64,000 nucleotides of DNA from Candidatus Poribacteria bacterium (GCA_965208325.1 OZ242326.1:3232001-3296000); one strand, 5' to 3'; shown: positions 1 through 64,000, counted from the first letter of the stretch. A program made the numbers and translations. Notes: generated by a model from the sequence alone, not told the origin.

Positions 1-1
1 G

Positions 2-571
2 GACGCGAGCGCTATCGCCTTGATCGCAGTTACCACAAACATAGCGGCAGCAGCCGGCGCGATTGCTAGCATGATTACCGCTTGGGTACGGCTTGGAAAA
101 CCCGATGCCGGTATGGCGCTCAACGGCGCCTTGGCGGGACTAGTTGCCATTACTGCCCCATGTGCGTTTGTCGAACCGTGGGCGGCAGTGGTAATCGGTG
201 CAATCGCAGGCGTTGTTGTCGTATTCTCAGTCCTGCTGTTGGAAAGCCTAAAGGTCGATGACCCCGTTGGAGCAATCTCCGTTCACGGTACTTGCGGTGC
301 GTTGGGAACGATATTACTTGGTGTGTTCCACAACGAACAAGGACTTCTGTACGCGGTAGACAAGGGGGCAGCCCTCAAATTCCTCGGCGTTCAAGCCCTC
401 GGAGTTATCGCTGTTCTTGTGTGGTGCGTGATTACAGGATATATCTTGTTTTCCACCATCAAAGTGGTCGTTGGTTTACGCGTTAGCCAAGAAGAAGAGA
501 TGGAAGGTCTGGATTTACGTGAACACGGTGCAAGTGCCTACCCGGACTTTTCGGTATCGTCCATGCGTTAG
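2..571 (+). CDS. amtB: Ammonium transporter, C-terminal part (5' end outside window)
   Basis: NGALAGLVAITA, DDPVGAISVHG and EEMEGLD motifs; followed by a P-II gene. Confidence 0.95.
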   Translation, partial: DASAIALIAVTTNIAAAAGAIASMITAWVRLGKPDAGMALNGALAGLVAITAPCAFVEPWAAVVIGAIAGVVVVFSVLLLESLKVDDPVGAISVHGTCGALGTILLGVFHNEQGLLYAVDKGAALKFLGVQALGVIAVLVWCVITGYILFSTIKVVVGLRVSQEEEMEGLDLREHGASAYPDFSVSSMR

Positions 572-648
572 CAAAAACATGAATCGTATTGAGGGAATAG
601 GATTATGGCTTGTCATCAATCCTTAAACCTAGTCCCCTCAATACTTGA

Positions 649-1023
<375 letters not shown>

Positions 1024-1108
1024 CCTGAGTTTGATATATTGTTAGATCGCGTTTGTCAAATACTGCACCTTAGCGTCATAACCAATTCAAGTTTCGACGC
1101 AGACAAGT

Positions 1109-1158
1109 AAAAACGTCCATTTGCGGGAGAGTTATATTCGCCGATGGACGTTTTTTTT
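1109..1158. terminator. Probable bidirectional intrinsic terminator
   Basis: AAAAACGTCCAT...ATGGACGTTTTTTTT inverted repeat between convergent genes. Confidence 0.75.
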
Positions 1159-1233
1159 GCAACTGAATGCGTGGACGCAATCACCCCGCGCCGCGCTTAA
1201 AATCGACGCCAAGATTGCGGTTGATTGGTGGTG

Positions 1234-4149
1234 TTAATTGACGAAGATGTCCTCTAGCGTGATTTCAACCACTTTTCCGATAGTTGTAAACTGCTCAATA
1301 TCCATCTTGTTCTGGTCACCCACAATAGAAATGAGTTTGTGTCGGTTTTGTAGGTGTTCTTTATGAAATGCGAGCATCAGGTCAATCTTGGATTCTTGAA
1401 TTTGTTCAAATCGCCATTTTCGCGGATCAATCGGCACCTCTAGTCGTTCCCATGAACGCACGGCACCGATAACGTCGCGGAAGCCGAGTTTCGCGGTGCG
1501 ATAGCGGTTCAGTATAGAATGGCGCGCCTCATCGAAACGTTCCGGCGATTGAGGAAGGTTGTCAATCAGATCGATGAAAGCGGCAACAGCTACGGGCGTT
1601 TTATCCGCTTGGCAGGCAATATATCCCCACATTGTATTTTGGTCGCCCTTACGGCGGCCGGTAGCGTATCGGGCATGTGTTGCATAAGCGAGCGCGCGGG
1701 CTTCGCGCAATTCCTGGAAGACAATCCCCGCCATCCCGCCGGCAAAGTAGGCGTTGTAAAGTTGGAGTGCTGGATTGTCAGCTTCGTTGTAGTCGTCCCC
1801 CCCAAACTCGATATCCACCTGCGACTGCGCCATCTCTTTTTGAAAGATGAAGATTTCGGTCTTTTCTGGGAGACGGGCTTTAAGAAAATGGTAGGGCGGG
1901 GGCGTTTGAAGCGCGCCCATTATGGAATGGCGCTTTTTTAGGGCGCCCATCACTTCTTCCAGCGATAACGAACCCACATAACTAATGGTGTGTTCGTAGT
2001 TCAGGAGATTTTTAATCTCATTGTGAAGTTCATCTACTGTCAGTCTCCGCACGGCTTCACCAGGGAGCATACGCAAATAGCGAGAGTCTTTGCCATAACG
2101 GTTGTAATGCAGAAGGGCGCGGCGTATGGCGCGGTAGTTTTTCTTGGCATCTTCTCGGTTAGTCAAAATAATTCTGATGAGTTCTTCCAACGTCGTTGCA
2201 TCAGCGGTTGGATGCTTTAGATGGTCGAGTAGCATTTTGAGAGATTCGCCGAAATTCTCGTCAAGACCTGAAATGGTAATTGTCGTTTCGTGGTCGCCAA
2301 CGTCAATGCTGAAGTCGGTTCCCAGTTTGTACCGTTCCTTTTTCAAATCTTCGGCGCTATACGCTGAAGCGCCAGATTTGTCGAGCAGTTGCGCGGCGAT
2401 GCTCAACTTGTTATTTTGTCGGCTGCCGAGGTCAACGGAAATCGTGAAGGAAAACAGGTCGTTGACTGGATTCTGAGCGTAATAGAGTTTGACACCGTCC
2501 TGATAGTTTGTGATTTGATAGTCCTTATCCGAAACAAAGACTGGTTCAATTTCTTTAACCGGCATAGATAAGATCTGTTTGGCAAAAGCGGACTGTCTAG
2601 TAGGGTCAATCTTAATGGTGTCGATTTGCGGTTTTTCGATGGATGGGACTTCATGCTGTTCGTCCACACGATAGCCCGCAACGTAGTCGCCGCCGAAATA
2701 TCGGTTGGCAACCGCGGCGAGTTGCTGTTTTGTTAGTTCTTCCATGCGTGCGATTTCACCGACGGCGTCATCCCAGTCCTGAAAAGCCAAAAAAGCATCT
2801 CGCATCATCGCGGCCCTTGAACGGTTCGACTCCAATTGCGCCTTCTGATGTTTCTTAAAGTCGGTCACAATTGCTGGCACCAACCACGCTTCGAACTCGC
2901 CCTTTTTGATTAATTCAATCTGCTCAAGCAGCAATTTTTCAACCGTTTCGAGAGACTGCCCCTCTTTCGGAATGCCCCACAGATATTGCGCACCATCGTC
3001 GTTATCCATGCTAGGATACGAACCCGCTTGCCGCACTCTCTGCGCCTGATTTAGGTTTAGGTTTATCAAGCCGGCGGTCGCATTATCCAAAATCATGTCA
3101 ATTAGTTTCAGGGCTTCCGCGTCCGCATGGTTGCGGCTCGCTGTCCGGAACGCTATCAGGACATATTCCTCTCCCTCGTACTTAACGGTTACGCGCTCTG
3201 CGCCCTTAAGCGGCAGTTCTTTCCACTCGTTCGCTTCAGGCAGCTTTTTTGGCTGCCATCGTGAAAAATGTTCGTCGATCATTCGGATAGTTTCCTCGGC
3301 ATTGATGTCTCCGGAGATGTGAATTGCCATGTTATTGGGCACATAATAGGTATGGTAGAATTCGTACATCTTCTTTAGAGATGGATTCTTCAGGTGTTCG
3401 GCGGAACCGAGGGTTGTTTGTTGCCCGTAAGGGTGATTTTTATAGAGCAACCGCTTGACGGCTTCGCTAATGATACGGCGTTTGTTGTCCATTGACCGGT
3501 TCTTTTCCTCATAGACCGTTTCCAACTCGGTCTGAAAGAGGCGAAAGACCGGCTCAATAAAGCGATCGGATTCAATCATCATCCACTGATGAAGCCGGTT
3601 CGCAGGCAGGTCTACCGAATACACGGTTTCCTCCACCCATGTATGTGCATTGACGCGCCGTCCGCCCATCGCTTTGTATAGCTTGTCAAGTTCGTTGGGG
3701 ATGCCGTATTGCGCCGCGAGTTGAGATGCTTGATTTATTTCAGCGTACATTTCCATGCGCTTGTCCGAATCGGTTTCATGGTAGTGTGCTTCGTAGAGAT
3801 CGGTAATTCTGTCTAGATGCAGTTTCTCTTTTTCGTAGTCGAGCGTGCCAAAATTACGGGAGCCTTTAAAGAGCATGTGCTCCAGATAGTGGGCGATACC
3901 GGTCGCTTCAGCCGGATCATGCTTGCTCCCCGCACGCACTGAAATCTCTGCGTAGAAACGCGGCTCCTCACTGTTTTCAGTAAGATAAACTGTTAAACCG
4001 TTATCCAATTGGTAAATTTGGACAGCCATCAAATCAGCGGGGTTGGGTTCATTGATGCGCCTATATCCCGCCCAGCTCGTGGATACGGTCAAGCTCAAAA
4101 TTAAAACTGAAAAAAATATTTTGCACAAGACCTGTTTTTTGTTATGCAT
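1234..4149 (-). CDS. M16 family (insulinase-like) zinc peptidase, secreted
   Basis: Signal peptide; inverted zincin GIAHYLEHMLFKG; HPYG; ELREARALAY in C-terminal half. Confidence 0.92.
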   Translation of the reverse strand: MHNKKQVLCKIFFSVLILSLTVSTSWAGYRRINEPNPADLMAVQIYQLDNGLTVYLTENSEEPRFYAEISVRAGSKHDPAEATGIAHYLEHMLFKGSRNFGTLDYEKEKLHLDRITDLYEAHYHETDSDKRMEMYAEINQASQLAAQYGIPNELDKLYKAMGGRRVNAHTWVEETVYSVDLPANRLHQWMMIESDRFIEPVFRLFQTELETVYEEKNRSMDNKRRIISEAVKRLLYKNHPYGQQTTLGSAEHLKNPSLKKMYEFYHTYYVPNNMAIHISGDINAEETIRMIDEHFSRWQPKKLPEANEWKELPLKGAERVTVKYEGEEYVLIAFRTASRNHADAEALKLIDMILDNATAGLINLNLNQAQRVRQAGSYPSMDNDDGAQYLWGIPKEGQSLETVEKLLLEQIELIKKGEFEAWLVPAIVTDFKKHQKAQLESNRSRAAMMRDAFLAFQDWDDAVGEIARMEELTKQQLAAVANRYFGGDYVAGYRVDEQHEVPSIEKPQIDTIKIDPTRQSAFAKQILSMPVKEIEPVFVSDKDYQITNYQDGVKLYYAQNPVNDLFSFTISVDLGSRQNNKLSIAAQLLDKSGASAYSAEDLKKERYKLGTDFSIDVGDHETTITISGLDENFGESLKMLLDHLKHPTADATTLEELIRIILTNREDAKKNYRAIRRALLHYNRYGKDSRYLRMLPGEAVRRLTVDELHNEIKNLLNYEHTISYVGSLSLEEVMGALKKRHSIMGALQTPPPYHFLKARLPEKTEIFIFQKEMAQSQVDIEFGGDDYNEADNPALQLYNAYFAGGMAGIVFQELREARALAYATHARYATGRRKGDQNTMWGYIACQADKTPVAVAAFIDLIDNLPQSPERFDEARHSILNRYRTAKLGFRDVIGAVRSWERLEVPIDPRKWRFEQIQESKIDLMLAFHKEHLQNRHKLISIVGDQNKMDIEQFTTIGKVVEITLEDIFVN

Positions 4150-4213
4150 GTTTTGGGTTCCTTTCGTCAGGTTTTATGAAAATCTCGACATTGCTATTTT
4201 ATCTCCAACTGTC

Positions 4214-5302
4214 TTAATAAACCCCCACGACAACCGACTCCTGAAGGTCGGAAAGCAAGCGGAGGTTTCGCACGCCGCCCCACGGATATTGATCGATGGG
4301 TTCAGCCCGTTCGGCTTCGTCTCTTTCCAAAAAGCGCGGCATAAAAAACTCTCGAGTCAACGTCGTCAACATGACCCGTCCGGTTTTCCCGTAATCGACG
4401 GGTTCTTCGGGGTTGTCGCGGTTGACCAATTCAATCACAGCGCGCGGTTGTGGAGGATAGTAGATAATCGCATAGTTGTCAGCAGGGTCAAACGGTTTGC
4501 AGCACGCCAATCCCATGAGTGTGTTTCCGTAAGTCGGGACGAAATCGATCCCTGGTACCAACTCTTCACGGGCAAAACGGTGAAACTGCGCATCCATTTC
4601 CGTACCTCCGCAAAATATACCCTTGATGCCAATCTTTTGCAAAGAAATCTTCTCGCATAGCGCTTCAAGGAGTTTGGGAGTCGTAAATAGGCACTGGATA
4701 TTTTCATGAGCCCTCAAAATATTCAACGCCTGATTGATGACATGGTCTTTGTAGGCGTCCAATTCTTGGTACTTCCCGTACTTAATCAACCTGTTCACCC
4801 ATCGCGGGTCCAGATCCACCATAAAACAGATGCCGCCACGGAGTTGAGCCAAATACTCAACAGCAAGGCGCAGCCGTCTCGGTCCGGAAGGCCCCAGCAT
4901 CAACCAATCGCTCCCTCTTGGAAAGCTCTCATCGGATAGGGTTTCACTAAAGATTTCGTAATCAATCTGAAAATCACGGATGTTGATGCGCGATTTGGGG
5001 ACGCCGGTGGAACCGCCCGTCTCAAAAACGTACACCGGTTCCTTCGCATACGCTTTTGGAACCCATTGCCGAACTGGCCCGCCGCGCAGCCATTCGTCTT
5101 GAAAATGCCCGAGAATTTTTAAGTCGTCAAAATCGCCAATTTCTTTGCGCGGGTCAAAACCGAGTTTACTCGCAAAATCTAGCCAGAATGGAGCGCCGGT
5201 CTCCGGACTGAAATGCCATTGCACAATTTCTCGAACGTGGTCGTCCAGTTGCCGGCGTGCCGTTGCGATTTTTTTAGACAGAGAAGCCTTTGAGTTTTCC
5301 AT
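4214..5302 (-). CDS. EhpF/phenylacetate-CoA-ligase-like adenylate-forming enzyme
   Basis: ETGGSTGVPK phosphate loop, TYGNT, GRVMLTTL and ERD motifs; short (362 aa), apparently without the C-terminal ANL subdomain. Confidence 0.7.
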   Translation of the reverse strand: MENSKASLSKKIATARRQLDDHVREIVQWHFSPETGAPFWLDFASKLGFDPRKEIGDFDDLKILGHFQDEWLRGGPVRQWVPKAYAKEPVYVFETGGSTGVPKSRINIRDFQIDYEIFSETLSDESFPRGSDWLMLGPSGPRRLRLAVEYLAQLRGGICFMVDLDPRWVNRLIKYGKYQELDAYKDHVINQALNILRAHENIQCLFTTPKLLEALCEKISLQKIGIKGIFCGGTEMDAQFHRFAREELVPGIDFVPTYGNTLMGLACCKPFDPADNYAIIYYPPQPRAVIELVNRDNPEEPVDYGKTGRVMLTTLTREFFMPRFLERDEAERAEPIDQYPWGGVRNLRLLSDLQESVVVGVY

Positions 5303-5590
5303 GCCTATCCTTTCTCATATCAATCAACACAAGGAGAGATTATCTAGATTAGGCAATAAAAATACCTTGCTACAAAAGGCGTAAAAATCAACTCATCCTT
5401 GGTTATCTCGACGCTTGGAAGTTTCTATTGACACCTCATCGTTTCGTGTGCTAAACTTGAAAATTGCCTGCGGACGGTCCGTTCCTTATCGAAGCGTGTC
5501 GGTTGATGCGCCATTCCTTTCGCTATTATCACGTTTGGGATCCAGCCAGTGCTCATGCCGCCTCGTTGCGGCAGGCTAGAAGGTACTAGA

Positions 5591-6241
5591 ATGCAAAAAG
5601 AGTTAAAACTATCTGAAGATGAACTTCCACTCTTTCCGCTGCACGTTGTGTTGTTTCCCGGTGCTATACTTCCCCTTCACATTTTTGAGCAGAGGTATCG
5701 ATTGATGATTCAATTCTGCTTGGATAACGAACGTCAGTTCGGGGTTGTTCTCATCAAGGAAGGCCACGAGGTTGGAGACCCTGCCGAACCCTTTCTCGTT
5801 GGCACATCTGTGGAAATTGTCGAAGTGGATCGGCTGCAAGACGGTCGAATGAACCTAATAACCCTTGGAAAGTACCGTTTCGAAGTCTTGGATATTACAC
5901 AATATGAGCCGTATTTGGTCGGCAAAGTCAGCGTACCGGATATCGCGGATGTTGAGGCGGACGAAAAACAGCAATCGCTTGCGGCGAAAGCCGGCAATTT
6001 GTACCAAGACTATGAATCCCTGTTGGAGAAACTGATACCGGGCTGGGAGAAACCGCAAGACATTCCGTCGTCACCGCCCCCTTTGTCATACCAGATTGGT
6101 GCAAGACTTCAAATCCCTTTGGAAGAAACACAGCAGTTGCTGGAAACGCTGCCAATTGATGAGCTTTTGACTCGCGAAATCGAGATTCTTGAACGAGAGA
6201 ACCGACAATTAAAAATCAGAATAATTGCTCAAAGCAACTAA
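5591..6241 (+). CDS. LON peptidase substrate-binding domain protein
   Basis: LPLFPLHVVLFPGAILPLHIFEQRY motif; no AAA+ or protease domain; ATG start at 5591 preferred. Confidence 0.9.
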   Translation: MQKELKLSEDELPLFPLHVVLFPGAILPLHIFEQRYRLMIQFCLDNERQFGVVLIKEGHEVGDPAEPFLVGTSVEIVEVDRLQDGRMNLITLGKYRFEVLDITQYEPYLVGKVSVPDIADVEADEKQQSLAAKAGNLYQDYESLLEKLIPGWEKPQDIPSSPPPLSYQIGARLQIPLEETQQLLETLPIDELLTREIEILERENRQLKIRIIAQSN

Positions 6242-6337
6242 AGCCGTATCTCCATCCGAATTATTGCTTGCCCCGGTGTTGAATTCTAGGAGTTCGCTGA
6301 CCGGGACGTATGCCAATTCAGAGTAGAAGATAAACCC

Positions 6338-6982
6338 ATGCACCGCCTCTTAAGTTCAAACGAAACCATCGACACAACTACAGTTCAAATCAACGTGCGG
6401 CACTTTTTTTATGTCAGCAACGTGTTGTCCGTAGCGAGAATTGGGCTTATCCCGTTCATCGTTTACAGCATCATCCGGCACCAATATTTGATGACGCTGG
6501 TCATAGGGGGTCTGGCTATCATCTCTGACCTGCTTGACGGCTACCTTGCCCGGCGGTTGAACCAACAGTCGGACCTCGGAAAAATTTTGGACCCGATCGC
6601 CGACAAATTGGTAATCGGTGTGGTGATTCTCGCGCTGGTTCTATCGGATCGAAAATTTCCGCTGTGGGCGTTTGCGATTGTCATCGTCCGCGACTGTCTA
6701 ATCGTTGTTGGAAACATGATTGTGTTCCGCCGCAGGAGAATCATAACGAGATCCAATCGATGGGGCAAATGCACGAGTTTCGTTCTTTCAACAGCTCTGA
6801 TGCTTTACGTTTTTAATGAATATATTCCCAATCCAATTCCGTTCTATGTGCTAACCATCGGATTGGTGTTAGCGTTGATTTCAGCCTGGAGCTATGGCAA
6901 ACGCTGGTTGTATCTTATGCAGTTAAGTAATTCGCCCCAGCCAGTAGAAACTATTAACCCCAACAAGTCCCCCTCCGCTTAG
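6338..6982 (+). CDS. CDP-alcohol phosphatidyltransferase (PgsA-like)
   Basis: DLLDGYLARRLNQQSDLGKILDPIADK signature; multiple TM helices. Confidence 0.92.
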   Translation: MHRLLSSNETIDTTTVQINVRHFFYVSNVLSVARIGLIPFIVYSIIRHQYLMTLVIGGLAIISDLLDGYLARRLNQQSDLGKILDPIADKLVIGVVILALVLSDRKFPLWAFAIVIVRDCLIVVGNMIVFRRRRIITRSNRWGKCTSFVLSTALMLYVFNEYIPNPIPFYVLTIGLVLALISAWSYGKRWLYLMQLSNSPQPVETINPNKSPSA

Positions 6983-7004
6983 CGCGAAAAGGAAGAATCG
7001 TCGA

Positions 7005-7487
7005 ATGCCAACTACAGTCACTGTAGCTGAGATTGCGGATCTGATTGGTGTCGAAGACACCATTATCAGGAGAACTATCGAACGACGTGACGACGATCTT
7101 CAACCCTATTTGCATGAAGACCCTGAATACAACGCCCAAAACCAATCCGATACAGATTCGCCGGTTTCCGAGGTGCCAACACCTCTGCTGGATTTAGAAG
7201 GGCTGCCGCTTCTAATTACCAAACTTTCCTTTAATATTCCCACATTGGACATTATCGAAAACCTTGCCTGCCAAGTGTTGCACCTCACAGTCCTGCGAGA
7301 GGAAAAGACAGACCTCACGAGTAAAAACCGAGAACTGCAAGGTCAAAATGCCGAACTTCAAACGCGTATCAACGATTTACAGCATCAGGTCTCGGAACTG
7401 CAAGGGGAATTAACCCGGCAAGCGGAGATGCAATCTCGTAGTTGGATTCAGAAACTTTTCAATCGCCCCAATTCTGAGGGTTCTTGA
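7005..7487 (+). CDS. Hypothetical protein, N-terminal HTH-like segment plus C-terminal coiled coil
   Basis: TVAEIADLIGV HTH-like start; heptad-rich C-terminus ending SWIQKLF. Confidence 0.6.
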   Translation: MPTTVTVAEIADLIGVEDTIIRRTIERRDDDLQPYLHEDPEYNAQNQSDTDSPVSEVPTPLLDLEGLPLLITKLSFNIPTLDIIENLACQVLHLTVLREEKTDLTSKNRELQGQNAELQTRINDLQHQVSELQGELTRQAEMQSRSWIQKLFNRPNSEGS

Positions 7488-7588
7488 AGTTTTCACCTGT
7501 CGTTGAAGCGGCTTTTCCCCGTACCCGTATCGTCCAATTATAGCATAGTTCACTCAGCTTATCCATACTATTGGAATCCTCGCCGTAG

Positions 7589-8296
7589 ATGAAGAATCGC
7601 AATCAAATCGCCGCCCTTGCAGCGGTAATTATCGGTTTGGTATTTCTCTATCAGCCGCGTTATATTCTGCTCAAGGGGATTGCGTTGCTGCTTTTAACCC
7701 TCGCTGCAATCTTGTCAGCGACCTCCTTTTCCAAAAAACGAATTGTCGAAGGCATCGCTGCAATTAGCCTTGGCGCCGGATTCATTTTTCTTTATCTGCC
7801 GGTATCAAAGGACACGCCCATCCTCTCAACCCTACACGGGTCAGCGTTTCATCTCCTGTTCGCCAGCGCTATCGCGTTCGGTATGACAACTCGCCTGAAA
7901 AAATTAGCGGCAATCGCCGCCGCGATAATCGCCATTATTGGACTGGTGTTCCTATATCAACCTTACGTATTTCTGTTCACGCTGGACATGCCGGAGGAAT
8001 TCTATTCGCTCAGACAGTTGCAAGATGCGATTCGTAACGAAGGTCACCAACTAAAAGGCCGTCTTTTCCAATTTTCCCTCCTTCTCAAGGATTCCGCTCT
8101 TCATTTGATGCTGGCAGGTATGATTGTAGTTGCGGTTGTTTCGCCGCGGAAGGTGTTAATCGAGCGCATGTCACTTGGCGGGATTACACTCGGGTTGGTC
8201 TTTCTCTGTCAACCGTTTTGGATCTTGCTCTATCAAACCGGCTTCCAGATTCTATTGGGCGGGTTAACGGCATTCATCGTCGTCGCGCACCGGTAG
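7589..8296 (+). CDS. Multi-pass membrane protein with internal repeats
   Basis: Hydrophobic; GLVFLYQP-like motif repeated (IGLVFLYQP twice, LGLVFLCQP once). Confidence 0.7.
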   Translation: MKNRNQIAALAAVIIGLVFLYQPRYILLKGIALLLLTLAAILSATSFSKKRIVEGIAAISLGAGFIFLYLPVSKDTPILSTLHGSAFHLLFASAIAFGMTTRLKKLAAIAAAIIAIIGLVFLYQPYVFLFTLDMPEEFYSLRQLQDAIRNEGHQLKGRLFQFSLLLKDSALHLMLAGMIVVAVVSPRKVLIERMSLGGITLGLVFLCQPFWILLYQTGFQILLGGLTAFIVVAHR

Positions 8297-8626
8297 GATT
8301 AGCGAACAAGTGGACAATATCACGCATACCCAGAGCATTCCACAGTTCAATGAGGGATGCCCTCTCAACGTGGGGAGTGTGACGAATGCGACCTACGACC
8401 TCCCCGCAGTCGCCCTTGCCAAAAAGCGCTTGTTGACAAAGGGCCGACTTCACTTACAATTTCCAATGCCGCGGTAAATCCAATCGCCAAACACACAGCT
8501 CGCGACACCATCGCATTGAGACATTAAAAACTCACGGTAGGGCATCGAACAGTCCAATCGAACCATCATTACGGATACGCTGTCTTATCAAATTTTATTC
8601 TAACTCAATCTGTGGAGGAATTTGCG

Positions 8627-8833
8627 ATGAGAGTTAAGCGGTCTACTGGTATAAAAAGAATTACAATCTTCTGCACAATTATTTTCCCTATCCTTTTTTT
8701 GATATTGAATGCGTCATTGGCACGAGATCCTGGTGCTAGCGTGGGGTTCACAATCCCGTTGGCGATTCTGCCATTATTCGTGTACAAGGTGGGATATTGG
8801 ATAGCGGACGGATTTCGACGGGACAAAGAGTAA
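8627..8833 (+). CDS. Small 2-TM membrane protein
   Basis: GGAGG RBS, two hydrophobic helices, WIADGF tail. Confidence 0.6.
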   Translation: MRVKRSTGIKRITIFCTIIFPILFLILNASLARDPGASVGFTIPLAILPLFVYKVGYWIADGFRRDKE

Positions 8834-9113
8834 AAGCCATCATTAGCCGTCACATGATATGGAGCAGGCATGCTGTTTCGCTATTCACTCAGTTGATCGC
8901 TCTACCCAACCTACAGGATCTTTTTTGCCTCTCTTCCTTGGCGGGATGGCGTTAAAGAATTTGTCGTGGTGTTTACCGAACCGTTTCCTCACGATTTCGG
9001 GAAACTTGAAAAAGGTGAACACTCCGAGCGACTAGAAGCAGGCAACTTCGATATCGCCGCCGCTGAAGTTCTCTTTAACGATTAAATCGATTTGCTCCTT
9101 GACGGTTAAGCCG

Positions 9114-9731
9114 TCAAGCGCCGTTTTTATATCCATGATATTCGCCTTCAGTTCGGTCAGAATCCGCATTGAGCGACGTATTTTCCTCGGCTGCCGGCAG
9201 CGGAATACTGGGGCTGTTTTCGGGGTAAAGTTGCCTCCACTCATCGCGGAGCTGCTCTAGAGGTTCGCGGTCGCCGGTGGACGTTGAATCTTTGTTGTTT
9301 TCGGTCGGGCCGGCGATTGGTTGCAAGGCTTTGTACATGTCCGATAGTGTCCTCAAGAATGCGATTATGTCTTTGGGGGCACTCAATTCCATCGGCAAAA
9401 TTTTGGTTGATTTTACAATTTCCGATTGCTTCAAATACACGTCAAACATTAGCTCGGCGGCATGTCCGGAGGCGGCTTCAATGAGTTGGTCTCGGTGTGC
9501 CCTAAAGTGCCCTTTTGTGCCCTCAAACCGGAGTTTCCATTTTTTTGAAAACTTTACATGGTACGGGTTGCACGTCCGGATTGCGTCTTTTATTTGATAC
9601 CTCGGCGCAACATTCCAGTGCGGGTGGGTTGAAAGTAGATAATCAATGACGCGGGTCGTGGAGAAGCCGATTGCGTATAAATCGACAACGTCCGTGCGTT
9701 CTTCGTCCGTCAGTTTAATTTTTGCAGCCAT
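9114..9731 (-). CDS. DUF2280-like phage-related protein (possible terminase small subunit-like)
   Basis: KLTDEERTDVVDLYA...SKKWKLRFEGTKGHF resembles the DUF2280 pattern as recalled; AAGGAG RBS. Confidence 0.5.
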   Translation of the reverse strand: MAAKIKLTDEERTDVVDLYAIGFSTTRVIDYLLSTHPHWNVAPRYQIKDAIRTCNPYHVKFSKKWKLRFEGTKGHFRAHRDQLIEAASGHAAELMFDVYLKQSEIVKSTKILPMELSAPKDIIAFLRTLSDMYKALQPIAGPTENNKDSTSTGDREPLEQLRDEWRQLYPENSPSIPLPAAEENTSLNADSDRTEGEYHGYKNGA

Positions 9732-10015
9732 TTTACGCTCCTTAAGATTCAGTGGTAGGATTGAGAATCGAGGCTAGGAAGCCTTTCCCACAATCCAGTG
9801 AATAAAATTTTGGTTGCAACGACCACCGATCAAAAAAAAAGCGAGGGTGGACGCCGTACAGCGCCCTCGCCTCGCCGTAAAAATATTTTTGTATTTCAGT
9901 TGAAACAGTATTGAGCAGCTAATTCTGACTCGTTACCGCTTCTCGCACACCCGCCGTAGAGTGTTGAGGTTGATGACAGTTAGTTCAAATCCTCCATGTA
10001 TCGGGAATTTCCAAG

Positions 10016-10045
10016 ATTATACGGAACGGTTATTCGGGTTGTCAA
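10016..10045 (-). promoter_or_regulatory. Sigma-70 promoter
   Basis: Minus strand TTGACA-N18-TATAAT, both hexamers perfect. Confidence 0.65.
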
Positions 10046-10378
10046 GAAAAAATGCAGCGGCATGTAAAAAAAGTTTATTATTGGTGAGTGGAGGGTGGTA
10101 ATGGCATTTGCGGTGCGGTGTTTGGGGCGTGATTTAGGGGAGTAGATAATGATTCGGTGTTGAGAGGTTTTTGTGAATTGGGTTGCGGCAACAGTGAAAC
10201 GCGACGTTATTTGGTGGTCGGAAGGTTTTAATGCTGAAGACTATCGTCTTCGCTATTCGCTCAGTTGATCGTTGGGTTTCGCTACATCAATTTTGCCAAT
10301 GGTGTCGTATGGTTATTAAGAGTGTGAATTTGCCATTGATGCGGATATGGGATTATCCGCTCTACCCAACCTACAAGA

Positions 10379-10675
10379 ACTATCGCCAGGTCCGGTATAT
10401 TGTTGGCTACAGATATAAACGTGGTCTTGTACGGCAAAAGGTGGACGGGTTTTGACTTGGAATTTTTCCCTTACGACACCATATCGTCAATCGAAATCCG
10501 CAAGGGCTTTGGATCGATATATCGCGTGTCTTTTCGTGTATATTTTGACATAATATATATGAGCAACATTCGTGCCGACAGTTGGTCTGACCATGGGGAT
10601 GTAACGCATTTTGTTGAAATCGTAAAGCGCATGATTATGGGGGATAGCCCCGTAAAGAGCCCAATCGGATTCTGA
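10379..10675 (+). pseudogene. 5'-truncated bacterial PH-domain protein
   Basis: RSGILLATD...KRWTGFDLEFFPYDTISSIE matches the bPH_3-type pattern; frame begins directly after a REP element with no RBS. Confidence 0.55.
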
Positions 10676-10836
10676 ACAGGATTAGTTTGAACGATGTAGA
10701 ACACTCGCACAGCTGAAATCGGAAAGAAAAAATACTGGCGGAGAGTACGAATTATTTGAAAAGAAACTATTGACTATGTAAGGCATGAAGGCATTAAAAG
10801 AAACTTTTGTCTTTAAACCAAATTGGAGGATTTCAA

Positions 10837-11595
10837 ATGTTTAGCACACAACATTGGCAGATTAAATTGGTATATGCCGGGTTCGGCGGGTTTTTGATGC
10901 TTGTCGGGATGTTGTTTTCGCCGGTTACGGCGCTTAGAGACAGAAAATTTGGGGATATTGAATGCACTAGCTTAACCGTCGTTGATGCGGATGGGGGTGA
11001 AGGCTTGTTGCTCAATGTCTCAGAATATGGCGGGCGAATCTTCGTGGGCGGAAATGACGGGGTGTCGTCGGCCTTTCTTACCATCAACGAAAATGGTGGG
11101 CATGTGCTTGTCCAAGGGAACGATGGGAAATCCGGCGTTTTTCTTAATGGACTGGATAAGAGCGGCGGTGGCGGGGCTGTTTCCGTACTGAGCAGCGATG
11201 GGAAACATGGAGTTGCCCTTGGCGGTATGGATAAGAGCGGCAGCGGTGGGTGGGTTACTGTGCAGGGCAAAGATGGGAATTCGGGAGTCTTTCTTAGCGG
11301 CATGGATAAGAGCGGCGGTGGCGGGTCTGTTTCTGTACAGAGCAGCGACGGGAAACCGGGAGTTGCTCTTAGCGGTATGGATAAGAGCGGCAGCGGTGGG
11401 TGGGTTACTGTGCAGGGCAAAGATGGGAGAGCAGTGGTGATGCTCAGCACAAATGACCATGGTGGGCTTGTCTCTTCCCATAGCAAAGATCGGCAATCGT
11501 CGGTAGCGCTTGGCATCAATGAGCATGGAGCATATGGGAAGATAAAAGGCGGTGGCGCTGAGTTTGTATGGGACAAGGATGGGTATCGACAGTGA
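10837..11595 (+). CDS. Membrane-anchored Gly-rich beta-repeat protein
   Basis: GGAGG RBS; N-terminal hydrophobic segment; 25-aa repeats (GMDKSGxGGxVxVxxxDGK). Confidence 0.75.
   Translation: MFSTQHWQIKLVYAGFGGFLMLVGMLFSPVTALRDRKFGDIECTSLTVVDADGGEGLLLNVSEYGGRIFVGGNDGVSSAFLTINENGGHVLVQGNDGKSGVFLNGLDKSGGGGAVSVLSSDGKHGVALGGMDKSGSGGWVTVQGKDGNSGVFLSGMDKSGGGGSVSVQSSDGKPGVALSGMDKSGSGGWVTVQGKDGRAVVMLSTNDHGGLVSSHSKDRQSSVALGINEHGAYGKIKGGGAEFVWDKDGYRQ
11153..11430 (+). repeat. Intragenic tandem repeat, about 4 x 75 bp (ABAB, 150-bp higher period)
   Basis: TGGATAAGAGCGGC recurs at about 11153, 11228, 11303 and 11378. Confidence 0.9.
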
Positions 11596-11698
11596 AGACC
11601 AGTGGAGAGTGGCTAGTTGCCAGTGGTCAGAGAAAACTGTCCACTATTCCTAATTTAAGGTGGATTTCGAATGAATACGAAACACTATTTGGTTATAA

Positions 11699-11958
11699 GC
11701 TCTTGTAGGTTGGGTTGAGCGGTGTTAACGAATCAACGCATGTATGCCGCGTGTGTTATGAGTTTTGGTAGTGTTCAAAAATTGACCAGGTGAAGCGTAA
11801 CCCAACGTTTTTTGTTAAATGCGAAATGTATCGCTGACCAGCGATTGTAGTAAACGAAAAGCGTTGGGTTTCGCTTGGCGTATTTTTGAGCCACGTCGTA
11901 CAGAATCGTGACGCAGGAATGCTTTTGGAATTATTCGATTAACCCAACATACAAGAGC
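11699..11958. repeat. REPIN-like palindromic element
   Basis: Outer inverted repeat GCTCTTGTAGGTTGGGTT / AACCCAACATACAAGAGC (17/18); inner GCGTAACCCAACG / CGTTGGGTTTCGC; half copies at 10270-10377 and 12842-12946. Confidence 0.8.
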
Positions 11959-12003
11959 TCTAAACGGTTATGTATCAAAGAGAAGGTGTAAAAGTCGGAA
12001 CGG

Positions 12004-12305
12004 TTATCTGAAGGGAGGAATGTCGGTGGGCAAACCCACTCGCATGAAAAAACGGGCAAAAGCTTGATAGAGATGTTCTCGGTTCGGGGGAAGTAATCGA
12101 ATACGGTTTGGGGTTTTTGCGGCGAACTCTCTGGTAAAATCTAGCGGCAGCGAGTAAGTGCGGCAAAAATCAGCAACGCTGAATGCTCGTTCTGCATTCG
12201 TTAAAGAATTTAGTGTTAGATTGGAGGGCGGAGAATTACCGGACAACTCTATAGGCTGCCTCCTCGCACTAATTCATCGCCATTTACTAAGCAATACCAA
12301 GGTTA
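12004..12305 (-). pseudogene. Decayed conserved hypothetical gene (RLLPPxREHLxQAFARFFMRVGLP family)
   Basis: Conserved-looking C-terminus; N-terminal PWYCLVNGDEL...SCPVI remnant in another frame, with stops. Confidence 0.55.
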
Positions 12306-12336
12306 TGTTTATTCCAAGACAGGAATAAAAGTCAAT

Positions 12337-12597
12337 TTATTGCTCTTCCCAAAAATTTTCAATGGGAAATGGTTTACTTCGTCCTTTGTATTTTAATTTA
12401 ACTCGAATTGTACCGGAAGGACGCGGTGGGGGAGTAGTTATGGCAACTTCCCAGTCCAGAATGTCCTCGTCATCGACAAAGCGAGGAATAAGATATTGTT
12501 GAGAATCTGAAACATTTTGGGCGATTCCAGACTCAATTTCTCCCTCAAATTGTAATTCATGCGATGTGCTTGTATGTTGGACGGAATGGATTGAAAT
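12337..12597 (-). CDS. Unannotated 86-aa ORF with ATT start (or start-mutated pseudogene)
   Basis: AGGAG RBS 5 nt before ATT; open frame ending DWEVAITTPPPRPSGTIRVKLKYKGRSKPFPIENFWEEQ; missing from the ORF track. Confidence 0.5.
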   Translation of the reverse strand: MSIHSVQHTSTSHELQFEGEIESGIAQNVSDSQQYLIPRFVDDEDILDWEVAITTPPPRPSGTIRVKLKYKGRSKPFPIENFWEEQ

Positions 12598-12950
12598 TCT
12601 AGCTCCTATTTTTCGGCAAAGGATTTGATTGACTTTCTCTTTTGCAAAAAACCTTGATATTTCTTAATTGTAACAAGAGTTGTAGAGTTTGTGCAATGAT
12701 ATAGAGGTTCGTTAAAAAACAGAACGGAAGAAAACGTAAACCAGCAACAACCTTATCCACCCAACGAATGCCGCTTGTGTTCCGGAAATTCCGAACGCTA
12801 AACAGCCATCTCACGACACCATCAGAATGAGACATGAATAACGTTGGGTTTCGCTACACAGTAACAAGTTTCAGACCGCATTAGCGCCCGGAACCGATTC
12901 TACCTATGTTATGTGTTTCATGAATGCCGCTCTACCCAACCTACAAAAGC

Positions 12951-13982
12951 TTATAGCCACTGCTTAAGCGCGGAATCTGCGGGATCGTCTCCTTCACGGC
13001 CCAATCGTATTTTTACCGTCGCTCCGGCGCGGCGCAACGCTCGCGTCAAATTACTGGTCGCCGTTTTGCCAGCTTTGTCCATGTCGGGGAATATCACGGG
13101 ATTACGCGCCGAGATGTGCTTTATTAGGGACGGGTGATTCGTGAGTTTGCTGAAGGTCGTGAGCGTAGCGATGACCGCTCCGGGTTCTCTTTCATAGATA
13201 GCGAGGGCGTCATTTACTCCTTCGCAGATGTTGATGTTGCTACTGTCTGGGTTTCCGCTGACGAAAATCCCACAACCGTTGACTCGTCCGTAGGTTCTTT
13301 TATTAACTGTGTTCCATCTTTCAGGTGTTCGCTTTTCACCTAGGGAGCCGATTGCGATGACGTGCACCGCTTGGGGAGCAGGTATCTTTGGGAACGCGTC
13401 AATCCAGCGATCGAATGTCGCGACGCAACACACGACTAAGCGCTTCCTAGCGTGAAATCGGACGGAGTGCGGCATCGGCATTTTTGACGGGAGCAGCCCA
13501 TGGCTCCACCGGCGTACGGGGTGCTCAAATTCCGCTGGCGCCGGGAGGGCATTATTCCAAAGGGTTAATCCGTATTCTAGCTGCCCGGTGTTGTGAGGCG
13601 GTTTAGCAATCGGGGGAGCGGCTTTTGGTTGCGGTTTTGTACGGCGCGGCTGGGGCGAGGTATGGTTTCCGGGGAGGAAATCGTTGTCCCTTAGCCACTG
13701 GATTGCCTCGTCACGGTTCCCCAAACCTTCGCAGTGCTCCACCATGGCAATCACGCCGCCGGTGACGCCGTTCTCATAGTCGGAAAATTTTCCATTTTCA
13801 AGGTAGAGCGCGAAACTGCCCTTGGTTCCCCATCGCCATTCCTTGTCGGATTTCGTTCGGGGCTCGCCCTTGAGGCGCAGGGCGACTTCGGGCGCTATTG
13901 CGTTCCAGTCAATTTGGTTGCCGAGTTGCGTTGATGATTGATGTCGATGGTGATGTGATCTGTTGCTTGTTGACTTATCCAT
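12951..13982 (-). CDS. Toprim-domain primase-like protein of plasmid/phage type
   Basis: ICEGVNDALA and IFPDMDKAG Toprim motifs, DDPAD tail; N-terminal WRWGTKGS...GGVIAMV DNA-binding-like region. Confidence 0.75.
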   Translation of the reverse strand: MDKSTSNRSHHHRHQSSTQLGNQIDWNAIAPEVALRLKGEPRTKSDKEWRWGTKGSFALYLENGKFSDYENGVTGGVIAMVEHCEGLGNRDEAIQWLRDNDFLPGNHTSPQPRRTKPQPKAAPPIAKPPHNTGQLEYGLTLWNNALPAPAEFEHPVRRWSHGLLPSKMPMPHSVRFHARKRLVVCCVATFDRWIDAFPKIPAPQAVHVIAIGSLGEKRTPERWNTVNKRTYGRVNGCGIFVSGNPDSSNINICEGVNDALAIYEREPGAVIATLTTFSKLTNHPSLIKHISARNPVIFPDMDKAGKTATSNLTRALRRAGATVKIRLGREGDDPADSALKQWL

Positions 13983-15231
13983 TCACGGAATCCTCTTGTA
14001 TCTGAGGCGGTTCTTCTGGTTGTAGCATGGTGGCGATGTCTTGAGGGAGTTTTACGCGATATCTTTGTTCGAAGTTCTTTACGCCTTTATGCCGGAAGGC
14101 ATCGACAATGTCGTAACCTCTCTCCGTGGCGGTCAGTAAATCCGATTGGGCACTGTCCCATTTTTCCAATTTTAACCATTCGACACCGCGGTAATAATAA
14201 ATTTTGGCAAGAAAGTTGGGATTTAGTGATATCGCACTGGTGTAATCCATTAAACTACGTTCATGGTCATTCACAAGGGAGTAGAGACCACCACGCATCA
14301 TGTATGCATAGGCGTAATCATCTTTTAAATAGAGAGCTTTGGTTACGGTCTCAACAGCACGTTTGATTTTGAGCATTTTAGCGTAACATAGGGCTTGATT
14401 TGCGTAAATTGTAGCGTCATATGGAGAATATTGAATTGCTGCTGTGTAGGCATTAATTAGCGGTAAAACCGTTTGGTTTCTTTCATCTATAGACGCGGGT
14501 AGGGACGCAATCATGTCGCTCAATGTTTTGTCCGCTGGATAAAGCGGTCTTTTCGGTCCGTCCGACCAATTCAGGTTTCGATGGCGTATGAATCCTTGTA
14601 GGTCATTGAAGATTGTTTGAGCAGATATGTTTTCGAATTTCCAAAGGTGAATCAAAATCCACTGTTTAAGGTGGGATGGTACTATAAGGGTGGTAATGTC
14701 TTCTAAATTAATGTAACCGTTCGACGGTTGGGCGAACACACTCTTTTGTGCGAGCACGCGGTTTTTCGGACTTTGAGGTTTCCGAATATTGTATTTGTCT
14801 TTTGTTTTATCTGTTGTTTTCAGTAGGATAATTCTGCCATCTTTGTCATGAAAGCCGTTGCACGCGAAAAAGAGGGCGATTCGGTAGTCGGTAGTAAAAT
14901 CAATCAGATTTGTGTCATTACCGTAAAGTTGAAGTTCAGTGAATATTTCAAAATTCTCTTTGTTTTCGTACGCTGGGATGTAGCGTCTGACTTGGTTTAG
15001 GATTCCTTGCTCTAGGTGTCGGATAGGGACTTTGCCTGATTTTGAGACGACAGGGGCAGACCGGTAGAGGGTGGAAGAGACCTTGCCCCAATATGGTTCT
15101 TCATCATAGGTTTCAGGTTCACCTCGGTAGATGCGGTCGGCGCTGCCTAATTGTCCCGCTATTTTGTCAGTAATTTTGGTCAACCCGGCAAGGTAGTAGC
15201 TTTGAGGATTTGTCGATCGTGGAGTGCTCAT
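13975..15231 (-). CDS. FRG-domain protein with C-terminal TPR repeats
   Basis: YRGE...QLYGNDTNLIDFT...ALFFAC...RVLAQKSVF FRG pattern; TPR helices such as AYAYMMRG and YYYRG. Confidence 0.85.
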   Translation of the reverse strand: MSTPRSTNPQSYYLAGLTKITDKIAGQLGSADRIYRGEPETYDEEPYWGKVSSTLYRSAPVVSKSGKVPIRHLEQGILNQVRRYIPAYENKENFEIFTELQLYGNDTNLIDFTTDYRIALFFACNGFHDKDGRIILLKTTDKTKDKYNIRKPQSPKNRVLAQKSVFAQPSNGYINLEDITTLIVPSHLKQWILIHLWKFENISAQTIFNDLQGFIRHRNLNWSDGPKRPLYPADKTLSDMIASLPASIDERNQTVLPLINAYTAAIQYSPYDATIYANQALCYAKMLKIKRAVETVTKALYLKDDYAYAYMMRGGLYSLVNDHERSLMDYTSAISLNPNFLAKIYYYRGVEWLKLEKWDSAQSDLLTATERGYDIVDAFRHKGVKNFEQRYRVKLPQDIATMLQPEEPPQIQEDSVNG

Positions 15232-15303
15232 TATGGTGCTCCAAAGCCAAGCATATAGCTCTTCTATTTATGTTGCGAGTTCAGCGTACAAGGTTGGGTA
15301 AAC

Positions 15304-15349
15304 AAAAAAAGGGCATCAGTGCACTTAGACTGTACAAACCGATACCCTT
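15304..15349 (-). terminator. Intrinsic terminator/attenuator upstream of the FRG-primase pair
   Basis: Minus strand AAGGGTATCGGT...ACTGATGCCC-T7; C/A mismatches on + are G-U pairs on -. Confidence 0.65.
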
Positions 15350-15370
15350 GAAAAGCAATGGGGGAAAAAC

Positions 15371-15400
15371 TTGACACTTTATATTTAGGTATGCTAAAAT
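15371..15400 (+). promoter_or_regulatory. Sigma-70 promoter with extended -10
   Basis: TTGACA-N18-TAAAAT with TGn. Confidence 0.6.
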
Positions 15401-15406
15401 AATCCA

Positions 15407-15500
15407 TACGTTTGATTTAATTCCTTACTCGTTTTTTCGCCCCTAAACGAGAAAACGACTTTGCCCTAGCTGGTTGACCGCCGGTTAGGGCATTTTTTTT
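15407..15500 (+). ncRNA. Candidate ~95-nt antisense (counter-transcript-like) RNA
   Basis: Promoter, then hairpin CTCGTTT/AAACGAG, then terminator GCCCTAGCTGG/CCGGTTAGGGC-AT8; no ORF inside. Confidence 0.5.
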
Positions 15501-15566
15501 CGCTTGAAAAGCTATTGGATAGGCATGGTATGTGAAACAAAGATCTGTTAGGTGCGAAGTCCGCCT

Positions 15567-15959
15567 TTATTGTTCACTCTTGTTTTTGCGTGAAATGCGA
15601 AACGCTTTGAATATTGGTGAAGAGTAGTAACTTTCAATTAGATCTTTCCCCGGCATGTTCGGCAAGAACAGGTAAGCAATGCCAAGTATAACGAACACGG
15701 CCGCGATTATAGCGAAGCCATTTTCTATCCAGTGCCATACAGGATAAAAGAAGGAGCCAGGTACACAATTGGTGTTTATCACGTCGAATAAACCTATCAT
15801 GAAGAAGCACGTTATTGCTACCTTAATTATCGTTTTGCGATGAAGCGTAATTTTGAAGCGTCCGAAGCGTCCAATGAGGTGCAAACCGGCATATAGCAAG
15901 CCAATCAGGGCTAGCAACGTTACAAATAAAAATGCCAAAAATCCGAAGCGAATTGTCAT
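15567..15959 (-). CDS. Hypothetical 3-TM membrane protein
   Basis: Three hydrophobic segments; GGAG RBS. Confidence 0.65.
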   Translation of the reverse strand: MTIRFGFLAFLFVTLLALIGLLYAGLHLIGRFGRFKITLHRKTIIKVAITCFFMIGLFDVINTNCVPGSFFYPVWHWIENGFAIIAAVFVILGIAYLFLPNMPGKDLIESYYSSPIFKAFRISRKNKSEQ

Positions 15960-16003
15960 CGTATTGCTCCGCTAGTTACTCGTTTGGATACTCCTGCGGT
16001 TTG

Positions 16004-16276
16004 CTAAGTTTGTGTACGATCGTCAATTCCTTCGGCAGGTGTCGTGTTTGGTTCGGGTCTCGGCGCGGGCGTATTGGTATCTGTGTTACCGTCATTGCTC
16101 AACTCACGCTTGATTAGCTCTCCGACCATGCTGTTTATCAAGTGGCCGTTCCGGAAGGCGTTACGCTTAAAGTCGTCGTAAATATCCGACTCAATTGAGA
16201 ACACGTACTGCTTGCAAGCGGTTTGGCGCGGATTTTGCCGGTACCACTTTCGCGTCTTCGTATCCTTCGCTGGCAC
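16004..16276 (-). CDS. Ribbon-helix-helix (CopG/ParG-like) DNA-binding protein
   Basis: Beta strand KQYVFSI, helix SDIYDDFKRNAFRNG, helix INSMVGELIKRE; GGAGG RBS with GTG start. Confidence 0.6.
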   Translation of the reverse strand: MPAKDTKTRKWYRQNPRQTACKQYVFSIESDIYDDFKRNAFRNGHLINSMVGELIKRELSNDGNTDTNTPAPRPEPNTTPAEGIDDRTQT

Positions 16277-16620
16277 GGTAACCGCCTCCCTAGGCTGCCG
16301 GTTCTGCGGCGATGAATTGTTACACCAAATATAACGTGATAGAAATCATATAATTACTCTCATCGGTTGTCAAGGATTTTTCTGTATGCTTACTTTCAAG
16401 AATGCAAGAGTCTTGGAAATCTTGAAAGAGACGCCGGCGTGACGGAGAGGAAGTGATTAGTTATGCAAATACCTAGTGCGCGAATGCTTGAAATCATCAA
16501 TTGTTACTTTCAAGGTTTCAAAATGTAAAGGATGGTTGAAATCTTGAAAGCAAATGCTACTTTTAGCCGCAGGCGTTGTGTGCGCGGCATGAACAATTGC
16601 GTTATCTGAAGCGTTGTTCT

Positions 16621-16985
16621 TCACTTTGAGCGGTATGCGCCAGCAGTGGCGAGTGCGGAGACGGTTCCGATAAACAGACCCACCAGAACAGCTATTGTTA
16701 TCATGTGGACATTTCCCACGATTGCCGCACACACTCCCCCCAATACTGCGCCACTCAAGGGGGGATGACAAAGGCATACCTCACTTTTTCATGTTCGATA
16801 GCCCATGAGATTCCAAAAATTAGACCAATAACAAAACTCCAGCCTATTACTACTTCGTCGTCTCCATAAAGGTCGCCATCCAATACGACTTCAAAAGTAA
16901 ACAGAAACACCAATCCCGCTAGAAAGCCTCCCATGGTGCAAGTGACGATCTTGGGAACAATTCGAGACAGACAGCGAATTGTCAT
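16621..16985 (-). pseudogene. 4-TM membrane protein frameshifted at a C6 tract
   Basis: ORF stops at IPP*; one extra C continues as LSGAVLGGVCAAIVGNVHMITIAVLVGLFIG...YRSK*. Confidence 0.55.
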
Positions 16986-17768
16986 TAAAATTTATCCTCT
17001 CTTGCTTGCCGAATTTACTCTGTCACGCCGGGTTTGTTAAGGCTTAACGATTTGCTATCTTGGATATGGAGCGCTCCCAGCTAGCAAATTGTAAAATTGT
17101 GAATATGACGCAGTGTGTATGGCCGCTTGGATTCTTCAATCTTTGCTTTAGGTTGGGTTGAACGGCAGTTTGTGGAAGATTACATGTGGTAGATAATCTC
17201 TAGCGGGATAGAGAGTCCCACGCATTAACACGTATGGAAAACGCCCGATGCGCATCCGTGATAAAATGTGAAAGGATTCCTCTCGGTTCGCAGCGTAGGA
17301 CCTCTTTGAGTGTGCTAACCAGATTGAGCGCGCCCAACTGACTCCCTGCTCATCAGGCTACCCAACTGCCTGCATCCTACCACGTTGTGCCATCCCAATG
17401 AACGCCTTAGCAAGTGCTTTATTTCCAGCATCTCCCTGAATCATTGCCTTAATTGAGGGCTTGGCTCTTTTGCCGCCATTGTCTTTCTTCGTGCAGCAAG
17501 AAGTTATGTAATTTCACAGTAACGTATTCACATGTTATTTGCGTAATCCGATGAAAGTCAGTCCCAGACTGCGTTTACGCACTTTTTCTGTCTGTGAAAA
17601 TACTAGCATTTGGTTCAAGGTACTGTGAAAACTGTGAAAAATTAAAAAGTCTCTCGCTTATTTTTGCCATTCCCAACCGCGTCCCGGTAAAAGCGAATAA
17701 TGCGCTGTTTTGGTTGAATTCTGCCCCTACACGTGCCCCCAAACAACCGAATGTACCCGATTCTAATC

Positions 17769-19076
17769 TTAAGATGCATCAATATCTTCGCTAAACTCGG
17801 AGATGTCAGGTGGGAGTTCCAGTTGTGCGGTGGATTCGTCCGCGGGAAGGGCTTCGACCGTTTGAAGTTGCCGCTCCATGGCGCGAGTGCGGGTCTTGGT
17901 CTGACCGACTGTATTGGAGGCTGTGTTCAACTGGCGCTCCAACTTATCCATTATCGCGCCGAATTTGCCGAACTCCGTCTTCACGGCTGCAAGAATCTCC
18001 CAAACCTCGCTAGATCTCTTTTCAATGGCGAGGGTTTGGAAACCCATGCGGAGGCTATTCAAGAGCGCAGCTAGCGTGGTTGGGCCCGCGACGACAATCC
18101 GGTATTGTTGCAGGAGTTCCGTCACTTGGCCAGGGGAACGGAGGACCTCGGCATAAAGCCCTTCGGTCGGCATGAACATGATGGCAAAATTCGTGGTCTT
18201 AGGCGGGGCGATGTATTTGTCGTGAATCTTCTTGGCTTCAGCTTGCACCGATCGTCTGAAGGCACGGGACGCCTCCTGCACGGCAGTGGGGTCAGTACCG
18301 TTGTCGGCGGCTTCAACCAATTTTTCGTAATCAGCAAGCGGAAACTTGGAATCAATTGGCAGCCACACACAGGCGTCCGGCTCATCATCTCGTCCGGGGA
18401 GGCGGATGGCGTACTCCACTTCGTCCTGCGAGTTTGCTATCGTCCGTACGTTAGTGTCGTACTGATCCGGCGTGAGCACCTCTTCGAGGAGTGCGCCAAG
18501 CTGAACCTCGCCCCAAGTGCCGCGCGCTTTGACGTTTGTCAGGACGCGCTTGAGATCGCCGACGCCGGTTGCGAGGTTCTGCATCTCTCCGAGGCCGTGT
18601 TGCACCGCTTCAAGACGCTTACTGACGAGATTGAATGATTCGCCGAGCCGTTTTTCCAGCGTTGATTGAAGTTGTTCATCAACCGTCTTGCGCATCTGTT
18701 CAAGCTTGTTTTCATTGCTCGTCTGCATGGCTTGAAGCCGTTCGTCGACGGTTGACCGGACCTCCTTAAGGCGCTTTTCGTTGGATTGTGTCAGTGTGTC
18801 GATTGCATCTGTTCCGCTCTTGATATGGCGCGCCTGTGTTGCGCCGAGTTCTCCGACAGACTTAATGAGCGTGTTGGCAGTGGTTTCCTGACCGGCTCTA
18901 ATCTCGTTTCTGATTTCGCGGTCTGACCGCGCGACTTCCTCACGAAGGGAGCGCAACCCGTCTTGCACGGCTACCCCTGCTGCGCTCTTTCCAATCAACC
19001 GCACCAACACGAACCCGAGGAGCACAAGATTGACGGTTGACAGACCTACAAGGACCCAGATAAGTGTTTCAATCAT
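17769..19076 (-). CDS. rmuC: DNA recombination protein RmuC
   Basis: N-terminal TM, coiled coil, KARGTWGEVQL, LPIDSKFP, FMPTEGLY, GPTTLAALL. Confidence 0.95.
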   Translation of the reverse strand: MIETLIWVLVGLSTVNLVLLGFVLVRLIGKSAAGVAVQDGLRSLREEVARSDREIRNEIRAGQETTANTLIKSVGELGATQARHIKSGTDAIDTLTQSNEKRLKEVRSTVDERLQAMQTSNENKLEQMRKTVDEQLQSTLEKRLGESFNLVSKRLEAVQHGLGEMQNLATGVGDLKRVLTNVKARGTWGEVQLGALLEEVLTPDQYDTNVRTIANSQDEVEYAIRLPGRDDEPDACVWLPIDSKFPLADYEKLVEAADNGTDPTAVQEASRAFRRSVQAEAKKIHDKYIAPPKTTNFAIMFMPTEGLYAEVLRSPGQVTELLQQYRIVVAGPTTLAALLNSLRMGFQTLAIEKRSSEVWEILAAVKTEFGKFGAIMDKLERQLNTASNTVGQTKTRTRAMERQLQTVEALPADESTAQLELPPDISEFSEDIDAS

Positions 19077-19117
19077 CTCCTTTGACCTCCAGTTGTTTAA
19101 CTTGAAACTTGCGCAGT

Positions 19118-19798
19118 TTAGTTCAGTTTCTCAATCCAGCCATTGACAACCCTAGCCATCTCGACGAATACGTCCTCCGCGGTTTTGCGGGAGCGTTTGA
19201 GCACTTTGAAACCGTGGTCGGCGGTATCCAGCAGATGCAAGGTTGCCTTGTCACCGAGTTTTTCACAAACCGGTGTTAACAAATCCAGTTCCGCCAATTT
19301 GTCCCGTGTTCCGGACAGGAACAGCATCGGCACCGTTACATCGCTCAGGTGATCGGCGCGTTCGGTGCCCGGTCTACCGGCGGGGTGGAGCGGGAATGCG
19401 AAGAACACTAAACCGCGCACACCTTCCAGCGGGGCATCCGCGGCTGCATGGGAGGACATTCGTCCGCTGTAGGAGTGCCCTCCAACGAGAAGCGGTAGTC
19501 CGCCCGCCGCCTCGTGTGCGGCGGCAACTGCGGAGCGCACGGTTTCCAGCGCAACCGCTTGTGACTCTCGACCGCCTCCGCCGCGTTCCATGTAGGGGAA
19601 TTGATAGCGGAGCGTGGCGATTCCGGTCTCTGCCAAACGTTCGGAAATCGTCTGGAGTGTTGGATGCCGCATATTTGTGCCCGCACCGTGTCCCAAAACC
19701 AGCAGCCAACTCGCGCCATCCGGACGAATCAGTAACGAGGAGACCTCGCCTTTTTCCTGCGTTGCGATGAATTTTGATTCTATCATCTCATGGCTCAT
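19118..19798 (-). CDS. Alpha/beta hydrolase (KANL3/Tex30-like)
   Basis: HGAG, GGHSYSGRM nucleophile elbow, SGTRD, ADHGF. Confidence 0.9.
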   Translation of the reverse strand: MSHEMIESKFIATQEKGEVSSLLIRPDGASWLLVLGHGAGTNMRHPTLQTISERLAETGIATLRYQFPYMERGGGGRESQAVALETVRSAVAAAHEAAGGLPLLVGGHSYSGRMSSHAAADAPLEGVRGLVFFAFPLHPAGRPGTERADHLSDVTVPMLFLSGTRDKLAELDLLTPVCEKLGDKATLHLLDTADHGFKVLKRSRKTAEDVFVEMARVVNGWIEKLN

Positions 19799-19961
19799 TG
19801 TATGCGTCTCCTTACCAGAAAATAATGTAGCAACATTTTGTGCTCACCGCGGGCGGCATAGCACGATTTTAGAATAAAACCGTGTTTTCCGTCAAGGCGA
19901 AACTGGGGATATTCTTGAACGGTATGGACGAGCTATTGCAGTCAAACCCCCTCTAACTCCC

Positions 19962-20204
19962 CCTTGGTAAGCTTACTATGGCAGTGACCCCATTTGTTTG
20001 GACACGAAATTGCCGATGTTAAGAAGGTAATTTGAAGTTTTGGACTCACATACAACTGTGGGAGGGACATCCCTGTCCCGATAATCAGGGCTAGGAAGCC
20101 CTTCCCACAGGGGCTTCACAGCATGGTTACGTCAAGAATGAGAGGAGAAAACCTGTAAACTATCCGACTTTGCGGACTTGTGGGTAATAGTAAACCTTGG
20201 TAAG
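19962..20204. mobile_element. Nested MITE-like insertion with 10-bp target duplication, containing an IS3 end
   Basis: CCTTGGTAAG at 19962 and 20195; ends TTACTAT/ATAGTAA; 19980-20059 is an inverted copy of the IS3 right end at about 47785-47864. Confidence 0.7.
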
Positions 20205-20252
20205 GGGGAGAATATACTTATTTCAATTCCCAAAACTCAAGATGCGCAGTGT

Positions 20253-21104
20253 TTACTCTTTTTTCACGCCGGTTTTTGCGCCTTTTGAGCGGAGATGGTC
20301 AATCATGCCCTGGCGATTGAGTTCGATTGCAAGATCGAGGGGCGTCCAGCCTGTATCGGTTTCGGCGTTGATATCGGCGCCCGCGTCGAGCATGAGGTCG
20401 GCTTGTTCGGTAAGACCCGACCACTCAGCGAGGGTGTGCATGGGGCGCCAATTTCCCCATACTTCGCCTTGAGCGTTGACATCGGCGCCGTTTTGTATGA
20501 GCAGTTCGGTAATCCGTACAAAACTGTCTTTCGATCCTCGCCGTGTGCGTCCAACCCAATGGAGCGGCGTGAAGCCGTCAACATCGGTGGTTGCGGCACA
20601 GGTCGGATTGCTTTGGAGCAGGTCTTGCGCGACGCCCAGCATTCCGAAATGCGACGCCGTAAGAATGTCAATTTCTGCGCCTTTGGCGAGCAGATAATCC
20701 ATAACGGTTTCAGCTTCTTCACACGCACCGTAGATGAGAGCTGCGCACTGCAGCGGCGTGTAACCGCGATGATCTTGGGACTGGACGAGATTTGGGTTCT
20801 CTTTGAGCATGCGGCGCACCGCGTCCAGCATACCGGCGCGAGCGGCGGTAAAGATGTCCAATTCTGCACCATTTTCAGCTAAATACTGTACGATTTTTCG
20901 ATGCTGCGGCCGATGCCAAACGACTTGGGCTGCGGCAATCTGAATCAGGCTGCCGCCACCGTCTTGTCTCTGTGCGACCGCAAGTCGGCGGTCTCCTTCA
21001 ACAAGGATTTTTACCGTCGAGAGGCCGCCCTTTTTGACAGCGTTAATCGCCTCATTTACACGGGTTTCAAAGTCAATGCCACTGCCTGCCATAAAAATAA
21101 TCAC
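20253..21104 (-). CDS. Ankyrin repeat protein
   Basis: GYTPLQCA, GFTPLHW, GADVNA, GWTPLDLA repeats. Confidence 0.93.
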   Translation of the reverse strand: MIIFMAGSGIDFETRVNEAINAVKKGGLSTVKILVEGDRRLAVAQRQDGGGSLIQIAAAQVVWHRPQHRKIVQYLAENGAELDIFTAARAGMLDAVRRMLKENPNLVQSQDHRGYTPLQCAALIYGACEEAETVMDYLLAKGAEIDILTASHFGMLGVAQDLLQSNPTCAATTDVDGFTPLHWVGRTRRGSKDSFVRITELLIQNGADVNAQGEVWGNWRPMHTLAEWSGLTEQADLMLDAGADINAETDTGWTPLDLAIELNRQGMIDHLRSKGAKTGVKKE

Positions 21105-21222
21105 CTATGAACATCTGTGTCCTCTGCAGTGCGAACAGTCTGCTCACCTGCGCCATGCAACCGCCTAACTCGTAGCCGTCTAAACAAAAGGAATCAACCG
21201 GGGATGGGTGTAGACACCCCGA

Positions 21223-21894
21223 CTACTCGGTTTTCTCCGCGATGAGCCGAATGACTGCCGCCGTTCCGTTGTGCATCCCTTCATTCAGTTCTACGACTGT
21301 GTCCTCATAGTACAAGATTCGCAGCGACTTAAAGTGATGCAAAAGTTCGTTGGGTTTCACAAGATAGTCGGGATTCCTGGGTCCAAAGCCGCTAGATTCC
21401 CTGTAGTTGAGGTGGTCGACCGAGAATTGCTCAAGGATAAACATGCCGCCCGGCTTCAGCGCTTCAATGACTTGAGGGAAAATTGACGTGTCGTAGTAGT
21501 AAAAATTTGTGACCAGATCGTATTGCGCTATGCCCATGTCATAGCCGGTCAAATCCGCAACGACGGCATGTACCTCTGTGTTTCTTTCCTTCGCCAGTTT
21601 GTTACATTTTTTTATGGCGACCTCAGAGATGTCAACACCGGTGACATCAAAGCCGTTTTGGGCGAGATAGACCGCGTTACGCCCCTCCCCCATCGCCAGC
21701 ACGAGCGCTTTACCGACCTTGAGTCCTCCAATCTTCTTTTTGAGGAAAGCGGCGGGTTCTACCCCGTATATATACATCTCGTGGTCGTACCGCTCATTCC
21801 ACCGCGCTTTCGTTGACTCGGATTTGCTGCCTAGCAGCGGGACTTGGCTAAATAGAAATAGTCCAATAGCTGTGGGTATGATTAGATGTCTCAT
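21223..21894 (-). CDS. Class I SAM-dependent methyltransferase (TehB-like)
   Basis: LAMGEGRNAVYLA, GVDISE, LKPGG motifs; hydrophobic N-terminus. Confidence 0.88.
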   Translation of the reverse strand: MRHLIIPTAIGLFLFSQVPLLGSKSESTKARWNERYDHEMYIYGVEPAAFLKKKIGGLKVGKALVLAMGEGRNAVYLAQNGFDVTGVDISEVAIKKCNKLAKERNTEVHAVVADLTGYDMGIAQYDLVTNFYYYDTSIFPQVIEALKPGGMFILEQFSVDHLNYRESSGFGPRNPDYLVKPNELLHHFKSLRILYYEDTVVELNEGMHNGTAAVIRLIAEKTE

Positions 21895-22270
21895 ATTTCT
21901 CCTTTTGGTTGTATTTTTACGCGATCTCCAAGATTAGGTTCTGGCCGTAAGTTGTACGTTCCGGAATAAATTAGAAAGTCCGATTCGATAGGTTCATTAA
22001 ATGGAGGACAATGGAAGTAGGTTAGGGATTTCATTTCTGCTGCTCACTGACTATATTGAAAGCAAATTCGAAATTAGATTCGGGCGTAGATTAGCGTCTC
22101 GGTTTGGACATGATAATCGCATTATAGATGTTTAGCTATTATAAAATCCTTCTTAGCACGCTGTCCAGTTTTTTGGGTCGGGTCAGATACCAAAACATAA
22201 ATTCAGTATCTTTCGCTTGAACGCGGGTTCATTATATGGCATGATGGAGATGGGAACCATGGAGAAGTCA

Positions 22271-22975
22271 ATGGATCGGGCGGTTATATTCGATCTCTAT
22301 GAGACGCTAATCACTGAAAATCACCCGGAATGGCATGCGGAGGCGCGAACGGCGGGCGAGCGGCTCGGTTTATCTCAAGAGGATTTTGAACGTGAGTGGT
22401 TTGCGCGGTACCAAGCGCGAATGACCGGGAAGTTTCGGCGCTACAGCGATGTGTTGAGGGAAATATGTTGCGCTTGCGAAATTGCTCCGCCTGAAGAAGA
22501 AATCTCCACGATGCAAGCGGAGAAATTGGCTGCGAAGGCTCGGCCGTTTGAACGTCTGGATCCGCTGGTTGTTGAAACGCTGTATAAGTTAAAAGCGTCA
22601 GGATATCGTATTGGGCTCATCTCAAATTGTGCATTTGATGAAATGGCGGCATGGGATTCCAGCGAACTTGCGGTTCAGGTTGACGTGACAATGTTTTCGT
22701 GTGTAGAAGGGTTAACTAAACCGAATCCTGCAATTTACGAACTGGCATGTGAGAGGTTGGGCGTCGACAATAGTGCTGCGGTTTATGTGGGTGACGGCGG
22801 GAGCGATGAGTTGCGCGGTGCGGATACGGCAGGACTGACGGCAATTTGGGCGACGTGGTACATTGAGAAATGGCCGTGGGACTGGGTGGGATATGTATCC
22901 AAAACATCAGATGCCTTTCCTCAATGCCGGCGAATTTGCGATTTGCCTGCCCTTGTAGATGACATGTACACTTAA
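22271..22975 (+). CDS. HAD family hydrolase
   Basis: IFDLYETL, LISN, KPNPAIY, YVGDGGSDE; GGAG RBS before ATG 22271. Confidence 0.9.
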   Translation: MDRAVIFDLYETLITENHPEWHAEARTAGERLGLSQEDFEREWFARYQARMTGKFRRYSDVLREICCACEIAPPEEEISTMQAEKLAAKARPFERLDPLVVETLYKLKASGYRIGLISNCAFDEMAAWDSSELAVQVDVTMFSCVEGLTKPNPAIYELACERLGVDNSAAVYVGDGGSDELRGADTAGLTAIWATWYIEKWPWDWVGYVSKTSDAFPQCRRICDLPALVDDMYT

Positions 22976-23181
22976 AGGATTCGAGCACCGGGGCTGTATT
23001 CGCTACAACCGCTGAAGGTGTCCAGTAGGGCGATTCGCTTCTATCTAAGATCGATTGCAATCGTATTCGGCACGATTATTGCGTAGATTTGCAAAGTAGT
23101 TCGCCGTATGTGTTATCATCGGCGTTGAATATAAACTAGAGTGACAAAATCCCTTGGTTAAAATGTCCGAGTGGAAGCACT

Positions 23182-24840
23182 ATGCGCCTAAATCGACACA
23201 GCCTCTTTTTTCCCGCGGTGACGCTGACCGTATTGACAATTACGCTCACCGTGATTCTAGCCATCTCCACATACCGTAACCTGCATCGTGAGCGAAGCCA
23301 GATGGAGGAATCAATCACGCGGGAGGGAGCCGCACTGCTGCGCCTGTTTGAAACAGTGCTTCGCAGCCGGGATTATGGAGGCAGGGAAAGAGTTGCCGAA
23401 GTCCAACAGTTGGTATCTGCCGCGGCGCCGAACGAGAATATTGCCTACATTTATATGTTTAATCAACAGGGAAAGATTCTGGCGCACAGCAATCCCGAAA
23501 TGGTTGGGACACTCATTGGCGGCGACATTCCAAAGGGTTCCAAGACTCCGTTGCTGCGGGAAGATGATTCCGCGGAACATCTCTTTGAGGTTCGAAGTGG
23601 CTTTCACGCCGTTCCATCTGAACAGTCTCCCACCCACTATCTCGGAATCGGCCTTGAGATGGGTACGCTTGAGCGGGCGCATCATGAAGACCGTTTGCAC
23701 ACTATGATGATGGCTGCCATGCTCATCCTATTAGGTTCAGGTTCGCTGTTCTTTATTCTTGTGGTGCAGAATTTCCACCTTGTCCAACGCACGCTCAATC
23801 AGATGAAAAGTTATATTCACTACGTTGTGGAGAGCATGGCAAACGGCTTGATTTCGCTCGATGCTAACGGCGCAGTGACCACAATCAACCGAGCGGCACA
23901 AGAACTTGTCGGTGTCTCAGAAACGGAATCGAAATCGCTTGAGATTGATAGACTTTTACCCCCGCACGCAACTGAGATTCAGGAGGTGCTTGAACATAAT
24001 CACACTATCCTCAACAAAGAGATTGTATTGAAACACCCTGGCGGACTCGCCATTCCTGTGAACCTGAGCGCAACTCAGGTGAAAGATGAGCGTGGAGCCA
24101 AGCTGGGCGTCGTGGTGCTGCTGCATGATATGCGTGAGATGGTGGAGTTACAGGAGCGAGCCAAACGCGCCGAGCATCTGGCGTCCATAGGTAGAATGGC
24201 GGCGACGGTTGCGCATGAGGTTCGGAATCCGCTCTCCTCGATTCGAGGGTTTGCCCAATTTTTCGCGAATCTCTTTCAGGAAAAAACGGAGGAACGCACC
24301 TACGCGTTGGCAATGATGAAAGAGTCGAACCGCTTGAACCGTGTGGTTTCGGAACTTTTGGATTACGCGCGTCCGCTGGAATTGAAGGTAGAACCGACCT
24401 CAATCGAGGCACTATTTCACGACGTGGTCCGGCGGCTTGAGCTGGAAAAGTCAGACTCCCTCGTTGAGGTTATTCAGGAAATACAACCCGATATGCCCCA
24501 TGTGCTGCTCGATCCTGACCGGATGCTTCAGGTGTTGCTCAATCTCATGCAAAATAGCATTGACGCGATGCCCAACGGCGGCAAGCTAATTCTTTCCGCC
24601 ATGTTGGACGCAGAACGAAAGTGCGTCCAGATTGTAATACGGGACACGGGAGATGGAATTTCCCAAGCCGATATGCCGAGGCTGTTTGAGCCTTTCTTCA
24701 CAACGAAAGCACGCGGAGCCGGACTTGGGCTTGCCGTCGTGCGAAAAATCGTGGATGCGCAGGATGGCGAGGTGGAAGTGAGAAGCGAAGCTGGCGTTGG
24801 CACGGAGGTAATTTTGACCCTGCCGCAAATGGAGACATAG
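23182..24840 (+). CDS. PAS-domain sensor histidine kinase (ZraS/HydH-like)
   Basis: 2 TM, PAS, H-box AHEVRNPL, N-box, FEPFFTTK, GAGLGL. Confidence 0.93.
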   Translation: MRLNRHSLFFPAVTLTVLTITLTVILAISTYRNLHRERSQMEESITREGAALLRLFETVLRSRDYGGRERVAEVQQLVSAAAPNENIAYIYMFNQQGKILAHSNPEMVGTLIGGDIPKGSKTPLLREDDSAEHLFEVRSGFHAVPSEQSPTHYLGIGLEMGTLERAHHEDRLHTMMMAAMLILLGSGSLFFILVVQNFHLVQRTLNQMKSYIHYVVESMANGLISLDANGAVTTINRAAQELVGVSETESKSLEIDRLLPPHATEIQEVLEHNHTILNKEIVLKHPGGLAIPVNLSATQVKDERGAKLGVVVLLHDMREMVELQERAKRAEHLASIGRMAATVAHEVRNPLSSIRGFAQFFANLFQEKTEERTYALAMMKESNRLNRVVSELLDYARPLELKVEPTSIEALFHDVVRRLELEKSDSLVEVIQEIQPDMPHVLLDPDRMLQVLLNLMQNSIDAMPNGGKLILSAMLDAERKCVQIVIRDTGDGISQADMPRLFEPFFTTKARGAGLGLAVVRKIVDAQDGEVEVRSEAGVGTEVILTLPQMET

Positions 24841-24856
24841 AAAGGGGTACTTTAGC

Positions 24857-26212
24857 GTGCGGTTAAAGATTCTTATCGTAGACGACGAGCCGTCTCATCG
24901 ACTGATGCTATTTGCCCATCTCAAATCGGATTACGATGTCACCGAGGCATCTGACGGTTTTCAGGCGGTGGAAGCCGTAAAACTGCAGTTCTACGATTTG
25001 GTGATTATGGACATTCGCATGCCGGGCATGGATGGTTTGGCGGCGCTTAGGCAGATTAAAGCGATTAGCCCGGGAATTGTTGTGTTTATCATGACCGCGT
25101 TCCAGTCTGTGGAAACCGCACGGGAAGCGCTGCGACAGGGTGCGAGCGACTACATCGTCAAACCGGTTGATGCGGAAGAGCTATTAGGCAATATCGAGCG
25201 CGAGTTTTCTTACCGCGACCTGCAACGCGAGAATACTCTGCTGAAAGAGCGACTTGATGAGCAGTTCACCGATTCCAACATTATTGCCCGAAGTGCTATT
25301 ATGCGGGAAGTGCTGCAGAGCGTTGGGTTAATTGCGCCCTCGGATGCGACGGTGCTCATTCTCGGCGAGAGCGGCACCGGCAAAGAGCTAATTGCCAATC
25401 TAATCCATGCGCGAAGTCCACGCGCAAAAAAACCGTTCATCAAGATCAACTGCGCTGCGCTCACGGAGACACTGTTGGAAAGCGAGCTATTTGGTCATGA
25501 GAAAGGGGCTTTCACCGGCGCAACGGGACGCAAGCTGGGACGTTTTGAATTAGCAGATGGCGGTTCGCTCTTTCTCGACGAGGTGGGGGAGATGAGTCCA
25601 ACCACCCAAGTCAAGCTGTTACGCGTCCTTCAAGAGCAGCAATTTGAGCGGGTTGGCGGTACGGAGCCGATAACCGTCGATATCCGAATCATCACGGCGA
25701 CGAATAAGAACCTCTTGGCGGAGGTCGAGGCGAATCGGTTCCGTGAAGACCTGTATTATCGACTCAACGTTGTGCCGGTTCAGCTTCCGTCGTTAAGAGA
25801 GCGGCGCGAAGACATCCCGCCGTTAGCTGCGTATTTTCTCGATATCTATACAGAGAAAAACCGGCGCGGCATCATGAAAATCCTGCCCGACGCGCTTGAT
25901 GTGATGATGCGCTACGATTGGCCCGGAAATGTCCGCGAACTCGAGAACACAATCGAACGCGGCGTTATCATCGCACGTTCGGAATGCCTAACCACGGAGG
26001 AGCTGCCGCCGAATATCCGTAAAATCGCCGAATCGGAAACCGGTTACGATTCCGATGTGACGGTTGGCGGTACGATAAAAGACATGGAGAAGGAATTCAT
26101 TGCTCGAACACTGGTTTCTGTCGCTGGAAATCGTACCCATGCCGCTAAAATCCTAGGTATCACGCGCAAAACTTTACAGAACAAGATGCGGGAATACCAT
26201 CTCGATCTCTGA
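24857..26212 (+). CDS. Sigma-54-dependent response regulator (ZraR/NtrC family)
   Basis: REC domain, GESGTGKE, GAFTGA, FLDEV, Fis-type HTH. Confidence 0.95.
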   Translation: MRLKILIVDDEPSHRLMLFAHLKSDYDVTEASDGFQAVEAVKLQFYDLVIMDIRMPGMDGLAALRQIKAISPGIVVFIMTAFQSVETAREALRQGASDYIVKPVDAEELLGNIEREFSYRDLQRENTLLKERLDEQFTDSNIIARSAIMREVLQSVGLIAPSDATVLILGESGTGKELIANLIHARSPRAKKPFIKINCAALTETLLESELFGHEKGAFTGATGRKLGRFELADGGSLFLDEVGEMSPTTQVKLLRVLQEQQFERVGGTEPITVDIRIITATNKNLLAEVEANRFREDLYYRLNVVPVQLPSLRERREDIPPLAAYFLDIYTEKNRRGIMKILPDALDVMMRYDWPGNVRELENTIERGVIIARSECLTTEELPPNIRKIAESETGYDSDVTVGGTIKDMEKEFIARTLVSVAGNRTHAAKILGITRKTLQNKMREYHLDL

Positions 26213-26261
26213 TCTGAATCAATCAGGTTTATCAATCCTCATCTCCTCAATTTTCCCTCAC

Positions 26262-26312
26262 CTGTATAAAAAGTATCCAGTCCATCGTTCGCTTCTGTGT
26301 AAAAATTACACA
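26262..26312 (+). promoter_or_regulatory. Candidate paired upstream activator sites
   Basis: Perfect TGTGTAA-AAA-TTACACA and imperfect CTGTATAAAAAGTATCCAG, both A-tract-centred dyads. Confidence 0.55.
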
Positions 26313-26338
26313 CCGTTGATGCTCTCTCTCGAATTTAA

Positions 26339-26556
26339 TAGACATCTTTCCTAATTAACTCAATGTGGTTGACAAAACCGAAGCGTTAAGGGCAACCACA
26401 AGGGTTGCCCCTAAAGCGTATTATCCCAATTTGAGGGTAGTCGTTTTACACCTGCCGCCCCGCTGGGGCTAGATGTTGATGTGTAACAGTGATTTCTATA
26501 TACCTGCCGCCCCTCCGGGGCTATCCGGCGGTGGAATTATTTTGGAAAGATGTCTA
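26339..26556. mobile_element. MITE-like element carrying REP modules
   Basis: Terminal inverted repeat TAGACATCTTTCC / GGAAAGATGTCTA; partial second copy at 43575-43695. Confidence 0.75.
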
Positions 26557-26668
26557 ATGTGGTAATTGCCTGAGTTAGGCGGTATGGCGCGAGTGTGCGC
26601 TTTATGCAGTACCTTAAGCGAATCCCATTGGCTTGTTTCTTTGTTTTTTCATCCCAGTCAAGAGGGGT

Positions 26669-26683
26669 TGGCATTTAATTTGC
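26669..26683 (+). promoter_or_regulatory. Sigma-54 (-24/-12) promoter of the metal efflux operon
   Basis: TGGCATTTAATTTGC with exact GG-N10-GC spacing, about 95 bp before the YHS gene and next to a sigma-54 activator gene. Confidence 0.8.
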
Positions 26684-26778
26684 GTTAAGTATGTTCGTAT
26701 GAAAAAGTCAAAACAGGCATAAGGAGATCTACCAGATTTTCTTTGTCCCCAAATCTGAAACGAAAAAAGGAGAAAATC

Positions 26779-27417
26779 GTGAAAAGGACAGTCGTATTCG
26801 CAATCTCGATCCTCGGCCTCGTCGTTGGACTCTTGGTTTCTATTTCCACGATTCAGGCGGATAAGCGCTCACATGGGCATGATCATCATGCCGATATGCA
26901 CCACCACGGTGAGCATACCAAGAAGAGTGGCAAGGCACGCTGCGCGATTGTTGGTATGATGATGAAAGCGTCCGCCATGACGGAACTGAGTCTTGACGGA
27001 AAAACGTACTATTTCTGTAATGCGAAACAAGCGGAGATGTTCAAAGTCCATCCGGACAAATTCCTCAAACAGACTTCGCTGGGTCATGCCACGGTCAATC
27101 TCAATGTTTTGACAATTGATGAATACAAAGAGATAATGCAGGATTTGGGCATGGGCGGCATGATGAAGATGGACGCGATGAAGGGAAAAACGCACCGCAT
27201 GAGCGTCTACATAACGCAACAAAATAAAGATCATAGCCAACCACTTGAGGGTGCTTACCTCGCATTGAAAATTACCGAATCCAACGGTAAGAAAACAACC
27301 GTGCCGTTGTCTTACAACAAAATGATGAAAACTTATGACGCTTTTGCTGCCGTGCCAGCAGATGCAACCCTTCGAGTTCAAATGGTCATTACAACACCTG
27401 AAATCGACGTTTCGTAG
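26779..27417 (+). CDS. Exported His/Met-rich YHS-domain metal-binding protein
   Basis: AAGGAG RBS with GTG; signal peptide; HGHDHHADMHHHGEH; GKTYYFCN...FKVHPDKF YHS motif. Confidence 0.85.
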   Translation: MKRTVVFAISILGLVVGLLVSISTIQADKRSHGHDHHADMHHHGEHTKKSGKARCAIVGMMMKASAMTELSLDGKTYYFCNAKQAEMFKVHPDKFLKQTSLGHATVNLNVLTIDEYKEIMQDLGMGGMMKMDAMKGKTHRMSVYITQQNKDHSQPLEGAYLALKITESNGKKTTVPLSYNKMMKTYDAFAAVPADATLRVQMVITTPEIDVS

Positions 27418-27422
27418 TAGAC

Positions 27423-27663
27423 TAGGGCGTGTTGACATTTGTGTAAATCCCTCCGTAACCGTAGGGGATCAACCGAGTGAATAGCGAGGGCGAAAGTGTT
27501 TTTCAGGTTACCCCGCCCACAAATCAACCGCTGGCGGGGAACTCCTAACCATACAGATATGATTGAGAAAAGAGGGTTGGGTAACCCAACCCTTACGAAT
27601 CGTCTCGGGGCTGTGCACTGCCCCCATGATTGTTCAGTTGTGATTAAATGTCAACAGAACCTA
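27423..27663. mobile_element. MITE-like element with IS5-like ends
   Basis: TAGGGCGTGTTGACATTT / AAATGTCAACAGAACCTA (15/18); contains REP-type modules. Confidence 0.7.
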
Positions 27664-27760
27664 ATCAGATTCGCTGGGTCAAACCGGCATCGGGTTTGAA
27701 CCAGCGGCTCGGTTTAGTTACTTGAGAATTTCTGTGAAAGTTTCTTTTATAGGAGCCGTT

Positions 27761-29101
27761 ATGATAAAGCGGATTTCAATGACGTGGTTATCGCTCCTTA
27801 TGGTATGGGTGTTGCTCCAGGTCGAGTCCAGCGCTCAGGCGGAAGCGGCGGCATCGGCGACATCGGCGACAGAATCACTTCCTGAATCTGTCGAAGCGGC
27901 ATTGGCTGACGGCATTAATTTGCCGACATTAATTCGCCTCGCTGTCGAGCGCAACCCCAAGCTTAAAATCGCCCGAGCGAAGTGGCAGGCAACTATTGAG
28001 AAGTATCCGCAAGTGACAGCCCTACCGGATCCGATGCTGATGTACAGTTATTTCGCTCGGAGTGTGGAAACCCGTGTCGGACCACAGCGGCACCGCCTCG
28101 GTTTTTCACAGGCGTTGCCATACCCCGGCACACTTGACGCCGCGGGGCGAGTGACGGTGAAGGAGATAGAAATTCAGCGGGTAAAATATGAGCAGGTTGT
28201 GCGCGACGTGATTGTCGACTTGAAACTCAGCTATCACGAATTGACTTACCTTCAACGGGCGAGGCAGGTCACCCATCAGAATCAGCAATTGCTTTCTCAG
28301 ATATTAAACATTGCCACCACCCGCTACGCATCTAGCGAAGCAACGCTAAATGATGTCCTTAAGGCGCAAAGCCAGTTGGCGCAACTGTCTTACGATCTGA
28401 TTCTGTTACGGGAATTGGAGGAGGTCGAAAAGGCGAAAATCAATGCGCTCATTAGCGTCTCTTCGCAGACACCGTTGGGTCCGCCTGCACCCGCGGCATA
28501 CACTGCGCACGACATTCCAATCTCCGATTTGCAAACGAAGGTGTTGGCGGGGCAACAAGAATTACAAATCGCCGATTTGATGATACAGAAGGCTGATGAA
28601 GCCGTTGCGCTCGCCAAGCTGAAAACGAAGCCGCGTTTCAAACTCGATTTGATGACCGTCGAAACTGGCGAGGGGTTGATGCCGGATGCTATCGACAGCG
28701 GGAAAAATCCGATTTCCATCGGAGTCGGCATCTCGATTCCGTGGTCTTCTACAAAGAATCGCAGTCAAATACAAGAGACAGAGTTGAACCGCTCTGCCGC
28801 CATCGAAAACAAACGGTCGATGGAAGATTTGACGTTGGCGAACCTAAGGAAGCTTTATTTCCGCCTGGAGAACGCACGGCGGTTGGTTGACCTTTACGAA
28901 GATAGCCTCATTCCACAAGCCGAGGATGCAATAGAAGTTGCTGAAACATGGCATCAGGAAGGCACAAAAAGTATCGCGGGATTTCTTGAAACGCAGAGCG
29001 TTTGGCTGAACTTTAACCTGGCGCGGCTTCGCGCAATCACCGACTATCAGCAGAGCCTTGCACGGTTGGAACGGCTGATTGGAGGGAGTATATCGCCATG
29101 A
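27761..29101 (+). CDS. TolC family outer membrane efflux protein
   Basis: Signal peptide; LPDPML, SQALPYPG, LARLERLIG; heavy-metal OMF pattern. Confidence 0.9.
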   Translation: MIKRISMTWLSLLMVWVLLQVESSAQAEAAASATSATESLPESVEAALADGINLPTLIRLAVERNPKLKIARAKWQATIEKYPQVTALPDPMLMYSYFARSVETRVGPQRHRLGFSQALPYPGTLDAAGRVTVKEIEIQRVKYEQVVRDVIVDLKLSYHELTYLQRARQVTHQNQQLLSQILNIATTRYASSEATLNDVLKAQSQLAQLSYDLILLRELEEVEKAKINALISVSSQTPLGPPAPAAYTAHDIPISDLQTKVLAGQQELQIADLMIQKADEAVALAKLKTKPRFKLDLMTVETGEGLMPDAIDSGKNPISIGVGISIPWSSTKNRSQIQETELNRSAAIENKRSMEDLTLANLRKLYFRLENARRLVDLYEDSLIPQAEDAIEVAETWHQEGTKSIAGFLETQSVWLNFNLARLRAITDYQQSLARLERLIGGSISP

Positions 29102-30636
29102 AGCATTTCATGATACTCCTTTCCATATTTCTCTTTTCGTGTGCGAGTGGACGGAAGGCGACCTATCAAGACCTGCTGACGCAATTCGAGGATGCGCCAG
29201 CTCCCGAATATTATCGGACTGAAATCGAAATGGACACCCCTAAGCCGGGTAAAGATGAAACCGCCGAAAAAGATGGTTTCTTGACTGAAGTGGAGGCGAA
29301 AGTGCTGAAATTTCAGAGAGAATTTCAAGCGCAATTAGAAGGCGAGACGCCGATTCCGGAACCGTTCTACGACTTTTCGGTACCGCAGATGAAAGCCTAT
29401 CGGGAATTCGCAACGAAGGCGGGGAAGGCTGAGGCGAGATTGGCAGAAACGGTCAGTCTTGAGTTGTTATTGGCGATTGGATATGAGTGGAGCCCCGCCA
29501 TTAAAGCCGCCCGCAAAAAGATGAGAGCCACCCTCGAGCAGTATCCCCAAGCGGTCTATCTGGACAACGTGTTACGGCAATACAACGCCTTTACAAAACA
29601 GCTAGACACGAAAATCGGTCAACCTCGCCATAAAGAGATGGCGGCGATGAATTTTCCATTCCCGGACATGCTAGCGTTGAAAGGGCAAATCGTCACCGAA
29701 GATGTTCAAATCGCCCAAAGGGAAATTGATATTGCACTTCGAGATTTGGTGACAGATATCAAGTTGGCTTATTATGACTATCTCTACCTCAACGAAGCCA
29801 TAGAGATCAATCGAGAAAACCAAGAACTGCTTCGTCAGATGATTCAGATAGCCCAGGCTAAGTTTCGCGCCGGCATCGGCAGATATCACAGCGTAATCAT
29901 GGCGCAAGTGGAGTTTTCCAAACTTTCCGACTCAATTATCACATTAGAAGAGCGGCGTGAAACTGTCATCGCTCGAATCAACACCTTATTGAATCGTCCC
30001 GCCGATGCGACGCTGGGGACGCCGCTGCCCTTGGCATATGGGGATGCCGCGCAACCGTTGGGCGAGCTATACACCCTCGCACTCAAGTCTCGGCAGGAAA
30101 TTCAGAAGCAGAAACTGGTGATTAGTAAAATGAACCTCATAATACAGCTGGCGGGGCAAATGGCGTATCCTGACGCATCGCTCGGCACAAGCTACTTTGA
30201 GAACCGGATGAAGTTATCGCCAATCTTTTCTACGCAGCGCACGCTGAATCCCAAGCACTCAGCGTTGTTTGGACAGAGAGACGCATATATTCGGGAAGTC
30301 GAGATTAAGGCAGATGCAATGCAGCAGAAGCTCACGGAACTTGAGAACGTCACGCGATTTTCAGTTAAGAAGCACCATTTCGGTATGGAGACTGCTGATC
30401 GCAGCATCGCATTATACCGCACTACACTGTTGCCGCAGGCACGGAGCGCTTTGGAGGCGGCGAACACGGCTTATCAAGCTGCGCAGGTTGATTTCATTAG
30501 TTTTCTTGACGCCCAACGTACACTGTTAAAATTTCGCCTCGGAGAACAGCGGGCGTTCCGCGACCATCGTCAACATCTGGCACAGTTAGAACAAGCGGTC
30601 GGACAAGTGTTGCCAAAACAGACTATGGAGGAGTAG
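29098..30636 (+). CDS. Second TolC family outer membrane efflux protein (lipoprotein)
   Basis: Lipobox LFSC; LLPQA...DFISFLDAQRTL...LAQLEQAVG; ATGA overlap with previous gene. Confidence 0.88.
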   Translation: MKHFMILLSIFLFSCASGRKATYQDLLTQFEDAPAPEYYRTEIEMDTPKPGKDETAEKDGFLTEVEAKVLKFQREFQAQLEGETPIPEPFYDFSVPQMKAYREFATKAGKAEARLAETVSLELLLAIGYEWSPAIKAARKKMRATLEQYPQAVYLDNVLRQYNAFTKQLDTKIGQPRHKEMAAMNFPFPDMLALKGQIVTEDVQIAQREIDIALRDLVTDIKLAYYDYLYLNEAIEINRENQELLRQMIQIAQAKFRAGIGRYHSVIMAQVEFSKLSDSIITLEERRETVIARINTLLNRPADATLGTPLPLAYGDAAQPLGELYTLALKSRQEIQKQKLVISKMNLIIQLAGQMAYPDASLGTSYFENRMKLSPIFSTQRTLNPKHSALFGQRDAYIREVEIKADAMQQKLTELENVTRFSVKKHHFGMETADRSIALYRTTLLPQARSALEAANTAYQAAQVDFISFLDAQRTLLKFRLGEQRAFRDHRQHLAQLEQAVGQVLPKQTMEE

Positions 30637-30639
30637 ACC

Positions 30640-32778
30640 ATGATAAGGAACATCAATCGGAATGCGATAATTTTTCCTTTGTTGCTGCTGACAATCGGTT
30701 TTGTTGCGGGGTGCGGAAGGACCGATTCCGCGGAAGAACACACCGCGGAAAAGACTATGGATGGCATGGCGCAGCATGCGGAACATGCAGAACATGCGGA
30801 ACATACGGAACATGCAGAACATGCAGAACACGGTCTAGTCGCTGTCTCTTCGGCAGATGGGGAGAAAATTAGGTACTGGACATGTGTGATGCACCCATCG
30901 GTCAAGATGCCCGTTGAGGCGGATTGCCCCGTGTGTAAAATGGATTTAATTCCGGTTTACGAAGGCGTCGGACTGACACTTACGGAGAGACAGAAATCGC
31001 TGATTCCGGTTCGCACCGAATCGGTTGAATTTCGCAATCTTAACCGCGAAATCCGGACTGTGGGTGTACTGGACTACAACGAAACGCGTATGGCGTATGC
31101 TTCGACCCGAATATCCGGCTGGATTGAAGACCTGCACGTTGACTTCACCGGTATCAATGTCCGTGAAGGCGATGAACTCCTTACGATTTATAGCCCGGAA
31201 CTGTTAGCGGCACAGGAGGAATATCTCACGGCGTTGAAGAGTGTGGATGAATTAAAGGATACGCAATACGCCGAGCTGAAACGTACTGTTGAACAGACGC
31301 TTTCTGCGGCGAAATCCAAGCTGGAACTGTTCGGACTGACTCTGGAACAGATTGATGACATCCGTGAACACGGTAAGGCGCGGACGACACTGCCGTTGTA
31401 TGCGCCTAGCGGCGGAACAGTCATCCACATGAACGTTTACAAGGGGCAACATGTGAAGAGCGGCACAAACCTCTACCGCATTGCGGATCTGAAAAGCCTG
31501 TGGATTATCGCGGATATCTACGAATACGAACTGCCGTGGGTCTATATGGGACAAGAGGTCGAGATTACGGCGCAGTCGATGCCTGACCAGACATTTCATG
31601 GGAAAGTCAACTACATCTATCCATACTTTGATGCGCCAACTCGAACGCAGAAAGTCCACATTGAAGTGCCAAACCCGGACGGACAATTGCGCCCGGGGAT
31701 GTATGTTACTCTCCGATTAAAACCCACTCTAGCGGAAATCTACGCTCGTGAAACACAGCCCAAAGCTGCGTATGCATGTCCAATGCACCCATGGATAACT
31801 TCCGAGATGCCTAGCGATTGCGACATCTGCGGCATGGATCTTGAATCGACGCGCCCGGAAGCGGCGGTATCGGGGCCGATGGAATCCGTTTGGACCTGCC
31901 CGATGCATCCGCAGATAAAACAGTCCGAGTTCGGTGAATGCGACATCTGCGGAATGGACTTAATCGAAAAACAGGTGCCGGTGGAGGCGCATGCCCATGC
32001 CGGCCATAGCCACACCGAGATGAAATCACAGCAGGCAAGCACGACGCAAGAGAAGTGGGTTTGCCCGATGCATCCCGAAGTTCAAGCGGATGAAATGATA
32101 GAATGCGACATCTGCGGTATGGACTTAATTGAAAAACAAGTGCCGGTGGAGGCGCATGCCCATGCCGGCCATAGCCACTCCGAGATGGAATCACCGCACG
32201 AAAGCGCGGCGCAAGAGAAGTGGGTTTGCCCGATGCATCCCGAAGTTCAAGCGGATGAAATGATAGAATGCGACATCTGCGGTATGGATTTGGTTAAGAG
32301 CACGGTTCCAGCAAAATCAACTGCCCATGTAGGCATGGCTTCTGTGCAACAGGAACCTCCGCTGGTGTTCAAGTACGCTTGTCCCGACCACCCCGACCAG
32401 TATGCGACACTGCCGGACAGATGTTCTATAGACGGCAAACCCCTGGTGATGACTGGAGAGGTCTTAGCGGTGCCTAAGAGCGCCGTAATTGACACCGGGT
32501 TACGGAAGATTGTCTTCATTGACCGGGGTGAATCTGGCTACGAGCTGCTTGAAGTCGAGTTGGGGCCAGAAGCATGGGCGGAGGTTGAACACAACGGCCT
32601 GGCGACCAAGCGGCGATTTTATCCCATTATTAAAGGGTTGAATCCCGGGGATATAGTGGTTACGAATGGGAACTACCTCCTCGACTCACAAACGCAATTA
32701 ACCGGGTCAGCGGCGGGTGCGTATGGCGGTGCGATCGGCGGCGACGAAGGATCCAGCGCACCGTCGCATCGGCATTGA
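30640..32778 (+). CDS. cusB: CusB-like RND periplasmic adaptor with six heavy-metal-binding modules
   Basis: Lipobox VAGC; IYSPELLAAQEEYL, LRPGMY; five CxMHP...CxxCxMDL modules plus one CPDHP module. Confidence 0.88.
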   Translation: MIRNINRNAIIFPLLLLTIGFVAGCGRTDSAEEHTAEKTMDGMAQHAEHAEHAEHTEHAEHAEHGLVAVSSADGEKIRYWTCVMHPSVKMPVEADCPVCKMDLIPVYEGVGLTLTERQKSLIPVRTESVEFRNLNREIRTVGVLDYNETRMAYASTRISGWIEDLHVDFTGINVREGDELLTIYSPELLAAQEEYLTALKSVDELKDTQYAELKRTVEQTLSAAKSKLELFGLTLEQIDDIREHGKARTTLPLYAPSGGTVIHMNVYKGQHVKSGTNLYRIADLKSLWIIADIYEYELPWVYMGQEVEITAQSMPDQTFHGKVNYIYPYFDAPTRTQKVHIEVPNPDGQLRPGMYVTLRLKPTLAEIYARETQPKAAYACPMHPWITSEMPSDCDICGMDLESTRPEAAVSGPMESVWTCPMHPQIKQSEFGECDICGMDLIEKQVPVEAHAHAGHSHTEMKSQQASTTQEKWVCPMHPEVQADEMIECDICGMDLIEKQVPVEAHAHAGHSHSEMESPHESAAQEKWVCPMHPEVQADEMIECDICGMDLVKSTVPAKSTAHVGMASVQQEPPLVFKYACPDHPDQYATLPDRCSIDGKPLVMTGEVLAVPKSAVIDTGLRKIVFIDRGESGYELLEVELGPEAWAEVEHNGLATKRRFYPIIKGLNPGDIVVTNGNYLLDSQTQLTGSAAGAYGGAIGGDEGSSAPSHRH
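30772..30831 (+). repeat. 9-bp microsatellite encoding (HAE)n
   Basis: GAACATGCA/G units, about 6.5 copies. Confidence 0.9.
31936..32289 (+). repeat. 165-bp tandem duplication of a metal-binding module plus His linker
   Basis: GAATGCGACATCTGCGG at 31936, 32101 and 32266; nearly identical intervening DNA. Confidence 0.9.
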
Positions 32779-32804
32779 TGCCAATCAGTCTTCAGGAAAG
32801 CGCT

Positions 32805-35800
32805 ATGGTAAACCGAATTATCGAAATCTGCATGGGGAACCGTCTACTCGTCCTTGTTACATTTGTGTTTTTGACAGCCGCGGGCTGGTGGGCGCTGAAT
32901 CGTACTCCGATTGACGCTATTCCCGACATCGGCGAAAATCAGGTTATCGTGTTCGCCGATTGGTCCGGGAGGAGTCCGAGAGACATTGAAGATCAGGTAA
33001 TCTACCCGCTAAGTATTGCCATGCTTGGCATCCCCGATGTCAAAGATGTCCGGTCCACCTCGATGTTCAGTTTCGGATACATCAACATCATTTTCAAGGA
33101 CAATGTGGACTTCTATTGGGCGAGAACCCGAGTGCTCGAACGGATGAATCTCGCACAGAAGGACATGCCCCAAGGGGTGGTGCCGGTGTTGGGACCTGAT
33201 GCTACCGGCATCAGCCAGGTATTTTGGTACACCGTCGAAAACGGCTATTACTGTCCTGACCATCCGACAGAACGGTACGAGCAACCCGGAAAGTGCCCTG
33301 AAGATGGAGAGCCGCTGGTTGCTTCAAGGCTTGACCTACATGAACTCCGCACTTTGCAAGACTGGACGATTCGATACTATCTTGCTTCAGCCGACGGGGT
33401 ATCGGAGGTCGCATCAGTCGGCGGTTACGTGAAACAGTATCAAGTCGATGTCGATCCTAACCTGCTTTTGGCGTACAAAGTGCCGCTTTCAATGGTCTAT
33501 AATGCGATTCGGGACAGCAATGTCGATGTGGGTGCGAAGGTGGTTGAGGAAGGCGGGATGGAGTTCCTTATTCGGGGTTTGGGGTTCATAAAAAGCATTG
33601 AGGACATAGAGGACATCGTAGTCAAGGCGCACGAAGGTGTACCGGTGTACGTCAAGAACCTAGGCACAGTGACGGAGGGGCCAGACTTCCGGCGCGGGGC
33701 GTTGGACAAAGCGGGCGTGCCTGCGACCGGCGGCGTGGTGTTGATGCGATACGGCGACAATCCGTTGCGGGTAATCGAGAATGTGAAAGCGAAGATTGCT
33801 GAAATTGAACCGGGCCTTCCCGCCGGGGTTCGTATAGTACCCTTCTACGACCGGAGCCATCTGATTCACCGCGCGGCGGAAACACTAAAAGACACGCTAA
33901 TCGAGGAGATCGTTGTTGCGGCAGTCGTCATTATCTTCTTCTTGGGTCATGTGACCAACAGCCTGATTATCGCACTGGTATTGCCGTTGGGAGTGCTGCT
34001 CTCGTTCTTGGGCATGAAACTCGTCGGCTTGCCGTCGAATATCATGTCCATGGGCGGGATGGCGATTGCGATCGGTGTTATGGTGGATGCCGGAATCGTC
34101 ATGACGGAAAACATCACCCGCCTACTGCGGGAACCGCATGAAGGCGAGAGCAAACTGCAGGTCGCAACGCGTGCAGCAAAGGAGGTCGGACCGGCGATAT
34201 TTTACGCGATGCTGATTATTATCGTGGCGTTTATCCCGGTGTTTTCGTTGATGGGGCAGGCGGGCAAGCTGTTCAAACCGTTGGCGTTCACCAAAACTTT
34301 CGCGATGCTCGGCGCGGCGATTGTCGCGATTAGCCTCGTTCCGGTTTTGGCATCCATTCTACTTTCTGATCCAACGCGCCGCCCCAACATTTTCGGCCGC
34401 ATTATTGCAATCATCAGTTTCCCTTTGAGAAAATTCGCCGACGGCATCACTTGGATCCTAAAAGCCGTCTACGGTCCAATTATTCGATTTGCTGTCAAAA
34501 ACATATTCACCAAGCTGGTTGTAGTTGCTTTGGCCGCGGCAATTTTAATTGCGAGTATTCCGCTCACACCCTTCTACAAAAATATCGGGCAGGAGTTCAT
34601 GCCTCCGCTCAACGAAGGAGATTTGCTGTTCATGCCGGTGCTGCTGCCCGGCGCGTCGATTACGCAAGCCAAAGATGTGATGTCGAAGCAAGACATGATT
34701 ATGAACCGTTTCCCCGAGGTTTCGATGGTAGTGGGCAAACTCGGGCGAGCGACAACTGCAACTGATCCAGCTCCAATCGGGATGTTTGAAACCATCGTCA
34801 ACATCGTTGACCCTTCTACGTGGCCGCGGCGTGCCGTCAAATCGGGCGCTGCGGCGGACATGGTTTCCAGCGTTGCCAAACGACTTTTGAGCGCCGATAT
34901 CCTGAACAAGGAACATGCAGGACATATAACTACAGATGTTACGGCGCGTATCGCCGATGATGCGGCGGCACGGATTGATGAAATGGCGACGGAGTATCAC
35001 AATCCCTTTATCACTGTTGAGCAACGTGAACAGCTGTACCGAGTTTGGTTGTTGCGGGTGGTTATGGAAAAACTTCTGGCGGAGATGGGCGAATCAAGTC
35101 AACTAGGGGACAGCGAATCAGAGAGCCGACTTCACGCACTCGCCTCCGAGATTGAACCGACGCTTGAGCACAAAATCTACTTTCGCACAAAGACCCGCGC
35201 AGAGCTGATTAACGATCTCACCGAATCGTGCCGTATGCCCGGCGTTTCTCCAATTATGACCCAGCCGATTCGTAACCGCATCGACATGTTGGCGACAGGA
35301 ATTCAGACACCGATTGGTATCAAGGTGTTCGGAACTGATTTGGCAAAAATCGAGGAAATTGCGGTTCGCATTGAGCAGGAATTGCTCAAACTCCCGGGCG
35401 CGGTGGGACCGTATGCCGAGCGGATTGGAAATAAACCGTACCTCGAATTTCATATCGATCGGAAAGAGGCGGCGCGCTACGGGATTAAGATTGGGGCGGT
35501 GCAAAAGATTATTATGACCGCGATTGGCGGCATGAACATCACAACGACAGTCGAAGGGCGGGAGCGTTTTCCCGTTCGCATTCGCTATAAACGGGAATTG
35601 CGCGACAACGTTGAAGCGTTAAAGCGGGTGTTAGTCCCAACGCCCAAGGGCATACAGATTCCGCTAGGGCAATTGGTCAGAATTGAGCGCCGACCGGGTC
35701 CAGCGAAAATCTCATCCGAAAACACCTTGTTGTTTTCGCGGGTGTTCTGCGATGTGGATGCAGATGTCATCGGGCTAGTCAACTTCGTAGAGGCGGCGCA

Positions 35801-36575
35801 GAAGACACTCGACGAGAAAATCAAGCCGACGCTGCCGCAGGGCTATTTCTATTCATTCAGCGGCCAGTATGAAGCGGAATTGGAAGCGCGTTCCCGATTA
35901 CTGGTTGTTGTTCCGGTTTGCATCGCGGTGATTTTCATGCTGCTTTATATTAAGTTCCGTTCGCCATCCGCGATGCTAGCGATATTCCTAGCGCTGCCGT
36001 TCGCGTTTATCGGGGGAATGTGGATGCAGTGGTTGATGCAATATGTGCCCCCCGCGCTCGGCGGCGGATATGCGATTAAATACAGCACCGCCGTGTGGGT
36101 TGGGTATATAGCGCTTTTTGGTGTTGCGGTTGAGGACGGGATTGTATTGATGGAATACCTGCTTGAACGGGTACGAAGAGGCGAACCGGTTAAGGAAGCC
36201 GCCGTCAACGCGGGTTTGTTACGTGTGCGTCCCATCATCATGACGACCGCTACGACAGTGCTAGCGCTCGCTCCGATTATGCTGTATGAAATCAGCACCA
36301 ACACCGGGGCGGAGCTAATGAAACCAATTGCGGTGCCGACCTTCGGCGGAATGATCACTGCGACGGTTGCCAACTTGATTTTAGCGCCCGTGCTGTTTTC
36401 GCTGTTTTATTGGGTAGAAAACCTGGGTGCTCGGCATCGGGGTTCGGAAGGCGGGGAAACCTTGGAATCAGAAGAGTCGCCCGTACCATTGGCGGAAGAT
36501 GAGACTACTGGGGAAGAAATTCCGGCTAGCGACGACGAAACCACGGAGAACGGGGATTCGGAAGTACCGAAGTAA
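32805..36575 (+). CDS. cusA: CusA/SilA-type heavy-metal RND efflux permease with insertions
   Basis: DAIPDI, YWARTRVLERM, LGPDATG, AIGVMVDAGIVMTEN, DPAPIGMFET, RVRPIIMT. Confidence 0.93.
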   Translation: MVNRIIEICMGNRLLVLVTFVFLTAAGWWALNRTPIDAIPDIGENQVIVFADWSGRSPRDIEDQVIYPLSIAMLGIPDVKDVRSTSMFSFGYINIIFKDNVDFYWARTRVLERMNLAQKDMPQGVVPVLGPDATGISQVFWYTVENGYYCPDHPTERYEQPGKCPEDGEPLVASRLDLHELRTLQDWTIRYYLASADGVSEVASVGGYVKQYQVDVDPNLLLAYKVPLSMVYNAIRDSNVDVGAKVVEEGGMEFLIRGLGFIKSIEDIEDIVVKAHEGVPVYVKNLGTVTEGPDFRRGALDKAGVPATGGVVLMRYGDNPLRVIENVKAKIAEIEPGLPAGVRIVPFYDRSHLIHRAAETLKDTLIEEIVVAAVVIIFFLGHVTNSLIIALVLPLGVLLSFLGMKLVGLPSNIMSMGGMAIAIGVMVDAGIVMTENITRLLREPHEGESKLQVATRAAKEVGPAIFYAMLIIIVAFIPVFSLMGQAGKLFKPLAFTKTFAMLGAAIVAISLVPVLASILLSDPTRRPNIFGRIIAIISFPLRKFADGITWILKAVYGPIIRFAVKNIFTKLVVVALAAAILIASIPLTPFYKNIGQEFMPPLNEGDLLFMPVLLPGASITQAKDVMSKQDMIMNRFPEVSMVVGKLGRATTATDPAPIGMFETIVNIVDPSTWPRRAVKSGAAADMVSSVAKRLLSADILNKEHAGHITTDVTARIADDAAARIDEMATEYHNPFITVEQREQLYRVWLLRVVMEKLLAEMGESSQLGDSESESRLHALASEIEPTLEHKIYFRTKTRAELINDLTESCRMPGVSPIMTQPIRNRIDMLATGIQTPIGIKVFGTDLAKIEEIAVRIEQELLKLPGAVGPYAERIGNKPYLEFHIDRKEAARYGIKIGAVQKIIMTAIGGMNITTTVEGRERFPVRIRYKRELRDNVEALKRVLVPTPKGIQIPLGQLVRIERRPGPAKISSENTLLFSRVFCDVDADVIGLVNFVEAAQKTLDEKIKPTLPQGYFYSFSGQYEAELEARSRLLVVVPVCIAVIFMLLYIKFRSPSAMLAIFLALPFAFIGGMWMQWLMQYVPPALGGGYAIKYSTAVWVGYIALFGVAVEDGIVLMEYLLERVRRGEPVKEAAVNAGLLRVRPIIMTTATTVLALAPIMLYEISTNTGAELMKPIAVPTFGGMITATVANLILAPVLFSLFYWVENLGARHRGSEGGETLESEESPVPLAEDETTGEEIPASDDETTENGDSEVPK

Positions 36576-36629
36576 TAACACGGGTATCTCAACCTTCCAT
36601 TGACCTTTTCACGTTTATTGGAGGATGTT

Positions 36630-37247
36630 ATGAAATTAAAAAAGCTGTGCGGTCTTTGGTTTCTTACAGCGTTAATACTGATACCGACGGGGGCAATCGG
36701 TCTTGAACTGGAACGATATCAGCACGTCACTGATGGAGTGATACTAGGCATCGGGCGCGGAATCACGCTCTTTAACAAAGAACTGGAATCCAACCGAACG
36801 GAGGAAATTTCGCTGGGGACACAGTTAGTACCCGATGTCCTGCACCTCACAGTGCCCTTCAGCAATTACAATGTAGATACCCGCGGCGGTACTGGCGACG
36901 CCCTACCCATTGGTACAATCAACGTCAACACGGTTGGGTTTGCGTTAACTCTGGCGATACCGGGGAGATGGTCGCCGTTTGTTGGAATTGGCGGCAGTTT
37001 CTACTCGTTCGATGAGAAGTTTGAAACGCCCGCGAACATTCAGAACACGTTTGGAGCGGAAGGACATGCCGGCTTGCGAATCCGTCTAATCGAGAAGATT
37101 TTTGACGCGGCGCAACTCCACGGTGTGATTGGCTATCAATTTAGCCGATTGAAGCCAAGCATTAGTATACCGGATAAACCGGAGGTTGATGCTCTGTCGC
37201 TGAATCGCCATCATGTGGTATTTCGGTTGGAACTGACCGGTTTGTAG
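36630..37247 (+). CDS. Outer membrane beta-barrel protein (OmpW-like)
   Basis: Signal peptide; WSPFVGIGGSFY and alternating beta strands. Confidence 0.65.
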   Translation: MKLKKLCGLWFLTALILIPTGAIGLELERYQHVTDGVILGIGRGITLFNKELESNRTEEISLGTQLVPDVLHLTVPFSNYNVDTRGGTGDALPIGTINVNTVGFALTLAIPGRWSPFVGIGGSFYSFDEKFETPANIQNTFGAEGHAGLRIRLIEKIFDAAQLHGVIGYQFSRLKPSISIPDKPEVDALSLNRHHVVFRLELTGL

Positions 37248-37430
37248 CTCACCGACGCAGACCGCGCCGTTTAAAATCGTCATTTGAATTTATTTTACCT
37301 CCTCAAACTTTTCCTTGACTCAACTGTGTGAAATGCCTAATATAGGACTGGTGTTTATTCACACGCTGTACGATTGAATTTTCAAAGATTAGACAGATTT
37401 AAGTCAAGCGAGATTGAGGGGGTTTTTTTT

Positions 37431-39668
37431 ATGCCTCATTTTTGGATATTAATTCGCGTCCCACATGTTTTGCCTCAACAAGGCGCAATTCGATGTCTGC
37501 TGTTGTGGCTGCTGTTATGTCCGTTCATTGCGAGCGCACAACCGGACACGATGCAACCTCATACTTCAGCCTACCGAATATCCCAAGACATCAAGATTGA
37601 CGGGAATCTTGATGAGCCAGAATGGCAAAAAGCCCAGCCGATCAAGCGGTTCCTCCAAATACAACCGAACCAAGGGGAACCGATGACGCAGCCTTCGGAA
37701 GTGCGCATACTTTATGATGAGAAAAACCTCTACTTTGGTTTTACCTTTTACGACTCTGAGATTGAAAAACTGGTTGCCAATGAGATGCGCCGGGATTCTG
37801 ACGGTTTGCGATCCAACGACTACGGTTATCTGCTCTTGGACACATACAATGATCGGCGAAACGCCGTTTTCTTCCGTTTCAATCCGTTGGGCGGGATGGA
37901 AGATACGGCGGTGTCAAACAGCGGCGATAGTCTAAATGGGAGCTGGGATATGGTTTGGGAGTGCCGCAGCAAAATCAGTGCGGACCGGTGGGCATCGGAG
38001 ATTGCTATTCCGTTCAGCCAGCTTCGCTTTAAACGAAGCGACGTGATGACATGGGGAATGAACTTCGGGCGGGAAATTGCGCGGAACCAAGAGATTGGGG
38101 GGTGGAATCCTGCACCGAAGACGTATGGCCCGCTAGGTAAATACCGCACCGCCTACTTCGGCAGTCTCGTTGGTTTGGAGGGTATTTCCCCGTCGCGGCA
38201 TCTGGAAGTGCTGCCTTATGTGCTGTCGGGTGCAAGCCGCATCGCCGCTGAAGGTGAAACCGATGAGGTGTTTGAAGGCGGTTTGGACCTGAAGTATGGA
38301 ATAACACCAAATTTAACTGCCGATTTAACCTTTAACACTGATTTCGCCCAAGTCGAAGCTGACCAAGAACAGGTAAACCTTACCCGTTTCGACCTCTTTT
38401 TCCCTGAGCAGCGACCGTTTTTCTTGGAAGGTGCAAGCATCTTCGATGTGGGCGTTCCACGTACCGGTTTTCACCGCCCGCCGCCCTTACTGCTGTTTTA
38501 CAGCCGCCGCATCGGCCTTGCTGAAGAACGCGCCATCCCGATACTCACCGGGGGAAAAATGACCGGGAAAGTCGGCGCTTACAATATCGGGTTTTTGAAT
38601 GTGTTGACGGACAGGTTTACGGATGATGATTCTCGGGCGGATGTGGACCGCGTCGATGAACCGCGCACAAACTATTCGGTAATGCGCGTAACGCGGGACA
38701 TCTTCAGCGGTTCCTCCATCGGTGCGATCGCCGTCAATAAGCAGGATGCCGACGTGTACAACCGCACGGCGGGGCTTGACTTTTCGTATCGCCCGAAGCG
38801 GGATATGGATTTCCGCGGGCTATTGGCGCGCACATTTGAAGAAGGTGTCTCCGAGCAAGACAGTGCCGTCTACTTTGGCGGCGATTGGCGAACGAACCGG
38901 TTTAAACTCGACGGTTCGTATATCGACATCGGCGAGGATTTTAATCCGGGAGTTGGATTTGTTCATCGCAGCGGCATCCGCGGCTTTCGCGGCAACGCCC
39001 GCTATACGCCGTGGCCGCGGGCATACGGCATTCGACGCATTGAGATTGGACCGCAGTTTGACTTGGTTCTCAATCGAGAGAACACGTTGGAGACACGTGA
39101 GACAAAGTTCGACACTGAATTGCAGTTTGAATCGGGCGATTGGGCCGGTTTCCAAGTCCAGAACACGACAGAACATCTGCGTGAAGAATTCTCGATCCAG
39201 GAGGCAATCATCGCAGTTGGCGATTACGATTTTACGTCGTTTTTTGCATGGGTCGAGACCAGCAACAGCCGGAATATCTTCGGGACGTTCATCGTTCAAC
39301 TAGGTGAATACTATAGCGGCGACATACGCGGTGTTCGAATTGACGGGGCAATCAAGCCCAATGCCCGCCTGAGTATGGAGTCGCTGGTCGAGTTCAACCG
39401 CATCACGTTCCCTGATAAGGCGTTCAATGCCAACGTTTTCGGGGGGCGCGTGAGCTATTCCTTTTCGACGACGCTCTTTACGAAGTTGTTTGCCCAATGG
39501 AGCAGCGAAAAGGACGCAATCTCCACGAATTTTCTAGTAAACTTCATCTACCGCCCCGGCAGCGATTTCTACCTGGTTTTCAACCAGAATTACGATACGG
39601 GCGGCGGCGGGGCAAATCTCCTAGACTGGACACTCGTAGGGAAGATGACGTATTGGTGGAATCCGTAA
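37431..39668 (+). CDS. CBM9-like / DUF5916 outer membrane protein
   Basis: IDGNLDEPEW, TFNTDFAQVEAD, LFFPEQRPFFLEG, FYSRRIG; ends KMTYWWNP. Confidence 0.9.
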   Translation: MPHFWILIRVPHVLPQQGAIRCLLLWLLLCPFIASAQPDTMQPHTSAYRISQDIKIDGNLDEPEWQKAQPIKRFLQIQPNQGEPMTQPSEVRILYDEKNLYFGFTFYDSEIEKLVANEMRRDSDGLRSNDYGYLLLDTYNDRRNAVFFRFNPLGGMEDTAVSNSGDSLNGSWDMVWECRSKISADRWASEIAIPFSQLRFKRSDVMTWGMNFGREIARNQEIGGWNPAPKTYGPLGKYRTAYFGSLVGLEGISPSRHLEVLPYVLSGASRIAAEGETDEVFEGGLDLKYGITPNLTADLTFNTDFAQVEADQEQVNLTRFDLFFPEQRPFFLEGASIFDVGVPRTGFHRPPPLLLFYSRRIGLAEERAIPILTGGKMTGKVGAYNIGFLNVLTDRFTDDDSRADVDRVDEPRTNYSVMRVTRDIFSGSSIGAIAVNKQDADVYNRTAGLDFSYRPKRDMDFRGLLARTFEEGVSEQDSAVYFGGDWRTNRFKLDGSYIDIGEDFNPGVGFVHRSGIRGFRGNARYTPWPRAYGIRRIEIGPQFDLVLNRENTLETRETKFDTELQFESGDWAGFQVQNTTEHLREEFSIQEAIIAVGDYDFTSFFAWVETSNSRNIFGTFIVQLGEYYSGDIRGVRIDGAIKPNARLSMESLVEFNRITFPDKAFNANVFGGRVSYSFSTTLFTKLFAQWSSEKDAISTNFLVNFIYRPGSDFYLVFNQNYDTGGGGANLLDWTLVGKMTYWWNP

Positions 39669-39974
39669 ACATGCGTTTCGGCGCGGCAAATTTCCTTCGT
39701 AGAACCGCTTCGAGTCGTCCGACACCCCATACAACTCTCGTCCGATTTGATAAGGTTTAGGCATTTTATACAATCCACAACGTTATGTTGCTGTGAACCG
39801 CTCCCAGATACGCCGTCCTCGATTCAATATACATGGTTGGGCTTTCCGCGTCTGCATTTTCCAGACCAATCTCTCACTCTACACGTTCACACACGCAATC
39901 GGAATATTTCTGGCTGAATAGTCAAATCAGATTTTGAGGCGTTTGGCTTTTTCCTTACAAAGCCCAAAACATTG

Positions 39975-41147
39975 ATGAAAACTTCCAACAACAGGATCGC
40001 CCTTAATTTTGACGACACCGCAGAAGTGTCAGTCAAAGGCTTTATTGCCCCGATTGAATATACCCAATACAACTTCCATGAAAGGTGGGACGCATTGGCG
40101 AATCTACGGGTTGCTGAGCCAGAAAAGCGATACTCTGCGTCAGATTTTCGTGCGTTTCTTCCTGACGAAGCGGTATCGGTTGGTGAGGTCTGGCAAATTG
40201 AAGAGGAGGGTGTGCTGACGTTGTTGCGGCAACTTCACCCCAATCCACATCTGGATATGCACATTGATGTGGGGGATTCCCGTGGGTTGTGGGCGTGTCT
40301 ACGCGCTTATAACCATCAACTTGCCCATGTTGTGTTCCGCATTCATGCAGAATTTGCGTTGACGGACGGTTGGTTCACACCCTCCCAATTCGCCGGACAT
40401 TTAGTTATCGATCGAATTGAAGACAAGATTGTATTTTTCCAGATGCGCTTACCTGATGGTGTAATGAACTTCGATGTTAACTGGCGAACGACAGAAGAAG
40501 GGTGGGAGCGGTCTATAGTAATTACCGATATCGGCTTCTGTCCACAAATGGAATTACGTGCCGGAATGGAAGCCGGCGTGCAAGACTTTAAATTCATTGA
40601 AGCCATTACGCAAGAAGAAGCCGCGCGCAATTTGATACTGTGTTTTTACAAATCCCAGCAAATTCATTGGGTATCGCTGGAAGAAGCGTTGAAAATCGCA
40701 CCGGTGCAACAGAAGCCGATTCATGCCATATCAATTGATGGGCCGCTGGCTGACGAGGCGTGTTGAGGGAGCGGTAAAGCCTTGAGGGCAGTTGCCCTCT
40801 CACATGACCGGGTCATCAAGTTTTTGAACGAAAATTTCATCAACACTTGGGCAACCAATGCCGAATTAGGGCGTACTTCTAGCCTGCGAGACCCTATTGC
40901 GAAGAGACGCAGGCGCGAATCCAACAGCTTTGACACAACGTCCCCTTTGGTGCAAGCAATCAATAGGGGATGGCAAGAAGGTTCGCCGGTGGATTGCTTG
41001 GTTATATCGCCCGACTTTGAACTGAAAGGGCAACTTCCGCTCAATGAATTCCTTCAGAACGCCCGGAGTAAGGGCATCCGGCAAGAGGAGAGTTACCTAA
41101 CGTTTCTCGTGCAATCGTTAGAAGGGAAACAGCCTGGATTGGAGTAG
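39975..41147 (+). CDS. Selenoprotein N (SELENON/SelN)-like protein, Sec encoded by TGA 40764-40766, about 390 aa
   Basis: ORFs 39972-40766 and 40782-41147 share a frame: ...GPLADEAC-U-GSGKALRAVALS...FLNENFINTW, matching the SelN SCUGSG motif region; FRIHAEF, WFTPSQFAGH and DIGFCPQMEL blocks. Confidence 0.9.
40772..40810 (+). promoter_or_regulatory. Candidate bacterial SECIS hairpin
   Basis: GAGGGC-AGTT-GCCCTC stem starting 18 nt after the UGA, G-containing loop, possible lower stem CGGT/ACCG. Confidence 0.7.
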
Positions 41148-41224
41148 TCGCCAATCCTATCAACGAGCGAACCGCGTAACCGAAATCACCGCAATCGACA
41201 GAAAACAAGCATCGGCTGGTTTTG

Positions 41225-41659
41225 CTACTTCGTGTTACTAGCGCGCAGCAGGTGGATTCCCATTGCACCGTTCAACACCGGTAGCAGCGCATCGAAGAAG
41301 GTCCACACCAGCGAACGGACATCTGCGCTGACCGCGGTAAAATCTTTTGCAGCCTTGCTGATGCCGAACCAGTTCCAGAAAAAGAGTATGGCAGCGAACA
41401 CGAACCCGTAGAAAAGCGCGTTGGCTGTGATGAACTCTTTAACCTTCGGATTCTCGCGGGTGCGGCGTATGCGTAGGTATCCGAATTCCAAGCCTACAAT
41501 AATAGAGATTGCGGAGAGCGGGTCAATTATTTTCCAGATGCGGCTGTACGGATGATCGCTTGAGGACGTGTGGTAGATTGGCTCAATAATAGTGTGGATG
41601 GCGACGATGGCTCCAATTAGAATTAGAACTACGCCAAAGAACCGTTTGAGTCCTTCCAT
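41225..41659 (-). CDS. 4-TM hypothetical membrane protein (paralogue A)
   Basis: AIHTIIEPIYH, ANALFYGFVFAAILFFWNWFG shared with 42042-42476. Confidence 0.85.
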   Translation of the reverse strand: MEGLKRFFGVVLILIGAIVAIHTIIEPIYHTSSSDHPYSRIWKIIDPLSAISIIVGLEFGYLRIRRTRENPKVKEFITANALFYGFVFAAILFFWNWFGISKAAKDFTAVSADVRSLVWTFFDALLPVLNGAMGIHLLRASNTK

Positions 41660-42041
41660 GTAGAATGTCTCCCTGTTAACGGTCGCTTCAGCGATCGTGG
41701 CTGAAGTTGGTGGGTAAGTTTTTTAGACTCAATCCTGAGGTTTACCCCGATTTTCGGCTTGCACGCTTCAATCCGTGGAGAGGCGGAGGGCACAGAGACA
41801 ATCTTCTCTGTGCCCTCACGTATTTGCGTCTTGGTTGGGAACGGGGATTCACATTCCCGACACGCGCTACCTTTTCTGACGCACAACTAATCAAGGCGGC
41901 GGTTCAGGTTAGGAAGTAGTGTGGATTATTGAAAGACTGTGCTGGTTTAGTTGTGCCATCCCAATACATACGGATTTTGCGTTCTGCAGCACAAACTCAT
42001 GGCAAGCACCGATTCTGATGACGAATCACATACAGTGTTGG

Positions 42042-42476
42042 CTATTCGCTGGCACTGGAGCGCAACAGATGGACGCCTATTGCACCACTCAACAGCGGGA
42101 ATAGGGCATCAAAGAAAATCCATACGATCGACCGGACATCGGCGCTGACCGCAGTGAATTCCTTCCCGACATCGCTGATGCCGAACCAGTTCCAGAAAAA
42201 GAGTATGGCTGCGAACACAAATCCGTAGAATAGCGTGTTCGCCGCGATGAACTCTGGACCGCTCGCATTTTCGCCGGCACGTCTCATCCGGCAACAGCCG
42301 AATATCAACCCCAGGATAATGGCAATCGCAGTGAGCGGGTTGATTATGCCCCAAGTTGAACTGTACGGGTTCGCTTCGGTGGATGTGTGGTAAAGCGGTT
42401 CGATAACCGTGTGGATGGCAACGATTGCCGCAATTAGGATGTGAACGACACCTACAATTTGCTTGAAGACCTTCAT
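42042..42476 (-). CDS. 4-TM hypothetical membrane protein (paralogue B)
   Basis: GGAGG RBS; collinear similarity to 41225-41659. Confidence 0.85.
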   Translation of the reverse strand: MKVFKQIVGVVHILIAAIVAIHTVIEPLYHTSTEANPYSSTWGIINPLTAIAIILGLIFGCCRMRRAGENASGPEFIAANTLFYGFVFAAILFFWNWFGISDVGKEFTAVSADVRSIVWIFFDALFPLLSGAIGVHLLRSSASE

Positions 42477-42607
42477 GACAATGTCCTCCAATTTGTTTGT
42501 CGGTTACAGTTAAATCCTGTCCCAAGAAACGAAACAAAGTATATCGTATCATACACCCGCAAAAAATCAACGAAAATGTTACGGAACAATTTGCTCGACT
42601 GTCATGG

Positions 42608-42684
42608 GAGTAATGGGTAGTGAGTAATGAGTAATGCGTAATGCGTAATGAGTAAAGAAAAATGCGAAATGCGAAATGAGAAAA
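42608..42684. repeat. Short tandem heptamer repeats
   Basis: GAGTAAT, GCGTAAT and GCGAAAT units. Confidence 0.8.
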
Positions 42685-42968
42685 AGTGGTAAATCAGATT
42701 TTGACCGTCAAGGTTGGCTTTGAAGTCACATGGACAGAGAACGAATGCTAATAGCTTAAATCCGCTGCCTGCGCCGGAGATGGTGAGAAGGGGGATTCAA
42801 ACCGATAGGACAAAAATTTTAACATACAATAAGTGCATTTGTTGTCTTAGGATGATTCGCGGGAATCGTCCGGGTTAGCAGTATGCGTTAGGAAGGAAGG
42901 CGTTACTATACTGCAAATCTTTTTGGAAAACGACGCCCGTCAGAATTTATTGCTTCATCAAAGCGTGC

Positions 42969-43253
42969 CTACGAGGAGCGTTTATGGAGTGCTAATTGGG
43001 CATTGCTTTGGCGTGAGTAGGTTGCCCACAATGATTTTGGTTTGTCTACGGACAGTCCGACGTTACCACATCCGCCGCAAACTGTGGCTCTCAGTTTTGC
43101 GGTGCGGGCTTGCTTGAAGATAAGGGCGTCAGGATTCCCCTGCACTTCAACTTCTAGGTCCTTTGCAGAGCCTACCGCGTCGCTGTGATCCCGAATCCTC
43201 AAGTTGTGCATGATTTCCTCGGAACCGCACCGGGGACACTTAATTTTCGCCAT
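42969..43253 (-). CDS. Small zinc-ribbon protein
   Basis: CPRCGS...VCGGCG; AGGAG RBS. Confidence 0.75.
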   Translation of the reverse strand: MAKIKCPRCGSEEIMHNLRIRDHSDAVGSAKDLEVEVQGNPDALIFKQARTAKLRATVCGGCGNVGLSVDKPKSLWATYSRQSNAQLALHKRSS

Positions 43254-43574
43254 TGATATTTGTCTCCTAATCCATTGGGATGGTGTGGATTTTGTGACTC
43301 TCGTTCCAAGCGCAAGCAAACGGCGATTGACGATTATGGGAATTCAGTCGTGTAGGTTGGGGTTCATTTGATTTGGGAAATCGACCGTACCCCCATTCTT
43401 TGGACAGCGATGAATGAGATTCAAGGTGGAAACCGGTGGCAATTTGGTCAGGATTGAAATGCCTGAATTCATTGGAAATATATCTGTGTGTTTTCTAAAC
43501 ACGCCTGAAAGAACTATCTTCGATTTGACGAACGAAGATTCGTTCCGGGGCTTTGGCTTATAACTGATGGTGCG

Positions 43575-43695
43575 GCGTTAAGGGCAACCACAAGGGTTGC
43601 CCCTACAGCGTATTAGCCCAATGTGAGGGTAGTCTTTTACATCTGCCGCCCCGCTGGGGCTATCGGGCGCTGGATTTATTTTGGAAAGATGTCTA
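43575..43695. repeat. Partial copy of the 26339-26556 MITE
   Basis: GCGTTAAGGGCAACCACAAGGGTTGCCCCTA...TTTTGGAAAGATGTCTA shared. Confidence 0.85.
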
Positions 43696-43864
43696 TTACA
43701 AATCAATTCATCACAGGCGATTCTAGGTTGAACGGGTATCATTTCTTCTTTTGATTCATCTGCCATTCAAATCACCTGCTACCGTAGTCAATTGGGCGAA
43801 GGGGACAGGTACGCTCGGTTGCGCGAACTACGTTAAGTTTCGCCTTCCCCCGCCGCACGATGGG

Positions 43865-44065
43865 TTATGAACGGAAACGCGGCAGATACAAAAATTCTCC
43901 GCAGTTCTTGCACTTCCTCCGATGTTTTGGAGCACTATCCCAATTGTGACCACCCCGCCATGTCCTGCACGACGGATGGCGCACATAGAGATTCTCAAGT
44001 AAAAAAGGTACGCCGCCGACTACCAGCGCCAAAACAAACAACCAAAAGAAAATCTCAAATTGCAT
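43865..44065 (-). CDS. Small membrane-anchored protein with C/H/CxxC motif
   Basis: GAGG RBS; TM helix then C-x5-H...CKNCG. Confidence 0.5.
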   Translation of the reverse strand: MQFEIFFWLFVLALVVGGVPFLLENLYVRHPSCRTWRGGHNWDSAPKHRRKCKNCGEFLYLPRFRS

Positions 44066-44086
44066 TTTAATCACCTCGTATGCTTA

Positions 44087-44377
44087 CTAGATCGGACACG
44101 GGACTTCAATCAATTCACTGTTTATAGCAGAGCAGCGGTTGTGAACACGATCTATGTCAAAGCGGCACAGCGATGTGATGGCGCGTTTGAGCTTCTTTGG
44201 TTGTGTTTCAGAGAGTTTTTCAGATATGTCATTGCGAGAGGGGGCAATCTCCATTATGTCTCTAAGCACGGCGGTTATATTTAGAAAATCATGTGTTTGT
44301 GCCTCCAGTGCATCAAGAACCGCACTAATGAGTTTACGGTGAGCTTCCATATCTGAAATTTCGGCAGGTTTCGGCAT
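44087..44377 (-). CDS. Hypothetical protein
   Basis: 96-aa helical ORF; no motif recognised. Confidence 0.45.
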   Translation of the reverse strand: MPKPAEISDMEAHRKLISAVLDALEAQTHDFLNITAVLRDIMEIAPSRNDISEKLSETQPKKLKRAITSLCRFDIDRVHNRCSAINSELIEVPCPI

Positions 44378-44779
44378 ACCAATTTATTTTTGTGGACAAG
44401 GACAGACTTTACTTTCCGCCATTCTTTGGACAGGAAAAACATGGGATTTTGGGTGCAAAACGTTTGCAATTTGGTCAGATTTGAAATACCTGTATTTTTT
44501 GGTAATATACCTTATGTGGTGTTTGAAAGTCAAGCGATAGGCAAAGTACTTGTCGGTTGGATTGAGTCAGCGGGGAAATGCAAAATATAACCTCCCCTAA
44601 CTTCTCCTTGGTAAGGCGGGGAATTTTGATTGTATGATCCGCTATGGTACTCCTTAATACGGTCGCTTGAATCCAACACTAACTACAAAGGTTTGATGTA
44701 CAGATGTGTTTCTGTGTATAATATTAGCATCTTATTCCACGACATACACGCCACCACAAATCAAATAATGGAGGACATC

Positions 44780-45604
44780 ATGAAATACGTAGGTGCGTTG
44801 TTGCTATGTGTTGTATTGATTGTGGGCTGCGGGGATGGGAACAACAGGCCTGTTATTGAGAAAATCAATGCTCCCGACGAGGTTCGCGCGGGTGCGCGTA
44901 TAGAGCTTGAAGCTTCAGTTGTTGATAAGGATAATGATACACTGGTCTATAAATGGCTAGGACCGGGTGTGTTTATCTCCGGGACAACTCCGACGACGAT
45001 GTGGATTGCACCCGTTGATACGGGCGTCGTCACTGTCGCATTCACGGTGGACGACGGCATCAACGAAGTGGCGGTATCCTCAATTGAAGTAAACGTCATC
45101 CTCCATTCCTTGATTGTGCCCGGGCGAGAGGCCTCCGGCATAAGGTTAGGAGACGAATATGATACGGTGAAGGCGTTGTATGGCGAACCGGACAACTTTG
45201 ACCACAACCTTTTTTCGTATTGGAATCAGGACCTCGGTTTTTCCGGCTTTGTTGACGGCATCGGTCTAGTGGAGAGTCTATTTCTCAGCAGCCCGAATAC
45301 TTCCAAAACTGCCGGCGGCAATGGTATCGGAAGTGCTCTCAGCAGTATAGAGGGCGAATTTGGCGCGGCAGAAGAAATCAATGATGACGAAGACGATGAT
45401 GGCGAAGATCACTGGTATTGGACAATGGGAGTTCAGTTTGATTATGACGCCGGTTCTAATGTAGAGAGGATTTACGTCTTTAAGCCGCATATAAATTTCG
45501 CTGTGGCACCGGTACAATACGGCGATGTAACGATACAACAAGGACAAATTATCCAGAACAAGGCGGCGTTTGAGGCATTTTACGGAACGGGGTTGAGACG
45601 ATAA
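44780..45604 (+). CDS. Lipoprotein with PKD/Ig-like domain and duplicated C-terminal domain
   Basis: GGAGG RBS; lipobox LIVGC; DKDNDTLVYKW; GIRLGD...YGEP and GIGS...FGAA repeats. Confidence 0.8.
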   Translation: MKYVGALLLCVVLIVGCGDGNNRPVIEKINAPDEVRAGARIELEASVVDKDNDTLVYKWLGPGVFISGTTPTTMWIAPVDTGVVTVAFTVDDGINEVAVSSIEVNVILHSLIVPGREASGIRLGDEYDTVKALYGEPDNFDHNLFSYWNQDLGFSGFVDGIGLVESLFLSSPNTSKTAGGNGIGSALSSIEGEFGAAEEINDDEDDDGEDHWYWTMGVQFDYDAGSNVERIYVFKPHINFAVAPVQYGDVTIQQGQIIQNKAAFEAFYGTGLRR

Positions 45605-46065
45605 CGGCAATAGCGGGCGCATCTACGGAGATTGCTCACCGCTCAAACTCGACCTAACCTAGAAAATTAATTTGTTGCGAGATGCTCTTCCAAGTTGGGT
45701 GTAGTTACCCCCGCTAACTCCCCCTTATAAAAGGGGAGGATTTTACCAGAGAAGACTATCGCAGTCCCTATTCGGCCGGTTGATCACTCCAAGCCGAGTG
45801 CGATGTCTATAGCCAAGAGGTGCTCGACTCACACCCGCTCCAGCGGCTCGGTTAGCTAGGCTTACTTATTTCTATAGACATACCGCTCCTCTGGAGCGGG
45901 TGCGTCGTGCACAATCAAGCAACCGACTAGGTAGTGCTGTTCTTTTCAGAAGACTATCGCCCTCGTCATTCACTCGGTTGGTCGTTCCTCTGAAGCGGAA
46001 GATATGATGCCGTGGAGTTATGAATCTCGATCAACCAAGCTAGAAAGTTGGGTTACAAACAAGCG

Positions 46066-46290
46066 TCAATTCCAAACTTCTTCGTGGGTATGAAATTTCA
46101 ACTGATTTGTTTTTTTTCGTTCAAGGATATCTTCCATATCTTTATGAAGTGGAGATTCCTTACCAAGGCTAAAGAAATCCTGTGAAGCAAACTGCATGAG
46201 TTCTTCACGAACTACTTTACGGATTATTACTTCCAACTGCTCAACGGTCATTGTAATTTTCGTATGTTGTGTTGTTACATCGTCAGTCAT
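46066..46290 (-). CDS. Small antitoxin-like protein
   Basis: GGAGG RBS; IIRKVVREEL...THEEVW tail typical of type II antitoxins; no toxin seen downstream. Confidence 0.45.
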   Translation of the reverse strand: MTDDVTTQHTKITMTVEQLEVIIRKVVREELMQFASQDFFSLGKESPLHKDMEDILERKKTNQLKFHTHEEVWN

Positions 46291-46609
46291 TTTGACTATC
46301 CTCCTTCAATAGCAGTAACGAATTTCTTTCTAGCACGAAATATTCACACTTGCCGCCCCGTGGACGGGTTAAAAATTACCCCCAAAACCTATAGTTTGTC
46401 AAATGATATTGTTTCATGAGGAACAACAGCGCATCGCAAAATGAGCAAGTGTTGGTTTTGGGAAAAGACTACCGCCAAAGAGCTAAGAAGAACTGCAAAA
46501 CTATCGCACTCACTATTTGGTCGGTTGATATCTCTGGAATGACCCCAAAAAACTGGACAGTGAGCTAAGAAGGATTTTATAATGACTAACCGTCCAGAAA
46601 GGGGCTATC

Positions 46610-46903
46610 ATGTCGAAGACAAGACGTCAATTTACACCCGAATTTAAGCTCGAATGTGTGCTAGATATCATCAGTGGGCGGAAACGCCCAGTTGAAGTTT
46701 GTAACGAATATCAAATCAGCGATACCTTGCTGTCCAAATGGCGCCAACACTTCATGGAAAACGCCGCGAATCTCTTTGTGGCTGAGCAGAACCACAAGAA
46801 CGCCTCCAATGCGCGCATCGCTGAACTGGAGCGTCTCGTCGGGCAATTGACACTGGAGCTGTCTGCCTCAAAAAACGTATTGAGTTACTTCGACTCTCGA
46901 TAA
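46610..46903 (+). CDS. IS3 transposase OrfA
   Basis: RRQFTPEFK HTH, RIAELERLVGQL zipper; A6C slippery site at 46870-46876. Confidence 0.92.
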   Translation: MSKTRRQFTPEFKLECVLDIISGRKRPVEVCNEYQISDTLLSKWRQHFMENAANLFVAEQNHKNASNARIAELERLVGQLTLELSASKNVLSYFDSR

Positions 46904-47739
46904 AGCAGAAACGGAAATTGGCGAAACGCGGCAGCGAAGCATTTCCCATTAGCCTACTGTGTAATGTGCTCGGCTTGTCTCGAAGCAGTTTCTATTACGA
47001 TTCCAAAGCCGAGGGTGATGCTCAGCTTTGCCGGCATATCGAGCAAATACGTTTATCAAATCACCGCTATGGGTATCGCAGAATCACAAATGAACTGCAT
47101 CGTCAAGGATTGGTTGTCAACCGAAAACGGGTTCAACGTCTGGTTGGCACACTAGGGCTTCGGGTACGTCCTAGGCGAAAGCGGGTGATTACCACCAACA
47201 GTCAACCCGGACGATATGCGTATCCGAATTTGCTCAAAGATTTATCGGCCACTTATCCTGACCAGATTTGGTGTGCAGATATCACCTATATTCCACTGGC
47301 TAGTGGTCAAGTGGCTTATCTGGCGTTATTGTTTGATGTTTTTACTCGAACCATAAGAGGCTGATCGCGAAACATGTCAGTTAACTTGCTGTCTTGGGCA
47401 TTGAGGAGAAAAGCATTAGCAAGACAGCATCGTCCGCAAATCCATCATTCAGACCGTGGTGGACAGTACATTGCTGAGAAGTATTGTCAGCAATTGAGAG
47501 CGATAGCGTGCCGCATTTCCATGACGGAGCGTGGGAAACCGTGGCAGAATCCATACGTTGAGAGTACGATTAGCAGAATCAAAGACGAGTATATCGTTGA
47601 CTCCGAGTATCAGAATTTCCACGATGCGTACAACCAACTATGTCCAGTATTAGATGTCGTGTATAATCAGACAAGGCCTCATTCAGCGCTAGGCTATCGG
47701 ACACCTGCTGAATTCGAGGCCGCGTATAATGCACACTAG
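46870..47739 (+). pseudogene. IS3 transposase OrfB (DDE) with premature TGA at 47362
   Basis: YGYRRI, WCADITYI, HHSDRGGQY, NPYVES, RPHSALGYRTP; stop at the position of the conserved GW. Confidence 0.85.
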
Positions 47740-48005
47740 AACTCAAACCGGAATTCCATCTTGAATCAATTACGCAGCACTAACATAGTTGTATGCGAGA
47801 CCTAAACTTCAAAATACCTTCTTAACATCAACAATTTCGTGTCCAAACAATTGGGGTCACTGCCCTCTACCCAACCTACAAAAACCTGACCCCCTCTAAC
47901 TCCCCCTTATCAAGGGGGAGGATTTTACATTCGTTCGGTAGCTCTTTCGTTATTCGATCGGTTGATTCACATCAACGAAAACTAGGGATTGGATTCAAGT
48001 TTAAG

Positions 48006-48035
48006 AAACCGAGATTTCAAGAAAAATCTCGGTTT
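48006..48035. terminator. Hairpin after tkt
   Basis: AAACCGAGATTT / AAATCTCGGTTT. Confidence 0.65.
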
Positions 48036-48054
48036 GGGCGGGATTGTTACCTGA

Positions 48055-49899
48055 TTAGATAGTCTCCCTCACTTTGCGAACGATGGATGCGGCGCTGATG
48101 CCGTGCTGCTCCATGAGTTCATCGGGTTTTCCGGATCGGGGAAGGCTGGTAACGGCGAGTTTGTGAACTTTAATTCCGCAGGAAGCGACTGCGTCGAGGA
48201 CGGCGTCGCCAATTCCGCCCTCACGGTAGTGGTCTTCGACCGTGATTAGCGTATTATTCGTGACAGCGGCGGCGCGTAGGAGAGATTCGGTATCAACGGG
48301 CTTGACAGAGTAGAGATCGATGACGCGAATGGAGATGCCTTCTGATTTGAGCTGATCGTAGGCTTTTAACGCCTCATTGAGTGTAACACCTGCCGCAACA
48401 ACAGTGGCTACATCGTTCGAATCTTCACGAAGGGTCTTGCTGCCTCCGATGGGGAAGTGTTCGTCGTTTGCATAGATTACGGGGGTTTTGGGGCGCGATG
48501 TACGGATATAGACGATGCCGTCATGCCGCGCGGCTTCACCGACTAAGCGCTCGGCTGAGACTGCGTCGCTCGGATAGAGGACAACAGATCCCGGAAGCGT
48601 TCGGAACATCGCCAAATCCTCTAAGCCCATTTGCGATGGGCCGTCTTCGCCGATAGAGATGCCGGCATGTGAGCCAGCGTATTTGATATTCGCTTGGGAG
48701 ATTGCAGACATTCGAATCTGATCCGCTGATCGGGTCAGAAATGCCGCGAAGCTGGAGACAAACGGCACCTTTCCGCACTTTGACAACCCGATTCCCGAAC
48801 CGACGAGGTTCTGCTCCGCGATAAACATTTCAAAATACCGGTTGCCGTGCTTTTCCATGAATTGTTCGGCGTATGTGGAATTTTTGACATCCGCATCCAG
48901 CGCCACGACCTGCGGGTTTGCATCTCCCAACTTTGCGAGACCTGCCCCGTATCCACTACGGGATGCGACGTCTTCGCCAATCTGATAGTCGGGCGGTGCG
49001 ACCTCTCGCATCTCGGCAGCGGCTTGATTTGAGGGTACAGCCGGCGTTTCAATTTGAAATCCGCCATTTGAACCGAGCGGACCAAGTTCATTGAGCGCTG
49101 CATCGAGTTGTTCGCCTTTGGGAATGGCTTTTCCGTGCCAACCCTCTTTGTCTTCAACAAATGAGACGCCTTTACCTTTGATAGTCTTTGCGACAATCAT
49201 CGTCGGCTGAATTGCCGACGCATTCGCACTGTCTAACGCGGACAAAATGTCGTCAAGATTATGTCCGTCAATGGCGATGGTGTTCCAACCGAACGATTCA
49301 AAGCGTCGGCAATAAGAATCTATGTCGAACCCGTACATGGTGCGTCCGCTCTGCCCTCTTCCGTTGACATCGACAATACCAATTAAGTTGTTGAGTTTAT
49401 AGTGCGACGCCAACGCAACCGCTTCCCAGACGCCGCCTTCAGCCGATTCACCATCGCCCATGAGGACATATACGCGGTAATCGGATTTGTCCAGGTATTT
49501 ACCGTTTAGCGCCATCCCAACGCCAATTGACAGGCCCTGCCCCAACGATCCGGTCGCCACATCGACCCAATCCAAGCGCGGGGTGGGGTGGCCTTCGAGG
49601 TTGCTGTCAATCCGGCGCAGATCGAGCAGATCATCAACAGAGACAATGCCTGCCTCTGCCCAAGCCGCGTAGAGCAGCGGTGCAGCATGGCCTTTTGACA
49701 AGATGAAGCGGTCGTTGTTTGGGTTGTGCGGGTTACGGCGATCATAACGCATGGTGTGAAAAAAGAGCGCAGCAACGATATCAGCGGCTGACATACAGGT
49801 CGTTGGATGGCCGGATGCGGCTTCAGATGTAGATATGATTGAGTGGATGCGTAAATTATCGGCTTTTTGCTTCAGAAACGCCCTTAGGTCTTCGGTCAT
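48055..49899 (-). CDS. tkt: Transketolase
   Basis: GHPTT, LSKGHAAP, TGSLGQG, GDGESAEG TPP motif, GEDGPSQM. Confidence 0.95.
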   Translation of the reverse strand: MTEDLRAFLKQKADNLRIHSIISTSEAASGHPTTCMSAADIVAALFFHTMRYDRRNPHNPNNDRFILSKGHAAPLLYAAWAEAGIVSVDDLLDLRRIDSNLEGHPTPRLDWVDVATGSLGQGLSIGVGMALNGKYLDKSDYRVYVLMGDGESAEGGVWEAVALASHYKLNNLIGIVDVNGRGQSGRTMYGFDIDSYCRRFESFGWNTIAIDGHNLDDILSALDSANASAIQPTMIVAKTIKGKGVSFVEDKEGWHGKAIPKGEQLDAALNELGPLGSNGGFQIETPAVPSNQAAAEMREVAPPDYQIGEDVASRSGYGAGLAKLGDANPQVVALDADVKNSTYAEQFMEKHGNRYFEMFIAEQNLVGSGIGLSKCGKVPFVSSFAAFLTRSADQIRMSAISQANIKYAGSHAGISIGEDGPSQMGLEDLAMFRTLPGSVVLYPSDAVSAERLVGEAARHDGIVYIRTSRPKTPVIYANDEHFPIGGSKTLREDSNDVATVVAAGVTLNEALKAYDQLKSEGISIRVIDLYSVKPVDTESLLRAAAVTNNTLITVEDHYREGGIGDAVLDAVASCGIKVHKLAVTSLPRSGKPDELMEQHGISAASIVRKVRETI

Positions 49900-50766
49900 T
49901 CGGTGATATTCCTTTCTGGTTAAATTTTGTCGGGTTCAATAAAAATGCCTCCAAACCTGCGTCTGCAATACATGCTCTTATAGACTGACACTTTTCGTAA
50001 ATTGGGGCGGCTGTACCTTGTGGATTGGCAACATTGGAAACTCTCGGTTGAGCGAAGAGTTGTTGTAATTCGATGGTTCATCGCGAATGCGGGGCAAGAT
50101 GCCCCGCCTACGATGGGTAAAACGTCTGAATATGCCCTTCGGCGCCCAGTGAATCGGGCAACTACAATCTGAAGTTTGTAAGTCCTAACTGACACAAAAT
50201 GGCTGCTATGTTAATTAGACACCTTCATGGACAAAGATATGTTGTCAAATTCAGATTAGCGGGCATATTATACCTGATTATAGTTTTCAGTGTCAAAACC
50301 GTGCCCTCGTTAGCTTATACGAATAACCCAAAAAAAGCCCCCTTCAGAACTGATGATGGCCTACGGAAAAGGATTTTCATTAAGAGATTTAAGGTTTGTA
50401 ACATCGCCTGTTCTAATGCCATAATTCATTGTTAAATTTTCACAAACTTAGAATGAGTCTTGTCAGATTAATTCCCTACAAGATATGATATGAATATTGG
50501 ATTTAGTTTTATTGAAAGCAAAAAATTTTATCCGTTTTAAGCTTATTACAAAAAATTAGGAGATCTTTAGTTGAGAGATGTTTTTCCTTGAGGGTTAAAA
50601 CACGGTTGGGATAGGGGTTTGCGACGGGTTAAAGATTTCATCAATGATGGGGAAATTAAGGAAAGGAATTAGGAAGAAAACAAATATGGTAAGGTGTTCG
50701 GAGGGACAAAAAAAGGCGGTTAACAAGCTCAATCCAAAATCTACTGTGAAAAACTTGTTATCCGCC

Positions 50767-51081
50767 TTAATGGTTTGAACGACTATTTCCAAAAGTCCCG
50801 TGTTGTGCTAGGTGATTAAGATGGTCTTCTCTATTTGCGCGAATATCATCACGCAGGGGCGAAATTAGTTCCTTCAGGCTTGCTATATCGTCCTTTGTTG
50901 CTGTGGCTTCAATCCGCTTGATTAGTCTCTCTTCTAATCCTTTGAAATCGCCTCTTATAGTAGCTACATCAGCGTTGTTTGGTACGTTTAACCACAAAAA
51001 AGCTGCTGCACCAATTATTGTGCAAGCAATTGCAATAGTTTTCCACCACGTAAACCCATCACGACCTCCATTATCCTCCAT
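50767..51081 (-). CDS. Small membrane-anchored coiled-coil protein in an AT-rich patch
   Basis: TM helix then ATKDDIASLK; AAGGA RBS. Confidence 0.6.
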   Translation of the reverse strand: MEDNGGRDGFTWWKTIAIACTIIGAAAFLWLNVPNNADVATIRGDFKGLEERLIKRIEATATKDDIASLKELISPLRDDIRANREDHLNHLAQHGTFGNSRSNH

Positions 51082-51626
51082 ATTGGGTTATCCTTTCTTT
51101 TGATTCTGGTGATTTGGTTTGAAAATGAGTTTCGCGTAATGGTTATGTTGGGTGTATTTCCTCGTTTTGCTACAAGAATACTAAAATCATTAGAATAATG
51201 TCAGATAATTCTACATAATGTAGGCAATTATTGTCAAGTTATTTCTTTTAACTAACGCAAGTTCTGATTGATTCTGAGCGAAACTAGATGCCTTCCGGAG
51301 TAAATCCCAAAAACGAGAATTTTTGTAAGAGTCGTAAAAACAATTTCCTTCACCTATACGCTAAAGCGTTCGTCTATGGGCAAAATCGACGAGGCATCTG
51401 AATCACACGCTCTATTTCGGAAATATTTTTTGCAATTTTTTGTTCATGTTGAAATCTCCCCTCAAACTGTACCTTCGCGGGTTTGGTTTAGTATTGCTAA
51501 ATTACTGATAAACATCACTCAGACAACCCTTCAAAAATTGAATTTATATATGTAAGTGTTCTCGGCAGAATTCATGAAAATGCCGGACTGTTCCGTTGCG
51601 CGCCGAAGAGGAACAGCGGTTAAGAG

Positions 51627-53027
51627 CTAATCCGCCTTCACGTTTGGAGCAGTCATTTTACTGGGTACGACAGTTTGATCGAATTCTGCGGCGGTCAAGA
51701 GGTTCAGTTCGAGGGCAACCTGCCGCAACGTTTTGCCTTCTGTGTGTGCGGTTTTCGCTACGAGTGCGGCGTTGCCGCAGCCAATTTTGGGCGAGAGCGC
51801 GGTTACGAGCATAAGGGAGTCGTTCAGATAACTATTGATTTTGTGTAAGTTCGGACGAATGCCGTGCACACAGTTTTGGGCGAATGAGTTGCAAACGTCG
51901 CCCAAAAGGCGAATTGACTGCAAGGCGTTAAAAGCGATTACGGGCATAAACGCATTGAGTTCAAAGTTGCCGGAAGCGCCGGCTACGGCGATGGCGGTAT
52001 CGTTTCCGATAACCTGCGCGCAAACCATAGTCATTGCTTCACACTGCGTTGGATTGGTCTTGCCCGGCATGATGGAGCTCGCCAATCCATCTGCCGGCAG
52101 GATAAGTTCTCCAATTCCGCAGTGCGGGCCGCTCGCTAGCCACCGGATGTCGTTTGCAATCTTATTGAGCGAACACGCCAGCGTTTTGAACGCGCCGCTG
52201 GCTTCGACAACAGCATCTCGTGCAGCAAGGGCTTCAAACGTATTAGGCGCCGTTACAAAAGGGAGTCCGGTAAGCCTTGCTATTGACGCCGCAGCATTTA
52301 CCGCGAATTCGGGGCGAGTGTTTAAACCGGTGCCGACTGCGGTTCCGCCAATCGGCAATTCATAAAGATGAGCGAGGCAGTCATCCATTGCGCGGAGCGC
52401 ATGAGTCAACTGGGATGCGTATCCTGAGAACTCTTGCCCGAGCGTTAGCGGTGTTGCATCTTGCAGGTGGGTGCGCCCAATCTTCACGATGTCTTTGAAG
52501 GCTTCGGCTTGGTTGGCGAGCGCATTCTCCAAACGTGTCACTGCGGGAATAAGCCGATGGTGAATACTCTCCACCATGGCAACGTGGATAGCGGTTGGAA
52601 ACGAGTCATTGGACGACTGAGACCTGTTAACATGGCGGTTCGGATTGATGGGATTGTTACTGCCCAAATCCCCGCCCAGCAGCTCAATCGCCCGGTTGGC
52701 AATCACTTCGTTGACGTTTATATTCGTCTGAGCGCCGTTGCCGGCTTGCCAGACGACAAGGGGAAAATGGTCATCAAGTGTACCGTCAATCACCTCTTGA
52801 GCGGCTGCCATGATAACTTCCGCTTTGGCTTGTTCCAATTCCCCCAATTGGGTGTTTACTTCAGCGGCGGCATACTTCACGATTCCAAGCGCCCGAATCA
52901 TCTCCCGCGGGAATCGCTCACCGCCGATCCTAAAATTGTGAAGTGAGCGTTGGGTTTGCGCTCCCCAGTACCGATCCGCAGGAATTTCAACTTTGCCCAG
53001 ACTGTCTGTCTCGAGTCGCGTGTGCAT
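51627..53027 (-). CDS. fumC: Class II fumarate hydratase
   Basis: [39 protein letters not shown]. Confidence 0.95.
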
Positions 53028-53339
53028 CTATCTCTCTAATTCACCTCTATTTCAATGCCGCTAAGAACCTCCGTAACCGTGTCGCTTTAGCTATGCTTTG
53101 GTAAAGCAAGAAGAATCTCTGCGGAGCATAAACCGGTTATATTCGTCAATAGTATGGCGAGGACATCACGGGATGTAAACTCGTTTGGGCACGTTGTCTT
53201 GGGGAGTAAGTTTCGGATACGGAAACAGATAAAGCCGCTGGCATCTACAGATATTTGCGGCTTTCGTCTTAATATAAGTTTGTAGAATAACCATCCCACC
53301 CTCGACAAGCACATGCTGCGCGGCGACGATGAGAAGGCG

Positions 53340-54302
53340 CTAAGGGGTATTAAGTCCGGTGCAGCGAAACCCGCGGAAGTTTTGGTTGTCCGAGGGGTCG
53401 TAGTTTAGGCGGAGCGCCACAGGCAGGTGGATGGGAATATCGAACCAAGACGCGCCGCGCAACACACGATCCGATGTTATGCCCCTGAGGTAGCCGTTCG
53501 CAAAGTCGAGCAACCCCCCAGCCACCGGATTGTTCTTTGGGCCGGTGGTATAGTAACCTGCTTGGTACTGATCCATACACCATTCCCAGACATTTCCAGC
53601 CATATCGTGCAAACCGTAGCCGTTGGGCGAAAAACTGCCAACAGGGGCGGTACGCGCGAAACCGTCATCATACCCTTCAAAGACCGTCCAACTGGGAAAG
53701 GCTCTCTTTGCAGCTTCATCAGCCAAGTTTCCTGCGCCTGGGGGCGGGGTCGGCGAATCGCCCCACACGTAACGTTTCCCCACCAACCCGCCTCGGGCGG
53801 CTTTTTCCCACTGGGCTTCGGTTGGAAGCTGCTTCCCCGCCCATTTGGCGTAAGCGACGGCGTCATGCCAATTGACACCGACGACCGGGTAATTGGGTTG
53901 GTTGTATTGTGAATCATTCCAATACGGCGGCGCCCGGTGACCCTTAGCCTCCATGAATTTTTTGTATTGGGCGTTTGTCACTTCATATACATCCATGTAA
54001 AAATCGTCTAGATATACCGTGTGTACGGGAAGGTCGTCGTCAGCACCGTCATCGAAATGGTCTCCCATTTGAAACTCACCGGCGGGAACCAGGCGCATCA
54101 ATGCTCCGTCGGACGGGGATGTAATCTCCACAGGCAGTTCTTCTGCGGCACCGTCGCCATAAGTTCCGATATTGGCGGCAAAGAACACGGCCATTACTAA
54201 CAGCATTAGCATTGAAATCAGCGAGGTCGGGGTTGGGGAGAAAGGCGGCTGGATACAATGGACGACTTTTGTCACGAATCTTGTGAAGGCCTGGTATATC
54301 AT
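53340..54302 (-). CDS. Formylglycine-generating enzyme (SUMF1) family protein; start uncertain (54212 possible)
   Basis: EVTNAQY, LPTEAQWEKAARGG, NGYGLHDMAGNVWEW, GFRC. Confidence 0.92.
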   Translation of the reverse strand: MIYQAFTRFVTKVVHCIQPPFSPTPTSLISMLMLLVMAVFFAANIGTYGDGAAEELPVEITSPSDGALMRLVPAGEFQMGDHFDDGADDDLPVHTVYLDDFYMDVYEVTNAQYKKFMEAKGHRAPPYWNDSQYNQPNYPVVGVNWHDAVAYAKWAGKQLPTEAQWEKAARGGLVGKRYVWGDSPTPPPGAGNLADEAAKRAFPSWTVFEGYDDGFARTAPVGSFSPNGYGLHDMAGNVWEWCMDQYQAGYYTTGPKNNPVAGGLLDFANGYLRGITSDRVLRGASWFDIPIHLPVALRLNYDPSDNQNFRGFRCTGLNTP

Positions 54303-54354
54303 GGGAAGGGTTGAATGAAACGGGCGCTGCCACCGCCGATGCAGGCGGGTGCAG

Positions 54355-55200
54355 CTACGGCCGACGAGTTTGCTCATTAACTGATTGAGAAATCCTTACG
54401 TCGTGGTACGCTGACAAGAAAACAGGCTGATTATACTGTGCTAACACGCGATATTCTTCCTCTTTCCCACACAACCAGTAGAACATCTCGGCGGCGTCAT
54501 TGATTGCGCGGTGGTATTCGCGGTGATAGTTGGGACCTGCGGGCAGACCTTTTGCACGCGAGGGCTGGAAATCCGGCTCGCGAATCCAGTCGCGCTCGGG
54601 CGGCACAGTTCTCGTATAGCCATACTTCGACAGATTTCGGACGGCCTTCACGGTGGATGCGGTGCGGCGGTGCCAAACGGTGTAGGCGGATAAGAAGATA
54701 GAACCTGCCGGGGCAGCGGTGGAAAATGCGCCCTTAATGCTGCCGTAATGCGCCATAGAAGGGATTCCGTCGGCGATGAGAAAATGAGAACCCGGCAGCA
54801 GCTCGGTCGGGCCGAGCTCGGGCGGCGTGTCCTGGGGATAGTAGAATCCCAGCAGACTGTCCAGTTTGGGACCGAACACGGCGCCGCCATCTACATGCCA
54901 GGGACCTGCGGGCATGGGGCAATCAGCGCGGTGTCCTTCGCCCAAGTGAAATGGATACGTGAAATTTTTCCCCAATAGCGATCGTGCCGCCCCCGCCGCC
55001 TGCGGATTTAGGAACACATTCTCGACGACCCCGTCTATGGTCGCGGCGTTACTTCCCCTCGGCTGCGTTGCGAAAAATTTAACCACCTGCCGGTTGATTT
55101 CATCGGGAACGACAGCTTCCAGCATCAGGAAACCCTTTCTACAAAATTCCAGCACCTGCGAGTCCGTCAGAGTTGGTTCGCAGTCGTATGTATTCTCCAT
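54355..55200 (-). CDS. Phytanoyl-CoA dioxygenase (PhyH) family Fe/2OG enzyme
   Basis: WHVD, GPTELLPGSH, WHRR. Confidence 0.88.
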   Translation of the reverse strand: MENTYDCEPTLTDSQVLEFCRKGFLMLEAVVPDEINRQVVKFFATQPRGSNAATIDGVVENVFLNPQAAGAARSLLGKNFTYPFHLGEGHRADCPMPAGPWHVDGGAVFGPKLDSLLGFYYPQDTPPELGPTELLPGSHFLIADGIPSMAHYGSIKGAFSTAAPAGSIFLSAYTVWHRRTASTVKAVRNLSKYGYTRTVPPERDWIREPDFQPSRAKGLPAGPNYHREYHRAINDAAEMFYWLCGKEEEYRVLAQYNQPVFLSAYHDVRISQSVNEQTRRP

Positions 55201-55574
55201 AGTGAGTTTTCTCCAAGCCGCGATAGCTCATCCTATTGGAACGTAACGCGGCGACCGTCGCGTTGAGTAGAGTTGGCGTTAATCGAATATTTAATTCAAT
55301 TAGTTTACTACAAAGGACAATTTGTTGTCGAGAAAAAAACACTGCGGTTTTCAAAAGCAGAGGCACATTAGCACCAATTTCTTTCAGCTGCGGAATTTAC
55401 TATTGTTATATTTTTCGAATCATGTTATATTTAAGGTGTAGAAATATAGTGCGTTGGTGCGATGCATGAACATGTCAGCCAAATCCCGATGGAGGATTAG
55501 GCGCACTAATGATTCCAATAATTTTGCCTGGTGGCGGGAAAGTTGATTCATCGGCATAATCGGGAGGTAAAACA

Positions 55575-56354
55575 ATGTTAAACAGAATGTACGCTATATT
55601 TTTCGCCGTTGCCGTTTTAGCCACGCTGGCATGGTATACGGCGGGCGCCCAAATCGTCGAAGATGGGCTTGTGAGCTACTGGCGTTTAGATGAAGAAAAG
55701 GGCGGCGAAATCCGGGACGAGGTTGGGCCGAACCATGGGACAATCAGAGGCAACCCAAAATTTGTTGAAGGCGTATCCGGAAAAGCCCTGCAGTTTTTTG
55801 GGCGCGATGCCGTGTTTTTTGAAAACGTAGGTTTCCCAAATGGGAATGCGGCTACGACATGGTCCGCTTGGTTTAAACGAGAATCCAGTGCTCCATTGTC
55901 TCAGTATATTGTTACATACGGCCAATGGAGAGGCCCTGGCGGTGAAGGTTTCGGCATTGGGACTGGGCATAATAGGGCTGATCGGCTCTTTATGACGCAA
56001 TGGGGCCCGAATTTTGATACGTTTGGCCCCGATATCACGACGTTCGACGAATGGCACTATGTCACGGCTGTCTATGACGGAAAGTTGCACAATACCCTGT
56101 ATTTGAACGGGGAAGTGGTGGCTGAAAAAGATCTACACCTCAAGCCAAACGTACCCAATAATAATCAGGGGGTCATTGGCGCAAATACGAATTTCGATGA
56201 GTCAATGGAGGGTTTCATTGACGAAGTCGGACTTTATGATCGCGCCTTAACTGCAGACGAAGTATTACAGAACTTCAATTCGGACATAGAGTTCGGGGTG
56301 AATCCCGCCGGGAAGGTATCGACCACATGGGGTAAACTCAAAGCGAGACCGTAA
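55575..56354 (+). CDS. Secreted LamG/concanavalin-like domain protein
   Basis: GLVSYWRLDE, WHYVTAVYDG, GFIDEVGLYDRALT; C-tail GKVSTTWGKLK. Confidence 0.92.
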   Translation: MLNRMYAIFFAVAVLATLAWYTAGAQIVEDGLVSYWRLDEEKGGEIRDEVGPNHGTIRGNPKFVEGVSGKALQFFGRDAVFFENVGFPNGNAATTWSAWFKRESSAPLSQYIVTYGQWRGPGGEGFGIGTGHNRADRLFMTQWGPNFDTFGPDITTFDEWHYVTAVYDGKLHNTLYLNGEVVAEKDLHLKPNVPNNNQGVIGANTNFDESMEGFIDEVGLYDRALTADEVLQNFNSDIEFGVNPAGKVSTTWGKLKARP

Positions 56355-56598
56355 TCCCCATTTTATTTGAACCGTAGCGGCGGCGACAGCCGTTCATTAA
56401 AACAAGAGCGAATATTCGCTTGGCACGCAATCAATTGTGTGCTAGAATAACCATTCTTCTGATTAACGGAATTTTGCCGGCGGACTTCAATCCATTAGCG
56501 CGGCAAAATTAGACAAACTAGCTAACAATCATTCAGCTTAAATTTTTCGGACTTTTCGAGATGGCGAAGGTCCAAATGGTTTAAGGAGGAACATAAAG

Positions 56599-57357
56599 AT
56601 GTATAAAAGCATAGCGATTCTTTTTGTGGTGGTAGTAGCGGTCGCGTTTGCTATTACCGCAGGCGCACAAGTCGTCACAGACGGACTTGTGAGTTATTGG
56701 TCTTTCGAGGATGGCGACATCTCGGACCAAGTTGGAACTAACGACGGCACGGTCGTGGGTGATCCCGAGACGGTCGCTGGGCACGTCGGTGCGAATGCAA
56801 TGAAATTTGACGGGGATGATGCTATAACTTTCCCCATGGACGGTTTCCCTACCGGAAACGAACCCAGGACCTTTTCGGGTTGGTTTAAGAGAGAAGTCAG
56901 CGACGGCGGTGCGTCTCAGTATATCGCTTCGTACGGCACTTGGGATGGGAAAGGCAACGGCTTTGGCGTAGCGACGCGCGACAACGATAAGATATTTATT
57001 GCCCAATGGGGGCTTGATACGGTAGGCCCTACGGTTTCTCTAGGGGAGTGGCACTACGTGGCGGCTGTCTATGATGGAACTGCGGATATTATATATCTGG
57101 ACGGAGCAGAGGTCACAAACAACGTTCTAGGTGAACCCATAAACACCCAAATGGGTAACGGCGCCATTGGAGCCAATCCTGACCCTAATGAATTCATGGA
57201 GGGTTTAATTGACGATGTCGGTCTTTATAACCGCGCACTCAGCGCTGAAGAAGCCACACAGAATTATGAAGCGCGCGCAGGACTGGAGTCAATGACATCC
57301 GTAGAGACGGCTGGAAAACTCACGTCCACATGGGCGAAAATGAAGAGCGGCAAATAG
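56599..57357 (+). CDS. Secreted LamG domain protein (paralogue)
   Basis: GLVSYWSFE, WHYVAAVYDG, GLIDDVGLYNRALS; C-tail GKLTSTWAKMK. Confidence 0.92.
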   Translation: MYKSIAILFVVVVAVAFAITAGAQVVTDGLVSYWSFEDGDISDQVGTNDGTVVGDPETVAGHVGANAMKFDGDDAITFPMDGFPTGNEPRTFSGWFKREVSDGGASQYIASYGTWDGKGNGFGVATRDNDKIFIAQWGLDTVGPTVSLGEWHYVAAVYDGTADIIYLDGAEVTNNVLGEPINTQMGNGAIGANPDPNEFMEGLIDDVGLYNRALSAEEATQNYEARAGLESMTSVETAGKLTSTWAKMKSGK

Positions 57358-57366
57358 CCAACTCTC

Positions 57367-57404
57367 AACCTTCGGAAGGTCTTAAACCTTCCGAAGGTTT
57401 TTTT
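57367..57404 (+). terminator. Intrinsic terminator
   Basis: AACCTTCGGAAGGT...ACCTTCCGAAGGTT followed by a T tract. Confidence 0.8.
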
Positions 57405-57474
57405 CACCAAATCTTAAAAATCCTTCCCGACGTTTCTTCCCAACGTCTCCGACACGCTTACCAAGCCGGTGCGA

Positions 57475-58314
57475 TTACGCGCCATTAACTTGGTCGACAA
57501 TCTCCCTGATTGGTGCAAGCGCGGCACTCACATCGCTCATGGTCGGAAAACACTCTAGCCCGAGAAAACCTTCGTAACCCGCGCGCTTCGCTGCTGTGAG
57601 AAAGTTCAGATAATTAATTTCGCCGGTGCCGGGTTCGTGGCGACCGGGTACGTCGGCGACATGGATGTGGCGAATCAGGTCGATGTCTTGCGTAAGGCTG
57701 TTTATCAAATTACCTTCGTTGATTTGATGATGATAAGCATCAAACGTCAATGCGACCGCCGGGCTGTCTACTTCTCTGACGATTGATACCCCTTCCCGCC
57801 AAGACGCAAGGTAGTAGTCCGCATGGTCGACCAATGTGTTTAGGCATTCCATTACGAGGGTCATCCCCTCCCCCTCCGCAATTGGCGCCACGGTTTTCAC
57901 TGCGCGGACTATGTTATCACGTTGGCGGCGGCGAAGGTCGCGTTGTTTCTGGTCGCGCTGGTATTCGTACCAAGGCTGTCCGGGCGTCCATTTCACCTCT
58001 TCAACCAGCAGCCCCAACAACGAACACCGCATTTGCCGGGCTAACTGACATGAATGGCGTACGGATTGAATTAAGGCATCGATCTGGTTTCCGTCGAGCA
58101 AACACAGTCGGGGCTGAACACTAATATTTGCGACAACCAAGTTGTTTCGCGTAACTCGTTCAGCGATGGTTGACATGTCTACTTCACCCGATGTCGCTTC
58201 CGGGTCAGGACCAAATTCAAGTGCGGACAGACCTAGCTCGGCCACCGCGTCAATACGGTCAACGAATTCGCGGTCGCGGAACATGAATTCAATATTCGCC
58301 GAAAGTTGCAGCAT
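57475..58314 (-). CDS. Hydroxypyruvate isomerase-like (Hyi/xylose isomerase TIM barrel) protein
   Basis: LSANIEFMF, ECLNT, FDAYHHQINEGNL, HVADVPGRHEPGTGEINY. Confidence 0.9.
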   Translation of the reverse strand: MLQLSANIEFMFRDREFVDRIDAVAELGLSALEFGPDPEATSGEVDMSTIAERVTRNNLVVANISVQPRLCLLDGNQIDALIQSVRHSCQLARQMRCSLLGLLVEEVKWTPGQPWYEYQRDQKQRDLRRRQRDNIVRAVKTVAPIAEGEGMTLVMECLNTLVDHADYYLASWREGVSIVREVDSPAVALTFDAYHHQINEGNLINSLTQDIDLIRHIHVADVPGRHEPGTGEINYLNFLTAAKRAGYEGFLGLECFPTMSDVSAALAPIREIVDQVNGA

Positions 58315-58349
58315 TTTACCTCCTTTTTGAAGCATACTACGCTTTTAAT

Positions 58350-58558
58350 TTACAGCCTGTTTGAATATTAGGTGACAAAAACCAATTTTGGGCGTTTGAG
58401 TTGCTATACCCGGTGGAACCGTTATCGCGCGGGGCAAGGAAGATCTCTATCGCACTCCCTATTCAGCCGCTTGATCCCCGCCTACGGAGGGTAGTGGCGT
58501 ACTATACGCCTGCCGCCCCTCTGGGGCTGTATGAAATGAATTTTCAAACAGGTTCTTA
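58350..58558. mobile_element. MITE-like element carrying REP modules
   Basis: Ends TTACAGCCTGTTTGAATATT / AATTTTCAAACAGGTTCTTA (16/20). Confidence 0.6.
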
Positions 58559-58594
58559 AGGCGAGCCATGTCCTGTTAGGCGCATGAGTTCAAC

Positions 58595-59509
58595 TTAAAC
58601 GGGCTCCTGCTTCGACCACACGCGCTCATCGGTGATGTCACCGGGAAAGCCTCGAACGACGCCATCAAGCCCTTTGTGCGGGCTGGGCCAGCACTGCCCG
58701 CCCATTACCGCGAACTCGCCGCCTTTCCCGCACAACCAGAAGAAAAGTTCAGCCGCGTCGTTGCAGTCTCTGGTGGGCGGACGCGTGGTGGGGCGATCGA
58801 AGAACTCATAGTCTGCGGTTCGCAAATCGAAATCCGGTTCAATAACCCAATCTCGGACTGGCGGCGTCGTCCGCCAATAGTTGAAGCGGAACAGATGCCG
58901 AAGACCCTTTGCCGTCGATGGAGTGCGGCGGTGCCACAGGTTATATGACATAATCAGGATAGAGCCGGCTGGCGCGTCCGGCGGTGCAAAATACACGGTA
59001 CCCTTGAGATTGCCGTAATGGCCAACGGGCGCGGAGGCTAGGTGATGGGAGCCCGGCAGAATCGCCGTGGGGCCATTCTCCATGGGCACATCCTCCGGGT
59101 GGTAGAAGACTTCGAGGTAGTTCAATTTCTTTTCAAGGACGTAATTACCGTCGCGGTGCCAACCTCCCGGCTTCGGCATGGGTATTTCTGCGCGGTGGTC
59201 GCTGATAATGTTGGGGAGCGTAAAGCCGCTCCCGAGCAGCGATCGTACCGCCCCGGCTGCTTCAGCGTTGAGTAATACATGCTCGACGAACCAATCCTCG
59301 TGCAGCAGAGGGAGGTGAAATTCAATTTCGCCTGATCGCCGCGGCGCCCGGTATTCGGGCCGAGTCTCAGCAATTTCGTTTGTGTATTGTATGACTCGCC
59401 GGTTAATCTCATTCGGCACGATCGCCGGAAATAATATGTAGCCTTTCTTGCAGAAATCGAGAATCTGGGAGTCGGTCAACGTTGCGCGAATATCATCCGT
59501 TGTTCTCAT
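58595..59509 (-). CDS. PhyH family dioxygenase
   Basis: WHRD, GPTAILPGSH, WHRR. Confidence 0.88.
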   Translation of the reverse strand: MRTTDDIRATLTDSQILDFCKKGYILFPAIVPNEINRRVIQYTNEIAETRPEYRAPRRSGEIEFHLPLLHEDWFVEHVLLNAEAAGAVRSLLGSGFTLPNIISDHRAEIPMPKPGGWHRDGNYVLEKKLNYLEVFYHPEDVPMENGPTAILPGSHHLASAPVGHYGNLKGTVYFAPPDAPAGSILIMSYNLWHRRTPSTAKGLRHLFRFNYWRTTPPVRDWVIEPDFDLRTADYEFFDRPTTRPPTRDCNDAAELFFWLCGKGGEFAVMGGQCWPSPHKGLDGVVRGFPGDITDERVWSKQEPV

Positions 59510-59512
59510 TGC

Positions 59513-59884
59513 TCATCTCCACTTTTCAAGCACAAACTCGCCGCCGACCTCATAGGTCCGCGTTTCATCGATCCACAGGGCGAGTTCGGGAAACTTTATT
59601 ACACGCCAACCGTCTTGGATGGCATCAATCACGTTTTTGTACGGCCAGTCCTCCGGACGCAATGGGCCTTCGCTCATTTCGCCGTTGTCCAGCATCAACA
59701 TGCCGATTACACCTGAATTAATCGTCCACCCTTCCACCCGCAGGAACAACAATTGTTGCCGGGGCGGGTGTTCTTCCATGGCTTGGAGTATTCCATTCAG
59801 GCTAGCCTCCGTAAGAACTCCTTGCGCAAATTCCTCTTTACATCGATTGACTTGCGCTTTGATTTTACTGTATTCCCCCATCAT
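59513..59884 (-). CDS. Conserved hypothetical protein
   Basis: WPYKNVIDAIQDGWRVIKFP...EFVLEKW; tightly packed between the AKR and PhyH genes. Confidence 0.7.
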   Translation of the reverse strand: MMGEYSKIKAQVNRCKEEFAQGVLTEASLNGILQAMEEHPPRQQLLFLRVEGWTINSGVIGMLMLDNGEMSEGPLRPEDWPYKNVIDAIQDGWRVIKFPELALWIDETRTYEVGGEFVLEKWR

Positions 59885-60872
59885 CCTTCCCTTTGTGAGC
59901 TATCATGAATCCCCTGCTGTTGCTAAGGTAGTTCCTCCCATAATCATCATAGAGTGTTGCGGGCGTATTCTCAAGAATGGTATCGATTCGATCGAGTTCG
60001 TCAGCAGTGAACGCGACACCTGCCGCACCGAGATGTTCCGTGACCTGACCGGGGTGCTTTGCGCCGACGAGTACGCAACTGACCGACGGCAACCGCAGCA
60101 GCCACCCGACAGCCATTTGAATCAGTGAGAGGCCTTTGTCCGCCGCTATCTGTTTAAGTTGAACGGCAACATTGACGTAATGGGCAAACGGTTCCCCGCG
60201 GAAACGTGTAAGGCGCGCACGCTCGTCGTCTTCCGGGAATACATGGCCTACTCGGTAACGCCCGGTAAGCAATCCTTTCGCTAACGGACTGTGAGCCATG
60301 ACGCCGATTCCGTTACGTTCGCAGAAGGGGAGCACCTCCGCTTCTACGCGGCGGTCGAGCATGTTATAGCGCGGCTGGTTCGTATGGAGGGGGGCGGTCT
60401 TCAGGGCTTCCTCCATATGTTCGACCCAGAAGTTTGAAACGCCAATATAGCGTGTCTTGCCCTGCTCTCGAAGCCGTTCAAGGGCTTCCATTGTCTGATC
60501 AATCGGAAAGGACGGGTCAGGGTGGTGAATCTGATAGAGGTCAACATAATCTACATCCAGTTTGCGCAGGCTGTCGTCCATGGCGGCGTTAATTGCCGGC
60601 GGCGAGTAATCATTGTCCTGTTCGCGCCATACCTTGGTGGCGAGGAAACACCGATTGCGGTATCCATCCTTCAGCGCCTTGCCCAGCCGTTCCTCGCTCA
60701 CGCCGTACACTTGCGCCGTATCAATGAGGTTGATGCCGTTATCAATAGCGGCTCGTGTAATTGCGATTACGCTCTGATCGTCAATGGCTCCCATACCGCC
60801 GCCGAAGGGCCAGGTGCCAAGCCCTATAGCGGACACCTTGGTTCCGTCTCTCGTAAGTTGTCTGTATTCCAT
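59865..60872 (-). CDS. Aldo/keto reductase
   Basis: IGLGTW, DTAQVYG, DLYQIH, IGVSNF, SPLAKGLLTG. Confidence 0.95.
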   Translation of the reverse strand: MEYRQLTRDGTKVSAIGLGTWPFGGGMGAIDDQSVIAITRAAIDNGINLIDTAQVYGVSEERLGKALKDGYRNRCFLATKVWREQDNDYSPPAINAAMDDSLRKLDVDYVDLYQIHHPDPSFPIDQTMEALERLREQGKTRYIGVSNFWVEHMEEALKTAPLHTNQPRYNMLDRRVEAEVLPFCERNGIGVMAHSPLAKGLLTGRYRVGHVFPEDDERARLTRFRGEPFAHYVNVAVQLKQIAADKGLSLIQMAVGWLLRLPSVSCVLVGAKHPGQVTEHLGAAGVAFTADELDRIDTILENTPATLYDDYGRNYLSNSRGFMIAHKGKDDGGIQ

Positions 60873-60969
60873 AAAACAGGTCCGTAATAGTTCCCATTAA
60901 GATGATAATCAACGGGAAAACTCTGAGTTTGCCGCAGTGTGCGCCCTTACCGCGAATTTGAACGACACA

Positions 60970-61713
60970 TCAGGATGCCCGAAACTCCAGAAATCCGCCT
61001 GTGGCTTTGTAGCCTGAAGGTTCTAACACGATAATGGTGGAGCGCCCTACAGCGGATTTCGCCATCGGAAGGGTGACGGTATGGTGCCGCGCGATATAAA
61101 CGGTAGCGCGTGGGTGTCGATTGATGAAAATGTCGACCGGCTTCATCCGACCTGCATCGGGACCTCCGAGCGGCGGCAAGGCATAGTGCATCGGCACAAT
61201 CCATGTCGGCTTTAGGAACTCAATCATGTCGTCGAGGTCGTCCAGCTTAACTGTGTTCCTCTCACCGACAATTGGGATCAGCACATCACACTTGTTCTCC
61301 CACGGCGCCAGCTCATCGTTACTCAGTCCATAACCGAGATCTCCCAGATGTGCGAACCATAATCCGCCGGCTTTGAAGGCGTACATGGCGTTATCCATCG
61401 GGTCATGCAGGTCATGGTCGGCAGCCTCGGCTGTGGCGATCGCTACTAACTGTTCGCCATTGATTGTGGCTGAAGCCGTTCCCAAAGCCACGTCGAGAGC
61501 GTTGATGACGCGGGGATTTCCTCGCACGAGCGAAACGTTGTTGTGGGATTCGTCCGTGAGTGAACTTACAATGACGGTGTCGGCGTCGAGGCGCGAGCCG
61601 TCATCTTCCAATTGCGTATCGTGATGGGAGTATGGATCGGTTACGATAGTTGGCTTACCGTTCTCCCACAGGCGGAAACACGCGTGACCAACAAATTCGA
61701 GTTGTACAGACAA
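60970..61713 (-). CDS. Metallo-beta-lactamase-fold protein
   Basis: GHACF, TDPY, HLGDLG, VPMHY; HxHxDH motif degenerate (SSLTDESHN). Confidence 0.8.
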   Translation of the reverse strand: MSVQLEFVGHACFRLWENGKPTIVTDPYSHHDTQLEDDGSRLDADTVIVSSLTDESHNNVSLVRGNPRVINALDVALGTASATINGEQLVAIATAEAADHDLHDPMDNAMYAFKAGGLWFAHLGDLGYGLSNDELAPWENKCDVLIPIVGERNTVKLDDLDDMIEFLKPTWIVPMHYALPPLGGPDAGRMKPVDIFINRHPRATVYIARHHTVTLPMAKSAVGRSTIIVLEPSGYKATGGFLEFRAS

Positions 61714-61936
61714 GGTTAATCCTCCTCAACTACGTTCTAGATTTCGCTAATTTCGGGTGTTCTCATGCACCTTTCAGGACACATTCATGCAGAGTTGACG
61801 GCATCACGTCCCGACGCGCCGCAATGCTTGCTTTCTCCAAAGTCAGATTAACAGCCGGTTTGCCGTATACAGATTCGCGTTTTGGATTGTTTCAGATGTC
61901 ATTCTTGCGAACTATTCCGACCGTCCAACACTGCTT

Positions 61937-62752
61937 TCACGCCATATAAACGGGCAGGCTGCTATCGTTGCCGCGAAAGGCGGCATGATTGCCGCTCAAC
62001 CATAAGAAAATCTCGGCGGCGTCATTGAAGGCTCTGTGCCCTTCGCGTGCGTAGTAGAAGTGGCCTTGCCGCATGTTATATATCTGTTCAACGTTGAAAT
62101 CCGGCTCGATAACCCAATCACGTTCCGGCGGTGCGGTTCGGACATAGTGGTATTTCATCAGATTACGGGTGCCCGCCGCCGTAGCCACTCCCTTTCGGTG
62201 CCAAATATTGTAGAAACATACGATGATGGAACCGGCTGGTGCTGTTGTTGGCATAGCACCGCGAATTCCGGTATAATGGCCCATATAATCCCCCGCATAG
62301 AGGAAGTGTGAACCGGGCAATAAATCGGTTGGCCCCATTTCCAAGGGGGTATCCTGCGGATAATAGAACACCTTGAGTGAATCAATCTTGGGACCGTAAA
62401 GCGAGCCGGCATCTCGGTGCCATCCGCCAACCCCGCTTGGGCACACCGCACGATGGTTCGCCATGAAAGTCGGCAGTTGAAAATTTTTGCCCAATAACGA
62501 TCGGACGACACCAATTGCTTCCGAATTGAGGATGACATTGTCAGCGAACCAATCGAGTTCAAAGATTTCGTCAGGCAGCCGAACGCGGTCCTGTTCAAAG
62601 GGGCCGCCTTCAGCATAGAGGTCGCAGTAATCGCACGTTTTTTTGTTAACCTCATCCGGAACGACAGCTTCCAACATCAGAATCCCTTTTCTGCAGAACT
62701 CCAAGACTTGAGTGTCCGTCATTGTGGGTTCGCAGTCGTATGTACGTTTCAT
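61937..62752 (-). CDS. PhyH family dioxygenase
   Basis: WHRD, GPTDLLPGSH, WHRK; N-terminus nearly identical to 54355-55200. Confidence 0.88.
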   Translation of the reverse strand: MKRTYDCEPTMTDTQVLEFCRKGILMLEAVVPDEVNKKTCDYCDLYAEGGPFEQDRVRLPDEIFELDWFADNVILNSEAIGVVRSLLGKNFQLPTFMANHRAVCPSGVGGWHRDAGSLYGPKIDSLKVFYYPQDTPLEMGPTDLLPGSHFLYAGDYMGHYTGIRGAMPTTAPAGSIIVCFYNIWHRKGVATAAGTRNLMKYHYVRTAPPERDWVIEPDFNVEQIYNMRQGHFYYAREGHRAFNDAAEIFLWLSGNHAAFRGNDSSLPVYMA

Positions 62753-63021
62753 GGTAAATGTCCCTCATTTTTTTCTAATATCATTCAATTTAATAGAATT
62801 ATATGCCTGAAAACGCCAATGATTGTTCATACATTAGATTTAGATGTAAATCCTAAATGGAGGCGCCAGAATGTATTATGCACATTTTGTATTCTATCAC
62901 AACGGGGATCAGCCCGCAAGCGCAAAAAACATACGTATCGAGCCAACCGAGTGCCTAGCCAAAAACAGCGATTCGGCGCACCGCCACCTGTGCAACAAGT
63001 TCCTATTGTTCAACTAAACCG

Positions 63022-63999
63022 CTATCCACTGCGGGCGGCTTGGAGTATACGATCTGCCCATCCACCGGGTTTGATTGGGCCGCTCAAATCCTCGCCATCC
63101 AGCGCGGCGGGCAGCCCCCAGAGTATCAGGTTTAGGTGGGAACCGTAATCGCCGAGCACCTCACCGGTATTCTCATCACCTCGCGTGCCGCCGGCAGAAT
63201 TCCAGATGTAACCTTGTTTAACGATAGTTTCGTAGTCTCGGCGGACTATCTCCAATCCGAATTCGGGTTCTCCCTCATACACGTACATCATGGCGAGGAA
63301 CGGAAGGTAGCAGGTGAGGACCGTATAAGTGCCGAACCCGATATTTTGCACTGGCGTTCCGTCGGGGTTGGCGTAATTAAGTGCACCAAATTCGGTAAGG
63401 GCAACATTTGTCCGCTTTATGGTATCCAACGTGGTCTTCACTCGATCGCTTCGGAAGACACCATCTAACCCTTCGGACCTCGCCATCCACTCGCCATCCA
63501 ACTGGTATGCAAGGATTAGGTCGGACTTCTTGCCGGTTGTGGGCTCGAAATAGTTCAAGTAGTAATCTCCGGTCCACAGTTTGGTCTCCAATGAATTACT
63601 TCCCTGTGCAAACCAGTCTCTACATTGGTCGGCGAACTCCGTATCCCCCATTTCTTCAGCCATGCGTTCAGCCATCTTTAGATGCGCTAGGTGGATACCT
63701 GCCACATGAGCCGTCATTCCGTGGTACTCGCACATCTCAATCCAATCGGTACCGAAACCCGGCGCAAAACCTAGTATGGCGGCGTTCTGTTCATGCGCAA
63801 CGCTGATTATGCCGTCGGGGCCGAGATCGGGCCTCAAATTCATGGTGTAAATTGTAGTCTTCTTTACGGATTCGTAGAACTCTTTAAGCATCTCGTCGTC
63901 GCCGGTACAATTCCAATACCGATTCACAATATCCACATATTGGGGGGCGTTGGTTGCGGTCTGCCATCCGGGCGTTGCACTTACCATACCGCATGGTGG
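63022..63999 (-). CDS. GH116 (GBA2-like) glycoside hydrolase, C-terminal part (5' end outside window)
   Basis: TGDDEMLKEFY, KLWTGDYY, YQLDGEW, V-x-TTLDTIK (alpha/alpha)6 pattern. Confidence 0.8.
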   Translation of the reverse strand, partial: PPCGMVSATPGWQTATNAPQYVDIVNRYWNCTGDDEMLKEFYESVKKTTIYTMNLRPDLGPDGIISVAHEQNAAILGFAPGFGTDWIEMCEYHGMTAHVAGIHLAHLKMAERMAEEMGDTEFADQCRDWFAQGSNSLETKLWTGDYYLNYFEPTTGKKSDLILAYQLDGEWMARSEGLDGVFRSDRVKTTLDTIKRTNVALTEFGALNYANPDGTPVQNIGFGTYTVLTCYLPFLAMMYVYEGEPEFGLEIVRRDYETIVKQGYIWNSAGGTRGDENTGEVLGDYGSHLNLILWGLPAALDGEDLSGPIKPGGWADRILQAARSG

Positions 64000-64000
64000 G

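Follow-up and report, generated by a model that had tools for sequence, protein, structure and literature searches.

A probable selenoprotein N family gene with an in-frame UGA in a Candidatus Poribacteria genome

Selenoprotein N and related redox proteins

Mutations in human SELENON cause SEPN1-related myopathy, and the chemistry of the encoded selenoprotein N (SelN) is still poorly understood. Animal SelN is located in the endoplasmic reticulum (ER) and exerts redox control of SERCA2 (PMC7474598). A thioredoxin domain containing the selenocysteine (Sec) residue has been predicted for the protein (PMC7474598 and PMC10650576). As of 2020, no three-dimensional structure of SelN was available according to PMC7474598, and sequence and profile searches of a PDB copy returned no SelN chain.

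The gene described here lies in a window of 64,000 nucleotides, the whole stretch of DNA that was analysed, from a genome of Candidatus Poribacteria. If an in-frame UGA is read as Sec, the predicted protein is homologous to the whole luminal core of animal SelN, from F-x-A-F-L-P to the C-terminal Y-x-x-F-L-x-E-x-L, at 28–34% identity. The two also share the context D-[DE]-x-C-[stop]-G-S-G around the codon, and the model of the window protein includes a thioredoxin domain such as that predicted for the animal protein. Animal SelN carries an extra ∼170–250 N-terminal residues with a type II membrane anchor and an EF-hand, whereas the window protein has neither, as the original prediction claimed and as the empty Pfam result and the absence of the animal N-terminal extension from the alignment bear out. 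Since both anchor and EF-hand are missing, calcium is not expected to control the window protein. The animal protein faces the lumen of the ER, whereas the window copy is without an apparent export signal, and the animal substrate SERCA2 has no demonstrated counterpart for the window protein. The recoding signals differ as well, as the SECIS of animal SelN is situated in the 3′-UTR and the candidate signal in the window is a hairpin within the coding sequence right after the UGA, in the bacterial style.

Two other kinds of selenoprotein offer useful comparisons. Mammalian thioredoxin reductase ends in a C-terminal Gly-Cys-Sec-Gly motif, in which a selenenylsulfide is reduced and then reduces the substrate. 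An adjacent Cys-Sec pair followed by Gly is common to this enzyme and the window protein, which may employ the same chemistry. The motif of the reductase lies on the flexible C-terminal tail of a flavoenzyme, whereas that of the window protein is predicted at the N-terminus of a thioredoxin-fold helix with no flavin domain; the two proteins are not homologous. The bacterial thioredoxin-like, peroxiredoxin-like (Prx-like) and DsbA-like selenoproteins known from computational selenoproteome surveys, which have an intragenic SECIS, resemble the window protein in the in-frame UGA of their redox site and in having homologues with Cys. Their hairpin past the UGA and their dependence on selABCD have a candidate and a predicted counterpart, respectively, in the window gene. 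They differ in their UxxC or TxxU motifs and in having no SelN-type N-terminal domain.

A bacterial SelN was not described in the open-access literature searched. Term matching in PMC13188914, PMC7474598, PMC13672763, PMC8148124, PMC10298544, PMC3316567 and PMC10650576 found no bacterial SelN, and the first of these, a 2026 review of the prokaryotic selenoproteome, gave no term match for selenoprotein N, Poribacteria or sponges. The literature found on Poribacteria together with selenoproteins concerns hydrogenases. A Poribacteria homologue of SelN may have been mentioned by Castets et al. in 2012 (J Mol Med). The window gene probably encodes a member of the SelN family that combines decoding of the bacterial type with a much reduced architecture.

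An interrupted frame homologous to selenoprotein N

The first open reading frame (ORF) of the gene extends from 39975 to 40766 and is closed by a TGA at 40764–40766, with a TGT (Cys, 40761–40763) just before it. A second ORF, which starts with TTG and covers 40782–41147, occupies the identical frame; past the TGA, this frame continues with the codons GGG AGC GGT AAA GCC and stays open as far as the TAG at 41145–41147. Reading the TGA as U gives a protein of 390 residues, ...SIDGPLADEAC-U-GSGKALRAVALSHDRVIKFLNENFINTW..., in which the motif is C-U-G-S-G and the bridging peptide of the read-through translation is ...PLADEAC-U-GSGKALRAV.... The likely start is the ATG at 39975, with the TTG at 39972 as an alternative, and the N-terminus cannot extend further because an in-frame TGA lies upstream at 39915–39917. 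The original prediction of two same-frame ORFs joined by TGT-TGA-GGG-AGC-GGT is exact in frame, sequence and read-through length (∼390 residues). It also expected standard annotation to split the gene; table 11 and public gene callers do give two ORFs, and the relatives are named ‘hypothetical protein’. The features of the locus are as follows.

39975..41147, plus strand: complete selenoprotein N-like gene, 390 codons and a TAG stop, based on the read-through frame and homology to animal SelN
39747..39774, plus strand: weak promoter-like candidate, TTGATA-16-TACAAT (10 of 12), ∼200 nt upstream of the start codon
39975..40574, plus strand: predicted beta-rich, SelN-specific N-terminal domain, ∼residues 1–200, based on AlphaFold2 and on alignment to animal SelN from F-x-A-F-L-P onwards
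40647..41144, plus strand: predicted C-terminal thioredoxin-fold domain with the Cys-Sec dyad, ∼residues 225–390, based on AlphaFold2, Foldseek and VIA
40761..40766, plus strand: TGT-TGA, codons of the putative redox dyad Cys263-Sec264, based on Cys homologues, the conserved TGA and its retention in contigs X5 and X6
40784..40799, plus strand: candidate bacterial SECIS hairpin, GAGGGC-AGUU-GCCCUC, based on folding and conserved pairing

The promoter scan around the gene gave two sites where shuffled sequences predict 1.7, which is no more than chance, and the combined promoter and terminator scan of the gene region found none exceeding chance.

Homology to animal SelN was identified by an exhaustive phmmer search against 1.84 billion representatives, which returned 411 matches at E up to 1e-3. 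Three animal proteins are among the 150 that were listed: P0103 at an E of 3.0e-24, the dog whelk (Nucella lapillus) protein P0114 at 2.9e-23 and the wombat protein P0144 at 7.5e-20. BLASTP aligned the window protein to P0103 with an E of 1e-33 and 34% identity over 223 columns, and to P0144 with an E of 3e-27 and 28% identity over 242 columns. Used as a query in its turn, P0144 led to vertebrate relatives, one human entry among them, that are named Selenoprotein N in UniRef and NCBI.

A 19-sequence alignment reveals that the bacterial and animal proteins correspond block by block through to the C-terminus. The N-terminal part shares F-x-A-F-L-P, L-L-x-Q-x-H-P, A-C-L-R-A and F-R-I-H-A-E-F; the middle shares W-F-T-P-x-Q-F-x-G, D-x-G-x-x-P-Q-M-E-L and K-P-x-H...G-x-L-D-D-E-S-C-[U/C]-G-S-G-x-x-L-R; the C-terminal part shares L-N-x-x-F-x-x-T-W, followed by Y-x-x-F-L-x-E-x-L. 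The four blocks in which the likeness to SelN had originally been noticed, FRIHAEF, WFTPSQFAGH, DIGFCPQMEL and EEAAR, all occur; opposite them in the alignment, the wombat protein has FRIHAEF, WFCPSQFTGH, DLGYLPQMEL and REEAAQ. Similarity also spans the TGA, as was claimed, with the alignment to P0144 covering query residues 83–293 and the UGA inside the aligned span.

Two of the animal records, P0103 and P0114, stop at ...DDQSC, which corresponds to the TGA column of the window. The Sec column is garbled in the animal records in general, being dropped in P0144 and P0343 and filled by C or other letters elsewhere. The presence of Sec in animals at this column therefore rests on published work (PMC7474598) and on the SCUG motif of animal SelN.

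Family models were less informative than pairwise comparison. The read-through protein matched no family in Pfam (E up to 1) or NCBIfam, and a PDB sequence search with it returned nothing useful. In a control, named animal SelN proteins gave weak EF-hand matches in Pfam (P0299) or none, so the missing Pfam and NCBIfam model says little. The alignments support the assignment of the predicted protein to the selenoprotein N family as a bacterial member. For microbiology, the gene contributes a family for which Pfam and NCBIfam have no model and whose members are cut into two ‘hypothetical proteins’ in public annotation.

The in-frame UGA and its decoding

Conservation of the UGA was assessed in related genomes and in protein databases. 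Exactly one in-frame TGA is present in all 150 genome matches listed, and it is these that the count concerns, with 668 more matches lying beyond them. Among the 150 protein representatives listed, 99 stop exactly at the Cys preceding the TGA column (97 by pattern, with P0049 and P0062 added by eye) and at least 12 start just 3′ of the TGA, indicating that the stop splits the gene in most database copies. Nine non-animal representatives among those listed span the site, and Cys rather than Trp prevails at the column, as the original prediction of a Sec position would have it: six carry Cys (P0006, P0008, P0019, P0026, P0028 and P0073), one Trp (P0003), one Ala (P0047) and one is ambiguous. The sequence reads C-C-G-S-G in P0006, P0008, P0019 and P0028. 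Poribacteria paralogues of 557–606 aa (P0162, P0170) have Gly at the site, and the occurrence of Trp, Ala and Gly suggests that the residue is dispensable in some lineages.

Independent sequence data retain the codon. A contig of 1850 nt from another sponge-metagenome study (X5) covers 39800–41300 with 26 differences, and both X5 and X6 carry a T>C change at 40763, a synonymous TGT>TGC substitution right beside the retained TGA. No change is listed at 40764–40766 in the X5 and X6 contigs, which come from two independent sponge metagenomes, so the replacement of TGA by TGG or TGC that the original prediction had considered is not seen there. RNA library X18 contains a contig over 40020–40210 with two differences, which is not proof of expression; neither X18 nor X19 has a contig across the UGA, and the match in X19 measures 33 nt.

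Selection was estimated against five relatives, giving dN/dS values of 0.09–0.18 upstream of the UGA and 0.17–0.39 downstream. The downstream range argues that purifying selection persists 3′ of the UGA. A low downstream value equally fits a separately translated ORF of 121 aa from the TTG at 40782.

The candidate SECIS hairpin begins 17 nt past the UGA and has a G-U in its apical loop. Pairing was assessed in 41 distinct paralogue and orthologue sequences from 30 loci, comprising 246 stem cells, of which 95.5% are paired, compared with 43.5–82.5% when the 3′ partner is slid by one to three columns. None of 500 column shuffles reached the observed pairing or covariation score. One pair changes from G-C to A-U in five sequences; it is the only one of the six pairs that changes on both sides, and three of the stem pairs are invariant. 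The compensatory change is doubly synonymous, with AGG...GCC in the window (L013) and AGA...GCT in L014 of the same genus. In copies that read ...A-G-E-L-S..., the alignment indicates that the stem is retained through a register shift of two bases. Because the stem overlaps the conserved peptide L-R-A-x-x-L-S, constraint on the protein could account for much of the pairing. The fold of the 106-nt stretch in the window is not unusually stable (z of −1.5; 14 of 200 shuffles fold equally well). A search of 39000–42000 with Rfam at E up to 10 gave no RNA family, and the bacterial SECIS models may not cover this type. The support that the hairpin lends to a recoding signal is thus real but modest.

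The genome, a single contig of 4.71 Mb, encodes the Sec decoding machinery that the original prediction presupposed. It contains selA (521 bits), selB (373.5 bits) directly adjoining selA, the selC product tRNA-Sec at C1:2041505-2041598 adjoining selB, and selD (376.8 bits), every score being above its curated cut-off. The selD gene is itself of the Sec type, with its own in-frame TGA in K-C-A-G-U-A-S-K. The release factor gene prfB is also present (512 bits) and, among 1916 open frames with a minimum length of 300 codons, 657 close with TGA, which indicates that TGA is otherwise an ordinary stop in this genome.

Taken literally, the output of table 11 and of the public gene callers describes two genes, one for a 263-residue beta-domain protein ending at the UGA and the other for a 121-residue thioredoxin-like fragment. 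A downstream dN/dS below 1 is compatible with such a pair. For Sec decoding generally, termination at the UGA is probably a by-product under selenium scarcity. The Cys-bearing homologues, however, are single unbroken proteins, and the TGA is separated from the earliest possible start by five codons for G-S-G-K-A, of which G-S-G-K follows the TGA in frame in 46 of 48 copies (chosen by a pattern requiring C-stop). The ORF pair is moreover in the same frame in 150 of the 150 matches listed, and a boundary at the UGA would cut the thioredoxin fold between strand 1 and helix 1; two separate genes are accordingly given a slim chance. A read-through in which near-cognate decoding or an altered code places Trp, Cys or Gly, not Sec, at the UGA has in its favour the Trp of P0003 and the Gly of the 557–606-aa paralogues, but it sits poorly with the presence of prfB, with the use of TGA at the ends of long open frames and with a complete Sec system that includes a Sec-type selD. 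The usual counterpart of the UGA is, in addition, a Cys beside another Cys in a thioredoxin-fold active site, and this reading is considered highly improbable.

A recent pseudogene, in which a Cys or Trp codon became a stop, or an assembly error at the TGA would fit a gene that has no other copy in its genome, lacks the signal peptide and the C-terminal domain that many relatives possess, and has a neighbourhood unlike that of 29 other loci examined. The data already contradict it, leaving it next to no probability: the TGA is at the same column in all 150 matches listed, with 131 genomes having a match, and is present in contigs from two other studies, while the gene has neither frameshifts nor additional stops and its dN/dS of 0.09–0.39 covers both sides of the codon. 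A single Sec-decoded SelN-type gene is the preferred reading, with a probability of roughly 0.88. We infer the insertion of Sec from in silico evidence, namely homology, UGA conservation, Cys counterparts, the hairpin, the machinery and the fold.

Predicted structure, paralogues and distribution

The AlphaFold2 model of the protein, built from a 64-row alignment, has a pLDDT of 93.6 and a pTM of 0.90, and the N-terminal domain modelled by itself reaches a pLDDT of 95.3. Comparison of the N-terminal domain to solved structures gave a best Z of 5.5, for a beta barrel of the Rv2717c type (rmsd 5.1), followed by generic beta barrels; no fold was assigned to the domain. The C-terminal domain (∼225–390) is most similar in VIA to DsbH (2ju5), with a Z of 12.6 and an rmsd of 3.4 over 125 aligned residues, followed by 3f9u (11.9), AGR3 3ph9 (11.3), 3ira (10.3), 7tkv (9.9) and 1vrs (9.9). 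Foldseek E values range from 1.6e-4 to 1e-3, with 1.6e-4 for 7tkv and 5.7e-4 for 3ira.

The fold of ∼225–390 is hence shared with DsbH/Thioredox_DsbH (DUF255-type) and DsbD-gamma-type proteins (2ju5, 7tkv, 3ira, 1vrs). These proteins have no significant sequence similarity to the window protein and no N-terminal beta domain, and their redox site is a CxxC, whereas that of the window protein is a vicinal C-U. A profile search of the PDB found a weak match to 3ira (E = 0.29), in which the Sec aligns to the first Cys of C-H-W-C. The model places a strand at 249–254, a loop finishing in C263-U264 and a helix at 265–272, an order that puts the Sec in the place of the attacking Cys of thioredoxin-fold enzymes.

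A mechanism can be proposed from these elements. The UGA at 40764–40766 would be decoded instead of terminating translation, with SelB and Sec-tRNA(Sec) recruited by the intragenic hairpin 17 nt downstream, and Sec would be inserted beside Cys263. Sec264 would then occupy the N-terminus of the first thioredoxin-fold helix, the position of the attacking Cys of a CxxC, and the vicinal Cys-Sec pair would most likely cycle between selenol/thiol and selenenylsulfide. The protein may accordingly serve as a thiol-disulfide (or sulfenic acid) reductase, a thiol/selenol reductase role in which the substrate would be held by the N-terminal domain. A small soluble bacterial homologue with a confident two-domain model would be a convenient subject for structural and enzymological work, for instance in the form of a Sec-to-Cys variant.

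The window gene has no second copy in its genome, and genomes of the same genus have three to five matches. Its protein stops at residue 390, the end point of animal SelN, and the same-genus L014 and L015 (546 and 545 aa) extend ∼155 residues beyond; other short forms are L019 (396 aa) and L020 (383 aa). The extra C-terminal domain of the paralogues is absent from the window gene and occurs three times elsewhere in the genome. A hydrophobic, signal-like N-terminal segment was recognised by eye in 8 of 29 complete distinct ORFs. The window N-terminus, M-K-T-S-N-N-R-I, has no such segment by the same inspection and corresponds to the mature start of the signal-bearing paralogues. With no signal peptide recognised and the additional C-terminal domain missing, the window copy is probably, with low certainty, a cytoplasmic minimal catalytic core.

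Upstream, the neighbours of the gene comprise an operon for heavy-metal RND efflux as well as a DUF5916 protein, and small membrane proteins lie downstream. In 29 other loci, neither window neighbour was found within ∼1.5 kb of the family member. The neighbours are not common to other loci and give no functional clue.

Within the phylum of the window, 131 of 176 genomes have a match, with a distribution of 10/28 in family f1, 10/11 in f2 and 110/112 in f4. Individual genomes harbor up to 12 family matches, often in tandem, and close relatives are annotated as ‘hypothetical protein [Candidatus Poribacteria bacterium]’. A search for Cys forms in the species-representative genome collection gave a single locus, L043 in a Verrucomicrobiales MAG, which was rejected, with 63 residues matched and an empty family profile search in that genome. 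The family profile likewise found nothing in 301 sampled genomes of that phylum. No phylum besides Poribacteria could be named as a holder of the family from these searches, a result that says nothing on absence.

The origin of the family was approached with a quick, unrooted maximum-likelihood tree of 101 rows, based on the region up to the Sec site; 10 of 111 candidates that aligned over fewer than 170 residues, P0114 included, were left out. The six animal rows group as a single clade (SH-aLRT 100, stem 1.24), itself inside a starred set that numbers 39 rows. Across the tree from them lies the window protein, whose own starred set numbers 14 rows and includes P0006 and P0008. This distance from the animal clade, in an unrooted tree, argues against a recent transfer of this lineage between sponge host and Poribacteria. 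The original prediction had raised host-symbiont transfer as a question, and the tree gives no support to a recent one. The tree is compatible with an old bacterial family, without being proof of one.

A question raised for evolution is whether SelN began in bacteria. A tentative answer, which we regard as possible though somewhat doubtful, is that SelN did not arise in animals but is an ancient family of bacteria, made up of thioredoxin-fold reductases or redox sensors with a Cys-Sec pair, mostly exported, sometimes fused to ECF sigma factors and, in Poribacteria, amplified to roughly a dozen copies in each genome. One of its lineages would have passed to animals and gained the membrane anchor and the EF-hand there, and the window copy would represent a natural minimal catalytic core. 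If so, it would be a soluble stand-in for the human disease protein, on which structure, redox chemistry and the logic of substrate choice could be studied. The sequencing runs that contain the sequence are mostly labelled sponge metagenome, and the abundance of the family in sponge-associated Poribacteria suggests a heavy selenium-based redox investment in this symbiosis.

Substitutions at the selenocysteine site

Some homologues of the window protein carry residues other than selenocysteine at the position of the in-frame TGA. Two Poribacteria paralogues of 557-606 aa (P0162 and P0170), which share 55-57% identity with the window protein, have glycine in place of selenocysteine within the motif C-G-[AG]-S-G. 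Both also possess a signal peptide as well as an insert of 28 residues, and include the additional C-terminal domain. These paralogues may be redox-dead copies. P0003, a homologue of 526 aa found in a JGI metagenome, has tryptophan in the selenocysteine column (D-D-E-S-C-W-G-T-M), a letter taken from the protein record that corresponds either to a TGG codon or to a TGA translated as tryptophan.

The SelN-like module and C-terminal domain in other contexts

The SelN-like module is also present in fused or larger proteins. In two proteins of other bacteria (P0006 and P0113), the module lies C-terminal to an ECF sigma factor, consisting of Sigma70_r2 and r4 domains, and a hydrophobic segment; the selenocysteine site reads C-C-G-S-G in P0006, while the sequence of P0113 stops at the selenocysteine position. 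The domain architecture of these fusions suggests that the module could act as an extracytoplasmic redox sensor. A 1101-aa protein (P0041) ends in a SelN-like module that reaches as far as the selenocysteine position, and its large N-terminal region, unrelated to the module, includes a second thioredoxin-like stretch.

The ~150-residue C-terminal domain of the long SelN paralogues in related genomes is found in three copies elsewhere in the window's own genome, two of them in tandem and none joined to a SelN gene. This domain and selD are located on the genome's single contig, in contig numbering, as follows:

G000:C1:3989844-3990653 and 851437-851772, three copies of the ~150-residue C-terminal domain
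G000:C1:4481278-4482201, minus strand, selD, outside the window

The selD gene likewise has an in-frame TGA, which stands at the U of K-C-A-G-U-A-S-K, and SelD is therefore a probable selenoprotein itself.

Other genes in the window

29098-36575, plus strand, three-gene RND efflux operon (OEP, adaptor, pump)
41225-41659 and 42042-42491, both minus strand, adjacent ORFs for two membrane proteins (144 and 149 aa)
46918-47739, plus strand, IS3-type transposase in two ORFs

The RND operon comprises genes for an outer-membrane factor (OEP), for an adaptor of the CusB/HlyD type that contains five repeats of the heavy-metal-binding domain (HMBD), and for an AcrB/CusA-type pump of 1266 aa with an additional weak HMBD match. 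The two small membrane proteins are closely alike in sequence, one of them with a sub-threshold match to DUF6814, and look like tandem paralogues. The first ORF of the transposase contains HTH_21 and the start of rve, and the second the remaining rve and rve_3, a split that would represent either the usual programmed frameshift layout or a broken copy.
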